Shown: positions 1 through 64,000 of the stretch, one piece after another
Layout: every line of letters begins with the position of its first letter
Numbering within the stretch: the stretch's first letter is position 1
Assembly (NCBI GenBank): GCA_028826165.1
Contig: JAPDFW010000033.1
Location: 682,001 to 746,000 of the forward strand
DNA length: 64,000 nucleotides
Origin: Anaeramoeba ignava BMAN
Taxonomy: Eukaryota; Protista; Anaeramoebae
Direction of reading: 5' to 3'
Notes under the pieces: model-generated
What the model saw: the letters and a program-made list of their open reading frames with translations, nothing else
Told to the model about the DNA's origin: nothing
Database searches by the model: none
Made by a program: the position numbers and the translations under genes

Positions 1-1949
1 TTGATTTGTAATTTGTCTTTTTTTCAAATCAAAAATATTTGCATCATTCATTAATAATAATTCTATTAATTTTTCTTTTCTTCGAGAGATTAATATTGAA
101 AGAGCAGTTGCATTATATTTTGTTTTTGAATTTATATCAATTCCATTTTCAATAAGATATTTAATAATTTTAGATGATGGATTTTGATTTTCACAAGCAA
201 TATGTAAAGCGGTTTTATTTTCATTTGTTTTTGAATTAATATCAATTCCATTTTCAATAAGATATTTAATAATTTCAATGGAAATATTTTCATTTTCACA
301 AGCAAAATGTAAAGCAGTTTCATTTTTATATTTTGTTTTTGAATTGATATCAATTCCATTTTCAATTAGATATTTAATAATTTCAAATGAAATATTTGGA
401 TTTCGATTTTTACAAGCAAAATGTAAAGCTGTTTGATTATATTTTGTTTTTGAATTAATATCAATTCCATTTTCAATAAGATATTTAATAATTTCAATCG
501 AAATATTTTGATTTTCACAAGCAAAATGTAAAGCTGGTTTGATTATATTTTGTTTTTGAATTGATATCAATTCCATTTTCAATAAGATATTTAATAATTT
601 CAATTGATGGATTTTTATTTTCACAAGCAAAATGTAAAGCTGTTTGATTATATTTTGTTTTTGAATTGATATCAATTTCATTTTCAATAAGATATTTAAT
701 AATTTTAATTGAGATATTTGGATTCTGGTGTTTAGAAACAAAATGTAAAGCAGTTTCTTTATCTTTTGTTTTTGAATTAATATCAATTCCTTTTTCAATA
801 AGATATTTGATAATTTTAATTGATGGATTTTTATTTTCACAAGAAAAATGTAAGGCATTTTCATTTTGTTTTGTTTTTGAATTTATATCAATTCCTTTTT
901 CAATAAGATATTTAATAATTTTAGATGATGTATTTCTATTTAGACAAGCAATATGTAAAGCTGTTTTATTTTGATTTGTTTTTGAATTAATATCAATTCC
1001 TTTTTCAATAAGATATTTGATAATTTCAATTTTTGGATCCTCATTTTCACAAGCATAATGTAAGGCAGTTTGGTTTCCAGCTTTTGTTTTTGAATTAATA
1101 TCAATTCTTTTTGAAATTAAAAATTTTATAATTTCAATTGATGAATGTACATTTTTACAAGCAATATGTAAAGGAGTTTCATTTTGTGTTGTTTTTATGT
1201 TTATATCAATTTTTTTTGAAATTAACAGTTTGATAATTTCAATGGAAATATTTTTATTTAGACAAGCAATATGTAAAGCTGTTTCATTGTAATAACTTGT
1301 TAAATTAACATCAATTCCTTTTTCAATAAGATATTTAATAATTTCGATTGATGGATTTTCATTTTGGCAAGCATAATGTAAAGCTGTTTGGTTTTGATAA
1401 GTACTTGTGTTTATATCAATTTTTTTGGAAATTAACAGTTTGATAATTTCAAATGAAGCGTTCTTGTTTTTGCAAGCATAATGCAAAGCTGTTTCATTAT
1501 AGTTTGTTTTTGAATTAATATCAATTCCTTTTTTAATAAGATATTTAATAATTTCAAATGATAAACTTGTATTTGTATTTTCACAAGAAATATGTAAAGC
1601 TGTTTCATTTTTCTTTGTTTTGAAGTTGATATTAATTTTTTTGGAAATCAATAATTTGATAATTTGTAATGATGGATTTTCATTTTCACAAGCTAAATGT
1701 AATGCAGTTTTATTTTCGATTTGTTTGAGAATTGATATTAATTCCTTTTTTGATTAATAATTCAATTATTTCTTTTTTTGAATTGTTTATAATTGCAATA
1801 TGTAATGAATTTCTTTTTAAATTATCAGTTAAATTTGGTTTTATTCCTTTTGAAATTAACAAATTAATCATTTCTTTTGAAACTTTGTTTTCAATAGCAA
1901 AATTTAAAATTGGTTTATTTTCTTTTTTTAATTTAATATTTTTATTCAT
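1..1949 (-). CDS. Ankyrin-repeat protein, 3' end runs out of the window, with two apparent frameshifts (~1710 and ~535)
   Basis: ORFs 1710..1949 and 515..1651 and the unannotated frame below 535 are continuous ANK repeats (TALHFAC...IEIIKYLIEKGIDINSKT). The N-terminus (KPILNFAIENKVSKEMI) and the region near base 50 (LLMNDANIFD) match the ankyrin-BTB gene at 43835-48455. Confidence 0.85.
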
Positions 1950-2284
1950 TTATAAATAAAAAAAAAAAAAATGAATTGAAAAATTAAATAAAAAATTGTT
2001 CTTAAATTAAATTGATTTTATTTATTTTTTATTTATTTTTTATTTATTTTTTATTTGATCAAAAAAAATTTTCTTTTTCTTTTTCTTTTTTTTTACAGAT
2101 GGAATTAAAATAAATACAACTCATAAAAACAAATTAAAACAATAAAAAACAAATTAAAACAATAAAAACAAATTTAAAACAAAAAAACACCCAAAAAAAT
2201 AATTTTTTTTTTTAAATAAAAATTTCACTTTTTTATTTTTTTTAGTTTTTATTTCAAATTAACCAAATTTAAAAAAAAAAAAGA

Positions 2285-4185
2285 ATGACAAGTTCAACAG
2301 AATCAATTTCAACGAATTCACAAAATTGGGTGGGAATAGAATTATCAGGAATTGATACTACTGATTTTGAAGAAATTACAAGTGAAAATGCAGATAAATT
2401 TAGGAGAATGGTCGAAAAAGAAGAAAACGAAAATTTAAATTTAAATTTAAATTCAAATCAAAATTTAAATTTAAATGAAAATCAAAATGAAAATCAAAAT
2501 GAAAATCGAAATGAAAATCAAAATGAAAATCGAAATGAAAATCAAAATGAAAATCAAAATGAAAATCGAAATGAAAATGATCTTGATGGTTTTAAAGATA
2601 TTAATTTTGAAGAAGAATACACTGATTTTTATTATTTTAATAAAAAATTTAGTTCAAAAAAAAAATCTCAAAATGGATCACTTTCTCAATCAATTTTCAA
2701 TTTAGCAAATACTATTATTGGTGCAGGCAGTTTGTCTATACCTTTTGCTTTCAAAGCATCAGGAGCAATATTGGGGACTCTTTTACTTGTTTTTAGCGGT
2801 TTACTTGCAGTTTATTCAATGTATTTGCTAGCTCAAATTAGTGAATTTTCTAACGTTTTTGGATATTCTGAACTGGCAAAAAAAGCTTATAAAAAAGTAG
2901 GTTCTAAATTTGTTGTTTTTTGTGTTTTCTTGTTGACTCTTGGCGCTTCTGCTGGCTATTTTTGTTTTATTGGTGATCTCAGTTCTTCTATTATGGGTCA
3001 TTATTTGGATACAAAAAAAACATTCCTTAAAGATCGTAGATTTTTGATACTGGTTGTTGTTGTTTTGGTATGTTTTCCATTGACCTTTTTCGATAATATT
3101 GTTAAGCTCAGTTTGACAAGTTTGATTTCTCTTTTGGCTGTTTTTTATGTTGGCATTCAAACAGTTATTAAATCCAGTATTTATCTCCACAAAAACGGGA
3201 TCAATCATCAAAAAATAGTTTATTTCAACCTAAAATCGGATCTTTTTTTGGCAATTCCCATTTTTTCTATCTCTTTTATTTGCCAAATCAATTTTTTCCC
3301 CATTTTGGATCGTCTGGCAAATCCAACAAAAAAAAGAAAAAGATTTGTAATTTTGGACTCAGTTGGATCAAGTGCTTTCTTTTATTTCTTTATCGGGTTA
3401 TTTGGTTATTTGAATTTTTATGACGAAACTCAAGGCAATGTTCTTTTAAATTATGGGAACGATCCAGCATCTATAATTGGTATTTTAAGAACAAAATTAT
3501 TCAAAAAAAAAAATTTCTTAATTCTAAATTCTTATTCTTATTCTTATTTTTATTTTGATTTTTATTTAAAGCTAAATTTGCAATGTTGATCACAATCATC
3601 TTTTCAACACCAATTATTTTTTTTGCTTGCAAAATATCTTTTTATCAGTTATTTTTTTCAGAACAACATCCAAGAAAATGGAAAAAAATAATTAGTATTT
3701 TAATTCCATTTTTTATAGCACTTTTCATTGGAATATTTGTACCAGACGTTGTTCCAATTTTTGGATTTACAGGAGCTCTTTCTGGGAATATAATTGTATA
3801 TTTACTTCCCGCTTTATTCTTTTTAAAATTGCGACACGATATCATTTACAAACATGTTCCAATTGGGGACGATTCAAATGAAATTGAGGAAAATAACGGA
3901 AAAAATGCAATGAAAGATGAAGGATTTGATGATCAAAATCACGAGAGAAAAAAATCATCAAGTTCCATTTCTACTTTTAATGAAACCACAAATTCAAATG
4001 AAAATTTAGTTTTAAATCAAAAAACGAAAGAAGATGAAATTGTTCCTACTTTTATGGAAACTTTATTTTTGAGTAGAAATAATTTTATAATAAGTATTGG
4101 TCCAATATTATTAATTCTTTATTCAGTAGTTTCAACAGTATTTTGTGTGCGGCAGTCTTTGATTGAATTAAAGAAATCTTTTTAA
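2285..4185 (+). CDS. Amino acid transporter, AAAP/SLC38 (Aa_trans) family, 2 exons (intron 3480-3571)
   Basis: SIFNLANTIIGAGSLSIPFAF motif, multiple TM segments, FGYLNF. The GT..AG intron joins ORFs 2285 and 3583 in frame. Confidence 0.9.
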
Positions 4186-4291
4186 TTTCAAGATTTGATA
4201 AATTAGATATTTTTTTTTTTCAAATAAATTCTCATTTCCAAAAAAAAAAGTTTTTGTTTTTGTTTTTGTTTTTTCAAAATGATTTGAAAAT

Positions 4292-6546
4292 TTATTGGTT
4301 ATCGTTTGTTTTTTTCTTTTTTCCTTTTTCTTTTGGAATTTTTGTAATTTCAATAGCTAAATATTGTTTATCTTTCAACATTAAAATATCATCATCATCA
4401 ATAATAAAAATATGAGGTTCTGCTTCAGTTACAACTCTTCCAATTTGAGAAGGTAAAATTTCAAGTTTTTTTGATAATTTAGTTTTAAATAAGGAAATGG
4501 AAGCAGAATCGAGATGAATTTGAATAAAAATTTTTTGAACGGAAGAATTGGGTTGATTTTGTTGGAAATATTTATTTGGAATTTCAGATTTTTGAACATA
4601 ACAAAATAAATTAATTGATTTAGTGTTTTCTAATTGATTTCCAAATTGATTTCCAAATTGATTTTCTAATTGATTTCCAATTAAATTTTCTAATTGATTT
4701 TCAATTAAATTTTCTGGTTCAATTATTTGTGGTTCAGGATGTGGTATATGTGTATTCATTATATCCAAACGAATATTATTTGCATGAAGAAGCGCAGTTC
4801 TTTCTGCAAGTCTTCTTCTTGCTCCATATGACTCTATTTTCAATCTCTTCTCCAAAATTTCTTCGGTTAAAAATGGTAATTCTGATCCAGTTATGTGATT
4901 TCTAACAAAATTTTCAACACATTCTTCTAATCCTAATGAATAAACCCAATCAGCAACATCCTTTAAATCCCATTTAAACAAGGGTTTTTTATTTAGTCTG
5001 GATATTTTCCCTGGTTTGTATCGAAGTGGTTTTTGTTTTGGAACTTCAAGAAATTGTGATTGAACATTTTGTGGATAAATTATTTGTTGAAAAGGTGAAT
5101 TTTGCATTGGAAAACCTTGATTTTGCATTTGGTTTTGCATTTGGTTTTGCATTTGATTTTGATTTTTTTGCACATTTTGGTTTTTTTGTACATTTTGGTT
5201 TTTTTGTGCATTTTCATTTTTTGCCGGATTCTCAATTTTTCCCGAATTCTCATTTCCGGCATTTTCATTTTTTTCTTCATTTTCGTTACTTTTTGTTTCT
5301 TCTTCTTTTGTTTCTGTTTGTGGAGGTTCTGGTTTTCTTTCGCTTTGAATTGTTCCTGGTTTTGTTAATGCATCTAAACATTTTTCATGTCTAAATCTTG
5401 ATGCTAAATCTTCTGGTTTTCGATTTAATCGATTTGGCGATTGTTTTGCTCCATATTTTTGTAATGATAAAATTGCTTCTAAGTTTCCTCTAAATGCTGC
5501 TTTATGAAGTGGTGTATTTTCATCTTCATCCATTAAATTTGGATCTGCATTCTTTTCCAAAAGCTTTTTAAATTTTAATTTTGAATTTAATTTTGATTTT
5601 AATTTTAATTTTAATTTTGAATTTAATTTTTAATTTAATTTTGATTTTAATTTTAATTTTAATTTTAATTTTGAATTTTTAATTTTTAATTTGAATTTAA
5701 TTTTGATTTAATTTTTAATTTTAATTTTGATTTTAATTTTGATTTTAATTTTAATTTTGAATTTAATTTTAATTTTGATTTTAATTTTAATTTTGAATTT
5801 AATTTTTAATTTAATTTTAATTTTGAATTTAATTTTGAATTTTGAATTTTAATTTTAATTTTGATTTTGATTTTGAATTTAATTTTAATTTTAATTTTAA
5901 TTTTAATTTTAATTTTAAATTTTAATTTTAATTTTAAGTTTAATTTTAATTTTAATTTTGAGATTTAATTTTGAATTTAATTTTGAATTTTAATTTTAAA
6001 TTTTAATTTTAATTTTAATTTTGATTTTAATTTTAATTTTGATTTTAATTTTAATTTTAATTTTAATTTTAATTTTAATTTTTAATTTTAATTTTAATTT
6101 TAATTTTAATTTGAATTTTGATTTTAATTTTAATTTTGATTTTAATTTTTAATTTTGATTTTAATTTTAATTTTTGAATTTAATTTTTTTAATTTTTAAT
6201 TTTGATTTTAATTTTAATTTTGATTTTGAATTTAATTTTGAATTTAATTTTGAATTTAATTTTAATTTTAATTTTGATTTTAATTTTGATTTTAATTTTG
6301 ATTTAATTTTAATTTTGAATTAAATTTTAATTTTAATTTAATTTTGAATTTAATTTTGAATTTTAATTATAATTTGAAAAAAAGAAAACAAACTAAATCT
6401 AAAATATCAATTAAATCATCATTTCCAGCAGCGTGATGAAGTGGAGTCATTTGTTTATCATCTCTTTCATTAACATCAGCTCCTCCATTAATCAATTTTT
6501 TAACAGATTCAATATTTCCATCTTTAACGGCTTCACAAAGAGACAT
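4292..6546 (-). CDS. Ankyrin-repeat + SAM-domain protein, 2 exons (intron 5564-6393)
   Basis: MSLCEAVKDG...TPLHHAAG spliced to LLEKNADPN...TPLHKAAFRG. SAM motif WDLKDVADWVYSLGL...F..NHITGSEL..LT. Confidence 0.85.
5566..6366. repeat. Intronic (TTTTAA/TTTTGA)n microsatellite
   Basis: Directly visible inside intron 5564-6393. Confidence 0.95.
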
Positions 6547-6664
6547 TTTAATTAAAAAAAAAAGCAAAAAAAAAAATGAAAAAAAATTTTTTGAAATTAA
6601 TTTTTTTTTTCATTTTTTTTCTTTCATTTCTTTTTAAATTATAAATAAATATTTAAATATTTAA

Positions 6665-9358
6665 ATGCAAGATTCTTTTTTTCAAAAATTTTCTAATATA
6701 CAACTTACAGAAATTGAAAATAAAGGAAAAGGAATAATAGCAACAAAACAAATTGAAGCTGGTTAATATTTAATTTAATTTAATATTTAATTCAATTTAA
6801 TATTCAATTCAATTCAATTCAATTCAATTTAATTCAATTCAATATTTAATTCAATTCAATATTTAATTCAATTCAATATTTAATTCAATTCAATTCAATA
6901 TTTAATTCAATTCAATTCAATATTTAATTCAATTCAATTCAATATTAAATTCAATTCAATTCAATTTAATATTCAATTCAATTAATTCAAATTCAATATT
7001 TAATTCCAATTTTTCAATATTTAATTAATATTTAATATAATTCAATATTTAATATTCAATTCAATATTTAATTCAATTCAATTCAATTCAATTCAATTCA
7101 ATTCAATTCAATTCCAATTCAATTCAATATTTAATTTAATTCAATTCAATATTTAATTCAATTCAATATTTTTCAATTCAATTTAAAATTTAATTTAATA
7201 TTTAATTTAATTCAATATTTAATTCAATTCAATTTAATTCAATATTTAATTTAATATTTAATTTAATTCAATATTTAATTCAATATTTAATTCAATTTAA
7301 AACAATTCAATTCAATATTTAATTCAATTCAAATTTATTCAATTCAATATTTAATTCAATTCAATCAATTCAATTCAATTTAATTTAATTCAATTCAATT
7401 TCAATTCCATTCAATATTCAATTTAATTCAATATTTAATTCAATTCAATTAATATTTAATTTAATTCAATTCAATATTTAATTTAATTCAATATTTAATA
7501 TTTAATTTAATTCAATTCAATTTAATATTTAATTCAATTCAATATTCAATTCAATATTAAATTCAATTCAATTCAATTCAATTCAATTCAATTCAATTCA
7601 ATTTAATTCAATTTAATTTAATTTAATTCAATTCTTAATTTAATTCAATTCAATTCAATTTAATTCAATTTAATTCAATTCAATTTAATTCAATTCAATT
7701 CAATATTTAATTTAATTGGAAATGAAATGGAAATTAGGAAGGGAATTATTTAGTCAAAAACCATATGCATCAGTTTTATATCATCATTCTAAAACAAAAT
7801 ATTGTTCATATTGTTACAAAAGAGAAACAAAAGAAAAATTACTTCGGTGTTCTAGATGCAAACACACACATTATTGTGATGAAAATTGTCAAAAAAAAGA
7901 TTGGAGTTTTACATAAATTTGAATGTAATCTTCTTGTTGAATCAAAACAAGAAATCAATAAGTTCTCAGAAACAGTTCTTCTTGTAACTCGAATAATGGC
8001 AAGAAGGTATCTTGAGTCACATAATATTATCTCCCAACAAGAGTCTACATTCAATGACTTGCTTCTTACTTGTTCAAACCGTGATTTGTTTTCGAAAGAA
8101 CGTCTTGAAAATTTTGGTTATATGGCAATGTTACTTTTTCGTTTTCTTCCAAAAGAAATCAAAATGGAACACACTGATATTATAGATATGTATGGATGAT
8201 ATTTTTTATTATTTATGATCTCTTTGGTTCAAATTGATTGTCTTATATTTTTCCTTTCTTGATTTTTTTATATTTTTGATCTGGAAAAATTTCCTATTTT
8301 TTTATTTAATGTTTTATTTAATTATTTATAGATTTTGTAGACTTTCTGTTAATGGTTTTACAATTGTAAATATTGATCTTCAACCGATTGGTTTTGGTTT
8401 TTATCCAAAAGCTTCTTTTATGAATCATAGTTGTAATCCAAATTGTGTTGCTGTTTTTTCTTCAAATGAAATTCATATTCGAACTATTAGTAATATAGAA
8501 ACAGAAGAAGAAGTAATTAAATTAAATTAAATTAAATTAAATTAAATTTTATTTTATTTGCTTTTTTTTATTAATTTTATTTGCTTTTTTTTTATTAATT
8601 TTATTTTATTTTATTTGCTTTTTTTTATTAATTTTATTTGCTTTTTTTTTATTAATTTTATTTGCTTTTTTTTATTTAAATTTATTAATTTTATTTGCTT
8701 TTTTTTAATTAATTTTATTTAGTGTTCAATTTCTTATATAGAATTAATGAATTCAACTCAAATGAGAAAAAAACAACTTTTAAATGATTACTTATTCGAT
8801 TGTAAATGTAAAAAATGTCAAGATCCTCAACAAAAAATAATTGATTCATTACTTGAAAATGATATTTTAAATCCAGATCAAAAACTACAATCAGAACAAC
8901 TATTTTTAAAACATAAAAATAAAATAAATCAAACTGAAAATGAAAAAGAATTAGAAAAAATGTTCGAAGATTTAGAAAAGGCATTAGCAATATTTAACAA
9001 TAATGAAAACGCGATCCGTTGCAAGCATTCAATCAAGAAGATTGCGTTGATAAATTCTCTAATTGATATCTCAGTTGATCTCAAAAAGTGGACGCGAGCA
9101 AAAGAACTTTGTAGTTCATCAATAGAGACTTTTGAACTTGTTTATCCTGAATACTTTCCAACATTGGGTTATCGGTATTCAATGCTTGGCAAATTGTCTT
9201 GGTATCTTTTTGATGACTACTTTGCTGTTCAAACCCTTCGTAAATCTTTAAAAATTGTTGCAGTTTCTCATGGAATTGATCATCCTTTATATAAAAAAAT
9301 TAACGATTTGGTCATACAAACTGAGACTTTTAATCTTCGAAATCTATCTATTAAATAA
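6665..9358 (+). CDS. SMYD-family SET/MYND lysine methyltransferase, ~4 exons, frameshift near 7910
   Basis: Split SET start (KGKGIIATKQIEAG), MYND finger (CSYC...CSRC...YC...CQKKDW..HK.EC), NHSCNPN, post-SET YLFDCKCKKC, TPR-like C-terminus. Confidence 0.9.
6765..7716. repeat. Intronic (ATTCA)n-type microsatellite
   Basis: Directly visible in SMYD intron 1. Confidence 0.95.
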
Positions 9359-9736
9359 TTCTCTATTTGGTTTATTGAGTCAAATTTGGTTTTATAGTTT
9401 TATATTTTTTTTTTTTTGAAATTAATAAAAAAAATTTTTTTTAATTTTAATTTTAATTTATGATCAAAATTTTAATTTAATTTTTATTCGATTTTATTCT
9501 TATTCTTTATTGGATTTTGTTTTTAATTTTAAATTTAAAAAAAATTTTTTTTTTGATCTTTTTCTTTTAATTTTTTTATTTTTTAAAATAAATAAACAAA
9601 AGGGGTTTCTTTTGATAATTAATCTTCATTTGTTTTTTGAAATTAATTCTTTATTTATTCTTTATTTAAACTTGATTTATTTTTTTTCATTTTTTTCCTT
9701 TTCATTTTTTTCATTTTTTTTTTCCAAATTTTTTTT

Positions 9737-12700
9737 ATGCAAGCTTTTTCTCATCCATTAAATGGGAGATGGTTATTTACACAAAAAATAGGGCAAGGAT
9801 CATTTGGTAATAAACATTTCAAATACAAATTTTAATTTTAATTTTATAATTTTACTTTTAATTTTAATTTTAATTTTAATTTAATTTTAATTTTAATTTT
9901 AATTTTAATTTTAATTTTAATTTTAATTATAATTTTAATTTTAATTTTAATTTTATAAATAATTTTAATTTTAATTTTAATTTTAATTTTAATTATAATT
10001 TTAATTTTAATTTAATTTTAATTTTAATTTTAATTTAATTTTTAATTTTAATTTTAATTTTAATTTTTTAATTTTTAATTTTATAAATGAATTTTAATTT
10101 TAATTTTAATTCGTTTAATTTTAATTATAATTATAATTATAATTTTAATTTAATTTTAATTAATTTTTTAATTTTAATTTTAATTTTAATTTTAATTTTA
10201 ATTTTAATTTTAATTTTAATTTTAATTTTAATTTTAATTTTAATTTTAATTTTAATTTTAATTTTAATTTTAATTTTAATTTTAATTTTAATTTTAATTT
10301 TAATTTTAATTTTAATTATAATTTTAATTTTAATTTTAATTTTAATTTTAATTTTGATTTTAATTTTGATTTTGATTTTAATTTTAATTTTAATTTTGAT
10401 TTTAATTTTGATTTTAATATTAAAAGGTCAAATTTTTATGGCTTATGATAATGTTTTAAATCAAAATGTTGCTATTAAACTTGAAAAAAGAGACCAAAAA
10501 AGACCATCTTTAAAATTAGAAGTTTCTATATTAAAAAGATTACAAGGTTTATAAAACAAATTTGAATTAAAAATTTGAATTAAAATTTGAATTAAAAATT
10601 TGAATTAAAATTTGAATTAAAATTTTCAATTATTTGTTATTTTTATTTTTGGTTTTGTTTTAGGAACTCCTTATGCTGTTGAATTAATTTCAAGTGGAAA
10701 AAACTCTCATTATAATTTTCTAATTATGGAATTATTAGGAAAAAGTTTGGATCATTTAGTAAAAAACCAAGAAAATCATACATTTTCACTTTCAACTACA
10801 ATAAGACTTGGAATTCAAGTAATTTTTCTTATTAATTATTTTGTTTTTCTGATTTAATTTCTCATTTAATTTTTTTGCTTACTCATCCTTTTTATTTTCT
10901 TTTTATAGATGATTTCCTCAATAGAATCTATACATAAAATTGGGTTTATTCATCGAGATATAAAACCTGTAAATTTTTAATTATTCATCAAATTATTCAT
11001 CAAATTATTTACAAAATTAAATGAATTTATTTAACAAATTATTCATCAATTTATTCAACAAAATTATTCAACAAATTATTTACAAAATTATTCATCAAAT
11101 TATCAACAAAATTAAATGAATTTATTTAACAAATTATTCATCAATTTATTCAACAAAATTATTCAACAAATTATTTACAAAATTATTTATAAAATTATCA
11201 ACAAAATTATTTATAAAATTATTTACAAAATTATCAACAAAATTATTTATAAAATTACCAACAATTTATTCAATGAAATTATTTATCAATCTATTCATCA
11301 ATTTATTCATCAATTTATTCAACAAAATTATTTACAAAATTATTTACAAAATTATTTACAAATTTATTTAACAAATTATCAACAATTTATTCAATAAAAT
11401 TATCAACAATTTATTCAACAAAATTATTTATAAAATTTATTCAACAAAATTAAAAAAATTTATTCAACAAAATTATTTATAAAATTATCAACAATTTATT
11501 CAACAATTTATTTACAAAATTATCAATAAAATTATTCATCAATTTATTCAACAAAATTAATTATAAAATTATCAACAATTTATTCAATGAAATTATTCAA
11601 CAAAATTATTTACAAAATTATCATCAATTTATTCAACAAAATTATTTACAAAATTATTTATAAAATTATTTACAAAATTATTCAACAAAATTAAATGAAT
11701 TTATTTACAAAATTATCAACAATTTATTCAACAAAATTATTTACAAAATTTATTCAACAAAATTTATCAAAAATATATCACTTTTGTGTTTTGTTTGTTT
11801 TTAGTCTAATTTTGCTTTAAGAAGAAAAGAAAATATAACTGGAAATAAGGAAATGTGTTGTATTATTGATTTTGGTTTATCAAGAAAATATATAAAAGAA
11901 AATGGTGAATTAAGAGCAGTAAATAATTTTATTTAAATAAATACTTCATTTAAAATAAAAATAACAATAATAATTTTATTTCAATTTATTTTAAAAGCCA
12001 CGTCTTTATGCAGGATTTCGAGGAACAGCTCGTTATGCTTCTATTAATGCACATCAAAGAGAGGTTTATTTCAATTTAATATTTAAAATTATAATTAAAA
12101 TTATAATTATAATTAAAAAATTAAATCAAAAATTAAAATTAAAATTAAATCAAAAATTAAAATTAAAGGAACTTTCAAGAAGAGATGATTTAATTTCACT
12201 TTATTATGTTTTAATTGAATTTTTAACTGGAAAACTTCCATGGTCTGGTTTAAAAGATAAAGATGAAATTACAAAATTAAAAATTAAATATAATACACCA
12301 GATTTATGTCAAAATCTTCCAGAAGAATTCAGTTATTTTTTTGTTCATTTACAAAGTGAATATTTAAAATTAAATTTAAATGAATTTAAATTGAAAAATT
12401 TAAATTTAAATGAATTAAATTGAAATGATTTAAATTTAAATGAATTAAATTGAAATGAATTAAATTGAAATAAATTAAATTGAAATAAATTAAATTTAAA
12501 TGAATTAAATTGAAATGAATTAAATTGAAATGAATTAAATTGAAATGAATTAAATTGAAATGAATTAAATTGAAAAAAATTTAGGTTTAAAATTTCATGA
12601 TAAACCAAATTATAAATATTTAAGAAAACTTCTTACAGATTTAGCAATTAAATTACAATATCAAGAAACAATGAGTTTTGATTGGGAACTTAAAGTTTAT

Positions 12701-14279
12701 GATCCAAATATGTAAAAAAATTATTTATAAAATTAAATATAAAATTATTTATTAAATTATTTATTAAAATTTTGAAATTATTTATAAAATTATTTATGAA
12801 TTAAATTTAAAATAAAATTATTTATAAAATTATTTATTAAATGAATTAAATTAAATGAATTAAAATTTATAAAATTATTTATAAAATTATTTATAAAATT
12901 AATTATAAAATTATTTATAAAATTATTTATAAAATTATTTATAAAATTATTTATAAAATTATTTATAAAATTATTTATAAAATTAATTATAAAATTATTT
13001 ATAAAATTAAATATAAAATTAAATATAAAATTAAATATAAAATTATTTATAAAATTAAATATTAAATTAAATATTAAATTATTTATAAAATTATTTATAA
13101 AATTATATATAAAATTAAATATAAAATTAAATATAAAATTATTTATAAAATTATTTATAAAATTAAATATAAAATTATTTATAAAATTATTTATTAAAAT
13201 TATTTATAAAATTATTAAATTATTTATAAAATTATTTATAAAATTATTTATAAAATTATTTATAAAATTATTTATAAAATTATTAATAAAATTATTTATA
13301 AAATTATTTATAAAATTATTTATAAAATTATTTATAAAATTAAATATAAAATCAAACATAAAATTATTTATAAAATTATTTATAAAATTATTTATAAAAT
13401 TAATTATAAAATTATTTATAAAATTATTTATAAAATTATTTATAAAATTAATTATAAAATTATTTATAAAATTATTTATAAAATTATTTATAAAATTAAA
13501 TATAAAATTAAATATAAAATTATTTATAAAATTATTTATAAAATTAAATATAAAATTATTTATTAAATTATTTATAAAATTAATTTATAAAATTATTAAT
13601 AAAATTATTTATTAAATTATTTATAAAATTATTTATAAAATTATTTATTAAAATTAATTATAAAATTAATTATAAAATTATTTATAAAATTATTTATAAA
13701 ATTATTTATAAAATTATTTATAAAATTATTTATAAAATTATTTATAAAATTATTTATAAAATTAAATATAAAATTATATATAAAATTATTTATAAAATTA
13801 TTTATAAAATTATTTATAAAATTATTTATAAAATTATTTATAAAATTATTTATAAAATTATTTATAAAATTATTTATAAATATAAAATTAAATATAAAAT
13901 TATTTATTAAATTATTTATAAAATTATTTATTAAAATTATTTATAAAATTATTTATAAAATTATTTATAAAATTATTTATTAAATTATTTATAAAATTAT
14001 TTATAAAATTAAAGATCTGATAGAGAAAATAAGAAATCAAATAATACAAAAGAAAAAGGAACAGCAGAAATTGATGCAGATTTAAGAATTAATATTGAAA
14101 GTGAATCAGAAGATGGAAGTCAAGAAATAAGTAAATCAAAAAGAACTAAATCAAATATAAATGGTAACTCAATTGTTCACCAAAATCATTCAATTCCAGA
14201 TTTACAAGTTGAACCAAAATCTTCATCAAGTTCATCTTCAAAAAAAAAATGTTTTTTTTGTTGTTGTGGCAAAAATTGA
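9737..14279 (+). CDS. Casein kinase 1 superfamily, tau-tubulin-kinase-like, ~9 exons
   Basis: Spliced motifs IGQGSFG, VAIKLE, LKLEVSILKRLQG, FIHRDIKP^SNF, IIDFGLSR, GFRGTARYASINAH, ELSRRDDL, GKLPW. Ends KKKCFFCCCGKN. Confidence 0.9.
12718..14010. repeat. Intronic (AAAATTATTTAT)n 12-mer minisatellite
   Basis: Fills the last intron of the TTBK-like kinase. Confidence 0.95.
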
Positions 14280-14492
14280 TTATTAATTATGATTATTTTT
14301 TGAAAATCCAAAAACTTATAATTTAAAAAAAAACAAAAACATTTTCTTCTTTAATAATTTTTTTTTTAATCTTTTTTGTATCTTAATTAATGAAATAGAA
14401 CAATTAATTAATTAATTTTATTTTTTTTTAAATAATTCTTTTAAAAAATAAAATGGACTGAAAAGTAAAAAAAAATTTTTTTCTTCCTTTTT

Positions 14493-15670
14493 TCAATCAG
14501 AAAATTTTTGAACTAATTCAACACAAATTTTTAAAGCATTTTCCAATCCTTCTGTTTTAATTAAATTTAAGAAATTTGGTTCAAAATCTTGAATTATATT
14601 TTTTTTATCAATTTTACGAACTAAAAAAAATTAAAAAATTAAAAACTTAGAAATTAAAAATGAAAAATGAAAAATTTAATCACCTTTTTCAATAAATATT
14701 GGTATGATTTTATATTCTTTAGTCATTCTTCCAAAACAATTAAAACGAGCAATCCAATAAAAATGGAAACCAAAAGGTGAAGAATTAGATTGAACAGAAA
14801 ATTGGGAAGGATTATCAAAAGAAAAAATAAGATTATCACTTGCAAATTGAGAAATTTTTTCAAAAAGAGCGTTTCTTTTCAAATCAAATCTGGAAAGCAA
14901 ACTCAATCCATTCAGGAAAATATCAACAGATTTTCTTTTTAAAGAAACATCGATTAAATTTTCTATTTCTTCATCTTTTTTTTCGATAAAATGATTCACT
15001 TGTTGATTTTCATTGAAATCATCATTCATTTCTTTTCTTTCAATTTGGAATTTAATTTGATTGATTTCTTGCTTTTCTTGGTTATATGAATATAAAATGT
15101 TCCAAAAATAATTGCCAGCAATTCCATGAACAAAATAATTAGATCCCAAATTTTCAATTTGCATTTGATCAGAAAAATCACTTTGAAAATTATTTTCCAA
15201 ATTATTTTCCTTAATGATTTTGATTTCAATTCCTTTTGGTAAAGCTAATTGATTTAATTGGTCAAAATCTGAAGAAATCCTTAAAAAATCTGTTTTCTTT
15301 TGAAAAAAATCATGTTTTTCCTTTTGAATTCTTTTTAAATCGGAAATTAAATGATTTGAATAATTTGAACTCCAAAAATTATCTTCAAATGATAATTCAG
15401 TTTTTAAAGATTTAATTGAATTTTCCAATTCAGAAATTTCGTTAAAAATTTCATTTAATATTTTATCTAAATTGTCTTCTGATGAAAGATTTGAATCTAA
15501 TTCTTTTGAAATTTGATTTATTTTTTCTAATTCATTTGGCTAATTAAAAATTAAAAAATTAAAAATTAAAAATTAAAAAATAAAAATTAAAAAATTAAAT
15601 AAACCATTTCTTTTTCAACTTTTTTAAGGTTTTCTGTTGAAATTTTTGCTTTTTTTTCTATTGAATTCAT
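14493..15670 (-). CDS. Putative CENP-P (Ctf19)-like inner kinetochore protein, 3 exons
   Basis: N-terminal coiled coil. The C-terminal part (RKSVDIFLNGL...KRNALF, FYWIARFNCFGR, IDKKNIIQDFEPNFLNLIKTEGLENALKICV) resembles my recollection of the CENP-P double-RWD C-terminus. Confidence 0.5.
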
Positions 15671-15824
15671 TTCAAAAAAAATGAAAAAAATGAAAAAAAA
15701 TGAATTTAAATTTTTGGTTTTTTTAATTTCAAAAAAAGAAAACAAAAAAATAAAAAGAAAAGGAGATTGATTTTGATTAAAAAAAAAAGAAGAATTTCAA
15801 ATGGAAATCCATTCAAACTTCAAA

Positions 15825-16607
15825 CTAAATAAAATTAAAATTAATTTGGAAATTAATTTGGAAATTGATTTGGAAATTTAAATTAAAATTGATTTGGAAA
15901 TTAATTTGGAAATTGAAATTGAAATTTAAATTGATTTGGAAATTAAAATTGATTTGGAAATTGAAATTGAAATTGAAATTAAAATTGAAATTAAAATTGA
16001 AATTAAAATTGATTTGGAAATTGAAATTGAAATTTAAATTAAAATTGAAATTAAAATTGATTTGGAAATTGAAATTAAAATTGATTTGGAAATTGATTTG
16101 GAAATTGATTTTGAAATTGATTTGGAAATTGATTTGGAAATTGATTTTGAAATTGATTTGGAAATTGATTTGGAAATTGAAATTAAAATTAAAATTAATT
16201 TGGAAATTTAAATTAAAATTGATTTGGAAATTAAAATTAAAATTGAAATTGAAATTGAAATTGAAATTGAAATTGAAATTAAAATTGAAATTAAAATTGA
16301 AATTAAAATTGAAATTAAAATTAAAATTGATTTGGAAATTGAAATTGAAATTGATTTGGAAATTAAAATTAAAATTAAAATTGATTTGGAAATTGATTTG
16401 GAAATTGATTTGGAAATTGATTTGGAAATTGATTTGGAAATTTAAATTAAAATTGATTTGGAAATTAAAATTTAAATTAAAATTGATTTGGAAATTAAAA
16501 TTGAAATTAATTTTGAAATTGATTTGGAAATTGATTTGGAAATTTAAATTAAAATTGAAATTAATTTGGAAATTGATTTTGAAATTGATTTGGAAATTGA
16601 AATTGAA
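15825..16607. repeat. Intergenic composite repeat of GATTTGGAAATT and GAAATT/AAAATT hexamers
   Basis: Directly visible. It generates low-complexity spurious ORFs on both strands. Confidence 0.9.
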
Positions 16608-16645
16608 TGATCCCAAAACAAAACCAATCTAAAAGAAAAAGAAGA

Positions 16646-18263
16646 TCAACGATTAACATAAGGGATAATAATAGAAATAATAGAGCAAATAACGAGTATA
16701 GTAGCCATTAAAAAGAAGAGTTTTTCTTTAGAAAAAAAAGAAGCGAAAAAAATCCCGATTGAAGTACCAATCATAGAAAAGAGAATTGAAACCAACATAT
16801 AAGGGTACATAAGGGACCAATCAACAAGATCGAAACCGATATAAAAAAAGAAACCCAAACCAGTTAAAGTTGCACTGAGTAAATTTCCGTTAATAACGCC
16901 ACTTATTGTTGGCAATTTAAATGCTGTCATAATTATAACTGAAAATATTAATCCAACTCCAAATCCTATAAATCCTCCTATCATCCCCCATGGAAATATT
17001 AATAAAATCACAATAAAATGCCGAAGAAATTCCATAAAATATCGATACTTTTTTGATGGTTTTTTGTTCCTTATTAATCCTTCATTAAGGCTGTTTTGAT
17101 CAAATATTTGATTTTGTTGTCGTGTTTCATCTGATGTTATTTGATCATCATTTTCATCATTTTTGGAAACTTTTTTAATTAATAAAAATATTTAATAATA
17201 TTTTTAATATTTTTAATATTTTTAATATTTTTTATAATATTTTTAATATTTTTAATATTTAATAATATTTCTAATATTTTTAATATTTTTAATAATATTT
17301 AATATTTTTAATAATATTTTTAATAATATTTTTAATATTTTTAATATTTAATAATATTTTTAATATTTAATATTTTTAATAATATTTTTAATAATATTTA
17401 ATAATATTTTTAATATTTAATAATATTTCTAATATTTAATAATATTTAATAATATTTAATAATATTTTTAATATTTAATATTTTTAATATTTAATAATAT
17501 TTTTAATATTTTTAATATTTAATATTATTTTAAATATTTAATTGAATTTACAACTTAATTCATATTTAATTTTATATTCATTTTTTGGATCATCTAGTGA
17601 ATCATTTTTAATTTCATTCTTAGATTCATCTTTAGATTCATTTTTATTTTCTTGATCCAAATTTGAATCAGAATCTGATTCAAGATTCAAATAATCATTT
17701 TGATGGTCAATAGACAAGACAGCAAGATCATTATCTTGATGAGATTGGTCAGAATTAATAGCAGTAAGCCTCAAAGGGGTAAGATTTGAAGTATTTTTAG
17801 GATGAAGTCTAACATAACGAGCGCGAAAAGCCTTATAAAAAAAAGCAGCAGCAAAAACAAGCATGAAATAACCGATTCCACCTTCCAAAAATGATGTATA
17901 ACTTTTCAAGTAGTCTTTTGCAAGAAAAAGCCCGAGCAAAGTGGCGCCAATAATAACAGGAATGAACCTTAATGCGGGGCCAAGACGCAAGTCAATTTGT
18001 TCGATATTTTTGTTATTGAGTTCTTTTGCTCTTCTGTTTTTTCTTTTTATAAAAATCATTAACATTGTAAAAGAATATAATGAATCAATAAAATCCATAA
18101 AAAACGATAGAAACACTGAATTAAAAACCCCTAACTGCCATCCTAAAAAGCATAACGGAACTACAATCCCCCATGCTGTAATTCCTATAATTGCTGTTCC
18201 TATTCCGATTATTATGTCTAACGGCGCAAATATTAATACAAATAATCCAAATTTTGATACCAT
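16646..18263 (-). CDS. TauE/SafE (TSUP)-like membrane transporter, 2 exons (intron ~17170-17550)
   Basis: Two hydrophobic halves, each opening with a Gly-rich helix (GTAIIGITAWGIVVP and GGFIGFGVGLIF), separated by an acidic loop. Confidence 0.55.
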
Positions 18264-18593
18264 TTTTTTTTCTTTTGTTTTTGGATCGTTTTTTTTTCTT
18301 AGTTTTTTTTTCTTGGTTTTTGTTTTTGTTTTGTTTTGTTTTGTTTTGTTTTGAAATTTTCTAATTTTTTGCTTTTTTTTTTGTGTTGTAAATAAATTTA
18401 TATTTTTTTAAATACAAAAAAAAAAATTTAAAAAAAAAATAAAATGGAAAAAAAAAATGAAAAAAAAAATGAAAAAAAAAATTTAAAAAAAAAATTTGAA
18501 ATTCTGGCAAAAATTAAATAAAAAATTAATAAGAAAATTAATTAAAAAATTAATTAGAAAAATGATTTGTTGTTAATTTTTTAATTTTAAATT

Positions 18594-20969
18594 TTAATTA
18601 AATAAAGGAAGTATTTGAGAATTATAAATTTCAAAAAATCTTTGACGTAAATTTTGAAGTTTAAATTTTCTTTGATTTTGATTTTGATTTTGATTTTGAA
18701 TTTGATTTTGAATTTGATTTTGATTTTGATTTTGAATTTGATTTTCAATTTGATTTTGATTTTGATTTTGATTTTGATTTTGATTTTGATTTTGATTTTG
18801 ATTTTGATTTTGATTTTGATTTTGATTTTGATTTTGATTTTCAATTAAATTTCCACTTAAATTTCTTTCTAATTGTTTTGCAAAATTATCCTCATCATTT
18901 CCTTTTGTAACTTTCTTAACTTTTGTTTTCGTTTCAAATTTCTTCAAAATAATTTGATTTCCAAAATTATTATTAACAAATTTACTAGTTTTTTGTTTAT
19001 GAATTTTCAAGAAAAAAACAGGATTTTGATTACTCTTCAAATTATATTCTTTCCATTTATCTTGAAAAAAATCAACAGAATAATTTTTTGTTTCAATAAA
19101 AGCAAGCATATAAAAGCAAAAATAAAAAATTGGTTGGTGACGACGAAGTCTATCATTCAAAAGATGGTAAAATAATAACCAATCATAAGCAACTGTCAAA
19201 AATAAAAATTCATCAATTGATAAATTTTGATGAATAATTCCATCTGCCCATAAAGAGCATCTCAAAAGACTCACAAACAAAGGAGTGCGGTCATAACCCG
19301 AGATGCAATGAATCAAAACGCCTGAGAAATCCTGGGGATCTGTTGTCATAATCATGAGGATTTGCAAATAAATCTTGGTCAAATTAATAATATCCCATTT
19401 TTTATAATTTTCTAACTTTATTTTTTTTTTGTGAATCATATTGAACATGCCTTCAATTTTTGGCGACAATTGAAATATAGCATCATTACATTCTTTATCC
19501 CAATCAAATTTTAAATTGATTCCTGAATAATTTTTTCTATAAAAATTAGTAAAAAATTCCACCCCAGGATAAGGACATGAATTAATTTCAAATTCTGAAT
19601 ATCGATCATAAGAATCGATTTTTTCTGACGAACTAACATTGATTCTATATTTATTCTTCTTGTTTTCTACCATCAAATCAAATATATATTTTACTCCAAA
19701 TTCCTTTAATAATTCAATATCATGATTTCTTGCTTCTCCTGATTTACTATCTTTTTTTTTTGCAATTATATTTAATTTGGAAAAATCAATCCGTGAAAAG
19801 ATTGCAAATCGATTTTGTGTTTGATCGTTAATAAATGTATTTGATTCTCTGTTTGGTTCTGAAATGGGTTCATTATCGAATTTTTCATTTTGATTTTTAT
19901 GATTTTTTTGATTTTTATTTTTTTTTGATTGTAAATTTTCTTTTTTTTTGAAACTTTGAATCATTATTTCTTGAAGAATTTCTTGATTTTCCAAGTTTAA
20001 ATTTGATAAATCTAGAATTTGTTGGTTTTGATTTTGATTTTGATTTTGATTTTGATTTTGATTTTCATTTTCATTTTCATTTTTTAAATGATTTTGATTT
20101 TGATTTTGATTTTGATTTTGATTTTGAATTTCATTTTGATTTTGATTTTGATTTTGATTTTGATTTTGATTTTGATTTTGATTTTCATTTTGATTTTGAT
20201 TTTGATTTTGATTTTGAATTTCATTTTGATTTTGATTTTGAATTTCATTTTCATTTTCATTTTCATTTTCATTTTCATTTTCATTTTCATTTTCATTTTC
20301 ATTTTCATTTTCATTTTGATTTTCTTCAATATTATCAATATAGTTATTTTTGAAATTCCAAAAAATATTTCCAATTTCATTTTCTTTTTTATTATAATAA
20401 TGACTAAGATGAACTTCTGAAATAGAATGATGCATAATTTCTGAGGAATCATTTTCAACAACATTAAGTTCTGGTGATTTATTTCTTGTGACTAAATGAT
20501 TAAGCATATCTTGATTATTTCTAAAAAAAATTTCTAATTCATTTGATAAAGTTCCAGAACGACAAATAAATTTGTTATTAAATTGAATGATTGGCCAAGG
20601 AAATCTTGTTCTTGACCTTGAAAATCTTGATTTACTTATTATTTTCTTAATTTTTTGTAATTGATTTTTTTTTGAATGATTATTTTTTGAATGATTATTT
20701 TTTGAAATTCATTTTTAATTCATTTTTAATTCATTTTTTTTTAATTCATTTTTTTTAAATTCATTTTTTTTATTGAATAAAATTAGTGAAAGAGGATAAG
20801 AATTGCAAAAAATTTCTTCTTGATTATCAATTAGTAAAAAATCTATATCTTTTGCAAAAAGTAATTCAACCTGTTTTTGAATTTTTTTAAGTTTTTTTGT
20901 TATAATTCTGTTACAAGATTTAATGTTTAATGCAAAATATTTAAAAAGTTCTTTTAATTCTTTTTCCAT
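18594..20969 (-). CDS. MTMR14: Myotubularin-related protein 14-like PI3P phosphatase (frameshift or short intron near 20700)
   Basis: Catalytic loop VLIHCISGYDRTPLF, RSRTRFPWPII...ICRSGTL, DLMVENKK, SSSEK.D, PYPGVEFF, AYDWLLF.H.L.DR. Confidence 0.85.
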
Positions 20970-21259
20970 TTTTGTTTTAAATAAAAAAATTAAATTAAAA
21001 AATAAAAAAATGAAAAATTCAAATTGAAAAATTAATTTTTTTTCCTTTTTTCTTCTTTTTTATTTTTATTTTTATTATCCTCTTTTTAAAATTTAAATTT
21101 AAAATTAAAAAATATTTTGTCAAAATAAACAAAACTGTCTTATTTTTTTTTTAATTAAAAAATAAATATAAAAGAAAATCATTTTTTAGATCAAAATCAT
21201 TTTTTTTTTCAAATTTTTTCCTAATTATTTTTCTTTTTTGATTTTTAAGTTTAATTATT

Positions 21260-23360
21260 ATGACAACTGAATCAATTAAAAGAAAACAAAAAGATGTTAT
21301 GAGATTGTAAATTTTTAAAATTAAAAAACAAAAATTAAAACAAAAATTAAACAAAAATTAAACAAAAATTAAACAGGATAAAAAATGGATTCAAATTAGA
21401 ATTTGAAACAGAATCTGATATTTCAACATTTTATGTAAATTTAACAGGACCAAAAGAAAGTAAAGCATTTTAAATAAAAAAAATTATCATTTTTAATTAT
21501 AAATTTTTATTATAAATTTTAATTTTAAATTTTTATTTTAAATTTTTATTTTTCTAAAAAAAAAGGTCCATATGAAAAAGGAACTTGGAAAGTTAGAGTA
21601 CATCTTCCTGATTCTTATCCTTATAAATCTCCATCTATTGGATTTTTGAATAAAATTTTCCATCCAAATATTGATTTTCAGTAAGTTATTAATTTAAAAA
21701 TTAATCAAAAAAAAAAAAACACTTAATAAATTCAAAATTTAAAAAAATTTTTAGATCAGGAAGTGTTTGTTTAAATGTTATTAATCAAGCTTGGTCTCCA
21801 ATGTTTGGTAAGAAAAAAATCTTAATTTAATATTGATTTAATTAAATATTGATTAAATATTGATTAAATATTGATTAAATATTGATTAAATATTGATTAA
21901 ATATTAATTTAATATTGATTAAATATTAATTTAATATTGATTAAATATTGATTAAATATTGATTAAATATTAATTAAATATTGATTTAATATTGATTAAA
22001 TATTGATTAAATATTGATTAAATATTGATTTAATATTGATTAAATATTGATTAAATATTGATTAAATATTGATTAAATATTAATATTGATTAAATATTGA
22101 TTAAAATATTGATTTAATATTGATTTAAATATTGATTAAATATTGATTAAATATTGATTAAATATTGATTAAATATTGATTTAATATTGATTAAATATTG
22201 ATTAAATATTAATTTAAATATTGATTAAATATTGATTAAATATTGAATAAATATTGAATAAATATTGAATAAATATTGAATAAATATTGATTAAATATTG
22301 ATTAAATATTGATTAAATATTGATTAAATATTGATTAAATATTGATTAAATATTGATTAAATATTGATTAAATATTGATTAAATATTGATTTAATATTGA
22401 TTTAAATATTGATTAAATATTAATTGTGATTTAATATTGATTAAATATTGATTTAATATTGATTTAAATATTGATTTAATATTGATTAAAATATTGATTT
22501 AAATATTGATTAAATATTGATTAAATATTGATTAAATATTGATTAAATATTGATTAAATATTGATTTAATATTGATTAAATATTAAAATATTGATTAAAT
22601 ATTAATTAAATATTGATTTAATATTGATTTAAATATTGATTTAAATATTGATTTAATATTGATTAAATATTGATTTAATTTAATATTGATTTAATATTGA
22701 TTAAATATTAATTAAATATTAATTAAATATTGATTAAATATTGATTAAATATTGATTAAATATTGATTAAATATTGATTAAATATTGATTAAATATTGAT
22801 TAAATATTGATTAAATATTGATTAAATATTGATTAAATATTAATTAAATATTGATTAAATATTGATTTAATATTGATTAAATATTGATTTAATATTGATT
22901 AAATATTGATTTAATATTGATTAAATATTGATTAAATATTGATTTAATATTGATTTAAAAAATATTTATAAAGATTTGCAGAATATTTTCGATATTTTTT
23001 TACCTCAATTATTACTTTATCCAAATCCAAATGATCCTTTAAACCATGAAGCTGCAATTTTATTGAAAAAAAATCCAGAACAATATAACAGATTAGTTCA
23101 AGGTAAAAATAAATCAAATTTTATTTAATTAATTTCTTTATTAAAATTCTTTTTCAATTTTAGAAAATGTTCGAAAATTTGCAATTGTAATTATTGATAA
23201 AAAAAAAGAATTAGCAAAAGGAGAAAATACAAAATCAAATTTAAATGATGATGATTCTGATGATATTAGTGATATTAGTGATGTTAGTAATTTAAGTGAT
23301 TTAAGTGATTTAGATGATGATGATAACTTTTCAGATTCATTTTATGATTCTAAAAACTAA
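21260..23360 (+). CDS. UBE2H: Ubiquitin-conjugating enzyme E2, UBE2H/Ubc8 type, 6 exons
   Basis: Spliced [78 protein letters not shown], and an acidic tail. Absent from the ORF track. Confidence 0.92.
21825..22960. repeat. Intronic (AAATATTGATT)n 11-mer minisatellite
   Basis: Fills UBE2H intron 4. Confidence 0.95.
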
Positions 23361-23623
23361 ATTTTAATTTTAATTTTAATTTTGATTTTGATTTTAATTT
23401 TGATTTTGCTTTTTGCTTTTTTAAAGTCCACATTTTTTCTTTTAAAAAAAAAATAATAAACTAAATAAAGATTTGAATAAAAAAAATATTTGAAAAAATA
23501 TTAAAAGAAAAATGAGGTTTCATTTATTTTTGTTTTTATTGATTTTGATTTTTTTTTTTATTTTGATTTTTTTTTTAAAAGAAAAAGAAAGAGAATATAA
23601 TTTTTATTTTTATTATTTATTAT

Positions 23624-25137
23624 TTATTTCAATTTTGATTTAATTTGAGGATTTAATTTATCTTGAACTGGTGAATTTGGAGAAGAAAAAGAAGAAAAAT
23701 TTGGTTGTCTTTTTTTATAAAGTAAACTTGTTCTTGCTGAAGTTACTGAAGGAGTAAGAGGTCTAATTGTTTGATTTGGATGATTTGAAGGATTTAAAGG
23801 AGTAAAAGAATTGGGAGTATTTTCACTAAAATTTGTTGAATAAGGATTTTGTTGTGGATTAACTTCTTCAATTTGTGGAACTGATTTTTTAAATTCGGGA
23901 AAATTTTCGGAACTTTTTTTATTTTGTGAATATTTTTTCTTTTTTAAATTAAAAGGAATGTATCGATATTTAATCATGTGACTTATTTGATTTCTCATTG
24001 ACAAAACGAAAAGTAATAAAAAATAGATTAAAAGCATTGGCCAATATGCTGGAAAATCTAATGATGGAAAAAATGTGGAAATGATTGAAATGAAAATTGC
24101 ATAAAAAGTTTTTTCCCAAAATTTATATTCTGGTAATTTTCTCATAAATGGTTTGAATTCATCATTAGAATGAGTTGGAAGATTTATTTTGATTTCTTTT
24201 TCTTCGATTTCTAGTTCTAAATTTTAATTTTATAAATGAATTTTAATTTTAATTTTGAATTTTAATTTTAATTTTAATTTTGAATTTGATTTTGATTATA
24301 ATTTTAATTTTAATTATAATTTTAATTTTAATTTAAATTTTAATTTTGATTTTAATTTTAATTTTAATTTTAATTTTAATTTTAATTTTAATTTTAATTT
24401 TAATTTTAATTATAATTTTAATTTTAATTTTAATTTTAATTTTAATTATAATTTTAATTTTAATTTTTAATTTTAATTTTAATTTTAATATTAATTTTAA
24501 ATTTTAATAATTTTAATTTTAATTTTAATTTTAATTTTTAATTTTAATTTTTATAAATGAGTTTTTAATTTTAATTTTAATTTTAATTTTAATTTTAATT
24601 TTAATTTTAATTTTAATTTTAATTTTAATTATAATTTTAATTTTATAAATGAATTTTAATTTTAATTTTAATTTTAATTTTAATTTTAATTTTAATTTTA
24701 ATTTTAATTGCTCACCATTTGAATCTTCTTCATCTTGTTTAGCAATTTCAGGATCAACTTTAAATTAAATTGAAATAAATTAAATCGAAATTGAATTGAA
24801 ATTGAATTGAAATAAATTAAATTAAATTAAATTGAAATAAATTAAATTAAATTGAATTGAAATAAATTAAATTAAATTAAATTAAATTGAATTAAATTAA
24901 ATTAAATTAAATTAAATTAAATTAAATACTTTGAGGAGTAAGGAAACTGATAAAATAATTCAATAAAAAAACTCCAAGACAATAACTTATAACAAAAAAT
25001 TTTTCAAGATAAATAACTCGTATAAAAAATATTATGAATAAAATAGATGCAATAATCCAACGTAAAATTGTTAATGGAACAAATATATCTCGAATTCTTT
25101 GATATTTTCGTGTTATTTTTTGAAAAAAATTTTGCAT
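23624..25137 (-). CDS. RER1: RER1 Golgi-to-ER retrieval receptor, 3 exons
   Basis: SYCLGVFLLN.FI.FLTP, EFKPFMRKLPEYKFW, WPMLL.YF..LF..SMR.QI.HMIKYRY.PF. Confidence 0.92.
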
Positions 25138-25255
25138 TATTTTTGAAAGAAAATGAAAAAAAAAATGAAAAAAAAAAATTTAATAAAAAACATTTTTTCA
25201 TTTTTTTTCATTTTTTTTCATTTTTTTTAAATTAATTTTCTTTTATTTTTTTTTA

Positions 25256-27566
25256 ATGGAATTTCCATTTAAATTTCAATTTCAAATTCGTAGTTGGAAA
25301 TATTTTATTCAAAATTTTAAATTTCCTGAAAAAAAACAAATCAAAAAATCAATACAAAAAAATTTAGAATATTTTTTAGCAAATTATCTTATTATTATTT
25401 CAATTTTATTAATGATAGTTTTAATTTTACAACCTTTTGGATTCACAAGTTTATTTTTTCCTTCAATTTTTATATTTTATTTCTTTATTATAAATAAAGG
25501 AAACGAAATAATAATAGATGAAAAAAAAGCAATATTTCTTTGTATTTTAAGTAATTAAATTTATAATTAAATTTATAACAAAATTTATAATTAAATTTCT
25601 AATTAAATTTATAAACAAATTTATAATAAAATTTATAATTAAATTTATAATTAAATTTATAATTAAATTTATAATTAAATTTATAATAAAATTTATAATT
25701 AAATTTATAATTAAATTTATAATTAAATTTATAATTAAATTTATAATAAAATTTATAATTAAATTTATAATTAAATTTATAATTAAATTTATAATTAAAT
25801 TTATAATTAAATTTATAATTAAATTTATAATTAAAATTTATAATTAAATTTATAATTAAATTTATAATTAAATTTATAATTAAATTTATAATTAAATTTA
25901 TAATTAAAATTTATAATTAAATTTATAATTATGTTTATAATTAAATTTATAATAAAATTTATAATTAAATTTATAATTAAATTTATAATTAAATTTATAA
26001 TTAAATTTATAACAAAATTTATAATTAAATTTATAATTAAATTTATAATTAAATTTATAATTAAATTTATAATTAAATTTATAATTATATTTTATAATTA
26101 ATTTTATAATTATATTTATAATTAAATTTATAATTAAATTTATAATTAAATTTATAATTAAATTCATAATTAAATTTATAATTAAATTTATAATTAAATT
26201 TATAATTAAATTTATAATTATATTTATAATAAAATTTGTAATTAAATTTATAATTAAATTTATAATTATGTTTTATAATTAAATTTATAATTATGTTTAT
26301 AATTAAATTTATAATTAAATTTATAATTAAATTTATAATTAAAATTTATAATTAAATTTATAATTAAATTTATAATTAAATTTATAATTAAATTTATAAT
26401 TAAATTTATAATTAAATTTATAATTAAATTTATAATTAAATTTATAATTAATTTTATAATTAAATTTATAATTAAATTTATAATTAAATTTATAATTAAA
26501 TTTATAATTAAATTTATAATTAAATTTATAATTAAATTTATAATTAAATTTTATAATTAAATTTATAATTAAATTTATAATTAAATTTATAATTAAATTT
26601 ATATTAAATTTTATAATTAAATTTATAATTAAATTTATAATTAAATTTATAATTAAATTTATAATTAAATTTATAATTAAATTTATAATTAAATTTATAA
26701 TTAAATTTATAATTAAATTTATAATTAAATTTATAATTAAATTTATAATTAAATTTATAATTAAATTTATAACAAAATTTATAACAAAATTTATAATTAA
26801 ATTTATAATTAAATTTATAATTAAATTCATAATTAAATTCATAATTAAATTCATAATTAAATTTATAATTAAATTTATAATTAAATTTATAATTAAATTT
26901 ATAATTAAATTTATAATTATGTTTTATAATAAAATTTATAATTAAAATTTATAATTAAATTTATAATTAAATTTATAATAAAATTTTATAATTAAATTTA
27001 TAATAAAATTTATAATTAATTTCATAATTAAATTTATAATTAATTTTATAATTAAATTTATAATTAAATTTATAATAAAAATTTATAATTATATTTATAA
27101 TTAAATTTATAATTAAATTTATAATTAAATTTATAATTAAATTTATAACAAAATTTATAATTAAATTTATAATTAAATTTATAATTAAATTTATAATTAA
27201 ATTTATAATTAAATTTATAATTAAATTTATAATTAAATTTATAATTAAATTTATAATTAAATTTATAATTAAATTTATAATAAAATTTATAACAAAATTT
27301 ATAATTAAATTTATAATTAAATTTATAATTAAATTTATAATTAAATTTATAATTAAATTTATAATTATATTTATAATTAAATTTATAATTAAATTTATAA
27401 TTATCTTTTTTTAGTGTTTATTCCAATTTTGCAAATAATTAATCCAGTTATCTCCTTAAAAATTATTTTGGTTGCGATTACAATTATTGTTTTACATGCA
27501 CTTTTTCATTTACCTTTAAGAGATGATTTTGAAAATATTGAAGAAAATAAAGAAAATAAACAATAA
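25256..27566 (+). CDS. PRA1-family (prenylated Rab acceptor) membrane protein, 2 exons (intron ~25551-27414)
   Basis: RSWK.F, NLEYFLANY and, in exon 2, IIVLHALF, all typical PRA1 signatures. Confidence 0.8.
25553..27402. repeat. Intronic (AAATTTATAATT)n 12-mer minisatellite
   Basis: Fills the PRA1 intron. Confidence 0.95.
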
Positions 27567-27688
27567 AAATAAAAAGAAATAAAAGAAGAAAAACTTTTTC
27601 CGATTTTATTTTTTCATTTTTTCATTTTTCATTTTTCATTTTTTCATTTATTTTTATTATTATTATTTTTATTATTATTTTTATTCAA

Positions 27689-29062
27689 ATGGGAATTTTT
27701 GGATCAAAAAAATCACCAGAAGAATTATTAAAAGAATATCAAAAATTACTTAGAAAATCACAAAGAGAAATTGAAAGAGAAAGAATGAAATTGCAAAGAC
27801 AAGAGAAAACAATTATAGCAGACATGAAAAAGATGGCAAAAGAAGGACAAGCTGTAAAAATTTTTTTATTAAATTTTCTATTTAAAATTTTTCTATTTAA
27901 AATTTTTCTATTTAATAAAAAGAATTCTTGCAAAATTATGGCTAAAGATCTTGTTAGAACAAGACATACTATTCAAAAATTTTATCGAATGAAAGCTCAA
28001 TTACAAGCTGTTTCTTTAAGAATTCAAACTATGAGATCATCTGCAACAATGACAAAAGCAATGAGAGGAACTGCAAGAGTATTTTTTATATTAAAATTTA
28101 AATCAAAATTAAAATTAAAATTAAAATTTAAAATCAAAATCAAAACCAAAATTAAAATTAAAATTAAAATTAAAATTAAAATTAAAATTAAAATTAAAAT
28201 TAAAATTAAAATCAAAATCAAAATTAAAAATTAAAATTAAAATCAAAACTAAAATTAAAATTAAAATTTAAAATTAAAATTAAAATTAAAATTAAAATTA
28301 AAATTAAAATTAAAATTAAAATTAAAATTAAAATTAAAATCAAAATTAAAATTAAAATTAAAATCAAAATTAAAATCAAAAATTAAAATTAAAATTGAAA
28401 ATCAAAATTAAAATCAAAATTAAAATTAAAAATTAAAAATTAAATTAAAATTTAAATCAAAATTAAAATTAAAATTTAAATCAAAATTAAAATCAAAATC
28501 AAAATTAAAATTAAAATCAAAATCAAAATTAAAATTTAAAATTAAAATTAAAATTAAAATCAAAAATTAAAAATCAAAATCAAAATTAAAATTAAAATTT
28601 AAAAAGGCAATGGCTGAAAAACAAAATGAATAGAGCTACAAAAATCCTAAATGCAAAAAGTATTAATGGAATTTGAAAAACAAAACGAATTTAAAAGCAA
28701 AAAGAAAACAATGGAAGATAACTTTAGATGAAATTTAAAATTAAAAGTGGAGAAGAATTAAAATTAAAATTAAAATTAAAATTAAAATTAAAATTTTTGA
28801 AAAATTAAAAATTAAAATTAAAATCAAAATAAAAAAAATTAAAATTAAAATTAAAATTAAAATTAAAATTAAAATTAAAATTAAAATTAAAATTAAAATT
28901 AAAATTTAAAATTAAAATTAAAATTAAAATTAAAATTCAAAATCAAAATTAAAATTAAAATTAAAATTTTAGTTGGATAATGTTCCTGTTGATCCAAAAC
29001 CAGTTGAAAACAAAACAACTGATTTAGAAAAAAGATTGGCAGATTTGAAAAACAATAATTAA
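27689..29062 (+). CDS. VPS2: ESCRT-III subunit Vps2/CHMP2, multi-exon, middle exon corrupted
   Basis: REIERERMKL..QEK..IADMKK.AK.GQ, KIMAKDLVRTR...KF..MKAQLQAVSLRIQT, and a C-terminal MIM1 (DLEKRLADLK). Confidence 0.9.
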
Positions 29063-29288
29063 ACAATTTTATCAATTAATTCCAAAATGAATATTTTTCA
29101 TTATTTTTCAAAATCAATTTTTTCTTTTCTTTTAAAACAAAATCAAACAGTTTTTTTTTTAATTCAATGACTAAAAATCAAAGTTTCATTTTTCACAAAA
29201 TTAAAATCGGAAAAAAAAAAAGGATTAAAACAAATCAAATGAAAGAAAAAAAATATTTTGTTTTTAATCAAAAAAATTAATTAATTAA

Positions 29289-30698
29289 TTAATTAATATT
29301 CATTTCATCATTATCATCAAAAATTTCAGAATTTGAATTAAAAGAAGTTGAAGAATTAGTTAATCTAGATAATTCAATTGAATTTGGATTAAGTTGATAA
29401 AAAGAAAAAGCATCAATAATTTCAATAATAGAATCAAAAGAATTAAAAGAATTAAAAGAATCAGTATAAAGAAATTTGATAACATCATGCAAAGTTTGTG
29501 GAGAAAAATCTGAATAATCATGAACAGAATCAGAAGATTTTTCAACAGTTAAAAACATTCCACGAAACATTCCACTTCTTGCTAAGAGAATAGATTTATG
29601 AACAGAAATTTGATTAAAATTTGAATTATTTGAATTATTTGAATCATTTGAATTATTTGAATCATCCTTCAAAATAAAAAAATCTTTCGAGTTTTCATCA
29701 TAAAATAATCTTGTAAAATCTAAAACTAAATCATGCTTTGAATTCTTATAAAATAAATTCGAAACTCCAAGTTGATTCAAAATCAAACTTACAAAATCAG
29801 GATCTTCAATTAATCCAGTATAAATAAACTTTTTCACAATTTTTAAATCTTCAGTTAATTGAGTAGAAAAAATTCGAATAAGAGTTTGAAGTGAAACATC
29901 AGGCATTCTTGCCATTAAAACTTGTTTATGAAATCCAATTTCTCCATCAATTGTTTTGAGAAAAAGATCACATAATTCATTTCTTTTATATAATTTCAAC
30001 ATATCATCTCTAAAGGCCGTATCATCATTGATTCCAAGAAAGATCAAATGTGCAAGAAAAAAAAAGGAGAATTCATCGAAATAATCAAAATCTTTAACTG
30101 AAAAATTTAAGACAAATCCAAATAAATTATTCATCACATTAACCAAAACATCAATGTTGAGATTTTTGGATTTTCGAGAAAAAGCAGAAAGTGGAACAAG
30201 ATCAGGCCGATAAGAATGAAGGAGAAGGCAATAAACATATCCATCACCGAAAGAACGTTTATTAAAACTTGTTATGGAAACGTTAGAAGCATGTCTTTGA
30301 CACCAATTCAATAAAGCTTGAGAATGTGGAACTTTTTTTGGATCGGGAGATACAGTCATCCAATGCTCCATCATTTGTCTCAATAAAATGGAAATTGTGT
30401 GATAATTTCCGCTTGCAATTTTTATTCGAGTACTACTATCTTGAAGTGGTATCCCCTCTTTTCGTAATTCTTTAATGCAAATGCTGACATTGTTTGATCT
30501 TTGAACAAATTGATCAGGATTTTCATAAATTTTGGATCGATCATGTGATTTTTCACTTAGAAAATCTATTAAATCCATTAGAAATTCTCCACTTCTTATT
30601 CCTTGATAAATTTTTGATAAATTATCTTGAATTCCATGTTTTTGGAAAATGTATCTAACCCAATTAAGTGAAATTTGTAAAGGAATATTTTTTTCCAT
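29289..30698 (-). CDS. Tandem calponin-homology (actinin-type) domains fused to BTB/POZ domains
   Basis: LLNWCQ...F..SFGDG..YC.LLHSYRPDLV (CH2), preceded by a CH1-like region. BTB motifs HKQVLMAR and VHKSILLARSGMFRGMF...FLYTD. Confidence 0.8.
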   Translation of the reverse strand: MEKNIPLQISLNWVRYIFQKHGIQDNLSKIYQGIRSGEFLMDLIDFLSEKSHDRSKIYENPDQFVQRSNNVSICIKELRKEGIPLQDSSTRIKIASGNYHTISILLRQMMEHWMTVSPDPKKVPHSQALLNWCQRHASNVSITSFNKRSFGDGYVYCLLLHSYRPDLVPLSAFSRKSKNLNIDVLVNVMNNLFGFVLNFSVKDFDYFDEFSFFFLAHLIFLGINDDTAFRDDMLKLYKRNELCDLFLKTIDGEIGFHKQVLMARMPDVSLQTLIRIFSTQLTEDLKIVKKFIYTGLIEDPDFVSLILNQLGVSNLFYKNSKHDLVLDFTRLFYDENSKDFFILKDDSNNSNDSNNSNNSNFNQISVHKSILLARSGMFRGMFLTVEKSSDSVHDYSDFSPQTLHDVIKFLYTDSFNSFNSFDSIIEIIDAFSFYQLNPNSIELSRLTNSSTSFNSNSEIFDDNDEMNIN

Positions 30699-31040
30699 TT
30701 TGTTTTTGTTTTTTAAATAAAAAATTAATAAAAAAAAATTGATAAAAAAAAAGAATGAAATGAAATGGAAAGGAAATTTTATTTCTTTTTATATTCCCAA
30801 AAAGAAATAAAAAAGCAAAAAAAAATGGAATAAAAACTCATAAATGATTAAAAAATGACTAATTTATTAAAAAATTAAGAAAAACAACTTTTTATTTTTA
30901 ATTAAAAAAATTTAGATCAATTAAAAAAAAAAATTAAAAATAACTTTTTCTTGTATTTCCAAAATTAAATTATTATTGATTTCCTTTACAAAAAAAATTT
31001 CCCAAATCTTACTGATCAAAATTGTTTTGGATTAACAAAT

Positions 31041-31977
31041 TTTCTTAATAAAAATTATTATTTAATAAAAATAAATAAAATAGAATATATTTAATTTATT
31101 ATTTAATTATAAATTATATTTAAAATGATATTTAAAATTAAATTATATGTTTAATATAATATTTTACTTTTTTATATTTTAAAATTTTCTTAATAAAAAT
31201 TATTATTTAATAAAAATAAATAAAATAGAATAGATTTAATTTATTATTTAATTATAAATTATATTTAAAATGATATTTAAAATTAAATTATATGTTTAAG
31301 ATAATAATTTACTTTTTTATATTTAAAAATTTTCTTATTAAAATTATTATTTAATAAAAATCAATAAAATAGAATATATTTAATTTATTATTTAATTATA
31401 AATTATAATTAAAATGATATTTAAAATTAAATTATATGTTTAAGATAATAATTTACTTTTTAGATTTAAAAATTTTCTTATAAAAATTATTATTTAATAA
31501 AAATAAATAAAATAGAATAGATTTAATTTATTATTTAATTATAAATTATAATTAAAATGATATTTAAAATTAAATTATATGTTTAATATAATATTTTACT
31601 TTTTAGATTTAAATATTTTCTTATTAAAAATTATTATTTAATAAAAATAAATAAAATAGAATATATTTAATTTATTATTTAATTATAAATTATATTTAAA
31701 ATGATATTTAAAATTAAATTATATGTTTAAGATAATAATTTACTTTTTTATATTTAAATATTTTCTTATTTAAAATATTATTTAATAAAAATAAATAGAA
31801 TAGAATAGATTTAATTTATTATTTAATTATAAATTATATTTAAAATGATATTTAAAATTAAATTATATGTTTAATATAATATTTTACTTTTTTATATTTA
31901 AAAATTTTCTTATTAAAAATGTGATTTAATAAAAATAAATAGAATAGAATATATTTAATTTATTATTTAATTATAAA
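31041..31977. repeat. Tandem array with 143-145 bp unit, ~6.5 copies
   Basis: Anchor TAGAATA recurs at 31081, 31226, 31370, 31513, 31657, 31801, 31945. Confidence 0.95.
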
Positions 31978-32105
31978 ATAACTTAAATTTTTCTAAGGAA
32001 TAAAATAATATTGGAGATTTGAAAAAAAATTTATCAAAAATCGGAAAAAATTCATTTTCATTTTTTTCATTTTTTTCATTTCATTTTTAAATTTAAATAA
32101 AAAAA

Positions 32106-33431
32106 ATGACAGATAATGATCGATTATATAAAAAAATAATACATGAAGTAGAACGAGCCGAATATGAAGGAGAAGAACCTGAGCCCAGAAGAACAAGCGG
32201 ACCACGACTTCGACAAGTAGGAAATACAGGACCAAAATCAGTTATAGCTGATTATCATGAATCACAATCTCAAATAAATGAACTAAAAACAACAATCAAA
32301 AGAAATTGAAAAAAAAGCAAAAAATTTGGTTCTTTCAAATGTTCCTAAAAGTGATGATGAATTGGAAGATGAAGATTTGAATAAAATTCTCCAAGAATTG
32401 GAACAAGATGGTTTTCTTGATGATTATCAACAAAAAAGAATGAATGAAATGAATTTCCATAATTTTAAAACTTTTGGAGTTTTAGGAAATGTGATTATAA
32501 AAACATTTATTCAAAAATATTTAAAAATATTTAAATAAAAATATTTAAAACTATTCAAATAAAAATATTAAATAATATTTAAAACTGTTTAAATAAAAAT
32601 ATTCAAAAATATTTAAAAATATTTAAAAATATTATCCAAAAATATTCAAATAAAAATATTCAAATAAATATTTAAATAAATATTTAAATAAAAATATTAT
32701 CCAAAAATAAAATATTAATAATATTAAAAAATATTAAAATAAAAATATTCAAAAATATTCAAAAATATTTAAAAATATTATCCAAAAATAAAATATTAAT
32801 TAAAAAAAATATTAAAATAAAAATATTCAAAAATATTCAAAAATATTAAATAAATATTTAAAAATATTATTTAAAAATATTAATAATATTTAAATAAAAA
32901 TATCCAAATAAATATTTAAATATTTAAATAAAAATATCCAAATAAAAATATTTAAATATTTAAATAAAAATATCCAAATAAAAATATTTAAATAAATATT
33001 TAAATAAAAATATTTAAATAAATATTTAAACAAAAATATTATTTAAAAATATTAAAAAATATTAAAAAATATTATCCAAAAATATTAAAAAATATTTAAA
33101 GGTAAGCTCAAAAACTTTCCTTAAAGCAATCGAAGAAGAAAACCCAGATGTTTTGATAATTTTACATTTATATTCAAATCGTTTGAAAATTTGTCAAGAA
33201 ATTAATCAAATGATGACTGAATTAGCTACAAAATTTCCGAGAATTAAATTTCTTAAAGGTGTTGCAAATGAATTAAGTCAAGGATTTGATGATTTGGCTC
33301 TTCCTTCTTTGGTAATTTATAAAGGAGGAAAACTTATTGATTCTTTGATTAGATTTACTGATAAACTTCCTTCAAATTTTGATATTGATCATTTCGAACA
33401 TTTTCTTAAAAAACAAAATTTTCTTTTTTGA
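32106..33431 (+). CDS. Phosducin-like protein (PhLP1 type), 2 exons, frameshift near 32300
   Basis: NTGPKSVIADY (phosducin TGPKGV motif), FLDDYQQKRM.EM, and a thioredoxin-like C-terminus (LHLY..., LATKFPRIKF, ALPSLVIYKGG). Confidence 0.85.
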
Positions 33432-33481
33432 ATTCAACAAAAATAAAAAAGAAATAAAACAAAAATTTATTTTTAATCTTA

Positions 33482-34002
33482 TTCAATTTGATTCTATTTT
33501 ATATATTTTATTAATATTTATTTATTTAAAATAATATAAAATTATTCTCAATAATTTAATAAATTTGATCAAATAATTTAATTAATTTATTTCAAAAATG
33601 GAATAAAGAATGTTAAATACTTAAATTTCAATTTGATTCTATTTTATATATTTTATTAATATTTATTTATTTAAAATAATATAAAATCATTCCCAATAAT
33701 TTAATAAATTTAATCAAATAATTTAATTAATTTATTTCAAAAATGGAATAAAGAATGTTAAATACTTAAATTTCAATTTGATTCTATTTTATATATTTTA
33801 TCAATATTTATTTATTTAAAATAATATAAAATTATTCCCAATAATTTAATAAATTTGATCAAATAATTTAATTAATTTATTTCAAAAATGGAATAAAGAA
33901 TGTTAAATACTTAAATTTCAATTTGATTCTATTTTATATATTTTATTAATATTTATTTATTTAAAATAATATAAAATTATTCCCAATATTTTAATAAATT
34001 TG
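33482..34002. repeat. Tandem array with 145 bp unit, ~3.6 copies
   Basis: TTCAATTTGATTCTATTTT recurs at 33482, 33627, 33772, 33917. Confidence 0.95.
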
Positions 34003-34344
34003 AAAAAAAAATTGAAATATTTTAATAAAAATAAATATTTAATTTTAATAATTTTTAATAGTGATTTAATTTAAATTTATTTTTATTTTAGTCAATAATA
34101 ACACAATTTAAATTTAATCATTATTAATTTTTATTCTCAATTTTTATTTTTGTTGATCATCTTCAAAAAACAATTTATAATTTTTTTTGTTTAAATTTTA
34201 ATAATTTAAAATTAATTTTAAATGATTTTAATATTTGATTTGTTTTCTTATTTATTAATTCGAAGAATTTAATTTGATTGAAAGTAAATGAAAATCAATT
34301 TGAATTTTGAAAAAAGAATCAAAATAAATTTTTTTAAATGAAAA

Positions 34345-35861
34345 TTAAATGAAAAAAGTTTCAACTTCATCAACTTTCCATTTATCATTAGAACCAGCTA
34401 AATAAATTTTAGCTTCATTTGTTCCATAAGTAATTCCATTAGGAAGATTATAACTTCTACCAAAATTTGAATAGCCAGGTTGTAAATTAGAAGTTAAAAC
34501 AAAATCAGCTCCTTCACCAAAAACTGGACCAACATCTAAATTAGAATAAATTGCATCACCTTGTTTAATTAGAAATTTCTCTGGTTTTCTATCATTTTTA
34601 TCATTTCTTAATGAAAAAATAAATGCATTTGAATCATTAATCCATTCTCCACTTGAATATTTAAATCCAACTTGAGTAAATCCTCCAAAAATAAAATTAT
34701 CTTTTGTTTTGATAATAACTAATGTTTTTCCTTTCCCATCAACTGCTTTATGCCAATTTTGGAATCAAATCCATCTTTTTTTGCTGAAAATCCTTTTTTC
34801 ATTTTAGAAAAAAAATCATTATCATTTATCCATTCTTTTAATTTTTTAGCATATTCAATATCTTTCACAATTTCTGAATCTGAAAAAATCTTTTGTAATT
34901 CCATTAATTCAAATTTGGATTTCAGTTCCTCGTTCTCTTTCTTCCATTTCTCTTCAATTTCTTTGTTTTTATCCTCAATTTCTTTGTTTTTATTTTCAAT
35001 TTCTTTTTGATTATCTTGAATAACTTTGTTTTGAATATCAACTAAAAAAGATTTAGGAAGAAAAATTTGAAATTGTTTTAATTTATCAAAATCTTGTTTT
35101 GAAATTGAATCTTTATCAAATAATGAAAAAAAAGAATGAAATAATCTTTTCTTTTCAATTTCTTTTTCATTTTCTTTCTTCCCTTTTAATCTTTGATTTC
35201 TTTTTTTAATCCAATTATTTAAAAATTGAAAAAAATCAAATTGAAAAATTTCTTTTTTTTCTTGTTTAAATTGAATAAATTTGATAATTTCTTCTTTAGT
35301 TAAATTGAATAAATTTTCATTATTTTGAATTTGGGAAAAATTTTGATTTATTAATTCAAAACATTTTATTTCAATTTCATTTGAATTTAAATTTCGATTT
35401 TGGAAAAAAAATTGGAAAAAATTTGAATAATTAATTGAATTTGAAATTTTTTTTTGAATAAATTCTTTCAATAAATTTAATTTAAAATAAATTGAAATTT
35501 CCAATAATTGAATAAGATTTTCTTGATTCTCAAAAGAAATATTTCCATAATAAATATAACTCAAAATTGATTCCATTTCTTTTTTATTAAATTGATTTAA
35601 AGAAATAGAAAGAGATTCTTCTCTTAAAAACTTATTAAAAAAAGGAGATCTTGAAGATAAAATTGATTTATGAACTTTAATTTCAAAAGGATTTGATTTA
35701 TTCTCAACAAAAATTGAAAAATCTTTAAATGAATTTCCATTTAAAAGGTTTGAATAATTTTTAATTAAATTTTTTGTTACTTTTTTTTCTAAATTTTTCT
35801 TTTCATTTTGATTTTGATTTTGATTTGCATTTTGAATTTGGTTATTATTATTATTATCCAT
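34345..35861 (-). CDS. BTB + coiled coil + TLDc domain protein, frameshift near 34750
   Basis: VHKSILSSRSPFF (BTB). FSAKKDGFDSK continues in another frame as GKTLVIIKTKDNFIFGGFT...AFIFSLRN...YLAGS.DKWKVDEVETFFI (TLDc). Confidence 0.88.
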
Positions 35862-36270
35862 TTTGTGTTTTTGTGTTTTTGTGTTTGTTTTTGTTTTTAA
35901 AAAAAAAGGAAAAAAATGAAAAAAAAAATTTAAAAAAAAAAATAAATAAAAAAAGTGGATTTTGAAAATAAATAAAAATATAAAAAATAAGAATAAATTT
36001 AAATTAATAATTAATTTAATTTTCTTTTTAATTTATTATTTTAAATTAATTTATTAATAAATTATTATTATTTTTTATTAATTTTTTTTATTAAAAAAAA
36101 AGGAAAATTATTTTAATTTAATTTTTAATTTAATTTTTTTTTTTGGAATTTAAAAATTATTAATAAATTTAAATTTTAAAACAAATTTCCAAATTAATAT
36201 TAATTCAATTTAATTCAAAAAAAAAGATAAAATTTTAATTTCAAAAAAATCAATTTTCAAAATATTTTTA

Positions 36271-36540
36271 AATAATAAAATATTTAAATCTAAAACAATA
36301 AATTATTATTTTAATAATAAAATTAAATATTAAATTATATTTTTAAATTAATTTATTAATTAAATATTAAATTAAACTTAATCTTATTTTTTATATTTAT
36401 ATGTTTAATATTTAAATAATAAAATATTTAAATCTAAAACAATAAATTATTATTTCAAACATAAAATTAAATATTAAATTATATTTTTAAATTAATTTAT
36501 AAATTAAATATTAAATTAAATCTATTCTTATTTTTTATAT
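36271..36540. repeat. Two-copy tandem repeat with 144 bp period
   Basis: AATAATAAAATATTTAAATCTAAAACAATAAATTATTAT at 36271 and 36415. Confidence 0.85.
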
Positions 36541-38318
36541 TAATTTTGATTATTAAATTTGTTAATTAATAAATCAAATAAATTTGGATATGTTTGATTT
36601 AATTGAAAATAATCAATTCCAATTTGAATTTCATTAATGATTTCTTGTGTAATTTTAATTTCATCTTTAATTTGATTTGAATAAATCCAATATTCAAATA
36701 TTTGAAATGATTTATTACTTAATTCACTATAATCTGTAACTTTATTAGATTTATCATTAGTTACAGATAAAAACATTCCTCGATATAATTCACTTCTCAT
36801 TATTAATATTAATTTGGGAAATTTATATTGTTTTTCTTTTCTTTCAATTATAAAATCTTTTTCATTTTCATTTTCATTTTCATTTAAATAAATTCTTTTC
36901 ATTGTTTCTTCTATTTTTTCATTTAAATTTATAATTTCTTTGATTTCAAAATATAATTTTGGATTTATTTTGGAATTGTTTGAATAAATCATTTCAAATA
37001 TTTGATTTGATTCTTTAATTGATTTTTTTGAAATAATTTCTTGAAGTTTTTCAATTTCATTTTGATTTTGATTTAATCTATATTTCAATATTAATTTATG
37101 AGCTTCAATTATTTCTCCATTTTCGGTTTTAAATGAAATATCACAAAATTCTTTTCTTTGGAATAATTTTATCAAATCTTCTTCAAGATTGGAAAAAGAA
37201 GGAGGAAAATAATAAAGAAATGTTTTATTATATCCACAAGAAATATGATAATTAGAAATTTCTTCATTAAATCTTAATTTAGGAAGTTCAATTTGAATTG
37301 GAATTAATTGATTATTTGTATTTCCAGTTCCTAATTGACCATATGAATTATATCCAAATCCAATTAATTTCTGCTTGGATGTTAAAATCAAAGTATGATT
37401 ATGCCCAACAGAAAAATCAAGAATATCATCATCATTTCCAAATAAAGATGATTTGATTTCAGTAAATTCATAAGTATTTTCATTTTTGCCAAGTCCATTA
37501 TATTGGTACTTTCCACATGAATAAAGTTTTCTTTTTGGATTTTCATCTTCATTTTCATTTTCATTTTCAATCATCATTATTGAATGAATAAATCCACATT
37601 GAATATCAATTATTTTGCCTTTTGGAATATTTTGAATTTTGGTTAATTTTTGGATTTTTGATTCTTTTCTTGATTCTTCTAATCCAATTTGTCCGTATTC
37701 GTTATTTCCGCATCCAAATAATTCTTGATTTGAATTTAAAAGAAAAACATGATTTGAACAATTTCCTGAAAATATTTTAGAAACATTTTTCATCATTAAA
37801 ATTGGTTTTTCTGTTTCTTCAAGTGTTTCAGAATCAAAACCAAGTTGACCATCTTCATTTGAACCAATTCCATAAACATTTTGATTTGAAGTTAATAAGT
37901 AAATTGAATTGTATCCAGAAACAATATCTTCAATTATTCTATCATTTGTATCTTCAATTAATGATGAAATATTGATAAATTCTTTTGGATTATTTGGATT
38001 AATATATTCTCCTTTGGCAAATACATTTCCTTCTTTTGTTAAAATAGCTCCATTTTCATGACCAACAGTTACTTTTTGGATATTTTCAATTTGGATTCTT
38101 TTTGGATTTTTACTTGAATATTCTATTGCTTTTCCATTTTTAAAAAGGAAAATTGTTGAAAAAAAACTTGTTGAAATTTGTTTAATTTGTTTTTCATTTT
38201 CGTTTTCATTTTCATTTTCATTTTCAAATTTAAATTGAATTGGTTTTGTTATTTTATTTGGTTTATTTTCGATAAGTTTTGGAAAATTATTCTCACCAAA
38301 AAATATAATTTCATTCAT
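36540..38318 (-). CDS. RCC1-repeat + BTB protein, tandem copy 1
   Basis: G.N..GQLG repeats, then EFCDISF..EAHKLIL and FPKLILIMRSELYRGMF (two BTB-like domains). Confidence 0.9.
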   Translation of the reverse strand: MNEIIFFGENNFPKLIENKPNKITKPIQFKFENENENENENEKQIKQISTSFFSTIFLFKNGKAIEYSSKNPKRIQIENIQKVTVGHENGAILTKEGNVFAKGEYINPNNPKEFINISSLIEDTNDRIIEDIVSGYNSIYLLTSNQNVYGIGSNEDGQLGFDSETLEETEKPILMMKNVSKIFSGNCSNHVFLLNSNQELFGCGNNEYGQIGLEESRKESKIQKLTKIQNIPKGKIIDIQCGFIHSIMMIENENENEDENPKRKLYSCGKYQYNGLGKNENTYEFTEIKSSLFGNDDDILDFSVGHNHTLILTSKQKLIGFGYNSYGQLGTGNTNNQLIPIQIELPKLRFNEEISNYHISCGYNKTFLYYFPPSFSNLEEDLIKLFQRKEFCDISFKTENGEIIEAHKLILKYRLNQNQNEIEKLQEIISKKSIKESNQIFEMIYSNNSKINPKLYFEIKEIINLNEKIEETMKRIYLNENENENEKDFIIERKEKQYKFPKLILIMRSELYRGMFLSVTNDKSNKVTDYSELSNKSFQIFEYWIYSNQIKDEIKITQEIINEIQIGIDYFQLNQTYPNLFDLLINKFNNQN

Positions 38319-38508
38319 TTTTGAAAAGAAAAAAAATGAAAAAAATGATTTTAATTTTAATTTTGAATTTTAATTTTGATTTTGATTTTAATTTTGATTT
38401 TAATTTTAATTTGGATTTTAATTTTAATTTTGATTTGAATTTTAATTTTGATTTTAATTTTGATTTTAATATTTAATTTTGATTTTAATTTTAATTTTAA
38501 TTTTAATT

Positions 38509-40260
38509 TTAATTTTGATTATTAAATTTTTTAATTAATAAATCAAATAAATTTGGATTTGTTTGATTTAATTGAAAATAATCAATTCCAATTTGAATTT
38601 CATTAATTATTTCTTGTGTAATTTGAATTTCATCTTTAATTTGATTTGAATAAATCCAATATTCAAATATTTGAAATGATTTATTACTTAATTCACTATA
38701 ATCTGTAACTTTATTAGAAGTATCATTTGTTACAGATAAAAACATTCCTCGATATAATTCACTTCTCATTATTAATATTAATTTAGGGAATTTATATTGT
38801 TTTTCTTTTCTTTCAATTATAAAATCTTTTTCATTTTCATTTAAATAAATTCTTTTCATTGTTTCTTCAATTTTTTCATTAGAATTTATAATTTCTTTAA
38901 TTTCAAAATATAATTTTGAATTTGTTATTCTGTTTGAATAAATCATTTCAAATATTTGATTTGATTCTTTAATTGATTTTTTTGAAATAATTTCTTGAAG
39001 TTTTTCAATTTCATTTTGATTTTGATTTAATCTATATTTCAATATTAATTTATGAGCTTCAATTATTTCTCCATTTTTGGTTTTAAATGAAATATTACAA
39101 AATTCTTTTCTTCTAAATAATTTTATCAAATCTTCTTCAATATTGGAAAAAGAAGGAGGAAAATAATAAAGAAATGATTTATTATATCCACAAAGAACAT
39201 GATAATTAGAAATATCTTCATTAAATCTTAATTTAGGAAGTTCAATTTGAATTGGAATTGGTTTCGTTTTTGTATCTCCATTTCCTAATTCACCAGAAAA
39301 ATTATCTCCAAATCCAATTAATTTCCCTTTGGAAGTTAAAACCAAATTATGAAAGAACCCACAAGAAATTTCAAGAATATTATCATCATTTTCAAATAAA
39401 GATGATTTGATTTCAGTAAATTCATAAGTATCTTCATTTTTGCCAAGTCCATTAAGAAAATATCTTCCACATGAATAAAGTTTTCTTTTTGGATTTTCAT
39501 TTTCATTTTCATTTTCATTTTCAATCATCATTATTGAATGAGCAAGTCCACATTTAATATCAATTATTTTACCTTTTGGAATATTTTGAATTTTGGTTAA
39601 TTTTTGGATTTTTGATTCTTTTCTTGGTTCTCCTAATCCAATTTGACTATATTGATTCCATCCGCATCCAAATAATTCTTGATTTGAATTTAAAAGAAAA
39701 ACATGATTTGAAGAATTTCCTGAAAATATTTTAGAAACATTTTTCATCATTAAAATTGGTTTTTCTGTTTCTTTAAATGTTTCAGAATCAAAACCAAGTT
39801 GGCCGTAATGATTTGAACCAATTCCATAAGCATTTTGATTTGAAGTTAATAAGTAAACTGAATTGTATCCAGAAACAATATCTTCAATTATTCTATCATT
39901 TTTATCTTCAATTAATGATGAAATATTGATAAATTGATTTGGATTAATATCTTTTCCTTTTGCAAATACATTTCCTTCTATTGTTAAAATAGCTTCGTTT
40001 TCATAACCAACAGTTACTTTTTGAATATTTTCAATTTCAATTCTTTTTGGATTTGAATTTTTTAAATACTCTATTGCTTTTCCATTTTTAAAAAGGAAAG
40101 TTGTTGAAAAATAACTTGATGAAATTTGTTTAATTTGTTTTTCATTTTCATTTTCATTTTCATTTTCAAATTTAAATTGAATTGGTTTTGTTATTTGATA
40201 TGGTTCATTTTCGATAAGTTTTGGATATTGATTTGAACCAAAAAATAAAATTTCATTCAT
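38509..40260 (-). CDS. RCC1-repeat + BTB protein, tandem copy 2
   Basis: Close paralog of copy 1. Confidence 0.9.
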   Translation of the reverse strand: MNEILFFGSNQYPKLIENEPYQITKPIQFKFENENENENEKQIKQISSSYFSTTFLFKNGKAIEYLKNSNPKRIEIENIQKVTVGYENEAILTIEGNVFAKGKDINPNQFINISSLIEDKNDRIIEDIVSGYNSVYLLTSNQNAYGIGSNHYGQLGFDSETFKETEKPILMMKNVSKIFSGNSSNHVFLLNSNQELFGCGWNQYSQIGLGEPRKESKIQKLTKIQNIPKGKIIDIKCGLAHSIMMIENENENENENPKRKLYSCGRYFLNGLGKNEDTYEFTEIKSSLFENDDNILEISCGFFHNLVLTSKGKLIGFGDNFSGELGNGDTKTKPIPIQIELPKLRFNEDISNYHVLCGYNKSFLYYFPPSFSNIEEDLIKLFRRKEFCNISFKTKNGEIIEAHKLILKYRLNQNQNEIEKLQEIISKKSIKESNQIFEMIYSNRITNSKLYFEIKEIINSNEKIEETMKRIYLNENEKDFIIERKEKQYKFPKLILIMRSELYRGMFLSVTNDTSNKVTDYSELSNKSFQIFEYWIYSNQIKDEIQITQEIINEIQIGIDYFQLNQTNPNLFDLLIKKFNNQN

Positions 40261-40436
40261 TTTCTTTATTTAATTTTTTATTTTTTAATTTTTGAAATGA
40301 AAAAAAATGAAAAAAAAAATTTTGGAATTTTGATTTTGATTTGAATTTTTAATTTTAATTTTAATTTTAATTTTAATTAATTTTAATTTTAATTTTAATT
40401 TTAATTTTAATTTTGATTTGAATTTTAATTTTAATT

Positions 40437-42207
40437 TTAATTTTGATTTTGATTATTAAATTTTTTAATTAATAAATCAAATAAATTTGGATATGTTTCA
40501 TTTAATTGAAAATAATCAATTCCAATTTGAATTTCATTAATTATTTCTTGTGTAATTTGAATTTCATCTTTAATTTGATTTGAATAAATCCAATATTCTA
40601 ATATTTGAAATGATTTATTACTTAATTCACTATAATCTGTAACTTTATTAGAAGTATCTTCTGTTACAGATAAAAACATTCCTCGATATAATTCACTTCT
40701 CATTATTAATATTAATTTTGGAAATTTATATTTCTTTTCTTTTCTTTCAATAATAAAATCTTTTTCATTTTCATTTAAATAAATTCTTTTCATTGTTTCT
40801 TCAATTTTTTCATTTGAATTTATAATTTCTTTAATTTCTGAATATAATTTTGGATTTATATTGGAATTATTTGAATAAATCATTTCAAATATTTGATTTG
40901 ATTCTTTAATTGATTTATTTGAAATAATTTCTTGAAGTTTTTCAATTTCATTTTCATTTTGATTTAATCTATATTTTAATATTAATTTATGAGCTTCAAT
41001 TATTTCTCCATTTTTGGTTTTAAATGAAATATCACAAAATTCTTTTCTTCTAAATAATTTTATCAAATCTTCTTCAAGATTGGAAAAAGAAAAAGGATAA
41101 TAATAAAGAAATGATTTGTTATATCCACAAGAAATATGATAATTAGAAATATCTTCATTAAATCTTAATTTAGGAAGTTCAATTTGAATTGGAATTAATT
41201 GCCATTTTGTATCTCCATTTCCTAATTGACCATATTCATTATATCCAAATCCAATCAGTTTCCCTTTGGAAGTTAAAATCAAAGTATGTTCATATCCAAC
41301 AGAAATTTCAAGAATATTATCATCATTTTCAAATAAAGATGATTTGATTTCAGTAAATTCATAAGTATCTTCATTTTTGCCAAGTCCATTAAGAAAATAA
41401 CTTCCACATGAATAAAGTTTTCTTTTTGGGTTTTGATTTTGATTTTGATTTTCAATCAACATTATTGAATGAGCAAGTCCACATTTAATATCAATTATTT
41501 TACCTTTTGGAATATTTTGAATTTTGGTTAATTTTTGGATTTTTGATTCTTTTCTTGGTTCTCCTAATCCAATTTGACTATATTGATTCCATCCGCATCC
41601 AAATAATTCTTGATTTGAATTTAAAAGAAAAACATGATTTGAAGAATTTCCTGAAAATATTTTAGAAACATTTTTCATCATTAAAATTGGTTTTTCTGTT
41701 TTTAAGTGTTTTAGAATCAAAACCAAGTTGACCATAATCATTTGAACCAATTCCATAAGCATTTTGATTTGAAGTTAATAAGTAAACTGAATTGTATCCA
41801 GAAACAATATCTTGAATTATTCTATCATTTTTATCTTCAATTAATGATGAAATATTGATAAATTCTTTTGAATTTTTTGGATTAATATCTTTTCCTTTTG
41901 CAAATACATTTCCTTCTTTTGTTAAAATAGCTTCGTTTTCATAACCAACAGTTACTTTTTGAATATTTTCTTCAATTTGGATTCTTTTTGGATTTGAATA
42001 TCTTAAATATTCTATTGCTTTTCCATTTTCAAAAAGGAAAATTGTTGCAAAGCCTCCTGATGCAATTTGTTTAATTTGTTTTTCATTTTCATTTTCATTT
42101 TCATTTTCATTTTCAAATTTAAATTGAATTGGTTTTGTTATTTGATATAGTTCATTTTCGATAAGTTTTGGATATTGATTTGAACCAAAAAATAAAATTT
42201 CATTCAT
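40437..42207 (-). CDS. RCC1-repeat + BTB protein, tandem copy 3, frameshift near 41700
   Basis: ORFs 41662..42207 and 40437..41762 together make a full-length paralog. Confidence 0.88.
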
Positions 42208-42268
42208 TTTTAAAAAGAAAAAAATGAATTTTCATTTTTCATTTTTTTTTTCATTTTTTTTATTTAAA

Positions 42269-43690
42269 ATGGAAAATTATTTAAATTTAAAAAAACTTTC
42301 AAATGATTTAAAAAATTTATTTCAAAATCAAAATCAAGATGAAAATTATTTTGATTTTGAAATAATTTGTGAACAAAATCAAACTTCATTTAAAACTCAT
42401 AAATCAATTCTTTCTTCAAGAAGTCATTATTTTAAATCTCTTTTTAATTCAAAAATGAAAGAATATCAAGAAAATAAATTAATTCTAAAAGATGTTTCAA
42501 GTTCAATTCTATTTTCAATTTTGAATTATCTTTATTCAGGAAAAATTGAAATTAATTTAGAAAATGCAATTCAAATTTTAATTTTTTCATCAAAATATTT
42601 AATTGATGAATTAATTGAAATTTCATCAAAATTTATCAAAAAGAATTTACAATTTGAAACTATTGTTGATGTTCTTAAATTATCTGAATCAATGAATTTT
42701 AATGAATTATTAGATTTTTCTTATCAATTTATTTTCAAAAATTTTGAAGAATTTATCAAAACTTCATTTTTTCTTGAACTTGAAGAAAATCATTTAAATT
42801 TAATATTATCAAATGATGAAATTTTAATAAATGAATTTGAACTATTTCAAACAATAATAAAATGGGGAAAACATAAATCAAATATTAATCAAATTTCAAA
42901 TGTTATTCAAAAAATAAGATTTATCAATTTTTCAAATAAAAAACTTGAAGATACTTTGAAAGAAGATTTAATTCCAAATCAAATTTCACAAAAATTAATT
43001 CAATTCCAAAAACTTCAAAGAAATAAAAAAGAATTAAAACAATTTATTGAAAAAGAAAATCAAAATTCATTAATTTTCAAATCAAGATTTAGATTTAAAT
43101 TTAAATCCAGAATTATTAAAGAAAATGAATATTTCAAGAAATTAAGAGAATGGATAAATGATGATGAATTCTTTTCCAAAATGAAAAAAGGATTTTCAGC
43201 AAAAAAAGATGGATTTGATTCCAAAATTTTTCATAAAAAAGCTGATAATAAAGGAAAAACATTAGTTATTATCAAAACAAAAGATAATTTTATTTTTGGA
43301 GGATTTACTTCAGTTGGATTTACAAATGATAAATCAAAATGGAGAAAAGAAGATCAAAGAAGAAAAGTAGATGGATATATTATTGATCCAAATGCATTTA
43401 TTTTTTCATTAAGAAATGATAAAAATGATAGAAAACCAGAGAAATTTCCAATTAAAAAAGATCATGAAGAAAATGCAATTTGGTTTGATTTAGATCAAGG
43501 CCCACATTTTGGATTTATGTATCCTGGAGATTTTTGTTTAGATTCAAATCTAAAAACTGGTCGTTCAAATTTTGGTATTAGTTATCATCTTCTTAATGGA
43601 ATTAAATATGATACAGATGAAGCTAAAAGTTATTTAGCTGGTTCTTATAATAAATGGAAAGTCGATGAACTTGAAACTTTTTTCATTTAA
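42269..43690 (+). CDS. BTB-BACK-TLDc protein
   Basis: THKSILSSRSHYFKSLF..MKE, YLYSGKI, BACK (F.EL...L..ILS.D....E.ELF...IKW), TLDc (DGF...FH..AD.KG.TL.IIK...IFGGFT). The likely start is ATG 42269. Confidence 0.92.
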   Translation: MENYLNLKKLSNDLKNLFQNQNQDENYFDFEIICEQNQTSFKTHKSILSSRSHYFKSLFNSKMKEYQENKLILKDVSSSILFSILNYLYSGKIEINLENAIQILIFSSKYLIDELIEISSKFIKKNLQFETIVDVLKLSESMNFNELLDFSYQFIFKNFEEFIKTSFFLELEENHLNLILSNDEILINEFELFQTIIKWGKHKSNINQISNVIQKIRFINFSNKKLEDTLKEDLIPNQISQKLIQFQKLQRNKKELKQFIEKENQNSLIFKSRFRFKFKSRIIKENEYFKKLREWINDDEFFSKMKKGFSAKKDGFDSKIFHKKADNKGKTLVIIKTKDNFIFGGFTSVGFTNDKSKWRKEDQRRKVDGYIIDPNAFIFSLRNDKNDRKPEKFPIKKDHEENAIWFDLDQGPHFGFMYPGDFCLDSNLKTGRSNFGISYHLLNGIKYDTDEAKSYLAGSYNKWKVDELETFFI

Positions 43691-43834
43691 TTTTCATTTA
43701 AAAAAATTTATTTTTGATTTTTTTTTTGATTTTTTAATTATTGGAAGTTTTTTGAAATGAAAAAATGGAAAGAAAAAAAAGAAAATCCAATTTTTTCTTT
43801 CCATTTAAAAAAGAAATTGTTTGTTTGATTTTGG

Positions 43835-46800
43835 TTAATTCAAATTGATATTTTCTTGAATTGTTTTTCTTTTGAGTTCTTTTTTCTTGGTTTCCAAAAC
43901 TAAATCAATTATTGAATTTGGATTTAATTGAAAATAATCTTTTAAATCCTCAAGTTCATGAATAATTTTTTGATTAAGTTCTTTTGTTTCATCAAATTCA
44001 TCGTGATAAAGAAAATAGATTAATTGATTCAATGCTTGAAAAGATTTTCCACTTTGATCACGAACTTCTTTTGATTGGTCTTTGACATTCAAGAACATTC
44101 CTTTAAATAATCTGCTTCTTATGATTAAAATTAATTTATGAACTTTAATTGCATTTTGATTTTCATTTTGATTTTGATTTTCATCTTCAATTTGAATTTC
44201 ATTTTGATTTTCTTGACCAATTATTGTGAAATCCTTTGAATCATTTTCATCTTGGAATAAATGATGAAAATCTTGGAGTATTCCCTTTCTTCCCTTTTTG
44301 GTTTTAATCCAATTTGAGTCTAATCCAGTTTCTTCAAAGATAATTTCCATTCTCTCTTGTTTTTCAATTAAATCAAGAGCTTCCTCTTCTTTTTTGGTTT
44401 TTGAGATTGGATTTTTGAAAATGTATTTTTGTTGGTAAAATTTCTTAAAATCAAGAAATCCAGTGTATAGAAAATTCAAGGCAAATTGGACGTCTTCTTG
44501 AGGCTTTTCCTTGCAAATATCAATGAATTTTTGCAATTTTTTGCTCTTCGTTATTGAATCTTGTTAAAAGAATCATTTTGTGAGCTTGAAATTTGGAATC
44601 ATCTTTGGATTCAATTTCCAAATCGGAAAAAATATGAGATTTTAATAAACGATTCATATCTTGATTGATTGCATAAATTTGAGTGAACAAAGGAATGAAT
44701 TTCTCAATATTTGGATGATTTGAATCAAAAAGATTTGCATCATTCATCAAAAAAAAGTGGATCACTTCTTGATCATATCTTTTTTGGATCGAAAGTGAAA
44801 GAGGAGTTTCTTGTTTTGAATTTTTTGCGTGAATATTTGCGTTTTTGGAAAAAAGAAACTTGATCAACGGAAAAGGTTCTTTTTGTTGGCAAGCGAAATG
44901 CAATGGAGTTTCGTTTTTCTTGTTTTTTGAGTTGATACCGATTCCTTTATCAATGAGAAACTGCGCAATTTCGATTGAGTTGTATTGATTTTGACAAGCA
45001 AAATGCAAAGTTGTATCATTTTCCTTTGTTTTTGAGTTGACATCAGCTTTTTTCTCAATTAAATACTTGACGGAATCAAGTGTGTTGTATCGGCAAACAA
45101 AATGCAATGGCTGGATCTCATCGTTGTTTTGCGCTATTGGATCTGCGCCTTTTTCGATGAGAATTTTCATGGTTTCAAGTGAGTCCTGATGCTGTGAAGC
45201 AAAATGCAATGGTGTTGACTTGAGATTTGTTTTGGAATTAACATTTGCCTTTTTGGATACTAAAAATTTAACAACCTCAAGTGAATTTTCCTGTTGACAA
45301 GCAAAATGCAAAGGTTGGAATTTGTATTTATCTTTCGCATTGATTTCTGCTCCTTTTTCAATAAGAAATTTCACTACTTCAAGTGGATTTTGTTGTTGAC
45401 AGGCAAAATGAAGAGGTGTTTCTTGGTTTTTTTCTTTTGCGTTAACATTTGCCTTTTTGGATACTAAAAATTTAACAACCTCAAGTGAGTCCTGATGCTG
45501 TGAAGCAAAATGCAAAGGTGTTTGAGCGAGTTTTGTTTTGGGATTAACATTTGCCTTTTTGGATACTAAAAATTTAACAACTTCAAGTGAGTTTTGGTAT
45601 TGACAAGCAAAATGCAAAGGTGTTTCTTCTTCTTTTGTTTTGGCGTTAATGTCCGTCTTTTTGGAAACAAGAAACTCAATGATATCAAGTGCATCTTCCT
45701 GTTGGCAGGCAAAATGCAAAGGGGTTTCCAACTTGATATTTTTTGCATTCACATCAGCTCCTTTTGAAACGAGAAATTTGACAATTTCAAGTGAATTTTG
45801 AGGGTTTTGGCAAACAAAATGCAAAGGGGTATCCTGGTTCTTGTTTCTTGAGTTGATGTCTGCTTTTTTCTCAATAAAAAACTTGATCAATTCGAGCGGA
45901 TTCTGTTTTTGGCAAGCAAAATGTAATGGAGTTTCTTCTTCATTAGTTTTTGTGTTCATTTCCGCTCCCTTTTCAACAAGAAACTGAACAACATCAAACG
46001 AATATTGATATTTGCATGCATAATGAAACGGGGTTTCTTTTCTCTTGTTTTGGGCGTTAATGTCTGCTTTTTTCTTAATCAAAAATTTTATCACATCAAA
46101 CGAATTTTTTTGCTGATTTCGACAGGCAAAATGCAAAATGGATTCATCTTCATTTGTTTTTGCCTTCAAATCGGCTCCTTTTCCGATTAAGTATTTGATA
46201 ATCCCGAGCGAATTTTGATACTCACAAGCATAATGCAAAGGTGTTTTTGATTTCAACGCTTTTTCGTTGATTTCAAGTCCGTTTTGGACGAGAAATTTGA
46301 CAATTTGGATCGAGTTTTGCTGCTGATTTTGACAAGCAAAATGAAGTGCTGTTTCTTCGTTTTTTGTTTCTGCATTTAAATCGGCTCCTTTCTCAATGAG
46401 ATATTGAACAACCTCGAGGGAATTGCACTGGCAAGCGAAATGGAAGGGTTTTTTTTTCCAATAAGTTTCCGGATTGATTTGGAACTCTTTTTCAATGAAG
46501 AATTTAACAACATCAAGTGTGTTTTGATGACAAGCAAAATGGAGAGCTGTTTTCTCCAATTCTGCGCGTGCGTTGATGTCGTGCTTCTTGCGTATTAAAT
46601 ATTGGATCACTTCCAGGGTATTATTCTGGCACGCCAAATGGAACGGCGTTTCTTCATTTGTAGTTTTCTCATTGATATCAATTCCCTCTTTTACAACAAA
46701 TTTAATCACTTCAATCGAGTTTTTCTGGCACGCATAATGCAAGCATGTTTTGTTCTGTTTTGTTGCAATGCGGAGATCGCCTCCTTTTGAGACTAAATAC

Positions 46801-48455
46801 TCGATGATCTCCAGCGAATTTGTGTTGCATGCCAGATGCAATGGTGTTTCTCCGATTGAGTTCTTGTCATTTGGATCAAGTCCTTTTTCCGTTAATAATT
46901 TGATAATTTCAATCGAGTTTTTCTGTTTGCATGCATAATGCAGAAGTGTTTCTTCGCTGGTGTTCTTGGTCTTGATGTTTGCTCCTTTTTCCACAATTAA
47001 TTGAATCATTTCAAGTGAGTTTTTTTCGCATGCAAAATGAAGAGCGGTTTTTTCTTGGTCGGTTTTTGCATTTATATCGCCTGCGCTATTGATCAAAAAT
47101 TGGATCGGATCAAGTGTATTTTGGTGCATGCAAGCAATATGCAAAGGGGTTTGTTTGTGGTGATTTTTCACATTAATATCCGCTCCTCTCAAAACAAGAA
47201 ACTTGATCATATCAACCGATTCTTCGTTTTGACAAACAAAATGCAGCGCTGTTTGCCCGAATTTGTTCTGTGCATTCAAATCAATTCGTTTCTGAATAAG
47301 AAGCTGTATTGTCTCAAGCGAATTGTTGTTTTGGCATGCAAAATGAAGCGCTGTTTCCTCAAATTTGTTTTTTGCGTTCAAATCAGCTTCCTTTTCAATC
47401 AGAAACTGAATCACTTCAAGCGAGTTATTTTGGCACGCAAAATGCAAAGGTGTTTTGTTATATTTTGTTCTTGCATTGATTTCTGCTCCCTTTTCAATTA
47501 AAAATCTAATGATTTCAAGCGAATTGTTCCAACAAGCAAAATGCAGAGGTGTTTTTTTATCGCTTGTTTGCGAATTTATATCGAATCCTTTTTCAATTAA
47601 AAATTGGATCACCTCAATTGAATTATTCGCTTGACAAGCAAAATGCAACGCATCTTTGTTTGTCTTTGTTTTTGCGTTTAAATCAAGTCCTTTCTCAATC
47701 AAGAACTGAAGAACTTCGACCGAATTGCTTTGACAAGCAAAATGTAACGGTGTTTCTTCAAATTTGTTTTTTGCGTTTAAATCAAGCTCCTTTCCAATTA
47801 AAAACCTAATGATTTCAAGCGAATTGCTTTGGCAGGCATAATGCAGAGATGTCTGCTCATATTTATTTTTCTCACTCAAATCAAGTCCTTTTTCCATCAA
47901 AAATTGAATCACTTGAACCGAGTTATTTTGACAAGCAAAATGCAAATTAGTTTTATTCCACTTTGTTTTTGCATTTAAATCAAGTCCTTTTTCCATCAAA
48001 AACTGAATGGTTTCAAGTGTTTTGTATTGACAAGCAAAATGCAACGCTGTTTCATTATCAATTGTTTTTGCATGAATATCGGCTCCTTTTTCAATCAAAA
48101 ATTGAATGCAGTGATTTTTGTCTTCTGAATCCAAATAAATCATTGCATAATGAAGAGGTGTTTTGTTTTCTTGATCTTGGGCATTGATTTCAACACCGTT
48201 TTCAACTAAAATATTCATCACCTCAATTCCTATATTGTTCATAATTGCCACATGCATCGAATTTCTTTTTGATTTATCAACTGAATTTGGATTTGCTTTT
48301 TTTTTAATAAGAATTTGAATCATTTCTTTTGATACTTTTTTCTCAATTGCAAAATTTAAAATTGGCTTTCCGTTTTTTTTCATGTCTTTTTCCTTAATTT
48401 CCAATTTATTTAGAGACTCAATTTCATTTTTTTCAACAATTTGAAAAAGATCCAT
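43835..48455 (-). CDS. Giant ankyrin-repeat (>30 repeats) + BTB protein, frameshift near 44530
   Basis: 1311-aa ANK ORF ending in FSDLEI...AHKMILLTR. It continues in ORF 43835..44536 with FLYTG and a second BTB (VHKLILIIRSRLFKGMF). Confidence 0.9.
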
Positions 48456-48559
48456 TTTAAACTTAAAAATGAAAAAAAATGAAAAAAAATGAAAAAATTT
48501 TTTTTATTCAAAACAAAACAAAAAAAAATAATCAAAATGAATAAATTTTTTTCTTTTTT

Positions 48560-51500
48560 TTAAACCATATCAAGTTCTTCTAAAACATTTGATAAAGCTG
48601 TATCCTTAACACATTTAAAAACTCTATCAATATTTTTTGTATTAACAGCACAAGTTTTAAATGCATAAATTTGTCTTGTTGGATGAGAACTTTGTGAAGA
48701 AATTGTATGAAATTTTTCTTCAATAAATTTTGAAGCTTTTTTATAATCTTTTCCTCCTTTTTTAATTTTTCAATTTTAAATTTTTTCATTTTAAATTTTT
48801 TCATTTTAAATTTTTCTTGATTAATTTAATAAAAAACCTTGATAATCTGGAAAAAATATTGATATATCATTTTCTTCAATTTTTTTCTTGAAAAGATCTT
48901 TTTTATTTAAAAATAAAATTACTGAAGCTTTTGCAAACCAAGTACTTGAACAAATTTCAGAAAAAATGTTAAAAGCTTCCTTTTTTTTTTTCAAAATTTA
49001 AATTTTTAAATTCAAAAAATTTTTCAAAATTAAAATTTATAAATTAACCTCCATTCTATTAACAGAAGAATCTTCTCTTAAACTTTGATCAAATCCTATT
49101 AAAGAGCAACAAAAAAGAACAGAAGTAACACCTTCGAATGAATGAATCCTAAATCATCAAATCAAAATTAAATCAAATTAAATCAAAATTAAAATTAAAT
49201 CAAAATTAAATTTAAAATTAAATCAATATTAAATATTAAATCAAAATTAAATCAATATTAAATCAAAATTAAATCAAAATTAAATTAAAATTAAATCAAA
49301 ATTAAAATTAAAATTAAAATCAATATTAAATCAAAATTAAATCAATATTAAATCAAAATTAAATCAAATTAAATCAAAATTAAAATTAAAATTAAATCAA
49401 TATTTAATCAATATTAAATCAATATTAAATCAATATTAAATCAAAATTAAATCAAAATTAAATCAATATTAAATCAATATTAAATCAAAATTAAATCAAA
49501 ATTAAATCAAAATTAAATCAAAATTAAATCAATATTAAATCAATATTAAATCAAAATTAAATCAAAATTAAATCAAAATTAAATCAAAATTAAATCAAAA
49601 TTAAATCAATATTAAATCAATATTAAATCAAAATTAAATCAAAATTAAATCAAAATTAAATCAATATTAAATCAAAATTAAATCAATATTAAATCAATAT
49701 TAAATCAATATTAAATCAAAATTAAATTAATATTAAATCAATATTAAATCAAAATCAATATTAAATCAAAATTAAATCAAATCAATATTAAATCAATATT
49801 AAATCAAAATTAAATCAAAATTAAATCAAAATTAAATCAATATTAAATCAATATTAAATCAAAATTAAATCAAAATTAAATCAATATTAAATCAATATTA
49901 AATCAAAATTAAATCAAAATTAAATCAAAATTAAATCAATATTAAATCAATATTAAATCAAAATTAAATCAAAATTAAATCAAAATTAAATCAAAATTAA
50001 ATCAATATTATATCAAAATTAAATCAATATTAAATCAAAATTAAATCAAAATTAAATCAAAATTAAATCAATATTAAATCAAAATTAAATCAATATTAAA
50101 TCAATATTAAATTAATATTAAATCAAAATTAAATCAATATTTAATTAAAATTAAATCAATATTTAATCAAATTTAATAACCATTTTCTTCTTTCATTCCT
50201 TTGTCCACCAACATCAACCATAACAAAATGAAGTCCATTAACAGTAAATTCTGCTTCTTCAATTCCTGTTGTTTTAACTCTAACACGAAGAATATCTTCT
50301 GTATTTGGTTGATAATCTTCTTCACAAAATCTCATTACATTATTGAAAAAACTTTTTATTTCAAGAATTTAATTATTTTTTCATTGATTTTTAATTAATA
50401 ATAATTGTTTTATTATTTTTCTTTTACTATTCAGCTGAATCATTAATTTGAAATTTTTTATCTCTTAATTTATAAACTTGTTGAATTCCTGGATCATGCC
50501 ATAAATCATTTATCATTGATGCAATTTCGTGAGTTAAAGAATCACAATTTAAAATAGATTTAATTTGAGAAGCAAAATCCTTTTTTTTTTCATTTAAATA
50601 TTTAGTCCAATATTTAATATTTAATATTTTATATTTAATATTTAATATTTAATCCAATATTTAATATTTAATATTTAATATTTAATTTTTATTCCAATAT
50701 TTAATATTTAATATTTTATATCTAATATTTAATCCAATAATTAATATTTAATATTTAATATTTAATATTTAATATTTAATATTTAATATTTAATCCAATA
50801 TTTAATATTTAATATTTAATATTTAATTTAATATTTAATATTTAATTTAATATTTAATATTTAATTTAATATTTAATATTTAATTTAATATTTAATATTT
50901 AATATTTAATCCAATATTTATTATTTATTATTTAATATTTAATATTTAATATTTAATATTTAATATAATATTTAATATTTAATATTTAATATTTAATATT
51001 TAATATAATATTTAATATTTAATTTAATATTTAATTTAATATTTAATATATTTAATATTTAATTTAATATTTAATATTTAATATTTAATTTAATATTTAA
51101 TTTAATATTTAATTTAATATTTAATATTTAATATAACATTTAAATATTTAATCCAATATTTAATATTTAATTTAATATTTAATATTTAATATAATATTTA
51201 ATATAATATTTAATATATAATATTTAATATTTAATATTTAATATTTAATCCAATATTTAATATAAGTTTGTATTAAATTTATTAAAAGGATTCTAATAAA
51301 ACTACTTCATGTTCAATTGGAATTCCAAGTTTATCTGCTGCTTTTATTAATAATTGCATTTCAGAAACACAATTTCGAGGAATAGATATTTTCACTTTTT
51401 CTTGATCTTTTGAATCAAATTGACCATCTTGAAGAATTTTCATTTGTTTAAAAATAGTACTTTTTCCTGATTCTCCAGCTCCTAAAGAAAATTACAACAA

Positions 51501-51755
51501 AGAAAATTACAAAAAAGAAAATTTTAAAGAGAAAATTTAAAGAGAAAATTTAAAGAGAAAATTTAAAGAGATAACAAAATAATTTGAATTTTTTGGTTTA
51601 TCTCATTCATTCTATTTTTTTTTACCTAATAATAATATTTTGGTTTCTCTTTCAATTTTAACTTTATGTTTTTTTAAAATAAATTCAATTTCTTTTGTTC
51701 TTCTCTTTGCTTCTTTTTCTTCTTTTGTTAATAATGAAGAATTAGCACATCCCAT
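48560..51755 (-). CDS. Heterotrimeric G protein alpha subunit, ~7 exons
   Basis: MGC N-terminus, KILLL^GAGESGKSTIFKQM, DILRVRVKTTGI, DVGGQRNERRKW^IHSF, ILFLNKKD, TCAVNT. Absent from the ORF track. Confidence 0.93.
49155..50172. repeat. Intronic (AAATCAAWATT)n 11-mer minisatellite
   Basis: Fills a G-alpha intron. Confidence 0.95.
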
Positions 51756-52324
51756 TGATTTATTTATTTTATTTATTGATTTTTAAATTGAAAAAAATGA
51801 GAAAAAAAATGAGAAAAAATGAAAAAAAAAATTTTTCGAATTTTTTATTTTAATTTAAATTTTAATTTTAATTTTAATTTTAATTTTAATTTTAATTTTA
51901 ATTTAAATTTTATTTTAAAAAATTTTCAATAAGAAATTTTAATTTTAATTCTAATTCTAATTTTAATTTTAATTTTAATTTTAATTTTAATTTTAATTTT
52001 AATTTCAATTTTAATTTCAATTTTAATTTTAATTTGAATTTTGATTTTAATTTTAATTTTAATTTTAATTTTAATTTTAATTTTAATTTTAATTTTAATT
52101 TTAATTCTAATTTTAATTTTGGATTTGAAAAGAAAAAAAGAAATTCAACAAACAATAAAAATTTTTTAACAACTCATTATTACAACAAACATTCATCTTC
52201 CCTTTTGCTTTATCAAAAAGCAAAATAAAAAAGAAAATAAAAAAGGAAAAAAAAACATTTTTCATTTTTCATTTTTTTTAATTATTATTTTTATTATTAA
52301 TAATTTTTAGTTTACAAAATAAAA

Positions 52325-55300
52325 ATGGTTGATTCAATTGGACCATATTTTCTTGGCGAAAGTTTAGGAGAAGGAAATTTTAGCAAAGTTAGACTTGGAA
52401 TCCACAAATCAACAAAAGAAAAAGTAGCGATCAAAATCATATCAAAACAATTATGTTTATTAGAAGAAACAACAAGAGAGCAAATACAAAAAGAAATATT
52501 CATTTTATGTTTATTGAAGAATCCAAATGTGTTGAGACTTTATGATGTTTATGAAACCGAAAAGGAATTGTTTCTTGTTATGGAATATGCTGATAAATCT
52601 GATCTATTTGTTCGTTTATCAGAAAAAAAAATGTTTACTCCAAATGAAGCTTTAAGATATTTTCAACAATTGATTTTCGGTTTGGAATACTGTCATGCTC
52701 ATCTTGTTGTTCATCGTGATTTGAAACTTGAAAATCTTCTTTTGAATCAAAAAGGTCAATTAAAAATTGGTGATTTTGGTATGGCTAGGCTTATGAAATC
52801 TAATTCTTTATTGGAGACTTCTTGTGGTTCTCCTCATTATGCTTCTCCTGAAGTTATTGAGGTATATCCCCCTTTTTTTATTGATTTTTTTTTTTTTGAT
52901 CTTTTTCTTAATTTTCCCATTTTCATTCACAGATCCAACTTAAAATCAATTAACTTTATAAATTAATTATAATTTTAAATATAATTCTAATTCTAATTCT
53001 AATTCTAATTCTAATTCTAATTTTAATTCTAATTCTAATTTTAATTCTAATTCTAATTCTAATTCTAATTCTAATTCTAATTTTAATTTTAATTTAATTC
53101 TAATTTTAATTCTAATTCTAATTCTAATTCTAATTCTAATTCTAATTCTAATTCTAATTTTAATTCTAATTCTAATTTTAATTTTAATTCTATTTTAATT
53201 TTAATTTTAATTTTAATTCTATTTTTAATTCTAATTATAATTTTAATTTTAATTCTAATTTTAATTTTAATTCTAATTTTAATTCTAATTTTAATTCTAA
53301 TTCTAATTTTAATTTTAATTAATTATTTAAAAAAAAGGGAAAAAGATATGATGGAACTAAATCAGATGTTTGGAGTTGTGGAGTAATTTTATTTACATTA
53401 TTAACAGGAAGACTACCATTTCATGATAACAATGTTGTACAACTTTTCAAAAAGGTTCGAACACGACAATTCATGCTTCCAAAAAATTTATCAAAAGATC
53501 AAGTTGATTTAATTTGTCGAATGTTGACAATAGATCCAGATCGAAGAATATCAATTCCAGAAATTAAACAGCATAAATGGTTCCGTTCTAATTTTCCAGA
53601 CAATTATGAACCACCTAATGTTATTATTAGAAAATCAATTGCAAATTATTATAGTTTATCAACTTCCAATATGGATCTTATTTCTAGTTTTAAAACACTT
53701 AATATTTCTCAAGCTAAAAATCTCCGAAAAATTCTTACTAATCCACAAATTACTCCAGATCATTCTTTGTTTCAAGAATTTCAAGAATTTCCAGAATTAC
53801 AAAATAGCAATTTATTTAGTAAAAATTTAGTGTCCAATTCTTTTATTTAATTTTAATTTTAATTTTATTTTTATTTTTATTAGTCGATGATTCAAGAAAT
53901 CAAGAATCTGTTGAACCACAAAAAAATGGTATTGAATTAGATGTAGATCAAGATAATGTTGCAAAAAAAGAAAATTCAAATGAAATCAAGCACGATGAAT
54001 GGGTTGAAATTGATTTTAATGAATTTCCAAGTAAATAACATTAATAAATATTTAAATATAAAATAAATATTAAATTCAAAATAATTAATCCAAAATAAAC
54101 ATCAAAATAAATATTTAATTCAAAATATATATTCAATTCAAAATAAATATTCAATTCAAAATAAATATTTAATTCAAAATAAATATTTAAATTTAAAATA
54201 AATATTTAATTCAAAAATAAATATTTAATCCAAAATTAATATTAAATTCAAAATAAATATTTAATTCAAAATAAATATTTAATCCAAAATAAATATTTAA
54301 TTCAAAATAAATATAAAAATAAATATTTAATCCAAAATAAATATTTAATTCAAAATAAATATTCAATTCAAAATAAATATAAAATAAATATTTAATTCAA
54401 AATAAATATAAAATAAATATTTAAACCAAAATAAATATTTAAATATAAAATAAATATTTAATTCAAAATAAATATTTAATTCAAAATAAATATTTAATCC
54501 AAAATAAATATTTAATCCAAAATAAATATTTAATACAAAATAAATATTTAATTCAAAATAAATATTCAATTCAAAATAAATATGAGTGATTTGAGGCTGA
54601 TGTGAAAAATTTTTTTTTGTTTATTTTTTTTCCCTTTTTTAATTAAAATTGAACAAGAAATCTCGATAAAAGCCTCAAATTTTGGTGCTTCCTGAGGCAC
54701 GATAAAGGTTTATTTCTTTGAGAATTAGAAAAATTGAATCAAAAAAAATCAATCAAAAATCAATCAAAAATCAATCAAAAAAAAAGAAAAATGAATTAGA
54801 TTCTTGTCAAAGAAAAAAGGAATAGAAAGAGTGATTATTTTTTCTTAATCTTCTCTTGTAAAAATCATCATTGTAAAAGTATCTTCTGTTCTAAAAGGAT
54901 TCACGGGAAATATATGAGCATCACTTATTCCAAAAAAATTTGAACTAGTTTCGGTTTCTAAGATTTCAGTCCAATAATGACCTTCATTGGCATTTCCAAT
55001 ATGGTGTATTGATCCAAGCAATTTCATTTCAGTTTCTTGATTAGGACAACTCTGAAACATGAAAGATTTGACATTGATCTTTTCTTCACATTGAATTTTG
55101 GTTCCAATTCTTGTTGTAGATTGAGTCAAGGAATCATAATAAGTTCTCTTGAAAAAAATAACCAAATATTTAGGAATAGTCAAAAGAGACAATTTAATGG
55201 ATCTTTCTACTTTTTGGTCACAATTTTCACAGTGATAATGTTGAGAGAAATCTAAATCCTTTTCAGCGAAATAATTATCGAGCATTGAAGAAATGCTAAT

Positions 55301-58300
55301 TTCTCCGTTCAAAATTGGAAAGCTAATCACAAGACTTGTTTCTTGAGGAAAGGAGTAAGTAAATCTTTTACATTTCTTACATGTCACTTTTTGCACAATA
55401 CGAATGCGGAAATCATTTATTATAGCTCGATTGTGAATATCAAATTCTTGATAAAGAAGATCATATGGAACATTGAAATCTGAAATATTCTCATTTGATA
55501 TTAAATCCATCAAGGAAACAAAAAATTCATGTATATCTTGTTCATTAGTGTTGGAAAATTGAGTCACATGCTCTCTTATTACCTTTCTTAGTGGAGTTAT
55601 ATTAATCGATTCTTCTGAAGATTGTAAAATATCGCTCAAAGTTTCAGAAATATCACCTAAACCTAATAGTTCAATTACAGAAGTTCTTAAAAGCACTTGA
55701 ATGATGGAAGCTATATAGCATGAATTGTGTGAATTTGGAATCTTTCTTAAATTCTAATCAAAAATTAAAATGAGAAAATCAAAAAGAAAAAAATAATAAA
55801 AGAAGAATTTTCTTACTCCTGTTTTGCAAATGGATATTGATGATGTAAAATTCTTTTGTTTTGGGAGATTATCTTGAAATTTTGAAATGCGCAAATTTTT
55901 GATTTCTTCTTTTTCTTCAAATTCAATTTTTCTCTTGATTTGTTGATGTTTTCTGGAAGAACTTCGTAGATTTCCATTCATATGATTCATTTCTTTCATC
56001 TTCTTTTCTCTTTGTGAATGAAATTTTTGTGTTTCATTTGGAATCACCTTTTCATTTTTGGAATTTGTCATTTGAGTATTAAAGAAAGGAATAGAATAAT
56101 TCTCCTGAATTAATGCTGAATTTTGTTTAATTCCAAATTCTTTCTCTTGAAAAATTTGTTCAATTATAGGTATTCTTCTTTTTCGAAAATTGGTGTTTGG
56201 CATTCTTGCAGTTTTCAAGTTTCCTTTTAAGAAAATAAAAATGTGTGATTTTTTAATTTTTGCAATTGGATTCTTGTAAAGAAATTTGAGTGCTCTATTC
56301 ACATTTAAAATAATTGGTGTTGTGTTACTAAGTTGAGATAAATAATCAAAAAGTGAATTAATAGTTGTAATATCCCCAAAATTTGCCTTATTCCTTGATA
56401 TGTTACCAAAATGACGATCAGACATATGTTTAGCATGATTTTTAAGAAAGAAAATTACCTTAATATCTAAAAATTGCGAACTAAAAGCATCAAAAATCAT
56501 CCCCAGAACAAAGTTATTTTTAATGTGTCCTCCATTATCAGAAAAAATCCTTAGTTTTGATATGTTTAATAGATTTCTTTTATGTTGCCATTCATGGAAT
56601 TTATATCGAAAATCTTGAAAACTTTGAAGAACAAATTGGGAATCCTATAAGAGAAATAGAAAATTAATAGAATCAAAAAGGAATTCAATTTTTAAACTTA
56701 CTTTAGTTTGATCCTCTGAAATATAATCGAAATAGAACAACTGTTTTTCAAACTGAATAGTAATATTGAAGATCACCCATGATTTTTTATGATAGAATTC
56801 TTGTGTTTCCCAATTATCTCGATACTCTTGAAAATTGACTGCAAAGTCCAAGAATAAAATAATTTGATCAAGAAGTTGAATTTCCGATTTGTATAAATTT
56901 CTCATTTCAAGAACTTTTCTTTGGTGATTCTGCCTTTTTTTCATGATTGGATTAGAACATTTTGGACACTGGAAAAAAAAAGCTGTTGCAGAATGAATTG
57001 AAAAATACTTTTGAAGAAGTGAGCAGAAAGTCCCATATTTAAGATCATTTCCTTTATCCTGTATTTGATTAAAAAGTCTTTTCTTTGTCAAACTTGTGCG
57101 GAAAACAGGTATATCTTTTCTGCTGTAAAAATCAATCGTTGTAAATGTTTCTAAATGATCTAAAATTCGAAGGATATTTTTTTCATGATTTGTGAAAACC
57201 CATTCTTTTGATTTTGTTTGAGATTTTAGGTAAAATGGAATCTTAAAACGATGATGTTCACAATTTAAATGTCTCTTTAGCTTCCATGAATTTAAATTTT
57301 TCAATTCCTTATCACAAGAAGAACAAAAAACTTTTTGTGTATCTAAATCATATGAAAGAAATGGATCCTGATCGATCATTTTTTGAGTATTCATTGGCAC
57401 TTTCTTTCCACTTTTTGAAATAGAGATTTGAACATTCAAAATAGGAATTTCCTCTGAAGTTATTAGAAGAACTTGTTCTTTAACACAATTTAGGAAGATT
57501 ACAAGTTGTGAATTGTTTGAAATACGAACAGTTTTATCTTGAAAGAGATAGGTGAATGCTTGAATCTTTTGTCGAATGTTGAAGTTATCTTTCACATCTT
57601 TAATTAAGGTTTTAAAGTTTAGGATCTTTTCAGCATCAAACACACAAAAATTTCCTTGAAAACGAATAAAAAAAAGCTTCATTTAAAAGAAAAAATGAAT
57701 TGAGATTTTATCAAAAAATTCCTTTTGAAATCCTCAAAAAAGTGGACATTGATTTAATTAAAAAAAAGAAAGAAAAGGAAAAAAATCTTCTTGATCTTAT
57801 TTCAAAAAAAAAAGAAAAAAACTAAAGAAAAAATTGATTCTTTAAACTATTTGAAGAAAAAAAGAAATTGAAAGGAAAAAGTGGACATTGATTTAATTAA
57901 AAAAAAGAAAGAAAAGGAAAAAAATCTTCTTGATCTTATTTCAAAAAAAAAGAAAAAAACTAAAGAAAAAATTGATTCTTCAATCAAAATACAAATGTCT
58001 AATATGTAAAGATATTTTGTAATTAAATTATCGATAAAAACAAATTGAAAGGGAGAAGAAAAGCAAAATGAAAAATCTGATCTTTTTGATTTTGATTGAT
58101 TAAAATATGATTCAAAAAAAGTTATTTTAAAAAAGAAGTCTAAAATTTCTCTTTTATTTTTTTAAGAGATTTAAAAAAGAAGACATATATGAAATTTAAA
58201 TTCCTTTTTTAAAAAAATTCCTTTATTAATAAAATCAAAAGTAAATAAATTTGATGAGAATTTTTTGGAACAATATAAAAAAAATCACTCAATAAATTGA

Positions 58301-59047
58301 TTATTTGATATTTTAATTTTGAGGCTCAAGAGGCTTTTTTTTTTATTGATTTTTTTTGCAACAGAATCACTCATATTTAATTCAAAATAAATATTTAAAT
58401 TTAAATTAAAATTCAAAATAAATATTTAATCCAAAATTAATATTTAATTCAAAATAAATATAAAAATAAATATTTAATCCAAAATTAATATTTAATTCAA
58501 ATTAAATATTTAAATTCAAAATAAATATTAAATTCAAAATAAATATTTAATTCAAAATAAATATTTAAATTTAAATTCAATTTAAAATTCAATTTAAATT
58601 TAATAAAAAATAGTCCAAGAAAATCATAAATCAAAACCAATCGAAATTATACAGAAAGTAAAAAAACAACCCAAAAAAATCAAACCAGAAAGAGAAAAGA
58701 AAAAAAGATTAGTAGATTGGTTCGGAAAAACAATAGAAGAAAAAAATGAAAGGAAAAAAAGAAAAAAACCAACTATTATTCCACTTATTGTTTTTCAATC
58801 ACAAAAAAATTTACTTCTTTTTACAAAAGATTTACAATCTTTTTTTAAAAAAAAGAAAATTAGTTGGAAATATCCAAATCTTTATAACTTACAAGTTGCA
58901 AAAAAAGGTTTAGAATTCAAAATTTTATTAACTGAATTATTTAATGATCCAAATTCAAATCGAATTAAAATTAAAATTATTTATAAAAAAGGTTCAGAAA
59001 AATATTTTAAAAACATTGGAAATCAAATTTTAAAAAAAATTAAATGA
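52325..59047 (+). CDS. AMPK-related (BRSK/SNF1-like) Ser/Thr kinase with a probable KA1-type C-terminus. Exons 52325-52861, 53338-53818, 53884-54030, 58614-59047
   Basis: LGEGNFSKV, VAIK, HRDLKLENLL, IGDFGMA, LETSCGSPHYASPEV^GKRYDG.KSDVWSCG. The spliced frame stays open across intron 54031-58613 to TGA at 59045-59047. Confidence 0.88.
54845..57682 (-). CDS. Sola-like transposase fused to a ubiquitin-specific protease (USP/C19), ~905 aa. Exons 57682-56702, 56644-55817, 55753-54845
   Basis: Introns GTAAGT..TAG (56701-56645) and GTAAGA..TAG (55816-55754), both phase 0. Transposase motifs FLDFAVNF, IFSDNGGHIKN, HAKHMSDRHFG. USP motifs PNSHNSCYIASIIQVL, EQDIHEF, PKYLVIFFKR, HHIG...GHYW, ISD. Confidence 0.82.
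57736..57981. repeat. ~105-bp direct repeat (period ~139 bp) upstream of the transposase ATG
   Basis: AGTGGACATTGATTTAATT...AAATTGATTCTT begins at 57741 and at 57880. Confidence 0.9.
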
Positions 59048-59250
59048 AATTGAAATTGAAATTGAAATTGAAAAATAAGGAAAAGAAAAAGAAAAGAAAA
59101 AAAATCCATTTTGTTTTAGTTATTTTTTTTTCTTTTTATTTTTTTTCTTTTTATTTTTTTTGTTTTGATAAAAAAAATTTTTTTTCGTTTTTTTTTTTCA
59201 TTTTTTTTCTTGTTTGGTTTTTTTTTTTTTTTAATTAAATAAAAAAATAA

Positions 59251-61328
59251 ATGAAAAAAATAGCAAAATTTTTTAAAGATCAAGGAAATCTTGCATTTGC
59301 AACAAAAGATGTAGAAAGAAGTATTATAAAAGGAACCAATAGAGATAAAGTAGCGCCAAAAGAAAAGCATGTATTATTAATACTTCGCGAAGTGAAAAAA
59401 ATGGATGCAGAATATGATTTTATGCTTAAAATTTTAACTGGAAGATTAACAAAGAAAAATTATATAATTGTTTTTAAATCACTTATTTTTCTTCATCGAC
59501 TCATGATTGAAGGAGATCGAAGATTTATGAGAGAATTCTCCCTAAAACAACAAAATGCGGGCTTTTTTGGTCTTTCGAGATTCAAGGATCTTTCTTCTCC
59601 TGATTCTTTTGACTATTGTGAATTTATTCGAAATTATTCTTCTTATCTTGAGGAAAAACAAATCAATTTCAGAGAAATTTCCTTCAGTTTGGATTATGAT
59701 TTGGAAACTATTTCTGCTAAATCTCCTTATCGCAAATGTGAAATTGCTAGAGTTTTAAAAGAAATTCCAAGTTTTCAGAGCCAACTTGATTTAGTTTTTC
59801 TTTGTGATGTAAAAAAAATTATTTTTAATTTAAATTAAAAAATTTTTATTTTTAATTTTTAATTTTTAAATTTAAATAGCCAAGTACTAAGAATACAAGT
59901 CCCATTTTTGCTGCTGCTTTAGCTTTATTAATTCGTGATTCGACAAGATTATTTAAAACTATTTATGAAGGAATTTCAAATATTCTTGGTATTTTTAATT
60001 TTATAAATTATTTTTAATTTTATAAATGAATTTTTAATTTTTAAATTTTATTTAATAAAATAAAATAAAAGATGTTTATTTCAAATTAAATGAAAATAAA
60101 GCAAAAAAAGCACTAGAAATGACTAAAAAATTTAAAGAACAAGTTGAAAAATTATCAGATTTCTCAAATAAATGTGGATCACCAATTATTGAAGGAGAAG
60201 ATGATTTAAAATCAATTACAAACTCACTAAAAAGATTAATTAAATCATTAAGCGCTCAAATCAATAATGGAGAATTTATTGAAGAAGATATTCCCATTCA
60301 AACTTTAAATTTATCAGATAAAGATGATGATGAAGATGAAAAAGAAAGTGATGATGATGATGATGAAAGTAAAAGTAAAGAAAGTGATGATGGTGAAAGT
60401 GATAGTGGTGAAAGTGATAGTGATGAAAGTGATAGTGATGAACCAAAAAAATCGAAAAAACCAACAAAAAAAAACATAATTGAATTTAGTCCAAGATGTA
60501 AAAATTTTCAAAAACAAGAAAATTAAAAAAAAAATAAAAAAAATTTCCCAAAACATGAAAAGTTGAAAAATTAACATAAATTTTTAATTTCATGTTTTAT
60601 AAAATTTTCAAAATAGCCAAAAACAAAAAGGTTTCTTTAACTGTAACTCCAAAAAAACAACAACAACAACAAGCACAAAAAATAGAAGAATCCATTATTG
60701 ATATTCAACCTCAAAGAAAAAATATTCAAAAATCAAACGATGAATTTGACTTCCTCAAAGAGATTGACCAAAAACAACCACCAACAACAACAAAATCAAA
60801 TAATTTTGGAATTGATTCATTTTTTGATTCATTACCAAATTCAAATATGAACACACCTCCCAAAACAAATCAAAGAATTTTTGATAATGGATTTGGACAA
60901 ACACAAAATGATCCATTTTCTACAAATGGATTTGATAATTTCAATTCATTTTCAACACAACAAAATCAGTTTTCGAATTTTAACACAACATTTTCATGGG
61001 ATAATACATCATTCAATTCAAATCAAAATCAAAATCAAAATCAAAATCAAAATCAAAATCAAAATCAAATTCAAAATCAAAATCAAAATTGGAATTGGAA
61101 TAATTCAATTCAAAATCAAAATCAAAATCAAAATCAAATTCAAAATTCAAAATTCAAAATCAAAATCAAATTCAATTCAATCAATCAGCAAAAAATATTG
61201 GAAATAAAATTTTCCAAAATTCACATTTATCTCCAAAAAATTGGCAAAATCAACAAAGAACTATTCAAAACAGACAAGAAAAGAAAAAAGATGATTTTAG
61301 TGATTTAATTGATTTTTCTTTAATTTAA
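59251..61328 (+). CDS. ANTH-domain clathrin adaptor (AP180/PICALM-like), ~4 exons, probable frameshifts near the 3' end
   Basis: IIKGT..D..APKEKHV, IVFKSLI.LHRLM.EG, FIRNYS.YLEEK. The disordered tail has DPF and DLIDF motifs. Confidence 0.85.
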
Positions 61329-61492
61329 AAACCAAAAAACCAAAAAACCAAAAAACCAAAAAAACAAACCTTTATTTTAAAAATTACAAACAGAACAAAT
61401 TTTTTAATTCCATTTATTTTTTTTTCATTTTTTCATTTTTTCATTTTTTCATTTTTTCATTTCAAAAAAAATTAAAAAAGAAAAAAAAGAAA

Positions 61493-63250
61493 ATGAATGA
61501 AATTTTATTTTTTGGTTTCAATAATAACCCAATTCTTATTAAAAATAAACCAAATAAAATAACAAAACCAATTCAATTTAAATTTAAATTTGAAAATGAA
61601 AATGAAAATGAAAATGAAAAACAAATTAAACAAATTTCATCAGATTATTTTGGAATAATTTTCCTTTTTAAAAATGGAAAAGCAATAAAATATCCAAATA
61701 ATTCAAAACAAAAACCTCAAAAAATCCAAATTGAAAATATTCAAAAAGTAACTGTTAGATCGGGAAATGAAACTATTTTAACAATAGAAGGAAATGTATT
61801 TAGAAAAGATTATTCAAATCCAAAAAATCCAAATGAATTTATCAATATTTCATCATTAATTGAAGATACAAATGATAGAATAATTCAAGATGTTGTTTCT
61901 GGAGATAGTACAGTTTACTTATTAACTTCAAATCAAAATGTTTATGGAATTGGTTCAAATTATTATGGTCAACTTGGTTTAAAAAAACCTAAAAACATAA
62001 AAAAACCAATTTTAATGATGAAAAATATTTCTAAAATATTTACAGGAAATTCTACTTATCATGTTTTTCTTTTAAATTCAAATCAAGAATTATTTTGTTG
62101 CGGTAAAAATAATCATGGACAACTTGGATTAGGTCATCACAAAAAAAAAATAATTTCATTAACCAAAATTCAAAATATTCCAAAAGGCAAAATAATTGAT
62201 ATTCAAACAGAAGATGATTATTCAATAATGTTGATTGAAGAAGAAGATGAAAATCCAAAAAGAAAACTTTATTCATGTGGAAATTATCGATATAATGGAC
62301 TTGGCAAAGATGAAAATACTTATGAATTTACTGAAATTAAATCATCTTTATTTGAAAATGATGATAATATTCTTGAAATTTCTTGTGCATATCATCATAC
62401 TTTGATTTTAACATCCAAAGGAAAACTGATTTCATTTGGAAGAAACGATTATGGTGAATTAGGAACTGGAGATACAATAAATCAATATATTCCAATTCAA
62501 ATTGAACTTCCTAAATTAAGATTTAATGAAGATATTTTCAATTATCATGTTCATTGTGGATATAACAAATCATTTCTTTATTATTCTCCTTCTCTTTCTT
62601 CTTTTTCCAATCTTGAAGAAGATTTGATAAAACTATTTGAAAGAAAAGAATTTTGTAATATTTCATTTAAAACAGAAAATGGAGAAATAATTGAAGCTCA
62701 TAAATTAATATTGAAATATAGATTAAATCAAAATCAAAATCAAATTGAAAAACTTCAAGAAATTATTTCAAATAAATCAATTAAAGAATCAAATCAAATA
62801 TTTGAAATGATTTATTCAAACAGAATAATAAATCCAAAATTATATTCTGAAATTAAAGAAATTATAAATTCAAATGAAAAAATAGAAGAAACAATGAAAA
62901 GAATTTATTTAAATGAAAATGAAAATGAAAATGATTTTATAATTGAAAGAAAAGAAAAACAATATAAATTTCCAAAATTAATATTAATAATGAGAAGTGA
63001 ATTATATCGAGGAATGTTTTTATCTGTAACTGAAGATAAATCAAATAAAGTTACAGATTATAGTGAATTAAGTAATAAATCATTTCAAATATTTGAATAT
63101 TGGATTTATTCAAATCAAATTAAAGAAGGAATTCAAATTACACAAGAAATGATTGATGAAATTAAAATTGGAATTGATTATTTTCAATTAAATCAAACAA
63201 ATCCAAATTTATTTGATTTATTAATTAACAAATTTAATAATCAAAATTAA
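61493..63250 (+). CDS. RCC1-repeat + BTB protein, copy 4
   Basis: Close paralog of the 36540-42207 cluster. Confidence 0.9.
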   Translation: MNEILFFGFNNNPILIKNKPNKITKPIQFKFKFENENENENEKQIKQISSDYFGIIFLFKNGKAIKYPNNSKQKPQKIQIENIQKVTVRSGNETILTIEGNVFRKDYSNPKNPNEFINISSLIEDTNDRIIQDVVSGDSTVYLLTSNQNVYGIGSNYYGQLGLKKPKNIKKPILMMKNISKIFTGNSTYHVFLLNSNQELFCCGKNNHGQLGLGHHKKKIISLTKIQNIPKGKIIDIQTEDDYSIMLIEEEDENPKRKLYSCGNYRYNGLGKDENTYEFTEIKSSLFENDDNILEISCAYHHTLILTSKGKLISFGRNDYGELGTGDTINQYIPIQIELPKLRFNEDIFNYHVHCGYNKSFLYYSPSLSSFSNLEEDLIKLFERKEFCNISFKTENGEIIEAHKLILKYRLNQNQNQIEKLQEIISNKSIKESNQIFEMIYSNRIINPKLYSEIKEIINSNEKIEETMKRIYLNENENENDFIIERKEKQYKFPKLILIMRSELYRGMFLSVTEDKSNKVTDYSELSNKSFQIFEYWIYSNQIKEGIQITQEMIDEIKIGIDYFQLNQTNPNLFDLLINKFNNQN

Positions 63251-63555
63251 AATCAAAATTAAAATTAAAATTAAAATTAAAATAAAATCAAAATTAAAAT
63301 TAAAATTAAAATTAAAATTAAAATTAAAATTAAAATTAAAATTAAAATTAAATTTCAAAATCAAAATTAAAATTAAAATTAAAATTAAAATTAAAATTAA
63401 AATTAAATTTCAAATTAAAATTAAAATTAAAAATCAAAATTAAAATTAAAATCAAAATTAAAATTAAAATTAAAATTAAAATTAAAATTAAAATTAAAAT
63501 TAAAAATCAAAATTAAAATTATTTTTTCATTTTTTCATTTTTTTCTTTTTCAAAA

Positions 63556-64000
63556 ATGAATGATTGTTTATTTTTTGGTCACAATAAATATCCAATTCTT
63601 TTCAAAAATGAAAAAGATAAAATAATAAAACCAATTCAATTTAAATTTGAAAATGAAAATGAAAATGAAAATGAAAATGAAAAACAAATTAAACAAATTT
63701 CTTCAGATTATTCAACAATTTTCCTTTTTAAAAATGGAAAAGCAATAGAATATTTAAGAGATTCAAAACAAAATCCTGAAAAAATCCAAATTGAAGAAAA
63801 TATTCAAAAAGTAACTGTTGGCGGTGAAAATGAAGCTATTTTAACAATAGAAGGAAATGTATTTGCAAAAGGAGAATATATCAATCAAGAAAATCCAAAT
63901 GAATTTATCAATATTTCATCATTAATTGAAGATACAAATGATAGAATAATTCAAGATATTGTTTCTGGATTGTATTCAATTTACTTATTAACTTCAAATC
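63556..64000 (+). CDS. RCC1-repeat (+ probably BTB) protein, copy 5, truncated by the window end
   Basis: MNDCLFFGHNKYPILF...KPIQFKFENENE...KQIKQISS matches the N-terminus of the paralogs. Confidence 0.85.
   Translation, partial: MNDCLFFGHNKYPILFKNEKDKIIKPIQFKFENENENENENEKQIKQISSDYSTIFLFKNGKAIEYLRDSKQNPEKIQIEENIQKVTVGGENEAILTIEGNVFAKGEYINQENPNEFINISSLIEDTNDRIIQDIVSGLYSIYLLTSN

Follow-up and report, generated by a model that had tools for sequence, protein, structure and literature searches.

The window, the 64,000-nucleotide stretch of Anaeramoeba ignava DNA analysed here, carries a complete Sola2-type DNA transposon whose one gene is predicted to encode a transposase fused to a deubiquitinase of the USP (C19) class. 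In the reading preferred here, which taken as a whole is given a probability of about one half, this is a single-gene, autonomous cut-and-paste transposon whose USP acts on its own transposase. Beyond what the earlier note had described, the gene lies in a complete transposon with TIRs and a TSD:

54584..58372, minus strand: complete Sola2-type DNA transposon of 3,789 bp, family A, ends shared between copies
54580..54583, no strand: left TSD, ATAT, found on both sides of complete copies
58373..58376, no strand: right TSD, ATAT, likewise on both sides of complete copies
54584..54591, plus strand: 8-bp TIR, GAGTGATT, at the 3' end of the gene strand
58365..58372, minus strand: 8-bp TIR, GAGTGATT, at the 5' end of the gene strand

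Both ends of the family A element recur on four other contigs, and one end on a fifth, within flanks that are unrelated to each other. Six family A copies occur in the Anaeramoeba ignava genome (five besides that of the window), and because these copies are 98-99.6% alike and sit at unrelated sites, recent movement can be deduced; the similarity would speak for recent movement only, not for current transposition. ATAT stands on both sides of all ten complete copies, five from family A and five from family B. Sola termini start with GRG. The TIR of family A, perfect over 8 bp, starts with GAG, in agreement with this GAG/GRG rule, and the termini of family B read GAGAGA. The insertion preference is for ATAT, mostly AATATT, within almost G+C-free repeats, and Sola2 is defined by a 4-bp AT-rich AWWT TSD (PMC3627910). 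Very probably, the window element is a Sola2 transposon that has moved recently and has ATAT as its insertion site. Its surroundings comprise one further feature:

54031..58613, plus strand: probable intron of an SNF1/BRSK-like kinase gene (host context), GT..AG, with matching phase 1

The transposon probably sits in this kinase-gene intron, antisense inside a sequence that is largely an 18-bp AT-rich minisatellite, and reconstruction of the empty site restores the minisatellite repeat unit. Downstream of the host intron lies a Met-free 143-codon frame. A KA1 domain considered for the last exon of the kinase was dropped, as Pfam gave no confirmation.

The gene of the transposon consists of three exons:

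56702..57682, minus strand: exon 1, aa 1-327, 327 codons, with a possible PB1/ubiquitin-like N-terminus, a BED finger, a CxxC...H motif and the first catalytic Asp
56645..56701, minus strand: intron 1, 57 nt, phase 0, absent from the C142 transposase and at the same site in family B, C40 and C26
55817..56644, minus strand: exon 2, aa 328-603, 276 codons, with the rest of the DDD core and then a Lys/Glu/Asn-rich linker
55754..55816, minus strand: intron 2, 63 nt, phase 0, at the linker/USP boundary, absent from C40 and at the same site in family B and C26
54845..55753, minus strand: exon 3, aa 604-905, 302 codons and a stop, with the USP/C19 deubiquitinase domain

The earlier note had joined three minus-strand ORFs in frame into 905 aa, and all three exons are indeed stop-free and in phase 0; both introns run from GTAAG to TAG as it had read them, with a G+C content of 19% (57 nt) and 16% (63 nt). 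In the window copy alone, both introns are multiples of three and indistinguishable from two in-frame TAG stops. The in-frame length of both segments in family A would suit nonsense mutations or read-through stops in place of intron ends, an explanation that can practically be set aside: family B has introns at the same two sites, of 68 nt (intron 1) and 76 nt (intron 2), that break the frame, and the segments have no counterpart in intronless relatives and disrupt the motif spacing of Sola2, whose YxDxxSxxxxxDSxFV is restored by the removal of intron 1. The ambiguity is settled by these relatives, since they either lack the introns or carry frame-breaking ones. In the C40 relative, which is without intron 2, the transposase and USP share one 570-codon frame, so that a single polypeptide is encoded there at the DNA level; in the window copy, the prediction of one polypeptide draws on the conservation of the introns. 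The fusion is also present in three GenBank gene models, which are predictions, and KAJ5069443.1 and KAJ5069497.1 have the same junction at intron 2. The last exon has no ATG ahead of the Cys box, as had been observed, its first Met being exon 3 residue 82, after the box. Exons were searched singly, with GenBank proteins of sister elements in place of joined sequences; host USP genes and the distal parts of C40, C26 and C142 lay outside the comparison. With both introns removed, the product is in all likelihood a protein of the order BED-CxxC-DDD-linker-USP, possibly preceded by a PB1-like domain.

Splicing might itself be regulated, with intron 2 usually retained to give a stand-alone transposase ending at the in-frame TAG, the fusion then being a minor regulated isoform, and with retention of intron 1 leaving a fragment that binds DNA but lacks the catalytic core, comparable to P-element repressors. 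P elements are a known case of regulated splicing, and both introns of the window copy keep the frame and close with a stop, which means that retention would yield clean shorter proteins. Both forms of retention are nonetheless judged decidedly unlikely, as the absence of intron 2 makes the fusion constitutive in C40, intron lengths and frames vary among families, and the three GenBank models, though predictions, carry the fusion.

The five catalytic codons singled out in the earlier note (D279, D363, D403, C615 and H862) were all found in place, and its Sola-like DDD transposase proves to be specifically Sola2, with support from the DDD triad and the RNase H fold:

56846..56848, minus strand: transposase catalytic Asp 1, D279, invariant in 101 relatives
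56537..56539, minus strand: transposase catalytic Asp 2, D363, invariant
56417..56419, minus strand: transposase catalytic Asp 3, D403, invariant in six A. ignava families and at least 90% in relatives
57254..57349, minus strand: BED-type zinc finger, aa 112-143, PF02892 22.2 bits against a cut-off of 20.6
57422..57682, minus strand: N-terminal domain, aa 1-87, PB1/beta-grasp-like, a weak lead only

Searched against 1.84 billion proteins, the family profile recovered P0141 (E 1.1e-9), identified on reading as the published Sola2_PPa-1 protein, and the window exons gave 97.6% and 98.2% against a profile of 75 relatives (HHalign). The RNase H fold expected in the middle region was modelled on the core of the C40 relative, standing in for the window core, which is split by the intron. 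This model (pLDDT 89.5) matches Metnase (Z 13.0) and Mos1 (Z 12.9), and integrases also (Z 12-13); a fold from a two-sequence alignment reached a pLDDT of only 43 and was uninformative. The Cys and His residues of the BED finger are invariant across five families. For aa 1-87, the best PDB match of the profile was MEKK3 (E 0.12), where the aligned stretch is interpreted as the PB1 domain. In the Atlas, clusters of PB1 and of other beta-grasp domains stood at 0.83-0.84, and single members matched Pfam PB1 (E 0.13) and the Crinkler N-terminal domain (E 5e-4). A PB1/ubiquitin-like identity of this domain is a weak lead.

The full USP domain reported in the last exon was recovered with PF00443 (E 5e-26, 92.2 bits against a cut-off of 23.9) over profile positions 4-239 of 254, and the top match of the USP family profile was USP8 (E 1.7e-39), followed by USP15, USP2 and USP21. 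Its critical residues are as follows:

55718..55720, minus strand: USP catalytic Cys, C615, with the Asn at -5 kept and the usual Gly at -3 replaced by His in family A
54977..54979, minus strand: USP catalytic His, H862, invariant in four families
54920..54925, minus strand: third and fourth critical residues, Ser880-Asp881, Asp-Asp or Asn-Asp in other families

Family A thus has two unusual active-site neighbours, the His for Gly near the Cys and the Ser before the last Asp. The latter had been considered compatible with activity, and USP16, USP30 and USP45 do have Ser in the third critical position (PMC10867860). An apparent extra intron in the C26 USP was rejected and traced to a shift by one base within a run of A.

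These departures beside the active site, together with an intron 2 that falls precisely on the domain boundary, as would be expected of a captured exon, and the occurrence of USP-less relatives, would fit a USP that has no part in transposition, being cargo acquired by capture or, in family A, a ubiquitin-binding module that is decaying or non-catalytic. Four divergent families nevertheless retain the USP with its Cys, His and Asp at a USP identity of 22-40%, its frame is intact in all six family A copies, and differences among these copies in the USP exon (8 amino-acid-changing versus 10 silent, pN/pS 0.21, p 0.0014) indicate purifying selection among recent copies in the dN/dS check that the earlier note had proposed; the cargo explanation is accordingly held to be unlikely. 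Polymorphism in family B gave no signal, an excess of amino-acid changes being traced to one decayed copy. Across families, the USP (22-40% identity) diverges faster than the transposase core (33-46%). The USP is probably an active enzyme kept under selection since before the four families diverged.

In a tree with four outgroups only, the four element USPs cluster together (96/91). The relatives C142 and C67 of the same genome are without a USP, and none was found on relatives outside Anaeramoeba among all those examined, so Sola2 transposition does not require the USP. In word-based homolog searches, the C40 protein and two ordinary USPs of eukaryote type were the only matches, and scans of viral and metagenome contigs found no relative of the transposase. 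By Atlas features, giant-virus USP clusters are nearest to the element USP. A viral origin is not supported: two USPs from such viruses scored 70-73 bits on the family profile, less than the 98-109 bits of two cellular-type USPs, and these two viral USPs did not join the transposon USP group in the tree.

In the mechanism we favour, the flexible linker would tether the USP in cis to the transposase, and the tethered enzyme would strip ubiquitin from its own transposase or transpososome. Such removal could work against host degradation or extraction that depends on ubiquitin, and thereby raise transposition. Self-deubiquitination appears most likely because of this cis tether, the covalent fusion presumably making the transposase the substrate nearest to the enzyme. 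The same active fusion could instead act on host proteins near DNA, such as ubiquitinated histones, repair factors or silencing factors where the element is excised and inserted, with the transposase as a targeting module. The closest solved relatives of the USP include USP21 and yeast Ubp8, which are known histone deubiquitinases, and DNA targeting of the USP would come from the BED finger and DDD core; a repair role has also been proposed for transposon proteases (Bao et al., PMC2836005). As the similarity to those USPs is only at the level of the family and does not predict substrates, host substrates are considered somewhat unlikely, and self-deubiquitination is retained. A broader version is given a lower probability: the USP may be a working part of the transposition cycle in this Sola2 lineage, a tethered enzyme reversing host ubiquitin control of the transpososome, perhaps with help from an N-terminal domain that is ubiquitin-like and with the splicing of intron 2 as an on/off switch.

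Unrelated transposons have repeatedly acquired proteases that remove ubiquitin or SUMO (OTU, Ulp1, VTD and C19), a recurrence suggesting that hosts may generally control transposition through ubiquitin. The window element adds an independent and compact case, with a single gene in 3.8 kb, defined ends and a frame-intact copy; it comes in four divergent families, relatives without a USP provide natural controls, and USP enzymes have standard probes. If the broader version holds, cut-and-paste transposition would for the first time be shown to be promoted by a USP-class deubiquitinase. In GenBank, these proteins are labelled as ubiquitin hydrolases of the host, which overstates the number of USPs in A. 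ignava and conceals the transposase.

The fusion had been put forward as new, which was an overstatement; what seems to be new is the pairing of Sola2 with a USP. This architecture is absent from the searched papers and outside proteins, and no report of a Sola with a USP was found in the literature searched, which lay outside Repbase Reports and most subscription journals. A transposase-C19 fusion as such has already been noted, Peptidase C19 being joined to an IS5-like transposase in Trichomonas vaginalis XP_001314237.1 (PMC2836005). That protein, also from a metamonad, is likewise a fusion of a DNA transposase and a C19/USP hydrolase; however, its transposase (Transposase_11) belongs to another superfamily and it is the subject of a single-protein remark. 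Proposals that transposon deubiquitinases guard transposition proteins against loss to the proteasome, or have repair factors as targets, are also in print (PMC2836005; PMC9741609), and the VTD deubiquitinases of Helitrons are proposed to work on their own transposition protein (PMC9741609). Ginger1-OTU/Ulp1, Mutator-Ulp1 and Helitron-OTU/VTD resemble the window element in carrying a ubiquitin/SUMO-type cysteine protease on the transposition protein (PMC2836005; PMC9741609), placed C-terminally and often accompanied by introns in Ginger1, but differ from it in protease class and transposon superfamily.

The element USP shares its Cys box, QxD box, four-Cys zinc ribbon and His box with the catalytic domains of USP8, USP15, USP2 and USP21, but is of about 300 aa, without regulatory domains and fast-evolving; in family A its Ser-Asp pair is as in USP16, USP30 and USP45. 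Among Sola2 elements, DFa-2 of Dictyostelium fasciculatum and PPa-1 of Polysphondylium pallidum (Bao and Jurka 2013, PMC3627910) share with the window element the order of transposase motifs, a 4-bp AT-rich TSD and short TIRs, and DFa-2 starts with GAG; the spacing of the Asp residues is 84/40 in the window element and 87/43 in DFa-2. The dictyostelid elements have a separate Fanzor1 gene, lengths of 10-15 kb and TIRs of 12-22 bp, whereas the window element has TIRs of 8 bp and, in 3.8 kb, is predicted to encode one protein with both a BED finger and a USP at its C-terminus.

The fusion of a transposase to a USP-family deubiquitinase appears real, and is well supported at the DNA level. The gene lies within a transposon unit as follows.

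Family A element and its gene (window positions)
54584-58372: transposon unit, 3,789 bp, containing the gene
57682-56702, minus strand: exon 1, BED finger and first Asp
56644-55817, minus strand: exon 2, DDD core and linker
55753-54845, minus strand: exon 3, USP domain

The exons are stop-free, each in phase 0, and sum to 905 codons plus a stop, in agreement with the three-exon frame of about 905 residues described in the earlier note, whose named codons all lie where it placed them. The introns (57 and 63 nt, as claimed) start with GTAAG, finish with TAG and contain 16-19% G+C, against about 27% in the exons. Searched alone, exon 1 yields the BED finger and exon 3 a complete USP domain (PF00443, 92 bits, E 5e-26). 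The first Met of exon 3 is residue 82, downstream of the catalytic Cys, in agreement with the reported lack of an ATG before the Cys box; exon 3 alone therefore cannot yield a whole USP.

Four indirect tests concur in suggesting that the introns are real and that a single fusion protein is made. A relative on contig C142 lacks intron 1, and removing this intron from the window gene gives exact Sola2 consensus spacing across the junction. Another, on contig C40, lacks intron 2, and a single 570-codon frame there runs from the second half of the transposase through the complete USP. Both introns recur at the family A sites in the C26 family and in family B, where their lengths of 68 and 76 nt can be bridged only by splicing. 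The intron 2 junction also matches in the GenBank models KAJ5069443.1 (family A copy) and KAJ5069497.1 (family B copy), which are submitters' predictions and hence no independent proof. Regulated retention of intron 2 in family A is an improbable alternative.

At each end the unit has an 8-bp inverted repeat (GAGTGATT) flanked by an ATAT duplication; excising it with one ATAT restores the surrounding 18-bp minisatellite. Six family A copies (98-99.6% identity) occupy six contigs with unrelated flanks, five with both ends present and the sixth cut at its 5' end. The exons are indel-free in the window and C1 copies; the others contain small indels, many within homopolymer runs, that could stem from decay or from residual nanopore errors. 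The 8-bp terminal motif occurs four times in the 64-kb window, at the two termini and in inward-facing subterminal copies at 54829-54836 and 58283-58290, which are possible transposase binding sites. Upstream of the start codon, 57737-57980 holds a tandem duplication of ~105 bp with a 138-bp period, where the C80 copy is missing 138 bp.

The 18-bp minisatellite seems to occupy an intron in a gene for a SNF1/BRSK-like kinase; phases match across the intron, and the last exon of the gene is Met-free (143 codons). The element would lie antisense in this putative intron, lengthening it to 4,583 nt from an original size of about 790 nt. All 10 complete copies of families A and B have almost G+C-free surroundings.

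Probable host gene and neighbours (window positions)
44520-48455, minus strand: ~30-ankyrin-repeat protein
52325-59047, plus strand: kinase gene, putative intron 54031-58613
59251-59838, plus strand: ANTH/ENTH-domain gene
61493-63250, plus strand: RCC1-BTB gene

The transposase, previously called Sola-like, can be placed more precisely. Window exons 1 and 2 match a profile of 75 relatives at 97.6% and 98.2%. A profile of A. ignava transposase cores matched 769 of 1.84 billion proteins (E up to 0.001); the best 150 include one (E 1.1e-9) that we read as the published Sola2_PPa-1 protein (Bao and Jurka 2013). Its short GAG termini and its AT-rich target duplication of 4 bp are consistent with Sola2, under which the element was filed. 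The anticipated RNase H/DDD fold is supported by the predicted structure of the C40 core (pLDDT 89.5), for which the matches are retroviral integrases and the transposase domains of Metnase and Mos1 (Z 12-13). Judging from its family and sites, the transposase would bind the ends, cut the element out and reinsert it at ATAT in AT-rich repeats.

Family B has the same fusion; its five copies (L041, L040, L042, L043 and L046, on C90, C96, C48, C93 and C105) are each 3.4-3.5 kb long, share 98-99.7% identity and have their own termini, GAGAGA, and the same ATAT duplication. The C142 relative (L072 4-3507, minus strand) is an intronless Sola2 transposase of 1,168 aa that contains long tracts of Gln/Asn and has a zinc knuckle at its C-terminus, where the USP would be; clear termini were not found within the DNA stretch examined, and it is possibly domesticated. 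On C61 (L073 1522-2538, minus strand), a frame that by eye begins like a Harbinger-type transposase continues with part of Sola2 exon 1, which may reflect a nested insertion. Rearranged relics on C73 (L009, L010, L038, L039) comprise, inside 6 kb, two transposase fragments ~66% like family A and one family B-like USP fragment.

USP domains occur in four families (A, B, C40 and C26) at 22-40% pairwise identity. They form one group (96/91) in a tree with four outgroups; the corresponding transposases also cluster, with USP-less C67 included (91/86), and families A and B are sisters in both trees. One old USP capture is consistent with these trees, not proven by them. The nearest solved structures are USP8, USP15, USP2 and USP21. 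Among the best 150 of 769 transposase matches, only three, all of them A. ignava fusion proteins, carry a USP; many of the 150 come from short fragments of contigs and the 619 weaker matches fall outside the count, so USP absence elsewhere is not proven. A relative in the same genome, KAJ5079105.1, is named in GenBank solely as ubiquitin hydrolase.

All four families keep the Cys, His, final Asp and zinc-ribbon cysteines. In family A, Ser precedes the final Asp, as the earlier note had observed for active USP30 and as is also found in active USP16 and USP45 (PMC10867860); some caution is needed because His replaces the conserved Gly near the Cys. Purifying selection on the USP is indicated in family A: of the differences in the USP exon across the six copies, 8 change an amino acid and 10 are silent (pN/pS 0.21; p 0.0014, one-sided; window copy as reference, each change counted once, not tree-based). 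Family B gives no signal. That the USP is passive cargo or a non-catalytic module fits poorly with this conservation and is quite improbable. The first 185 codons (57128-57682, minus strand) differ from the remainder of the gene: across the six copies, 10 differences there change an amino acid and 1 is silent, so that selection may be relaxed or diversifying. The N-terminal 87 residues (57422-57682, minus strand) may be PB1/ubiquitin-like in all families, from three weak, agreeing signals, none significant.

The USP is joined to the transposase by a linker of low complexity, about 110 residues long. The simplest putative use for such a tethered enzyme, to which we give a probability of about one half, is self-deubiquitination: the USP would take ubiquitin off the transposase or its complex, allowing escape from degradation or extraction. 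The main rival, in which a putative USP activity is directed at host chromatin or repair proteins at cut sites, is rather unlikely.

As the earlier note stated, proteases are known from other transposons: Ginger1 transposases come with an OTU or Ulp1 domain and Mutator elements with Ulp1 (PMC2836005), and Helitrons carry OTU and VTD (PMC9741609). Its claim of novelty stands in part. The literature searched, which excludes Repbase Reports, contained no description of a Sola element with a USP, but transposase-USP fusion itself has a precedent in a Trichomonas protein that joins an IS5-like transposase to a Peptidase C19 domain (Bao et al. 2010; PMC2836005). Beside these systems, the A. ignava element offers a compact one in which to test why transposons carry deubiquitinases.

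Follow-up and report, generated by a model that had tools for sequence, protein, structure and literature searches.

An insertion in the genome of the anaerobic amoeba Anaeramoeba ignava is most probably (we put it at about 85%) an autonomous, recently active cut-and-paste transposon of the Sola2 type, encoding a 905-aa protein of four parts. It lies in the window, that is, the whole 64,000-nt stretch of DNA analysed here. Judged from its sequence, the element is a typical Sola2, a known type, and its ends and ATAT target are ordinary for that type; it also appears intact and recently mobile. The unusual, newer feature is the layout of its protein, in which a ubiquitin-specific protease (USP) domain is fused to the transposase. 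The features are collected in Table 1.

Table 1. Features of the element in window coordinates (exons and introns as predicted)
Feature	Position	Strand	Content or basis
Whole Sola2 element, 3,789 bp	54584..58372	- (gene strand)	boundaries shared among six copies
Left ATAT, presumed target-site duplication	54580..54583	.	ATAT on both sides in 5/5 two-ended copies
Right ATAT, presumed target-site duplication	58373..58376	.	sequence, flanks of two-ended copies
Terminus, 3′ side of gene	54584..54609	+	GAGTGATT (8 bp perfect TIR), TGAGG 5-nt insert, imperfect extension
Terminus, 5′ side of gene	58352..58372	-	reverse complement is GAGTGATT then CTGTTGCAAAAAA
Unit of ~138 bp in two tandem copies, 5′ non-coding part	57690..57965	.	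sequence, copy comparison
Exon 1, 327 codons from ATG	56702..57682	-	beta-grasp domain, BED finger, CPKC, first catalytic Asp
N-terminal beta-grasp (PB1/ubiquitin-like), residues 1-90	57413..57682	-	AF2 pLDDT 85.3, Foldseek
BED-type zinc finger, residues 108-146	57245..57361	-	PF02892, E 1.5e-4
DDD catalytic core, RNase H-like fold, residues ~239-470	56216..56968	-	spans intron 1; pLDDT >90
D279 codon, first catalytic Asp, in LFLDFAVN	56846..56848	-	alignment
Intron 1, 57 nt, GTAAGT...TAG	56645..56701	-	splice sites; identical junction in P0155
Exon 2, 276 codons	55817..56644	-	second and third catalytic Asp, then low-complexity linker
D363 codon, second catalytic Asp, in IFSDNGGH	56537..56539	-	invariant across 73 sequences
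D403 codon, third catalytic Asp, in HAKHMSDRHFG	56417..56419	-	alignment
Intron 2, 63 nt, GTAAGA...TAG	55754..55816	-	splice sites, comparison with P0155
Exon 3, 302 codons and stop	54845..55753	-	USP (peptidase C19) deubiquitinase domain
USP catalytic Cys codon, in NSCY	55718..55720	-	conserved in four families
USP catalytic His codon, in GHYW	54977..54979	-	conserved in four families
USP catalytic Asp codon	54920..54922	-	conserved in four families

Gene structure and protein layout

The first-pass annotation had reported an undisrupted ORF. The coding sequence is indeed free of stops, but it consists of three minus-strand exons separated by two short GT..AG introns, as predicted from the splice sites. 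The public protein P0155, encoded by a sister copy and likewise 905 aa long, is divided into exons in the same way, with 12 residues differing; full-length work was done on this protein (98.7% identical), while the three exons were queried separately in the searches. At the position of intron 1 the intronless relative L047 continues straight across, and the paralogue L044 lacks an intron at the position of intron 2, its core and USP forming one uninterrupted frame of 570 aa. A ciliate genetic code was considered and rejected: neither TAA nor TAG occurs in frame among the 905 codons, and long ORFs in the standard code are present in the window.

From the N terminus the protein comprises a beta-grasp domain, a BED finger, the DDD core and a complete USP. 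This layout is common to at least four diverged families in the A. ignava genome, and it was found neither in two published dictyostelid Sola2 transposases nor in any match from outside A. ignava.

The N-terminal domain has the beta-grasp fold: Foldseek matched it to the PB1 domains of NBR1, Par6/aPKC and MEKK (TM 0.6–0.7, probability 1.0) and to ubiquitin (TM ~0.5–0.6), and inspection of the end of the domain revealed no Gly-Gly. The BED match is marginal (residues 112–143, 22.2 bits versus a cut-off of 20.6), with the CxxC...HxxxxH pattern present as CSSC...HLNCEH. An assignment to hAT despite the BED finger was rejected, given a duplication of 4 bp rather than 8, the short D-to-D spacing and the lack of an insertion domain.

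A deubiquitinase domain fused to the transposase

The C-terminal domain, which the first-pass annotation of this element did not mention, matches PF00443 with an E-value of 5e-26 (92.2 bits versus a cut-off of 23.9), and its structural matches in the PDB are USP21, USP15, USP8, USP46 and USP7. The combination of a ubiquitin-like domain with a USP raised the idea of a captured Ubp6/USP14-like gene, which was rejected as the USP domain has no special similarity to USP14. Four diverged families keep the Cys box, the QQDxHEF motif, the zinc ribbon CxxC...CxxC, the His box and the Asp of the USP.

The strongest rival to a functional USP is that the domain is a passenger, a fragment of a captured host gene that takes no part in transposition. 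Sola2 elements are known to acquire foreign genes, for example Fanzor1 (PMC3627910), and relatives without a USP (L047, L053 and L054) are present in the same genome. We nevertheless consider this unlikely. The catalytic Cys, His and Asp and the zinc ribbon have been kept although the USP sequences of the families are only 41% and 23% identical, which is about the divergence of the transposases themselves (37–44% and ~33–35% identity), so that the USP tracks the transposase. In every family USP and transposase share a reading frame, and in L044 the two form one continuous stretch. Host USPs align with the USP of the element only over partial lengths and at no more than ~33% identity, so that any capture would be ancient and followed by maintenance. 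Conservation across such diverged families argues that the USP is used. That the USP, perhaps together with the beta-grasp domain, is active and required in the transposition machinery of Anaeramoeba Sola2 is a claim we make tentatively, at somewhat less than even odds.

Copies, termini and target site

The A. ignava assembly (42.8 Mb) contains six copies of the element, located on six contigs with unrelated flanks. Five copies are 0.4–0.9% diverged, carry ATAT flanks and have boundaries identical to those of the window element; four align across element positions 1–3789, and every copy that retains an end begins or stops on identical bases. The boundaries are thus fixed by homology between copies, independently of the TIR. 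The first-pass annotation had named beforehand a single copy with no empty site in related strains, or copies with boundaries other than 54584/58372, as evidence against its own reading; the element is not single, and the copies share the predicted boundaries. Its description of the element as intact and young agrees with the low divergence and with the exons being free of stops. Single-base indels between copies may be errors of the long-read assembly, which leaves the count of intact copies uncertain. A pattern search for both termini found no MITE derivatives, only the six known copies being matched. The ~138-bp unit in the 5′ non-coding part, present twice in the window element, is single in the copies C80 and C59.

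The termini read GAGTGATT...AATCACTC with ATAT flanking each end (with a slash marking the boundary, the junctions are ...aaaataaatat/GAGTGATTTGAGGCTGATGTGAAAAA at 54584 and ...TTTTTTGCAACAGAATCACTC/atatttaattc at 58372). The TIR is as first described: the outermost 8 bases pair perfectly, and beyond a 5-nt gap in the left arm the pairing continues at 10 of 13 positions. The chance of an exact 8-base inverted match at boundaries already fixed is ~8e-6, given the base composition (A 0.40, T 0.42, G and C 0.09 each). In the terminus next to the gene's 3′ end, bases 11–15 form the motif GAGGC, which is also present near the ends of a second family (family B).

When the element is taken out together with one ATAT, an 18-bp unit of the flanking minisatellite is restored, in agreement with the perfect duplication noted earlier. 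The sites of the copies on C128 and C80, and of two second-family copies, are likewise restored with a net difference of 4 bp. The restored minisatellite units show that insertion brought a net gain of 4 bp. The second family (37–44% aa identity) has five copies, all five with the arrangement ATAT/GAGAGATTCGAGGC...CTCTC/ATAT; in three further families, each represented by single ends, the junction ATAT/GAGAG recurs, and ends of the GAGAGATTC type occur in four sister families, the ends of these sister families having been read from overlapping loci. In the two families with two-ended insertions the target is ATAT in 10 of 10 cases, while ATAT makes up 1.4% of the positions in the window, which makes this a genuine target choice.

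The length of the duplication had been called ambiguous, and within this genome 4 bp and 2 bp are in fact inseparable, as every insertion is at ATAT. One could read the ends as TGAG...CTCA and the duplication as TA, in the manner of Tc1/mariner, with the outer A and T being a mere flanking preference; the 10 two-ended insertions all have the form A-TA-T/GAG...CTC/A-TA-T, and the empty sites are restored equally well. Several considerations make this reading improbable. It needs an additional fixed A and T beyond the duplication at all 10 insertions, and the transposase is that of Sola2 and not of Tc1/mariner. Published Sola2 elements with GAG...CTC ends have duplications of 4 bp that vary (AAAT, ATTT and ATAT), and the consensus of Sola2 DFa-2 begins at GAG, which places the preceding T outside the element there. 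By homology with these published Sola2 elements, whose duplications vary, we favour a duplication of 4 bp.

Transposase core and assignment to Sola2

A family profile search collected 1,709 relatives of the transposase. In an alignment of 73 sequences D363 and H397 are invariant, and D279 and D403 nearly so. The AF2 model has a pLDDT of 81.7 overall and above 90 in the core, and Foldseek matches of the core include Mos1, ISCth4, IstA, integrases and PIWI, with DDE transposases and integrases as the best PDB hits. Alignment and model thus agree on a DDD triad within an RNase H-like fold. No Pfam transposase model was reached by the window protein, exon 2 included. A retroviral-type or Ginger integrase, suggested by the SDNG-like second motif, was rejected, the sole rve match being a weak one to a single distant relative.

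Exons 1 and 2 had no match in word-index searches of proteins, the full-length relatives falling outside the length range. In a language-model search exon 2 adjoined clusters of DUF7869 (PF25273), a Pfam entry without a functional name, whose span corresponds to the stretch from the second to the third Asp. The model is reached only by relatives from the family profile (P0008, E-value 5.8e-15; the paralogue L048, E-value 2.8e-4), the window exons giving no reportable match at the cut-off of 26 bits. A genome scan with PF25273 returned no match, and its controls were silent too.

Among the relatives whose names were examined (30), there are protists, one fungus and metagenomes, and no named Sola2 reference. 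Membership in Sola2 was judged by eye, from motifs in sequences printed in paper supplements. The window transposase has all core Sola2 motifs (CPxC, LDFxxN, FSDxGxHxKN and HGKxxxDxHF). In the window protein and its paralogues the motifs agree with those of Sola2_DFa-2 and Sola2_PPa-1 (CPYC/CPMC, LMDFKENI, FFWSDGAKHFKS and YHGKSDVDRHF) and also with those of Sola2-1_HM. The motifs of Sola1-1_AP (FYSDNCGGQNRN with ERGHTQS) and of Sola3-1_HM (AKSDNASSYHGN with EPCRGKD) are different.

The first-pass annotation had correctly recognized a Sola-type transposon, on which motifs, DDD core and termini agree. It went further and proposed that the element mixes traits of Sola1 and Sola2/3, has intermediate motifs and may be a distinct lineage, and this part does not hold. 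AWWT targets, GAG ends and short TIRs already co-occur in Sola2 (PMC3627910), and the motifs are those of DFa-2, PPa-1 and Sola2-1_HM. A lineage intermediate between Sola1 and Sola2/3 might be argued from the low identity to published Sola2 transposases outside the motifs and from a set of beta-grasp, BED and USP domains not seen in DFa-2 or PPa-1. We regard it as quite improbable, since agreement with Sola2 extends from all four core motifs and the spacing of the DDD residues to the GAG termini, the short TIR and the 4-bp target of AWWT type.

The public annotation, with NCBI product names ‘ubiquitin carboxyl-terminal hydrolase (22)’, implies yet another reading, segmental duplications of a host USP gene, which is next to impossible for copies whose homology ends on identical bases, at inverted repeats flanked by a 4-bp duplication, whose flanks on six contigs are unrelated and whose protein has a DDD transposase core.

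Relation to known elements

Sola2 elements of Dictyostelium fasciculatum and Polysphondylium pallidum have AT-rich 4-bp duplications of the form AWWT (ATAT, AAAT and ATTT), GAG...CTC ends and TIRs of 12–22 bp, and the DFa-2 consensus starts with GAGC and ends with GGCTC (Bao & Jurka 2013, PMC3627910). The window element shares with these the GAG...CTC ends and an AWWT duplication, and with DFa-2, PPa-1/4/5 and Sola2-1_HM (Hydra) the DDD triad and the motifs CPxC, [LM]DFxxN, [FW]SD[GN]xxH[FI]K[SN] and HGKxxxDxHF. Its TIR, which had been called unusually short, is short but just slightly below the published range (8 bp perfect, ~26 bp imperfect), and its 905-aa protein compares with 888 aa in published Sola2. 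Unlike published Sola2, it has an N-terminal beta-grasp domain and a BED finger and uses ATAT only (10/10). Published dictyostelid Sola2 transposases have acidic or low-complexity C-terminal tails where the USP stands here, and the dictyostelid elements are 10–15 kb long with Fanzor1, whereas the present element has 3.8 kb and a single gene.

Fusions of comparable kind are known from Ginger1 (C-terminal OTU or Ulp1), MULEs (Ulp1) and Helitrons (OTU) (Bao, Kapitonov & Jurka 2010, PMC2836005). Ginger1 likewise joins a ubiquitin/SUMO-system cysteine protease to the C terminus of its transposase, and for all three the proposed logic is the same, namely that ubiquitin-like marks are acted upon in the course of transposition or repair. 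They belong to other transposase superfamilies and carry proteases of other clans (OTU and Ulp1, not USP/C19). Closer in one respect is a protein of Trichomonas vaginalis, XP_001314237.1, cited in PMC2836005 (and known to us by that citation) as a transposase_11 (IS4/IS5-like) with peptidase C19: it joins a USP to a DDE transposase, likewise in a metamonad protist, but that transposase is IS4/IS5-like (PF01609) and not Sola2.

Proposed mechanism and significance

We propose that the BED finger and the core would bind to the element at its GAG termini and subterminal GAGGC motifs, while the beta-grasp domain may aid oligomerisation into a paired-end complex. The DDD site would then excise the element and join it to ATAT through cuts staggered by 4 nt, and gap repair would leave an ATAT on each side. 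The most likely role of the USP would be to strip ubiquitin, while the element transposes, from the transposase itself, chromatin or repair factors. By analogy with what has been proposed for OTU and Ulp1, such removal might stabilise the enzyme or steer repair.

To our knowledge, Sola2 elements are uncommon and have never been the subject of experiments. Being small, young and apparently intact, with a strict 4-bp target, the present family is a sensible place to look for a first functional Sola transposase. Besides OTU and Ulp1, its in-frame USP brings a third clan to the ubiquitin-system proteases that have repeatedly become joined to transposases of eukaryotes. Genes of this transposon appear in the public A. 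ignava proteome as host ‘ubiquitin carboxyl-terminal hydrolases’, and the apparent USP family of the organism is thus inflated. If the USP does serve transposition, a single 905-aa protein of a 3.8-kb element would both cut and paste DNA and edit ubiquitin marks, and the element would offer a compact natural system for asking why unrelated transposon superfamilies keep gaining ubiquitin/SUMO proteases.

A Sola2-type insertion and its copies

The window is strongly AT-rich (G+C ~18%), its genes use the standard genetic code and short GT..AG introns, and its nearest database proteins are the KAJ50xxxxx entries of Anaeramoeba ignava, the assembly of which has 147 contigs (42.8 Mb). An 18-bp AT minisatellite hosts the 3,789-bp element. 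As the first-pass annotation had proposed, ATAT is found on both sides of the insert (54584 and 58372), and removal of the insert with one ATAT exactly restores the minisatellite unit. The left end is GAGTGATT and the right end AATCACTC; an 8-base inverted match at fixed ends has P ~8e-6 given the window composition, and 10 of 13 further bases pair beyond a 5-nt gap in the left arm of the terminal inverted repeat (TIR). ATAT occupies just 1.4% of window positions. Given the ~60-nt length of introns in A. ignava, the element is tentatively taken to be intergenic, not lodged in an intron of the upstream kinase gene.

Features of the element and of its flanks (window positions)
Feature	Position	Strand	Details
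Ser/Thr kinase gene, upstream of element	52325-53850		at least 2 exons; Pfam Pkinase E 9e-53; last visible frame stops at 53850
Sola2-type element	54584-58372		gene on minus strand
11-bp repeat	54720-54790		3′ non-coding part
Exon 3	55753-54848	minus	302 codons
Second intron	55754-55816	minus	63 nt; GTAAG...TAG ends
Exon 2	56644-55817	minus	276 codons
First intron	56645-56701	minus	57 nt; GTAAG...TAG ends
Exon 1	57682-56702	minus	327 codons
Unit of ~138 bp	57690-57965		5′ non-coding part
Separate open frame, downstream of element	59251-59838		starts at 59251

Searched at the DNA level, the whole assembly yielded six copies (family A), on contigs C24 (the window element), C105, C1, C128, C80 and C59. 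Four align over the full length (1-3789), and the same terminal bases bound homology in every copy with a retained end, so that the element is neither single-copy nor variable in its boundaries. Pattern searches with each terminus matched the known copies alone and gave no short derivatives. The description of the element as young and intact was borne out as well: five copies show 0.41-0.93% substitution divergence (C59, ~1.9%), and the exons are open at C24. The C24 and C1 copies appear intact and the C128 copy probably is, while those on C80 and C105 carry single-base frameshifts. In the C59 copy (locus L006, G000:C59:5005-8587) exons 2 and 3 are open and exon 1 contains many indels of 1-3 bp; as ~5 kb separate this copy from the end of its contig in a long-read assembly, low-coverage assembly errors may be as likely a cause as true decay.

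The ~138-bp unit is present twice in C24, C105, C1 and C128 and once in C80 and C59; this tandem could have arisen within family A by duplication of part of the promoter region. The 11-bp repeat (AATCAAAAATC-like) has 80-90% identity to many short arrays genome-wide, which were rejected as extra element copies, the motif being common and microsatellite-like.

Length of the target site duplication

All five two-ended family A copies have the arrangement ATAT-GAG...CTC-ATAT in unrelated flanks. Judged by minisatellite restoration, the net gain per insertion is 4 bp, which fits either an ATAT duplication with GAG...CTC ends or a TA duplication with TGAG...CTCA ends. Since ATAT is present at every insertion (five in family A, five in family B, the second, diverged family with the same transposase-USP layout, and the single ends of the C40, C57 and C73 families), the A. 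ignava data alone allow both readings, an ambiguity that the first-pass annotation had recognized for the window copy. The TA model explains the net gain equally well, but it needs two further fixed bases outside the duplication in 10 out of 10 insertions, and the outer positions of the duplication differ among published homologues that share the GAG ends. For both reasons a 4-bp duplication, ATAT, is favoured.

Superfamily assignment

The superfamily was assigned by comparing motifs by eye with printed reference sequences. Cores of Sola1-1_AP, Sola2-1_HM and Sola3-1_HM were printed in Majorek 2014, and Bao & Jurka 2013 (PMC3627910) listed complete Sola2 transposases from D. fasciculatum and P. 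pallidum. The Sola2 references have CPYC/CPMC, then VLMDFKENI/ILCDFKENI, FFWSDGAKHFKS/TFWCDNARHFKS and YHGKSDVDRHF/YHGKSECDQHF (PMC3627910). The window protein has CPKC, LFLDFAVNF, IFSDNGGHIKNN and NHAKHMSDRHF, whereas Sola1-1_AP and Sola3-1_HM differ from it at each of these motifs. Paralogues are nearer than the window protein to the Sola2 references; the C40 element, for example, has FFSDGGNHLHNN and YHGKSACDRHFG.

Published Sola2 elements have TIRs of 12-13 bp and AWWT duplications in D. fasciculatum, and imperfect TIRs of 16-22 bp with ATAT, AAAT or ATTT duplications in P. pallidum; the DFa-2 consensus begins with GAGC and ends in GGCTC at its 3′ side (PMC3627910). Because motifs, ends, TIR class and target all agree with published Sola2, we classify the element, by sequence likeness, as a regular Sola2. 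Its earlier assignment as Sola-like is thus upheld. The supposed mixture of Sola1 and Sola2/3 traits is not one, as the same traits already co-occur in Sola2 (PMC3627910), and a distinct new lineage is not supported by motifs that match Sola2 and differ from Sola1 and Sola3.

At the 3′ end of the C40 element (L044:3485-3520), GATTCTCTC is followed by ATAT, three bases and then GAGAGAAATCG, which looks like the start of another, facing Sola2 end and may reflect an adjacent or nested insertion.

Gene structure

Window exon translations were searched singly. The junctions, predicted from sequence, are independently supported by two paralogues that read across them: L047 is intronless at the first junction, its frame running straight through, and L044 holds the core and the last domain within a single 570-aa frame. 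A public protein annotated at the C1 copy, P0155 (905 aa), shares this exon structure exactly, with 12 residues different from the window copy. P0155 and also P0002, P0001, P0003 and P0156 are publicly named ‘ubiquitin carboxyl-terminal hydrolase (22)’ or ‘USP domain-containing protein’, the transposase nature being unrecognized.

Both intron lengths are multiples of three, and both introns are open in the exon frame up to the terminal TAG, so that an unspliced transcript would stop right where each intron ends. Either coincidence (roughly estimated at ~1 in 500) or recent intron gain may explain this.

Transposase core and its relatives

In exon 1 Pfam detects a BED finger (E 1.5e-4), and in exon 2 no family; word-index protein searches with exons 1 and 2 gave no match. 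Searches of the assembly with exon translations revealed family B paralogues (37-44% identity) on C90, C96, C93, C48 and C105. Further paralogues were single elements (C40, C26), decayed copies (C73, C57) and relatives without a USP (C142, C67, C51, C64). A profile built from the A. ignava paralogues (A1) had 1,709 matches at E ≤1e-3 (317 at E ≤1e-10) among 1.84 billion representatives, with hits in Naegleria, Diplonema, Phalansterium, Smittium, A. flamelloides and many metagenomes. Some of these relatives reach Pfam DUF7869, to which a language-model search also pointed.

An alignment of 73 sequences has D363 and H397 invariant and H253, D279, F393, G398, D403 and H405 nearly so; this conservation argues for a DDD catalytic triad with 39 residues separating the second and third Asp. 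The AlphaFold2 model of P0155:1-500 on this alignment has a mean pLDDT of 81.7 (>90 over residues 270-460), and its Foldseek matches (Mos1, ISCth4, IstA, lentiviral integrases, PIWI, UvrC and terminase nucleases) identify the predicted fold as RNase H-like.

Among the relatives, L047:685-3609 (G000:C142) is an intronless gene whose single open frame spans 975 aa or more and encodes long Asn/Gln repeats and, at the C-terminus, a CCHC zinc knuckle; no USP was seen in it, and the gene either represents a further Sola2 subfamily or has been domesticated. L053:94-1950 (G000:C51) and L054:1453-3207 (G000:C64) are more distant Sola2-like genes (585-619 aa); they lack a USP, and a helix-turn-helix region takes the place of beta-grasp and BED domains.

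USP and beta-grasp domains

Exon 3 encodes a full USP (peptidase C19) domain (Pfam, E 5e-26). The domain has the Cys box, QQDxHEF, zinc-ribbon cysteines, His box and Asp, each of them conserved across four diverged families, and the exon is open in all six family A copies (99-100% identity). Only five of 169 collected relatives carry a USP, all of them A. ignava proteins; the published Sola2 transposases DFa-2 and PPa-1 have low-complexity C-terminal tails instead. USP identity between families (41% and 23%) is in step with that of the transposase part, and the nearest host USP in the genome reaches at most ~33% over a partial domain only. As USP divergence tracks transposase divergence and host USPs are no closer, these comparisons indicate that the fusion is old in the A. 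ignava lineage and has been maintained.

Residues 1-90 form a predicted beta-grasp domain (pLDDT 85) most like PB1 (TM 0.6-0.7) and less like ubiquitin; one paralogue has a weak Crinkler-header match (E 0.01).

Protease fusions have precedents in Ginger1 transposases (OTU or Ulp1), MULEs (Ulp1) and Helitrons (OTU), and a Trichomonas protein joins an IS4/IS5-type transposase to peptidase C19 (Bao et al. 2010; PMC2836005). No description of a Sola-borne USP was found in the literature searched, and eukaryotic transposons are not treated in the A. ignava genome paper. The novelty is the beta-grasp, BED, DDD and USP architecture on a known transposon type.

Proposed mechanism and insertion sites

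The observations cover the ends, the target, the number of copies, the domains present and the conservation of catalytic residues. In the likeliest mechanism, the BED finger and core would recognize the GAG termini and neighbouring GAGGC motifs, which are common to families A and B, and the beta-grasp domain might aid oligomerization. The putative DDD site would excise the element and insert it at ATAT via 4-nt staggered cuts, and the USP could strip ubiquitin from the transposase, chromatin or repair factors.

Most family A and B insertions lie in AT-rich minisatellites with an ATAT-containing unit (flanks on C24, C128, C80, C90, C93, C96 and C105). Selection against insertions elsewhere may account for this bias; alternatively, the minisatellite arrays may serve the transposon as safe landing pads.
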